From Anthoceros angustus (taxonomy: Eukaryota; Plantae; Anthocerotophyta): 28,191 nucleotides of DNA. A model generated the notes under the pieces. It was given only the letters and a program-made list of their open reading frames with translations, was not told where the DNA came from and ran no database searches. Numbering within the stretch: position 1 is the stretch's first letter; the number at the start of each line of letters is the position of its first letter. A program made the translations under genes and the position numbers. Of the stretch, positions 1 to 28,191 are shown piece by piece. Location: positions 1-28,191 of the forward strand of contig MU008208.1 of the NCBI GenBank assembly GCA_010909165.1, in the 5' to 3' direction.

Positions 1-1080
1 GAGTCAATTTGCTGGATTGCTTCCCACATGTGCCCGAGCACCCGATACTCCTTCGCCATTGGTGCTCCGGAGCCGAGCGTGCGTCCGCTTGTGACCATCC
101 TCCCGCCAGTTCGAGCCGGAGCCGGCCGAGTCTCGTGAGGCCACAAGGCCGCCCACCTCGCAACCGCTGCTGTTCACTGCCCAGCCCCTGGCCGCTCCGC
201 CATTACCATAGCGCAGCCCTTCCGCCTTCCTTAATCGACCAGCTTTTTCGCCCAGCTCTCGCCCCCGCTTATTCTCTCGATTGAATGCTTACATGGTGGA
301 CAATTTACGTAATTTGCAAGAACTAGTCTCCCATGTGATCCTTTTCACTTGGTTGTCTTGTTCACCAGCGGGGAGCACCATCTGTTAGGTTAGTCACCAT
401 CGCCTCCATGTTTTTCAGCGGATGAAGCCTCACAATTACCTAATCCTGACATGGAGATTGCTATCACGAGGCCCTCACCTTAATGTCCTTCGCTCTTCGC
501 TTCTCGGTGTGTATAGGCCCGAGTTTGAGTTCCCTCAACATTTCTCTATACCTCCACACGCCTATCATCTTCCCTTTCCTCCACCCGTGTCTCCACTTGC
601 AGATGAGTTCAAGAAGACGAGCCCTCGCCTCTTCCAAAGCCGAGCCTCCTTGCACTTGCCATCAGCCCTAGCTAAGTCCGACAACTACCGGTGCCGTGGT
701 TGGCCAGACTTTTTCTGGTACTGCAGATTTGCAGGAGCCTTGAGATTTTTCACGATCTGCACCGTGAGTGCCCTTGGCTAGAAAACCCCGCTTTCAAGTT
801 GCACCATGTTTGTGAAGAAATTCAGGTCGCGGCGCCACCAGCGATGTGAAGATCGCAACTTTTGGTAACAGCTGTGTTCGCGCGTGTTTATGCCGTGTTT
901 ATCTGAATCTCGCAATGGCTTTGTTATAAATGTGTATTTTGGTAGACATAGTGCAAGGAAAAGCGGGAGCGTTGTAGGGCTTCATATCGAAACTCAGTTA
1001 AGCTATGTGCCGATCAGTACCCGGATGGGGTGCTGACCAGAACTTATTTTGGTGGACTTTATACTGGTTTTAACTCGAGG
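1..1080 (+). mobile_element. Highly decayed 3' part (RT/RNase H remnant) of an upstream Ty1/copia element
   Basis: SSRRRALASSKAE at 606-644 resembles the copia RNase H motif SSKKQ..VA.SS.EAEY. SAL..ARNPAF-like at ~767-797 (needs a frameshift) resembles CDN.SA..LA.NP.FH. The segment ends in a PPT-like tract followed by TGTTGG. Very degenerate; the start is not defined. Confidence 0.35.
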
Positions 1081-1258
1081 TTAAGTGGGAGTGTTGGATT
1101 AATAACCACGACGGTTAAATATCCCACTTACTTTTAGGTTATGCTATTTAGGGTTATTAGGCTACTTTTGTATATAACATTTTCTGCTCATTATTAAATA
1201 CACATCGTTTTATTTCCATTGCTCTCGCATGCCTCGCATGCCCTTTCTTGCTAGATGC
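1081..1258 (+). repeat. Candidate polypurine tract (1081-1091) plus short LTR (1092-~1258)
   Basis: TTAAGTGGGAG is directly followed by TGTTGG, the usual copia PPT/LTR-start junction. An AT-rich ~165 bp stretch ends near ...TGCA with only a partial PBS-like GGTATC at 1263-1268. No second copy was found in the window. Confidence 0.4.
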
Positions 1259-1275
1259 ATGAGGTATCTCCACAA

Positions 1276-4135
1276 TGTCAACCTCCCACCCCTGTCCAAG
1301 GAGGACAAGTTTGACGCCAAACATAATTTCCCCACTTGGAAATTTGGATCACCAATATCCTTCGCAGAAGCTATGGGGCTACGTTGGTGGGGTTGGCACC
1401 CCTGCCCCATAGCTTGCCACGAGTTGGCACGTAAGGAGAAAGAAGAATGGGAGGACTACAACCAACAAGCCAAAAATGTTCTCATGCAAAGCATGAAGCA
1501 AGGCACCGGCAAAGAAATTGGAGGGGACCATGAAATGACATGGCAACACCGAGAAATCTGACGCCCACGACATCATGCACACCATACACACTATCAAGAG
1601 CTACCTCGCCTCGCATGGCGAGGGCGACCATGTGACCACCACGCAATGGTGTTTCGAGGTCGGACCGTGAAATTCCAGGCCCTCGGATTCAACATCCCCG
1701 AGGAGCTCCTAGCCGCACTGCTATCCACATTACTAATCGGGGTCGTCGCATGAGCTTGTGAATTCAACCCCTCACCAACAAGGTTTTAAGTGCCATGCTT
1801 ACGAGGAAGGCGCCGGAAAGTATTTGCTCAGGGAGCCCTCCTCCAGTGCTTTCTTCACGTGACGAGGGCTAACAGAGGTCGTGGAAGAGGCTCCTTCCGA
1901 GGCACCACGCGCACAATAGAGGACGGGTACATTCCCACCATGGCAGAGGCAATTTCAACCCATCATGGAAGATCCTAAAATACGCCGTAAGGGTTAGGGA
2001 TCTTCTAACAATTAAAATCAGCATTCGCCAATCGCCTTAACCATGCGGCACTCTAAGGCTTTCCTCGCTCACATTGACCACGACCCTCAACTTGCTAGCA
2101 CACCTCGCCTCTGTAGCCTCCTCGCTTATCTCGCCCAAAACATGCTCGTATATTGACCCGAGCCTCCCAACATATGACTCCCCACAGTGGAATACTTCAC
2201 TAAAATCACACCTACAAAGACAAATTAATTTTCACCTTGGTGACAATTCTAAACACCACATACTTGGGCTTGGATCAGTAGACCTCAATGTCCAACCCAA
2301 CTCAACCCTGCAGATTTCAGATGTCCGTCTAGTACCTGGCCTCACCAAAAATCTTTTCTCAGTTCGAAAGGTTGATCAAGCTGGCTGCTACGTCTGCTTT
2401 GGAAACGGCCATTGTGTCATTGAAACACCACAAGGCGACCTGATCGCCACGTGACCTTAAAATGACGACTTATACCATCTCGTGGTTAGCCACCCTCATC
2501 TCTATCCGCAGTACGTAAACACAATCGACGTTCTGTGGCATGCCCGGCCTGCACATGAATCACAGAAAATGAAGGACATGTTAAAACTCCGTCACGGCAC
2601 CCTCTCACACGTAGAGGACTTGGCAGAAGCCTGTTCCCTTGGAAAGAGCCATCGATCACCTTTTCCTAAGGCATCCAACACACGAGCAACCAAGCGCCTT
2701 CACCGGTACATTCGACCTGCGGCCCTTCACCGATCATTGTTCGCTACACCTACTTTATGCTGGTAATCGACTTCACTCGCCAACATCATTTACACACTCA
2801 AGAACAAGGCCCAAGCATTTTCATGCTTCAAGGACTACAAGACCTGGTCCGAAAAACAAAGCAGGCGATACCTTACTTTGCCTCGGATCCGATGGAGGTG
2901 GTGAATATGGCTCCACTCAATTTTCCAACCACGCAAGGCATCAACAGACAGATTACCACCCCACACACCTCTCAGCAGAACGGGGTCGCAGAATGGATGA
3001 ACAGAACTATACAAAACTGCGGACTAGCCATGCTCATCCACGCCCAGTTACCTAAAATCACGGCGAGGCAATGCGACGCAGCTGTTTGCCACATCAGAAC
3101 ACTAACCTTGTCCCTCTCTCAGGGCACCCCATACGAAGCCTGGACAGGCAACAAGCCAGATTTCTCCTCATTATATTCGAGCTCACTGTGTATGCCCACA
3201 TTCCCAAGGCTCTCGTGACAAAACTCGACAATAAGGCCCGAAGTTCTGTTCCTGCTTCGGCTTCACCGGCATCAAAGGCTACAAAATTATACACCCTCAA
3301 ACCCACAAGGTGACTCATTCTCGCGTCACATTTCTTGAGGATATGCACCACGCCTGGGAGCTTCACAACAGACAATGACGACGAGGATGGTTCCGTGATT
3401 TCTCCGTCCTCGGCCGGATCCCACCACAACCACGCCCAGTTCACCTCGCCCAACCCAGACCTCCGCCCACACTCTGCCCACGCACGGCCCCTATTTCGAT
3501 CTGGGACACACCTCAACCAATGTTCGGCGACACAACGCCGACCTTGCCACCCTCACTCACGCCTCCAGCCCCCGGGCGAACGGCCCTGAGAAGGGGGTAG
3601 GCAGTTCAGTATGGGCTTGACGAGGACGACACCCCGACGGCCTCCATCACATCAACAAAGCGCACCAAGGAGGTTCTGCACCCGGCCACCAAAGATGGGG
3701 AGAGCTCACCGTGCGTAACGGCGCTTGAACCGCGTGGCACGGCGCCCACACCCGGCGTGAACATGGACCGCCTCGCGCGCACACACGCACGCCCACAGCT
3801 CGGCTCCGGATCATCCCAAGGATCGCAGGTCGGCCCGCCATCACACACAAGACACCGGACGTCCGGACGGGGAGCAACACCGATTTTCACCACATAATCG
3901 ACTCAACAATTATGGTCCTTATCCCCACTCCAAAAGGCAAGCGAAATATATTTTGATTTTCCTAATCATGATAATCCAGATATCCAACCAATAAACACCC
4001 AAGGCGTCAACGAGACTCCGGATCCGTATCATGAGGGCACACATGAGAACATCCCACAGCATCAACCTGACACCAACCAGCCTAGACGTAGGCACTCTCA
4101 GCGTTCTAACGCAGGTAAGATAAATAGATACACTC
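1276..4135 (+). mobile_element. Ty1/copia retrotransposon, 5' part (gag, protease, integrase, INT-RT linker), frameshifted
   Basis: gag-like KEDKFDAKHNFPTWKF and EEWEDYNQQAKNVL. Protease YID..GASQHMTP (frameshift, ~2148-2185) followed by LGDNSKHHILGLGSV...DVRLVPGLTKNLFSVRK. Pre-integrase LWHAR..H and EACSLGKSHRSPF. Integrase SDGGGEY, TPHTSQQNGVAEWMNRTI, TPYEAWTGNKPD. PR-INT-RT order is diagnostic of copia. Linker ends PRRRHSQRSNAGKINRYT at 4081-4134. Whether 1276-3600 and 3900-4135 are one element is likely but not proven. Confidence 0.9.
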
Positions 4136-4165
4136 AACACCATAAATTTTGAAGGGGGGGAATAT
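4136..4165 (+). repeat. Left TIR of the 9.1-kb element
   Basis: AACACCATAAATTTTGAAGGGGGGGAATAT. The reverse complement of 13223-13250 is AACACCATAAATTATGAAGGGGGAATAT (one substitution; G-run 7 vs 5). Confidence 0.85.
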
Positions 4166-5060
4166 CCTCGATGGGGGTTTTTTGTGAATAACCGCTGAAG
4201 AGGGTTGGTGATGGGTCTAAAAGCTGTGGGTTCAGCTATTATTAGGAAACCATACTGGAAAAAAGGGTCCGGCTCTTGGATCATACGAGTTTTCCGTTGG
4301 TTCATATATCGCCGAAGGTGACCCTCTTCCCTTAACCATTTGTTTCGCCAAAACAAGACCCACTAATGCACACCTGATGCCGGTCAAGCAATAATAGCGA
4401 ATCTGCGAATCAACGCCACTATGGAAGGGTTATGCAATTTCGCGACACGTTCAAACCATCAACATATTTATGGGAAGAAAATTTTGTTTCCGTGTGTAAT
4501 GTGTGATCCTTCGCCTATTTTACAGGTGGTGAGGCGAGGGCCGGCCCTCCCTTGCCTCACCATGTGGAAGGTCACATGGAACATGTTTGCTATCCACTTG
4601 GGCACCGCCTTGTAATGAATTTTGAACAGTGGATGTGGTGCGGCGTGGCATGTTCCACGAGTGGCCGGCGCCCCGCCATTGTCCACAAGGACACATTCCA
4701 CATGTTTGATATCGCATGGTCACCACTTCCTTTGGAATGGCATATGAACCCGAGGGGGGTCATGTTGCATGCCGTGGTGTTGCACACTACCCCCAAACCG
4801 ATCACACGCACCATATTCCACCATCAATACTGACACACCCATCAATAAATATTACCCAATACCATCACGGTATGTGCAATCGATTGCGCTACTTCAATTT
4901 GAGATAAAGTTATGCACTTACGAGAATGAATGGGGCGCCGCGCGCCACCCTTCCATCGCGATTAAGTTGGAAAGGATGGGCGTAATGGACACGTGAAGTG
5001 GGGAGCCACATCCATACAACCCCTAATGAGAATGGTTCAGCCGGTCCCTACGGTCAATAG

Positions 5061-7400
5061 CTATTCGCCCCCGAGTTCACGCCATCGCTGGCCGGCGTCC
5101 CCATTATTGTCATCGCTATCCTCCCACACTTTGACCGGGCGGTTGTATGAATCCGCATCGCTCAATTTGTCCCCGATCGCCTTTTTGTCCACCGCATACA
5201 AATGTTTCCGCATTCAAAATAAAACCGTAATAAAGGATGATCAGTATCATTGACATAGACCTCTGTATGTTTTGGGATAAAATACCTTATTCCCTTTTTC
5301 CCAAAGGTCGCCCATCTTGTTTGGCTTCCTCGTAGTATATATTCCTCTACATACCGCCAGACGATCCCATGATCCGTCCGACCGGGATAAGAAAGTGAGG
5401 TTGTGGTGCATCCAACCTCACGTATTTTCCCAATCCGTAAAGGTCTGTGTATGTCGGTGCATGGCACGAGGAACATTCCTTCTTGATCTCTCGCAATATC
5501 GCCATTCAACGCGCCATTTCACGCCGCTGCCTTCCAATGTTTTGATATGCTCCTGTACATATCTCGTTGGGGAAGCTCCCTCAACAGTGCTTCCTCTAGC
5601 AAAGCTTCATCAGGTACATGAAGGGGTTGCGCTGTCTCTTCCTCTTCAGCACGGGAGAACCATTTCCAAGGACGGTCCAGAACAAGGCCGATGTGGTTTT
5701 CGACAATAATAAAGAATCTCGGCCGTCAACCTGCAATTCTTCCCACCACTTGTACTCTTGTTACATAAGGTCGCAAACCCACTAACCCATCCTTCAAATG
5801 AGCCACACCTTGGGTGTGAGTGCCCCCGCGGTTCCTTTTTATCCTGCACGTAAGGACATCAAATGGCCTCGAAGGAACGAAATTTAAAACTCCAAACGCC
5901 TCCGCTTCCCAAAGCGGTGAAGTTGAATCTTGCTCGATGATCGTGACCACGCGGTCGTTTGTCCTCGCTAATTTTGAACTGCGCCGGTATGATGATTATT
6001 CAACTTCTTCACCGCATACTTGACCTCCCCGTCCCCTGCTCAGACAGACATATGTCCGGAACTGAACCTCCACGAACCTTCACCTGGAGAGGGAGTATAT
6101 GCCTCCGCAATGTCCGCAACAGCGTAGCGCTTCGCTTTGTGTTTAAGGCTTTTGGAAAAGCAGGAAAACATCCGGTCTATTTGATCATGGTGTGACCAAC
6201 CAAGAGGAATCCCACCTTCACTTTTTGAACGTGCCCATATCAACGAGCATGTTCAAATATGCAAACAATAGCTGATTCTTGTTCTCCGACATGTATTGTC
6301 AAGTTGCAAATACAACACTTTGGGCAGCACACCATCATAGTTGTGGATGACATCTTGAATGACGAGATAGTCAAATTGGCATCATTCCGGAGGTTGGCGA
6401 GTGCAAAACGCCGTGGCTTTGTGGGTGTAGTTGTGGATCATGCACCGACCACGTGAACGGAAATGCGGCATTCCTCCTAGGTTTTTGGCCACCTCAACAT
6501 GTGCGGTAGCTCTTTCTTCCGTCCATGCCATCGATACAAGCATATACTTATGTGGTTCAACATAACTCTTGCTCCGTGTTTTGTCATCTTCGTGACGCAC
6601 TAGCCGCATGTGGGCGCCCAATCTTTGATATTTCTCCGCATAACATATGCACACCGTAGTGTGAGTCCTTTAAAGTTGTCAACTTACAAGACAAAAACAT
6701 AGTATGATGTCCAAAGAATCATCGCCAGCATCACTCTCCGACATGTGGCAATGTATGTCATGGACACCGCCAACTTGACCTTCCTCCACCCTCCACCCTA
6801 CGACGGACCTTAAATGATATAATGGGCGAACACATTTGTCGCATTTCCAAGCCCGGAAGGTCCATAAGGCATACTTGTAGGGCGCGCCCACCGGCGCCTG
6901 GCCCCGACCTCATTCCCAAGGTCGAGATGGTATAAGTTTTCATGCCGGGCCCAAGCAATGTCATAGGCACATGCTTGGGTTACCCGAGCGACCGGCGCCG
7001 CATGACCAGGGGAACCCTCCTTAGATAAGGTAGATGGTGGGCGCCGTCGGCGCCCACCGGGACATGTCCACACATACATACTACATATACATCGCCATTG
7101 AGGGTTTGGCCCACATGGTCAACAACCCTCAGATCTGGAAAGCAAGGGATAAGGAAACAATGTAACTTACCTTGATCAACCTTTGAGATTGTATTTCGTA
7201 TAGTTGTTTTCAATCCAGCAAGCGAGCAAGTAGAGAATCATAGACTTTGGAATCTTTACCTGTTGAAGTGCCCTTTCCATAGCTTCAAGAACTGTGCGAG
7301 GTCACGCATCACGACCTCTTTGTTCACAATGCCGCCTATATTCACTCCAAATTTCTAGTTTTGTGTATGTGTCGTAAGTTGAAGACCTCGATATTTGGAA
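5061..7400 (-). pseudogene. Sola/DUF7869-like DDD transposase, frameshifted (5' end uncertain, may extend to ~8170)
   Basis: Minus-strand motifs in the expected order: HHLPY (~7020), IDGMD (6521-6535), VLPKVLYLQLDNTC/NKNQLLFAYLNMLVDMG (DN at 6295-6300), KVKVGFLLVGHT.DQIDRMFSCFS (~6160-6225). The C-terminus RKHLYAVDKKAIGDKL...RWRELGGE* ends with the stop at 5061-5063. The superfamily label comes from recalled motifs, not a search. Confidence 0.85.
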
Positions 7401-8499
7401 GTCTCTCACCATGTTGAGGAAAGCATTGTCCATCCAGGCTATTGCACTTAATGCATGGTGAGATCGCTTTTGGATTCGGCCTCATAGCATCCCACTGCAT
7501 TCAGATGACTCTACTCTTCAACTCTTCATACGGGCCGAGGCAATACACTCTTCCGGCGCAAGCAAGATCAAAAGGATCCGCCCGAAGATGAGTCACAACT
7601 TTGACGCTGATCCCGCCGCACAACCCGTATCGTGGATTCCAAAATGTTTCGCCTCGCCTCCCCATCCGTAAATAGCGATATCGTTGTTCACGAAACCTTT
7701 CTTTTGTCAACTGCGGAGACACATCCGATTGCAACATGCCTTCCGAAATCAATGTTGATACGACTTCACATTTCCTCATTGAGACCCCCCGCCTCTTCCG
7801 CACCGGACACTCGTAGTCTCGCACACCAAAGTCTCACTCACCTGGTTTGGGGTGATAAGATGGCGGATGTCGCTCCGGACTGCTCGAAATCGTCGCCTCA
7901 TTCGATTGCCGCAGCTTCGCCGTCTGGTGCGGTGCGGACGACTCCACCGCAACAACCGCCTCCACGCATTCGAGCCCACCTTGGGAGGGCCTTTTCTAGC
8001 TAGCCGCTTGCTCACACCGTTGTTTGCATGGAGATCCTTCGAGCGGCATACCGTTAAGATTTCTTGGTGTCCGCGGCAGCACCTCGGAATGGTAGGGGAG
8101 GCCGAGAGCGGGCCACCCGCCACGGCAACTGGTGTGCAAAGACTTGACTTAGTAGAGGATAAAATTCACAAAGTCAACCTCCATTAGAATCCGGTGATGA
8201 AACAAACCTTCGTGACCCGTAGTGGCGAGGAGAACTGGAGATGTCTTGCGACCTCATGGACGCCTGGGGCATTCACCGCTTCTCCTCGTCCGTTGCTTTT
8301 GGAAGATGTCTTTCATATTGGGATTGACCTCACCATCCGCAAAGTCGCACAATCAAACAGGGAATGAGGACATGTTTGCGCAACGCATCCACGACGACGA
8401 CATTCGATCGAAAGCAAGGCTTACATCGCCTCGGAGTGAGTGGCGCAAGCATTTTGTTGGGCGCCTTCCGAGGTAGGACGAAGTGGAGGAATGAAAGAA

Positions 8500-8830
8500 G
8501 GCAAGGTTCATTCTAACAAGATACCGAAATGTCTAAGCCTTCCGGAGGCCGTTTGGATAACAATACCACCAACCATATAAAACCATTGTTGAAGAAAACG
8601 CCGTTAAGTTACTAATGCTTGGAGGGAAGTAACGGAAAGTCATTATGGTTTGTAATTAAACAAACCCACACGCAATGGGAAAAGCGGTAGTTAACTGTAG
8701 GTACAACATGGCGGCGTTAATAATGTGCCACCGGGTTCGAACCATCTAGTTGGAGCAACCAGAAACCCTAACTTAAAGTAATTATTCACGGAGAGGTGAA
8801 CGAGTTACGGCGTTTAAAAAGCAAGTTTAA
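8500..8830. promoter_or_regulatory. Candidate bidirectional promoter between the divergent transposase and methyltransferase genes
   Basis: AT-richer non-coding gap between coding-like segments of opposite orientation, with a telo-box AAACCCTAA at 8763-8771. Promoter function is inferred from position only. Confidence 0.3.
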
Positions 8831-8914
8831 CGCATACAAAACCGTGGAGCGCAACCGCCCCTCAAAGCGGCGAGCCCGGGCTTTGCGCGACGTGAGCGGG
8901 TCCGACTTCGAGAG

Positions 8915-11460
8915 GTGAGAGTGCGAGCGCCATCTCTAACCCTTGATTGCAGCGAAGGAGAAATTGGGCAAGACCGGATCGCAGCTGCTCGTGGTTTTCT
9001 CACTTTCCGTGTTTGCACCGATTGTGAATCCATTGACGCGTTGGAATTGGTCATTGACAGAGAAGGAAGGCCCATCCGAATTGGCCTATGTCAAATTGAA
9101 GGTGATGGCGATGGGCGACGAAGAAGGATCGGCGAATCCGGATCCCGAGCCTGCAGAGTCAAGAAAACGAGAGTGAGGAAAAGACAGAGAAGGCCGGATG
9201 ATTTGCATGGAAGACCTGTCTTTGGGAGGACATGCTGTGGGCCGGTGCGGCAGCTTCCGCAGCGGGGCCACTCAAGTCCGAAGCGGGCTCAAAGGCTTCC
9301 ACAACAAATCGGAGGCCATGGAGAGAAGGTGGAGAAGGGTGGGAAGAGGGTGGCTCCTATTCCTTCGCCATACGCCGAGGAGAGACATTCGACGCCTGGA
9401 GCTCGATGGATGCAGAAGGTCTTGGACAAGGATTGGATGGTTGTTCAGGATCCGCAACCAAGACGAGAGCATGTTTTGACGCCGTATACAAGCCGTGGAT
9501 TATGGGTTACAAGGATGCACCAATCAACGGCAAGGGGGTGGTGGGCAACATTGGACATGTCCAATGGGGATCTCAGAGTACGCTTCTCGCATTACAAGGC
9601 CCCAAGAATTTGATGCGGTGCTGTGGTCCCGAGCTAGAGCTCGAGATCGTTCAACAATCTTGTGATCAAGAAGTGCGAACCCGCCGCTTTTGGAGCTTTT
9701 CGGAATGTAGGCGAGCAAATTCGCAACTCGATTATTTATGCTTTCCAATGTTTTGCTTCACCGCTTTGTCTCTAACATGAGCATTGTTCATTGCGCAGGC
9801 TGTGATGGGGAATGTTTCATCGTGACTTGTGCGGAAATCACACAACTGCTCAAAGACAGAGGGTCATGGCGCGGCAAGAGCCGAGGTGCGTGACGAGGAG
9901 GAAGAGAAGGACAGACAACGAGGAGGGCACAATTTGGCCCCGAGGATGAAGACTATGGGCCAATGCCGATATCCGGGACTGGATGAAGAAAATTCGGACG
10001 CAACAGACGACAGGATGCGGGGTTTTCATGCCTTATGAAACACCCCGCTGCGATCACCGAGGGTTGAGGGGGCCGGCCGGCGCCTGAGCCGCCAGGCGTC
10101 GAGGCGGTGCTTGACGCGCAGTCTGGAAGCCGGAGAGGAACCTGGCGCGCCGGCCGGCGCCTCACACAGGAGGCCTCAGGCACCACCGCATGAGGCGGAG
10201 GAGAGGGGCGCGCCGGCCGCGCCCGCTATGACTAACAGGGCGAGAGAGGAGGAAGGGCCTAAGGGAAAAGGAAGGGATCTGAAGAAGATCGAGGCAGGGA
10301 AGGACAGAGAGGACCATCCTAAAAAAAGCAAAGAGGAAAGGCAACAACCGCAGAGGGTGGAAAATGGGTGACATTCCATGTGACAACAGATCAGAGAGGA
10401 TTGCGGAAGCTATCCGGATGAAGACCCTTGACACGGGAGAAGATATGCGAAGGTAGTAAACAAGGTTGGTGAAATTGGAGAACCTTCGCCGCATCGCACG
10501 ACGCCGATGCATGACACGGAGGGTGGATGAAGCATGGGCCAATTATTTGGCGCGTGTTATATCGAAAGGGAGGATTGAAGAGGGCGTTTTGCCTTTATTA
10601 TGTATGATTGATCTGCGGAGTGTGATGACATGGAAAAACTAGAGCGTAGATTCAGGCCAAAAATATGTCATGGGAGTCCTAGGAGGAAACCACACTTATG
10701 CGCAATGAAGCATCTTGACATCTCCGCAAAAGCGGTTTATGTGGAGGCTCATGTACTGTGGTCTCAATGTACAGAGATGCGAGTCCTCGCCATGCACTAT
10801 AATACGGCGTGTCGACAAGCGGAAGATGAATTTTATAGAGGTGAGGTATTTGCGTGATGAATTGATTATTGCGAAACGGATGGTGCGTGATGACCATGAC
10901 ATGGAAATTCAACTTGTATAAGGTGTTGGGGCTTATTGAGGATGATGAAGCACGCGAAGATGATGTTTATAAATGTAACAAGGTTGACAACAGACACATT
11001 TTATGCATCGCGAAACAAGAGGGTAGGGTATGGGAAAATGTAGACAAGATATTTACCAAGTGGGAAGCGTGGAGTTGCCAGAGAAGAAGCATGTGATAGC
11101 GGACAAGCAAGAAGAGCAAGGTGAAGTGAAAGTGACCGACGAGGCTAACAAAATAGAAATCTATGTGAAGCCAAAAGATATGCTTGCAAAGCCTTGGAAA
11201 TCATTTCAAGGGATTCCGGGGAGTGTGGGCAGAGATACTTATCACGCAGAGAAAGTGGGTGTCTCATTGACCGAAAGGAATGGATGAATATATCGCTCGG
11301 AAGAAATTCCATATTATTCAAGTGGCGATGGCTAAACACTTGGTTTTCTTTTGAAGAGGTTCGGCAGAGTATCCCCAAAGACTCAATCGATGAAATGTCG
11401 CGATTCCAAACGGCATTTGGAAAGGTAAGCCATTTTCCGGACCTTCTTTCCATTTTAATT
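8915..11460 (+). pseudogene. Unassigned coding-like remnant(s) upstream of the methyltransferase domain (one long gene or two genes)
   Basis: A run of overlapping plus-strand ORF fragments (8915-9613, 10111-10371 E/K/R-rich, 10715-11287, 11194-11670) lies inside the TIRs in the same orientation as the MTase. No confident domain was recognised. Confidence 0.35.
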
Positions 11461-11690
11461 CAGGGGCGCCACCGCGCCCGCATGTCCGGATCGCCGGCCG
11501 CGCCCATCTTCATCAGGGGGGCCGCCGCGCCTCGCGGTCGCCGACACGGGGGCGCCGCCGGCGCCCTCCACCGGTCACCGCGGGCAGGGGCGCCGCGCGC
11601 CGCGCCCAACGGAGGGCGCGGCCGGCCTCCACTAATGGAGGGGGCGGCCACGCGGGTTATCGGATTGTGAGCGGGCGCGCCCGCCCTCCA
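11461..11690. repeat. GC-rich degenerate minisatellite
   Basis: GGGGCGCC at 11463, 11549 and 11587 plus a variant at ~11516, each followed by CCGCGCC-like runs. Composition is far more GC-rich than the flanks. Confidence 0.6.
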
Positions 11691-11899
11691 CCGCTATTGT
11701 GTGAGGTGCTTGAGCGCCGCATTCTAACAGTTGTTTGGGCAAAGAATCAAGGACGTGGAGGTCTTGACAAAGCACGACTCATTCATTTCATTTTCGAGAT
11801 CAATAATTGGAAGGGCTTAGAGAATGAGCAGGGCTTTGGCGGATAGGACTTGCAAGAAGGACTCCATATTCAATGTTCCGTCGAAGCGTGTCCAAGATT

Positions 11900-12807
11900 G
11901 TGGAAGCCCGCAACGCTCGACATGCGTGGGTTTTGAGGGAAGGAAATACACCCTTCTCATGGATGTTCCCGTGGATTTGACATCGGGCCAATGGACAAAC
12001 GAATGGATTTATCCATGATGGGGTGTGTTCCAAAGTTTCGTGAGAAAACGGAAAATGACGACTTCCGAATTATCGCCATGCATGGTGTTGAAGAAGCCCA
12101 TACGGTAAGGGAGGCTATGAAGTGGTGTGCCAAAGGCGGCTTGGTGTCATTCATTTGGGATAAGACTAACATGAACAACGATGAGGAGGATTTGAGACGT
12201 GGAATACGTTATGCTTGGATGGGGTGTGAAAGATGGATGTTCAAGGACAGGGCTGCCATGATGCCAAATGTGATGCACGGACCTTCAACAATGGAAGATC
12301 GTTATTGGACACCCTCACCGCCAAGAAAGTTTTACCTCTCATGACAAGTTGGTAGTGTGCCCATACCAGACCATTGGGTCTTATGATGAAACTCGTGAGG
12401 ACATTCTCCAAGGAGGGAGACGGGTTATTGATGCATGCTCAGCGGTGGACTACGACACTAGCGTTGCCGTGGCCGAATCAGACATTGCAATAGAGGCGGA
12501 CTTGAGATGCGCAGGTTACATTGCCCAGCGCATACACGGCGTTGATGTCTTGCCCGATGCAGACGAGGAGCTGACTTTTGAGCCGCACCGAAGGGGACCA
12601 TCTCAGTTCTGGGCAAAAGAGGTATGTATTAGCGAGAAAGACTGCTTGAAAGCCCAAGTCGTCGCATTGAGTGCGAAGAGGTTGAAGACGACAACCGGCG
12701 AACTTATGGAGGATGGACAGACTTTGATGTCAGATGGCGTGCGACCCGACCATCGATTTACACCCAAAATGACATCAATGAAGACCAGGAGGCTTTGGTG
12801 CGAATGA
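11900..12807 (+). pseudogene. Beta-class N4-cytosine/N6-adenine DNA methyltransferase (N6_N4_Mtase-like), frameshifted, with C-terminal extension
   Basis: Manual reconstruction across ~4-5 short deletions gives YTLLMDVP(x)G (motif IV-like, DVP at 11962-11970; compare DPPY/DLPYG), SFIWDK (12150-12164; compare IIWxK), CPYQ(x)PLGLMMKLVRTFSKEGD (from 12358; compare HPTQKP..L...I...S..GD), VIDACS(G.)GTTTLA (12424-; motif I, compare VLDPF.GSGTT..A) and IAIEADLRCAGYIAQRI (12484-; compare IGIELD..Y......RL). Catalytic motif before the SAM-binding motif is the beta-class order. Confidence 0.8.
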
Positions 12808-13222
12808 TAGCTTTGACGCACGAGATGGAGCATGAATTTGGCACTTGTAGAAGATTCGGCCCGGTGGATGCAATGGTGGACTCTCAAACAATCCTCGCGA
12901 TAGAACATCAGAGACGCTGATTAGCAAAATCGCCTATGCACTTAGCGGTGTTGGTGTTTAGTTTTGCGGTTTTCTACGAGAACCGCATGTTCGGATGTTT
13001 TCGACCCTCTTAAAATTAACAATGGGTCTTTTCTCAAATTTTGTTGTTAATCGTTTTTGTAGTAGTAGCGGCCACGCCATGTGGTTTCGGGGGATGCCAT
13101 TTTCGTTTGGTTTTCCGCTAGGATATGCATATAACGGTGTCTCAGATTCAAACAAGCCGTTTTCCGCAATTTGTGGATGGTGTCTTTTCCACAAGGGGTT
13201 ATTTTTCCTTGAAGGGGTTTGT

Positions 13223-13250
13223 ATATTCCCCCTTCATAATTTATGGTGTT
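13223..13250 (-). repeat. Right TIR of the 9.1-kb element
   Basis: ATATTCCCCCTTCATAATTTATGGTGTT, the inverted match to 4136-4165, followed by the TSD-like TCTC. Confidence 0.85.
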
Positions 13251-13254
13251 TCTC

Positions 13255-14860
13255 CTTCTAACTGGCAGATCCTAAGAGCAATATAGCATATTGTCTTACG
13301 ACTATAGATCGTCCTCGCCAACTACCAGAGGCCATCACCGCCCACAAAAGCACAATCGGAAGCAAGCAATCGTCGTAACTAGAATCCTAGAAGCTAACAA
13401 GACTTGGACTTAACTTCCCTACCTAAGGATAGAAAACTAGTAGGCTCTAAATGGACATTTAAGATCAAATTAAATCTTGAAGTATAGAAAGGTATAAGGC
13501 AAGACTTGTAGCTAAGGGATATTCACAAAAATATGGTTTTGACTAAACGAAACCTTTAGTCCTACTCAAAATAACCTCACTAAGGATCCTCTTAGCCTTA
13601 GCATCTCACCATGACTATGAGCTAATGCAACTTGATATCAAGACGGCTATATATGGAGATCTCGACCACACTATTTACATGGAGATTCCTCAAGGGATAC
13701 ATGTGGATAGGAGAAAATACAATGCCCGCTATTACTCAAGTCCTTATATGGACTCAAGCAAAGCGCCATGAAATGGTATTATAAGTTAGATGTTAGCCTT
13801 AAGGAACTAGGGTTCACCAAGCTAAACTCGATAGCAACATCTATATCAAAAGATCTCAATTCATTGTTTTAGGAGTATATGTACATATAGTTCTTATGTC
13901 TAACACTAAGGCAATATTAGAAAATACCGATCTATGCTAGCTAAGCGCTTTCTATGACCACTTGTAGAGAACTTTCCTTTTGTTTAGGCATTCGTGTTCT
14001 AAGGGATAGAAATGCTAGAAGTATTCTTATTCATCAATCCAAATACATTCAAGAGATCTTAACCAAGTTTAACATGTTAGATGCTAAACCTATCTCTACG
14101 CCTATGGAAATGAACCTCAAACTTAGCAGAACCGGACCAACGGATAACACCTCCGATGCTACTCTCCTCCTTACTCTTCAGCCGTGAGGTAGTCTTATGT
14201 ATCTTATGGTATGCACTAGACCAATCTCTCCTATCGATTGGGAGCTTTATCTCAATTTTATCACTCCTACTCAAGCTCATTGGGCAGTCAAGAGGGTATT
14301 TCGATACCTAAGGGCAACCTTGGACTTAGGGTTACCCAATCGTATCAAGCAAGAAGAGCCTCTACAACTAGAAGGTTTTAGCGATGCCGGCCGGGCGGCA
14401 ATATTGATGATAGAAAGAGTACAAGTAGTTATGTATACTTACTTGGAGGACGGCAACAAGCTGGAGTAGTAGCGGCGACAGTTGTCGCTCACTGACGGAA
14501 TATATTGCTCACTAACTCACGCATGTAAGGACGGACTTTGGCAACTCCTCCAACTCTCAGAGTTAGGTGAAACACAAAGGATCCCTAGGCCACTTTATTG
14601 TGACAATCAAAGTGCTATCGCCCTTACCTACAACCCGAAGTTCCATGCACGAACAAAGCACGTGGAAGTGCAATTCCACTTTATAAGGCAAGTGGTCGAC
14701 GAAGGTAAATTTATAGTTTTATATTGCCCAACGGAACAAATGACGACGTGCTACGAAGGCACTCAACTCGTCAAGCATCAAGAACACATGAGAAATATGG
14801 GACTAAGAAAAGTCTCGAAATCGCCTATAGTACTTAGCATAGTTTTATATATAGCCTAAG
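13255..14860 (+). mobile_element. Ty1/copia retrotransposon, 3' part (reverse transcriptase and RNase H), frameshifted
   Basis: AYCLTTID.P....EAI; LEANKTW; LPKDRKLVGSKWTFKIK; RYKARLVAKGYSQKYG; CLGIRVLRDR...IHQSKYIQEIL.KFNM; YLMVCTRP; HWAVKRVFRYL; FSDA; DDRKSTS; LYCDNQSAIALTYNPKFHARTKHVEVQFHFIRQVV. Confidence 0.93.
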
Positions 14861-15059
14861 GACTAGATGCTAAGTAGTGTTAAAGTAGTAGCATCCGCCC
14901 TTAGGGCACGCTTCTTCTTTAACATATTTTAGAACTCAAGCGTTATAGCGAACAGCATCACCAAACTACAAAGGCAGCGTTTGGGCACTGACAACGTACA
15001 TCATGTACACTTCTCTCATTGCTAATCAATCCAATATATGTCTCTCACATCCTCGTGCC

Positions 15060-16400
15060 CGGTCCATGTGACCGCAACAACATCATCGCGGCCAAGGGCT
15101 AGGAAAAACCAGCTCGGGTGTGGGGACTGTTGCTTGGACTCGAAGCACCGGACGTCCGTGGCACCAACCCCTCTTACCCGGCGAGCTTTCATTTAAAACT
15201 AGTTCTTTGAAAGCGTGTCCGCGGAATTATATTTTGTGCCACCACCTTTTGTTGCGGTTTCACTTGCGCAGATCATGCATATCGATGGCGGTTGCCAGCG
15301 ACACACTGCGAGATGGATTTACTGATCCCATTACTAGGAGTTGCCATTTGATTTCCACTCGGCGGATGCCATGCTAGGGGCCTTCTCGCAGCAGTATGCC
15401 CTTTCGATGTAAGCAATGCATCATCCGCACACCTTCTAAACATTGCTGGTGCAAAGCCTTGTGGAAGACACGATGTCCATCCGTGTCGCAATGCCTCAAA
15501 AGTTCTTGCCTTTTCCTCTGGTTGGCACAATGTCAAAGTTCTTCACCGCACCATACTCTAATCCATTGCGGGTCCAGACGAGAGGCTCCTTGTGCTTGAG
15601 CCGGATCGCAATAGCGTACACTGCTCATCCTTCATGGTATTGCGTGAAAACAAGCGCTCCCGCACATTTCTTTTGGCTGGTGTGGTTGCATCATCCTCCA
15701 TCGACACATACAAGAAGAGCAAGTCTTGATTGGGTCATTTGTTGCATCCAACTTCTCTTTGTAATGTCAAATGGCGAGATCATCTTGTACATCCGTGGAT
15801 CAAGTCAATATCGGACCGCTTGTAAGGACTCGGAAAGATGCCTTGGTCGGCGGGATGCTCTTGTGGAAAGACCCGCATCGGTGGCGCAGCTTGAGTTGTC
15901 CTTGGAGTCGGGCTGGTGCAGGCTCGTCGCCTCGTTCAAGGCACATGAGTCTCCCTTCCGTCGCCTTTTTTCTCTCCACCGAGCGTCCTGCGATTTGTTG
16001 GAGTCATTCTTCCGCTTGAGCCCTTGGAGCCATTACATGCAACTATGAAAGAAGTGAGATCACGAAGTGTTTAGATTGTTAAAAGGATACACATGAGCTG
16101 CAACTTCTCGAACACGGGACGGTCGTGTGCAAGCGGAGTTGGTGTTGATGCTCACACGACTAGCCCAACTCGCACCCTCGAGAACAGCAATTGCAGCTGG
16201 CGATGAGGAGGTCGGCGGTGTCACGATATCTGCATTGCCGGCTGCCCGTGATGGACAAAGTGCGGGTGAGTGTGAGAACGACCCGTTTTCTCGATCCGCG
16301 GCAATCTCTTGCTTTTCCGCCCACACATAAGCTAGATGGAAATACACATCTTCCCAAAGCGAGAATGAATCTATACCATCCGAGAAGGTGGGGTCATGCC
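15060..16400 (-). pseudogene. Decayed minus-strand gene, head-to-head with the second transposase
   Basis: Coding-like composition and position mirror the partner gene of the 9.1-kb element. A weak D-G-H-R motif lies at ~15464-15490. No confident domain; it appears truncated near the copia junction. Confidence 0.3.
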
Positions 16401-16997
16401 GTCATGAAGGAAGAAGACCCAGGCAAGGCGGCTCTGTAATCAAGCAACTCCTTAAATGCTTTGTCGGCGGCGTGTTTTGCCATTGTCGGCTAATGTGGCA
16501 AATGCAAATTGAGCATATTCTAAGGTATATGCTAGTTATGCCACAGCTAAAATAGTGTTCAGTGGCATAACGATGGGCACCTAGAGTGATTCGATCCACC
16601 GACTAGTACCGGCCGCCGTTTCCTACCAAAGTGGGCACCTCGACTTCATTGCCGACATTTAGTGCGAAGGCTTATTTCACAAGCCGCGAATTGTGTCGAG
16701 TCTTGCGCATCCACTTCTCATCCACCTTGCGCATCCCTCCTCCTCCCTCACGCGCCCCTCCGTGTGAGAGCAATGGCCAGCAGCAGCGGCGTGTTCGATT
16801 TTACAAATTTCGCGGCGGGTCGATGCATGTCATTCCGAACGGTGGCCATGAGTCGGCGACTCAATTGTTGATCTCGGACGGATGCACACAACCCGTCGTA
16901 GTTTTAGAGGATGATTCACAGGCTATGGCGGCGTCGTGAGCATAGTCCTTGAAGAGACAGGTGGCAGACTTCTAGCGGTGGAAGCGATGGCGATGTC

Positions 16998-19900
16998 GTG
17001 TTCCGAGATATGGAGCGGAGGATATGGTTGCCGGCGATGGCGACCTTTTTATCCCGATGCGATGCGGGCGAGAGGATCGAGGAGCTCGTGCGACGTTTAA
17101 CCGGATGTCCGGTGCTCGCCGACGCGCGCCGCGGCGAGGCGGCCGTGTGCCACCGAGGCGGCACATCCATCCGGACTTCTTGGATCACCGATGGCGGCGC
17201 ATCGCGAATGTACCTGTTGGCGCATTTGGGCGTCCGGATAACACCGGACGCCACGGCGACAAGGTCGCCCTCCGGGATCTTTGTGGGCGGGTCCGAGAAT
17301 ACTATCGAGAATGTGCTACACCGGCGGGAACAGGGCAAGACTACGATGTGGAGAGTGTTGCGAGTCTCGGACTTTGGTGAGAAGATCCACATTGTTGATT
17401 TTGGGCTTGGCTTGGAAACAATATCGCCGGTGATGGCGGAGTTGCAAATCTTGGGAGTCGTCCAAGAGCTAATGTGGTCCGTGGTCCCGGATCTTTGTTT
17501 GGTGATTGTGATGCCATCCGGTTGGAGTTGCACGAGATGATGCCTCGCGCATCCGGCCAAAGGTGAGGATCTGCGTGCAACAGCTGCAGCGTTGCCAAGC
17601 GTAGTACCTCCGGCGAGCTAGAATGGATTTGGTCTTAGAGAAGCATTGTTCGAGGCCAAGTTGTGCGCCGATTTAAAGCGGCATTGTTGTGACAAAAATG
17701 TTTAGAGCGTGTTGGCCATTCAAATTGAAGGTGATTCGTAGCATTCTTCCGCATGACAAAAGGAGGCGAGGAACAGCATTTGCAAGACCATCGGATCGAT
17801 CGAAGGCGAGGAGTTGTTGCCCATAGTATGGATAAACCGGATTCCACATGGGAAGAAAGCAGTGTGTGTGAGGGCTTTCATCGGGTTTTACGCATTGGGT
17901 CACTAAGATACAAGAATGCGCAAACCGGGGTAGTGAAAAATGTTAGATGGACCGTGCTACGGTCTAAAGCGCCAACGCCATATGGATTACGCTCATGTGG
18001 ATGGGCGTTTTCTTCAAAGGTCGGAAAGACGCGAATCGGGAAGTCTTCAACTTGCAGACCTAAAGAGGAGATCTTCATTGAGTATGCGTGCAGGATCGGT
18101 GTGCTCCCACGTTTATTCTGACTACTTTTGCAAGCTTTGGATGAAGTATTTCCGGTTTAAAATACCACGGTGCAACCGGTTTTCAGTCTGTGCAGACTGC
18201 GATGACCTAAAGAGGAAAATAAAAGACGCAGGGTCGGACCACGTACAAGGTGAGATGGCGGTCCTTATTCCGGCGGTCACCGGATGTCCGAACTTTGGCG
18301 CAACCCCATGGCCTCATACCCTTTTCTTGCGAATGAAGGCGGGGCTTGAAACAAACCGTGTGCATTCTTCGCCCTTATTGTTGCGTGTGCGAGACAAGAA
18401 TGTGGGACTCGACTCCGAGAACAACAAGGGCGCGAAAATGGCGCACCGGCACAAGTGCTTGGCGGCTAAGTTCATTGGTATTGCCATAGATGGTATGGAC
18501 CAAAAAAGCGAGTTGCCCCATTACAGATTGCCAAAGACGGTTGATTCGAGCCCTTGTCGGGCTTCACGTTCTAGGTGTCTGGTGTTCAACTACTTGTGCG
18601 CAGTGTATTTGAGTTTCCGAATGTGAGAAATGATCCGAATGGGCTGGCCGTGATTGACATGTTATCAATACGGGAGGCCGCTCCCCTATTCTATACTTGC
18701 GGATGGACAACACTGCTCAAAACAAGAATCGAGGAGAATTGGCATATCATCCATGCTTGTGGCGAAAGGTATCTTCAAAAAAATCAAGGTGGGGTTTCTT
18801 CTTGTTGGCCATACCCACGATCGATTGACCAAATGTTTTCGAGGTTCTCGGTTGTGCTAGGGTTGAAGGATGCTTTCACGAAATGATAGGGTTCTTTGGA
18901 GGCGTACACCCCATCACCATGATTCACATCTTGAAGGAGGTGCGGACTTCAAGACCTATCTATGGCCGAAGGGGATCGTGCAGCATGACTTGCATAATCA
19001 CATTTTCAACACCGGTTCAAAATAACAAAGGGCTATCGAGAGGGCGTGGCGTGCTAAGATGCAAGGAGTTTTCAAGTTCGATCCGTCACCGGTGGTGTGC
19101 GCTATTACGTTCGGGGTGCCACCACGGGTGATTGTGGCGCTCCATTGTTGCCGTTGGTCCCATCACATGCCCAAGGTAAAGGAAAGGGACATGCAAAGCG
19201 GAAGGATGCCGATGTCCGTGTCAATGACGATAGTCTCCAAGCGATGGCGGTAGTGGTAGTGTAGTGGCGGAGTCCATGAAGTAAAAGCGGGCCTAGAACG
19301 CACCCGACATATGAATGTGGAGCAACTATCATGGTGGGATACGTTGGGATGAGCAGTGCAATAGCCGAGAGACTAGCGGTGGCATTCCATTCCGTTGGAG
19401 CAGAATGGTCTTGGTACACTCGCGATGAAGAAAAGCGAGGTACCACAAGACCCTCCAGACTCAACTTTGGTTGATCCTGCAATGGCCAGACGGATTTTTG
19501 GACATGGTCGGGAGGTGTACACCGGGGCACATCGAAGTGCAGAGGGGAGGGCAAGGGCAGAGGCTCATGTCAGAGGTTGTGTGAAGGAGATTGAGGAGGG
19601 AATGATGGTTGCTGTCCAAGCTGGGGATGATCCAGGGCAGACCATTCTGGCTCGCAAAAGTGGTGGAGGTGGACCATGATGTTGTGGTCCCTTTCATGAT
19701 AGTTCATTGGTGGCGGACAGAGAACAATGATGCATTCGAGGGAAGGTACATGGAGGAGTTTGTGATGAGCGCCCACGGTCGAGGGAAAAAGTGCGGCGAT
19801 CAAAGAATGGAGGCGGGCGTCGGAGAAGCATTTGCAAAGCCTCAACTTCCGAGACAAATGTGCTGGCCTATGATTTGTGACAAGGAACAAGACGTTGCGA

Positions 19901-20000
19901 GGGCGACAATGAAGCGATAAAGACCAAAGTCTTTGAGTTGCGTCGAGCCGGTGATGAACCGGCGAGACTTCCGCCAGACACGAATGTCATGCCAAGACAT
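16998..20000 (+). pseudogene. Second Sola/DUF7869-like DDD transposase, frameshifted (ends approximate)
   Basis: WMKYFRFKIPRCNRFSVCADCDDLKRK (CxxC), IAIDGMDQKSELPHY (18480-), ILYLRMDN..QNKNR (DN at 18706-18711), GIFKKIKVGFLLVGHTHD.IDQMFSRFS (18807-18821 = GHTHD), and C-terminal PFWLAKVVEV...MIVHWW. Same motif order as 5061-7400 but diverged at the DNA level. No TIRs were found for this copy. Confidence 0.87.
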
Positions 20001-23000
20001 GATTGACTCGGAAGACCTCGACAATGTGGAATCGGATGAGTCCACAGACGTGGTGGTGGACCAGGATGGTGGACTCGGAGAGGAGCCGGAGGGCAACCTA
20101 ATATTGTCAACTTTCCGTTCCTTGTACCAGACGTTATGTCCCCTCGGGCTTGAATGCGATGGATTGTTTTCGTCTTTTCGTGGAAAGGTTTAACGACTTG
20201 CCATCATCATCTCTTTGTAGGAAGTTGACGGTGTGATAATGTCCGGAGCATGTAACGGCGACTATGTCGAAACCGATCCCAACAATGTGGTGCTCTAATT
20301 TTCTAACAATGTTACGGTGGTTTTGTCCGATTGAGAGAGCGCGAGGTTTCAATGGTGATCATGCGGTCATCTATGTTCGACCTTGCGGTGTGGCGTGTTC
20401 CCAGGATGGTCACCAGGATGTCCGTGGCAAGGTATGTATGCAAAGCAAGTGCGCAATGTTTGTTTTCGGTTCTAGTTAGGGACCGCCTAATGACTATGGG
20501 GTGGAGCAGGGGGTCGATCTCGGCGGTGGCCAGTTCGGCGACGGGGCGCACACAGCGTAAAAGCGGTGAGTACCAAGACGGGCTCAAAAGCGTCTTCCTC
20601 CACTGCTTCCACCGCCAGCAGAGGTTGTCTTCCACCTCCTTTGTGGTTTGTGCACGCCGCGCTCATCCCCTCCTCTGGCAGAGAGCCGTCCTCACGCCAT
20701 GCTCCTCCACCCTCCTTCCAGCCTCTGACTGTTGTCTGGGTTTTGCCCTGTTTCAGTGTCTGCCCCTTCTCCTTACGTCCCATCCATCCAACCTTCCCTT
20801 GAACTAACCTGCTGTTTGCAGCCCTTCTGGATGAGGACTCGCAGAGGTGGCTACGAGTCACCACCTCGTATCACAAGGGAGGATGTGGAGGCAAAGCGAG
20901 GCGGAGAAGGATGGAAGTTGCCCATCCGGACTTGTGTGGAGGCCATTTGGGTCTCGGTGTGCAGGCGTGGGCGGGGAAAAAGACAGTGTGGCCATCTCCT
21001 TCCATGCGGAGGGTGGCGGTGGCATCGTAGATTTTCCGGATCTTTGCGGCAGGTAGGAAAAAGCCAAGGGGCTGGAAGAGGACTATAGGATAGCGAAGGA
21101 GGGGTTCCCAGGCGAAACGAAGGGTGCAGCAACTCCAGGTGCAGAGGAAGGAGGGTGAAGGAAGAGCACGAGGACTGTCCGGTCCGAATTGTTTAGAGCT
21201 TCCGTGACCTTGCGGTGCCCTGAGTCCATACACTTACGCGAATGAAGGTTCTGCAGGAGGAGGCGTCGCCTTGGGAGCGGGAGGCTGGGTGGAAGTGAAG
21301 GAGGAGGGTAAGCACTTACCTCTACCTTTTCGCGAGAGTTGAGCATGGTTGTCATTGCATGCACTAACGGCTGTTCATTGTGGCGAGACAGTGATGGGGA
21401 CACCCTTGGCAAACCGGAGGAGCACATTGGAGATAGGAGCGTGAAGTGGGTTACCTAGGTTTTTGCAATCATAGACTAGAAGCGGGGCGGGGGAGAGGGG
21501 GTTGGATGCTTGTAGCTTTCTCGTGGCTTCCGGGTCGAGTTGGGGGCAATCACATGATTTGTGTATGTCAAGTTTTAGCGTCGATGTGCAAGCCTGAAGT
21601 GTGCGCGGGGGTTTGAGTTTGGGGAATGCCGATTCGGGAATGTTTTGTCATCAGGACGGCCGGTGGCTATGAGCCAACAGTCAATGTCATGGCATGGACT
21701 AGAGGCGGTTATATGAACTACACCATATCGGTTTTCCAATACTTTATTAGCGAAATGTATTCATCAGCATATACTTTGTACCTTGGGGATGTATATTTGA
21801 ATAATATTATTCCATGTATTTTACATGAATAACCCTAAGGCCCACAAACAAAGTGAGCCGCTAGTGATGCATTCATCCAATTGTGTAACATGACGGTCTA
21901 CACTTTTCCATATGCCGGTTGTAAAGGTAGCTTTGGTCGTAATGTATCCCAAAAGTGACACGATTGAAATAAAGCCTAAATAAATGTTCTAGTCACGCCA
22001 TAAATTTATAAGGATCTCTACTTTTCTCCCGAATGCCTCTTTTGTTTAACCATGAGACATCGAGGTGTGGAAATATTGCCAATAAATTTCAAGTTTTGAT
22101 GAAGTGGAATGGGTTTGGGTGTCTTGCGTTGTATTTTTAGCCCGTTTCCCACAAACCCTCAAAATCAACGTTAGTTTTCTTAAGTGCAAATTTTGATGAC
22201 ATATTTGGCGTCTCAGGAAAGTGGAGTGTGTCACTAGCCTAAAGGAGACCTTGTTGTTAAAGCAGTGGCAAGACACACATACACAAATTTTTGTTCACAA
22301 GTATGGCCATAATGGGAAGAGGCAATAGCAGTGGCATACATGGCGAGTGCGGCCGAGGCATGTGGAATTGGAGGTGGAGGTGGAGCAAACGGTATTCCAC
22401 ATGAAATGGAAGGCAAGGTCGGGGAAAGAGGAGAGGTGGGCAGCGGGAGGGAGGGGACCGGATATGGAATATTGCGTACGCAATGGTGCGGCAACGCAAA
22501 TGACCTAAACGCAACTCTAAACCCGAGAAAGAAAAGTTTACGTGTAGCAATGAAATCTTTCGTGCATCATGTAGGTTGAGCGACATCGGACACCGGGGCT
22601 CATGACCCGAGCTTATGTGGTCATGCGTGACATCGAAATAGTTCATCAGATGCGGCGGCCTATTTCTTTCATCACAACCCTAAAAAATGTGGATGCCGCG
22701 TGACCAGATCGGTATTCCATAAACCTCATCATGGGGCATGTCAAGTTCCCTAGAGGAACTCTTAAGGCAGGTAAATGTTAAAAGTAAGGGAAAGATATAC
22801 TATATATATAATATTTTAGATCATAAAATATATTAAATTATCAACAAGAATATATTTAGGTGTATAATATTTACTCAAAAATAATAATGAACAAAAGATA
22901 AAAGTGTCTAAGGTATCCAGGTGGAACATTTAACCGGTCGGCCAAGTAAAGATTGTTCTCAAATATCCTTTATCAATATTTGGTTCCACTTACCTTAAAT

Positions 23001-23218
23001 ACTAAGAATTTCATGTACCCAAAAATAATTCGATCAGAATATCTCTTATCTTCTACATACCATGAATTGAAAACCTCAAACACTACCTACTCTAAAACAC
23101 TTCATGAAAATCTCCAGCCCTCTATCTACTCTTTCAAACACTTGGCATTCATAGGTTTCTCAAGGCACTTTGCTAGAAAAATCTCTTATACCGACTTTGC
23201 TTTGGAGTGTCAACTTCT

Positions 23219-23538
23219 TGTTATAGCTTGTGCGTTGCGTTGCGGCTGCTCTTCACTCTCCATTATGCCTTGCGCGACTCCCTCTTATGGCTTATTCATT
23301 CTGCCCACTCTTCACTTTCTGTTATGCCTTGTGCAACTCCCCATTATGGCTGCTTTGTGAGCACTCTTTTCTCTCCACTCCCTGTTATGGCTTGTGCGTT
23401 GTGATCACTCTTCACTCTCTGTTATACCTTCTGCGCCGAGGCCACTCTCTACTCGCATCAGTCATAGCTTATGCGTTGCGGCCACTCTCCACTCTTAGTT
23501 ATAGGCTCTATGTTGTGGCGACTCTTCATTTGTGGTAA
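23219..23538 (+). repeat. Degenerate tandem repeat, about 9 units of ~23-40 bp
   Basis: Approximate consensus TGTTATGGCTTGTGCGTTGCGGCCACTCTTCACTCTC. Fuller units start at 23219, 23382, 23419, 23460 and 23497. The overlapping ORFs at 22953-23538 simply read through this repeat. Confidence 0.75.
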
Positions 23539-24399
23539 AAACACGATATCTTTCGAAGGGGGTGAATATTCACGAAGGGGGTTTTCTGAAATATATCTTC
23601 TGAAGGGGGTTTGACATGGGTCTTGAACCGTGGTTTTGAGGTATGAATGAATGTAAGGCGAGAAAAGAAGGTGGAAATTCACGTGAACCCGATACAAGGT
23701 CCATTTCATGCCGGTGAAGGGTTATGGTGCAAGAGGTAACCCTATTTGGGGTGCATTTAAGACCCATGACAAGGGCCATTCTTTGCCGATCCTGGTCTTT
23801 CTCGCAACAACCCTAAAGATTCGTAAAAAGCACGGTGATCAAAATTGGATGAGAGGCGAACCGATGGCGGGGAGCAAAGCATGTCGAGGAGTAGGCGCGG
23901 GCGCGCCCTTTCTCGTGCGATGATGCCTTCGGCGAGTAGCAGCCCATAGCGGATGTGTGTACAAAAGACTTTGGGTGTGGGGTGGGTGGCCGCACCCTCA
24001 ATTGTGCCCAAATATAATCACATGGTTCATCCCACAGTGCAATCGATGAATGAAGAAAAGTGTGGGGCAACAGCGGTTCCCGCCAACATATCGCAGAAAA
24101 ACATGCCAGCTCATCGTGTGTTTGTTAGTATGCCGCAATGCCGAGCGCAACTACCACCACACTCCCCACATGTCCTTCCGCATGTAATGGAAAAAGGCTT
24201 GAACATTGGAAGTTATTAAGCATGGGAAGTCTACACACAGAGAAAGCCACAACCAAATTCCTATCATGGGCCTAGACTCTTTTCGAAATATGTCTGCGCT
24301 TGGAAATGTGCACTCCAAACTACGAATTGAGCTTCGCATAACCTCACCAATTGCCCGTTGAAGATGACCTAACATTCGAGGGTTTCCTACTCTTCGCGG

Positions 24400-24600
24400 A
24401 CTCACGCCATCATCTTCGTTGGGCACGATCATGACCATCATCTTCACTATCCTCGGTGGCACTTTGACTTTGTTGAATAAAGCCTCGCAATTCAATTAAG
24501 TTATTCTTGATTGCCTTCTTATCCACAGTACAAATGTTTCCGCGTCAAGTTGAACTCATAATAGAGGATGACCGTTTGGTGAACAAAACCTCTACTTACA
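24400..24600 (-). pseudogene. Remnant of the transposase 3' end in the 2.2-kb element
   Basis: Homologous to ~5070-5260: exact TACAAATGTTTCCGC at 24529-24543 and 5197-5211, with collinear TCACGCCATC, CTATCCTC..CACTTTGAC and GATYGCCTT blocks. Confidence 0.7.
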
Positions 24601-24767
24601 CATCTATTTCTGACGATCTCAAAGTAATGCTATGCTTCACGTTTTGGCGGGTACTGAACATGCCCATATATTCTTGAGAACAAGCTGCACATAGATGCAT
24701 GAATGAATGAATGAAAATAGGTCCATAGGTGTTTTTGAAAATGTGTGCAACCATGGCATGAGAGGAG

Positions 24768-24886
24768 CCTTAACAAGCCTTGTACATGGGCGCCGGCCCC
24801 CCTTAACAAGCCTTGTACATGGCGCCGGCCGCGCCCAGCCCAAGCCTTGTACATGGGCCCGCCCTCAACCTTGTACATGGGCTGCC
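24768..24886. repeat. Minisatellite, four copies of CCTTGTACATGG with GC-rich spacers
   Basis: Core at 24778, 24811, 24845 and 24869. The first two units share CCTTAACAAGCCTTGTACATGG. Confidence 0.85.
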
Positions 24887-25012
24887 ATTGATAAAATAAA
24901 TAATTAGTGCTTCTAATGTGTTCAACCTAGGATAGTTACTCAAGTGGTTTGGAAACAATATGTGCATGAATAGGTCATGGGTTCGAGTCTGTAGAGGCAT
25001 GAAAAACTTCTT

Positions 25013-25345
25013 GTTGATTTTATGGGCGCATGGGCACGGCCATTTAAGGCTAGCATGCCCTCTATTGAGGTGACTTGAGGTGTGCGGATATATTCCACAA
25101 CGGATCCATGGGTATGAGGTTTTGCGGATCTTGTGAAGAATTGACATTAGAGGCCCACGCAGAGGGCTTGCGCAATTTGGGCAAAGGAGGTGTGTATCAA
25201 GAAGGACTCTTTGAAAGCGCAGTGGTTTCTTTGAATGCTCGTCGGTGAAGACCAAAGCGGGAGGGTGAGCGAAGACTCAAGGGCTTTGGGCGAGATAGCT
25301 TTGATGAGCAGGGGAGCGGATTGAAATTTGGTCATCGTGATGGAT
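25013..25345 (+). pseudogene. Remnant of the methyltransferase C-terminal half in the 2.2-kb element
   Basis: VDFM.G.GT-like motif I at ~25013-25040, then IE.DLRC.GYIPQRIHGYEVL and WAKEVCI..KD.LKAQ, collinear with 12484-12660. GGCTTTGGGCGAGATAGCTTTGA at ~25280 matches GGCTTTGGTGCGAATGATAGCTTTGA at ~12791. Confidence 0.75.
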
Positions 25346-25702
25346 TGAGTCCGCTCTAGCACCGATGAGTCCAAGTTAGTCATAGAGAGTAGGTTCACGG
25401 TTTTGTAGGCACCTAGATGTGCTTCTTCTACGTGTTCGTAATAACTTTTGGACCCGTTGTGAGGCAATTGATGATCTCATTTTCCCTCTTCCTCAAAAAC
25501 AAAGCGAAGGCGCCCGGCCGGCGCCTTCCCTGATTTGTCTTTGTGTGTTGGAAAGCGGGTTTTCATGATAACTACTCGTTGGAAAGCAGTCGACCTTTCT
25601 TGAAAGCGAGGCAAAGCATATTTGGATGTGGAATGTGCTAAGAGGGTTTCCATGTCACAGAAGGGGGTTCGGATATTCACCCCCTTCGAAAGATATCGTG
25701 TT

Positions 25703-26040
25703 TAAAGATGCCATGCGGTATTTGACTCTTCGAAGACTTTGTGTTATAACACGATGGGTTTTTTAGCAGATATATGTTGTGGCCACTCTCTAACTTCTTT
25801 GTGTTGTAACAAGTTGGGTGTTTTAGCAGACTACGTTGTGGCCACACTCTGAAGACTTTGTCTTGTAACATGTTGGGTGTTTTAGTGGATCTATGTTGTG
25901 GCCACGCCCTACTCTCAGTTATGGCCTCTATGTTGTAGCCAATCTTAATTTGTGGTAATGAATCCATGTTGTATCGTATTGACCATGTGTTGTGAAGACT
26001 TTGCGTTGTAACAAGTTGGGTGTCTTTTAGCGGATCTATC
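25703..26040 (+). repeat. Tandem repeat of ~59-bp units, continuing the array interrupted by the 2.2-kb element
   Basis: GAAGACTTTGTGTTGTAACAAGTTGGGTGTTTTAGC.GA..TATGTTGTGGCCAC-like units at ~25732, 25791, 25851 and a partial unit at ~25996. It shares TATGTTGTGGCCACTCT with the 23219-23538 array. Confidence 0.8.
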
Positions 26041-26525
26041 CTACATGACTGTGTGTTGTAGCAAGCTTGTGTATAATGTAGAAATCCTGTGACATAGGTT
26101 GTGTGTTGTAGTAATTGTTTTGTAGATTGTGTATTAAAGTAATTGTTTTACAATAGTTGTTATAGTAATTGTATTACAATATAATTTACAACTCTCTTTG
26201 AACTTGAGTTTGAACTACTGTGTGCCAGCTAGTGTGTTATAGCATATAACACATTTGAGGAGGCATAACTAAGTGCGTATTGTATAAGCATTATGAGGGC
26301 TGGAGTTTTAGTGGGGCATGTTGTATGAGCATTATGAGGTACAAGTGATAAAGAGGAGCATTCGGTCTCCCATAGTTTGTTGCATGTATTATAGCAGCTA
26401 TGAACTGGCAGCCGTTCAGAGCACACCAGATTGATTATCTTAGATAAAATGTAAAATATTTTCTACTTCATGAACGCGAACAACTCTTGCTGGGAATCAG
26501 ACTTGCATCCACCTAGTGATAAGGC

Positions 26526-26672
26526 AACACTCTACCACGAGACCACAACAATACCACCAAGTCATGCTTTTAGGCTTGTACAATAGCCCAAAACTTGTAT
26601 TCAAAGTCAAGTTTGGTATAGCTTGGCTTTCTAATCATTATCAAAATCACTCTAAGGATGCATGAGATATTT
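26526..26672 (+). repeat. Dispersed direct repeat, copy 1 (copy 2 at 27747-27889)
   Basis: AACACTCTACCAC.AGACCACAA and AGTTTGGTATAGCTTG..TTTCTAAT.ATTATCAAA.T.ACTCTAAGGATG..TGAGATATTT occur in both copies. Confidence 0.75.
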
Positions 26673-27668
26673 GTGTTGTGATAGACTCATAAATTTTAAG
26701 AGCTTGAAGTGGATTGACCTTCTTCATCTTTGAAGAACCCATTATATGCCTGACAAATCGAGGTTTCAAGCCAACCCACTCCAAATGTTTTCTTGATCCT
26801 AGCATCTTAAATTTTTGTTAAATCATGCCTAAGTATAAATTACAAAGCCCACGTCACCACTAGATGATCCTCATTAGCATGAGCTCTGTAAATAAATTAG
26901 ATGAGAACACATAGTTCGTTCAAAGATATGTCGGGAATCTCAACCAAACTAGTCTCTAGTTCCTTTGTCACAATGTTAACGGAGCATAGCCTTCAATGCC
27001 GAGAAATTGATTTTGTGCTTAGGAAAAAGAATGTGGATTTAAAACTTCACTATCAACTTGTAGTGCTCTAGCTAATTTATATCCATGATTTAGATATCTA
27101 TTAGTTGAAGGCAAGTACTATGACTCCAAATTTTGTTCGACACATGTAAACCATCAATATAGGCATTGAGGCCTAAAGTAAAGACTCTTGCCAAATCTTA
27201 AATAACTATAATAATGAAGAAAAAAAATTGAAGGAAACTTGAAAGAAGAAACTACTACCGATTTTTAGAATGACTACCGTACCTCGAAGGGTGGTTCAAC
27301 AGGATAATGCCGAAATAATTATTTTTTGAAAAAAACAAGGTTCAACATAAATATTTATATTTTTCAAAATTTCAACATTTACAAAAAATAATTTTATCAA
27401 ATTTCAACATTTATTAAAATATATAGGTATATAAAACTAATGGATATGTATAGATCTCCCTAAATAGGCCCTAATTTTCACACAAATCCTAGTTTCCTTA
27501 TTTTCGGCATCATAAATTCATAAATTTTTACCTATTCAACATTTTAAATATAATAATTTTTGGATTTTCAACTTTTACTAATTTTAATTAATTAGCGAAT
27601 CACCCTTGGGTGCGGTACATGAAAGAAGACAACTCTATAATCGAAACCTTAAACTTTGAAAGACGGAA

Positions 27669-27889
27669 GAAACTTGAAACTTGAAACACTTTATTGAAAG
27701 AAACTTGAAACACTCTACCACGAGATGAAAGAAACTTGAAACTTGAAACACTCTACCACCAGACCACAATGTTACGTCTATGTATGTTTTTGGAGGACCA
27801 CCAATACTGATCCAAGGTGTAAAGGTGCAGTTTGGTATAGCTTGTTTTCTAATTATTATCAAATTACTCTAAGGATGTGTGAGATATTT
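27669..27889 (+). repeat. GAAACTT short tandem cluster (27669-27751) running into copy 2 of the dispersed direct repeat
   Basis: GAAACTTGAAACTTGAAACAC at 27669 and 27731, GAAACTTGAAACAC at 27700. The segment 27747-27889 matches 26526-26672. Confidence 0.7.
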
Positions 27890-28191
27890 TTCTTACAAGT
27901 ACTCTATTTGTCTATGAAGTTGAGTAGGGATTAGATTCTTTTTGTGAATGGTAATTGAGAAGATAATATAATATATCAGGATAAATTAAGAGAAATATTA
28001 TTAAATTATAAATAGATAATAATATCTTAATATATTCAGATTGCATAGAGAACTTTCAATAGTGAAAAGGCAAGTTAAAGTGATGGAGGCATGAGGTGAG
28101 AGATTTGATTAGTCAAGGTAAGGATTGGTTTCATCAACCATATAACAAAAAGTCATTATTTACCATTAAATAATCAAAGTTTCATTGACTT

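Follow-up and report, generated by a model that had tools for sequence, protein, structure and literature searches.

Transposons that carry a DNA-modifying enzyme of their own form a recently recognised class, described so far in brown, red and green algae, and the locus analysed here raises the question whether a member of this class is found in Anthoceros angustus. The window, i.e., the whole stretch of DNA under analysis (28,191 nucleotides of contig MU008208.1), had been described from its letters as holding a prokaryote-type DNA amino-methyltransferase inside a Sola/DUF7869 transposon. If methyltransferase-carrying transposons occurred beyond the algae as well, their range of hosts would be broader, and there would be a possible route for prokaryote-type amino-methyltransferases into plant genomes. 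We therefore ask what the element is, how much of the methyltransferase can be recognised in it, and whether the gene belongs to the transposon family. The features on which the answers depend are collected in Table 1.

A probable cut-and-paste element inside a copia retrotransposon

Element A spans positions 4136-13250 (9,115 bp); its inverted ends measure 23 nt, copies of a 4-bp duplication flank it, and the DNA to its left and right is that of one decayed copia element. This copia host occupies positions 1-4135 and 13251 to about 15000 of the window, where Pol_BBD was located at 2074-2451 and sequence of the RT type at 13600-14860; the insertion of element A splits the integrase-RT linker of this host. 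Inverted ends together with 4-bp duplications are present in both this element and a smaller one, element B (ACTC/TCTC in element A, TAAA/TAAA in element B), and Sola elements reportedly make target-site duplications of this length. By analogy, the published Sola-1 element with a like cargo (see the last section) suggests that element A may be a Sola-1 element.

The transposase of element A is a pseudogene, in whose region no open reading frame of 70 aa or more matched Pfam on its own. An 82-aa read-through, with X at the breaks, matched PF25273 over profile positions 55-122 of 192 (E = 1.7e-26, 93.5 bits, cut-off 26 bits). Since the transposase core lies on the minus strand and the methyltransferase reading on the plus strand (11953-12804), the two genes are divergent, and both of them are broken. 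The preliminary description had placed the methyltransferase between the inverted ends and divergent from a DUF7869 transposase, an arrangement that is borne out by these positions. No publication on DUF7869 was found in our literature search.

A second DUF7869 transposase pseudogene was detected at 17940-18920 on the plus strand, and its DNA is unrelated to that of element A. PF25273 is matched by three collinear pieces of it, each in a different frame (best E = 1.4e-8, 35 bits), which are preceded by IAIDGMDQK, a candidate for the first-aspartate motif. AACAC-type ends, GC-rich dyads and remnants of a methyltransferase were all absent from the neighbourhood of this pseudogene.

Table 1. Positions of the features of element A and element B in the window (strand: +, forward; -, reverse;., not stranded)
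Feature	Position	Strand	Evidence or remark
Left 4-bp target-site duplication copy, ACTC	4132-4135	.	3/4 agreement with right copy
Left terminal inverted repeat, starts AACACCATAAAT, ends GAAGGGGG	4136-4158	+	23 nt, 96% complementary to 13228-13250
Transposase pseudogene region	4500-7850 (inferred extent)	-	Frameshifts and stops; negative GC skew on + strand
DUF7869 (DDE-type) transposase core	6097-6339	-	Four pieces, three frames
Single GC-rich dyads	4932, 6881, 7040	.	GGCGCCGTCGGCGCC at 7040 among the best examples, with GCGCCGGCCGGCGC
Cluster of three GC-rich dyads	10069-10223	.	Perfect palindrome GCGCCGGCCGGCGC at 10147-10160
Cluster of at least four GC-rich dyads	11463-11601	.	About 350 nt upstream of first methyltransferase-like motif
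LLMDVPVDLTSGQW, motif IV-like	11953-11994	+	Aligned to ilcDLPYGttqnkW of phage methyltransferase profile
117-codon open stretch between motifs, contains REAMKWCAKGGLVSFIWDK	11991-12341	+	TGA stop 12342-12344
FIWDK	12150-12164	+	Three-frame translation
C-terminal methyltransferase core: CPYQ/PLGLMMKLVRTFSKEGD helix, VIDACS..., IAIEAD...YIAQRIHG	12358-12540	+	Profile and tblastn matches
CPYQ	12358-12369	+	Three-frame translation
PLGLMMKLVRTFSKEGD	12371-12421	+	Three-frame translation
VIDACS, motif I region	12424-12441	+	Three-frame translation
TTTLA	12449-12463	+	Three-frame translation
VAVAESDIAIEADLRCAGYIAQRIHG	12463-12540	+	Three-frame translation
C-terminal gene tail	12541-12804	+	Stop 12805-12807; first part common to element B
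Right terminal inverted repeat	13228-13250	-	Pairs with 4136-4158
Right 4-bp target-site duplication copy, TCTC	13251-13254	.	Flank alignment
Element B, 2.2-kb non-autonomous relative	23540-25702	+	Inverted-repeat search
Methyltransferase tail remnant in element B, DLRCA.YI.QRIHG ... EELT.E.H ... FWAKEVCI	25072-25238	+	68% DNA identity to 12499-12674

Reading frames of the gene opposite to the transposase

Three-frame translation of positions 11700-13000 recovered every amino acid string that had been quoted for the methyltransferase, in alternating frames of the plus strand between 11,953 and 12,540. The frame of the reading is lost four times or more, and there is one stop: the frame changes near 11995-12020, at the stop (TGA, 12342-12344), and near 12367-12371 and 12421-12424. 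From 12463 onward the stretch is open without interruption up to the stop at 12805-12807.

At two places the in-frame letters depart from the motifs of the beta class. The SAM-binding motif I has the form FxGxG, with TT after it, but in frame the copy has DACSAVDYDTS and no glycine loop; to read GxGTT, two more frameshifts that compensate each other must be assumed over some 25 nt, and the GTT-like TTTLA is present in another frame only. The catalytic motif, for which the preliminary description had given the form (D/N/S)-x-P-(Y/F/W), is D-V-P-V at 11962-11973, without an aromatic residue, and the canonical (D/N/S)-P-P-(Y/F/W) is likewise not matched in the element A copy. Among beta-class enzymes, D at the first position of this motif is more usual for adenine methylases.

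Homology searches with the C-terminal third

The C-terminal pieces, with frames picked by eye, were joined into a 74-aa query with X at the frame breaks. No Pfam family was matched by the separate reading-frame pieces. The read-through matched PF01555 (N6_N4_Mtase) over profile positions 163-201 of 221 with an E-value of 0.0031, so the family named in the preliminary description was recovered, but the 17.9 bits stay below the gathering cut-off of 26.7 bits, as is expected of a fragmentary pseudogene. In the PDB, all four matches of the read-through were SAM-dependent methyltransferases, and two of them were beta-class DNA methyltransferases aligned at the C-terminal motif I. Searching 2.3 Gb of phage genomes with tblastn gave matches in 277 records (best E = 8e-7), and the annotated records among the matches listed were DNA methyltransferases from the top to the bottom of the ranking. 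The same was true of plasmids, where 29 of the 30 records matched by tblastn were annotated as DNA methyltransferase and one had no annotation.

Because the frames of the 74-aa query had been chosen by eye, a frame-agnostic test was added, in which 120 PF01555 proteins, relatives of the best phage match, were made into a profile that was aligned to the DNA by frameshift-tolerant dynamic programming. The best alignment scored 27.1 bits (path 12368-12535, profile positions 180-238, one frameshift at 12422), while 300 dinucleotide shuffles scored 14.3 ± 1.45 bits with a maximum of 19.0, none of the 300 reaching the observed score, which lies about 8.8 SD above them. The second-best place in the 28-kb window, with both strands considered, scored 19.8 bits. 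The motif I region aligned to profile positions 200-216, at the C-terminal end of the profile. Taken together, the profile alignment and the phage, plasmid and PDB matches show that the C-terminal third genuinely derives from a DNA amino-methyltransferase of the beta class. For this third, the prokaryote- or phage-type, PF01555-like assignment in the preliminary description has withstood both tblastn and the frameshift-aware alignment.

A motif I-like string, LDGCSGSATKTRACFDA, was also seen on the plus strand of element A at 9433-9481, upstream of the remnant of the methyltransferase gene, with a score of 19.8 bits against the methyltransferase profile. It was rejected as a significant match, for 3 of 500 shuffles reach 19.8 bits and the score fails after correction for about 50 window chunks. 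This string could be due to chance or be the trace of a further SAM-binding module.

The remainder of the gene

Upstream of the C-terminal third, the best local match of the DNA to the profile was LLMDVPVDLTSGQW, at motif IV, whose score was equalled by 30 of 200 shuffles; with relaxed costs for gaps and frameshifts, 6-11 of 200 shuffles still reached the score of the motif IV-like stretch. The distance from this stretch to the C-terminal match, 138 codons, fits the 154 of the profile; the stretch is collinear with the match but not significant alone. For the 117-aa middle piece, no homologue was found among 1.84 billion representative proteins (phmmer), in the PDB or in the ESM Atlas; an SdrD-like bacterial protein returned by phmmer was driven by repeats and was discarded as spurious. 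The middle piece and the motif IV piece as one read-through obtained no match in Pfam or in phage genomes. The gene tail had no homologue among 5.8 billion proteins, and an exact look-up of the 152-aa open reading frame returned no record.

As no search gave a significant match for the N-terminal half, the methyltransferase identity of this catalytic half is plausible by position only. Of the motif order proposed for the whole gene, the C-terminal portion is above chance, while the DVPV/FIWDK half is not significant alone and GxGTT depends on the two additional shifts.

ParBc and related Pfam families had no match in the plus-strand pieces tested between 7632 and 11667 (open reading frames from about 58 aa upwards) or in one candidate read-through, and an Atlas search found no ParB-like domain. 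None of the best phage and plasmid matches inspected has a ParB fusion, and all of these are stand-alone genes of about 250 aa. Decay may hide a ParB-like domain in the element A copy.

A deletion derivative and further copies

Element B has perfect inverted ends of 30 nt (31 nt with the flanking A), which start with AACAC as in element A and end with GAAGGGGG, and it is flanked by perfect TAAA duplications (23536-23539 and 25703-25706). It is only about 70% identical to element A, and matches it at the left end (77%), in one internal piece, and in the tail remnant (25072-25238 versus 12499-12674, 68%). The last of these shared stretches comprises the end of the methyltransferase domain and the tail, and its distance to the right end is similar in the two elements; the motif I region is not retained in element B according to the profile alignment of the window. 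The similar position of the gene tail argues that the gene is integral to the right arm of the family and not a later insertion. Judged by this, the methyltransferase gene is an old, integral part of the right arm.

Subterminal repeats of GAAGGGGG were observed in element B at 23555-23609 and 25660-25687, three on the left and two on the right if the copy in each inverted end is counted. The same string is found in the inverted ends of element A, and these repeats are candidate transposase-binding sites.

Contigs from a public DNA run were used to look at other genomic copies. Summed word depth was 174 over 12076-12274 and 58 over 12275-12473, and ranged from 0 to 24 in the rest of 7300-13254, with 0 over 11877-12075, including the site of motif IV. 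Relative to the element A copy, the contigs have small indels at 12118, 12246, 12248, 12278, 12300, 12330, 12336, 12367 and 12420, of which those at 12367 and 12420 coincide with or adjoin the two points where the C-terminal core shifts frame. The high depth and the differing indels indicate that the methyltransferase core is a high-copy repeat whose copies have been decaying independently. No contig of one RNA run was found on the stretch.

GC-rich dyads

GC-rich dyads with half-sites of the GGCGCC type occur ten times in element A and four times in element B, where dinucleotide shuffles give expectations of 0.11 and 0.02, respectively, and they are absent from the other 16.9 kb of the window. 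Because the pattern was defined from element A, only its presence in element B and its absence outside the elements are independent tests.

For element A the ratio of observed to expected CpG is 0.96, compared with 0.80 for element B and 0.84 outside. With a ratio of 0.96, the old element A is not CpG-depleted despite its GC-rich dyads.

Discussion

Our analysis makes it very likely that positions 4136-13250 are an old, dead DUF7869 cut-and-paste transposon, and that, in its family, the strand not used by the transposase holds a second gene, whose 3' part encodes a beta-class (PF01555, N6A/N4C) DNA methyltransferase domain of phage or bacterial type. In element A both genes are pseudogenes and yield no product at present. 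At the level of the family, the accessory protein may have bound the GC-rich GGCGCC dyads of its own element and methylated the element DNA; this is suggested by analogy, since the same has been proposed for the ParB-methyltransferase cargo genes of algae. The original catalytic activity, the target base and the binding of dyads are thus properties that we infer. The preliminary description had supposed that the transposon may write a mark of its own, which the element A copy cannot do, given the frameshifts and the stop in the gene, DVPV without an aromatic residue, and a broken transposase.

The lack of catalytic residues could be older than the death of element A. If, in the still active element, the methyltransferase-like domain of the family had no catalytic function, it would have been a pseudo-enzyme for binding of DNA or SAM and would never have written 4mC or 6mA. 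Motif IV with DVPV and no aromatic residue, and the in-frame motif I DACSAVDYDTS with no glycines, are both consistent with such a protein, and a related genomic copy in the contigs keeps the same frame arrangement at motif I. However, single residues say little in a copy as heavily decayed as that of element A, motif IV is not securely aligned, and the zero contig depth at 11877-12075 means that no other copy was compared at motif IV. We regard an ancestral pseudo-enzyme as unlikely, though still deserving of attention.

The opposite and most far-reaching version of the self-marking reading is that intact members encode an active amino-methyltransferase, guided to the GGCGCC dyads of the element itself, which would write 6mA or 4mC for self-marking or for escape from 5mC silencing, and which would be a source of domesticated host enzymes like DN4MT1. 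We assign a low probability to this combination.

It is improbable, too, that the element picked up the methyltransferase piece as a gene fragment without function for it, through Pack-type capture or a nested foreign insertion. Such an origin would fit a gene of which the C-terminal third alone is recognisable and in which no ParB-like part was detected, and it would fit the second DUF7869 remnant (about 18.65-18.9 kb), which has no methyltransferase nearby. Against it, the gene tail is found at the corresponding place in element B although this is only about 70% identical to element A, no part of the element is as highly repeated in the DNA run as the methyltransferase core, and the same arrangement is present in the Sola-1 family of Ectocarpus. 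Chance resemblance without any methyltransferase homology, which might be argued from the separate pieces without a Pfam match, a fragment below the Pfam cut-off and a typed query with frames chosen by eye, is hardly credible, because the frame-agnostic score is about 8.8 SD above shuffles and unique in 28 kb on both strands, and tblastn reached an E-value of 8e-7 with listed annotated phage matches that were all methyltransferases down the ranking.

For the transposon with a methyltransferase gene in its right arm, which is our preferred reading, the element A copy alone adds little, being dead and with an unreadable catalytic half. What the locus contributes is an insertion with clean borders and 4-bp duplications, a deletion derivative that places the gene in the right arm, and dyads which within the window are exclusive to the two elements.

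Comparison with known systems

The best matches of the C-terminal piece are orphan beta-class DNA methyltransferases of phages and plasmids (about 250 aa, PF01555), with 39-43% identity over 60-69 residues; examples are those of Xanthomonas phage PhiXhv-28, Ralstonia phage RS-CA1 and Klebsiella phage IME346. The match is located at the C-terminal end of these proteins, as the motif order of the beta class predicts. The phage and plasmid enzymes are intact and stand-alone, with DLPYG as motif IV and GSGTT as motif I, whereas the element A copy has DVPVD and no in-frame glycine loop, and about 90 codons at the end of its gene form a tail that is absent from them.

Prokaryote-type amino-methyltransferases in eukaryotic nuclear genomes are also represented by MpDN4MT1a/b of Marchantia and N4CMT of rotifers. 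Unlike the transposon-borne pseudogene with DVPV in element A, these are intact and expressed host genes with the catalytic motif TSPPY. Our literature search, which was a noisy one, found no description of methyltransferase cargo in a transposon of a land plant.

Among mobile elements, the giant Plavaka transposons of the red alga Bostrychia carry an N6-adenine methylase and a ParB-like protein as the cargo genes PAG2 and PAG3, and arrays of inverted repeats adjoining the ParB gene have been proposed as its own binding sites (bioRxiv 10.1101/2025.02.11.637652). The GC-rich dyads found here are likewise confined to the elements. The Bostrychia elements differ in that they belong to the Plavaka / CACTA-like superfamily and in their fusions of the methylase with SET and of ParB with a 2OG oxygenase. 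Adenine methyltransferases fused to ParB have been described in chlorophytes as well (Iyer et al., PMC4738411).

The closest counterpart is Sola1-1_Ec32 of Ectocarpus, a 21.5-kb element whose accessory gene and transposase are encoded on opposite strands; the accessory protein of 1104 aa has a ParB-like and a prokaryote-type methyltransferase domain and is predicted to produce N4-methylcytosine or N6-methyladenine (Genome Biol 2025, PMC12477816). Going by the published description, it resembles element A in being a cut-and-paste element with a methyltransferase gene opposite to the transposase. Sola1-1_Ec32 differs in its size of 21.5 kb, its brown algal host and its ParB-like domain, while element A has 9.1 kb, both genes broken and no ParB-like domain detected. 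The preliminary description knew of no Sola-type element with such a cargo, but the same gene arrangement had been published for the Ectocarpus Sola-1 element in 2025 (PMC12477816). The pairing of methyltransferase and transposon is real but already on record for an alga, and element A is a further, dead example of it.
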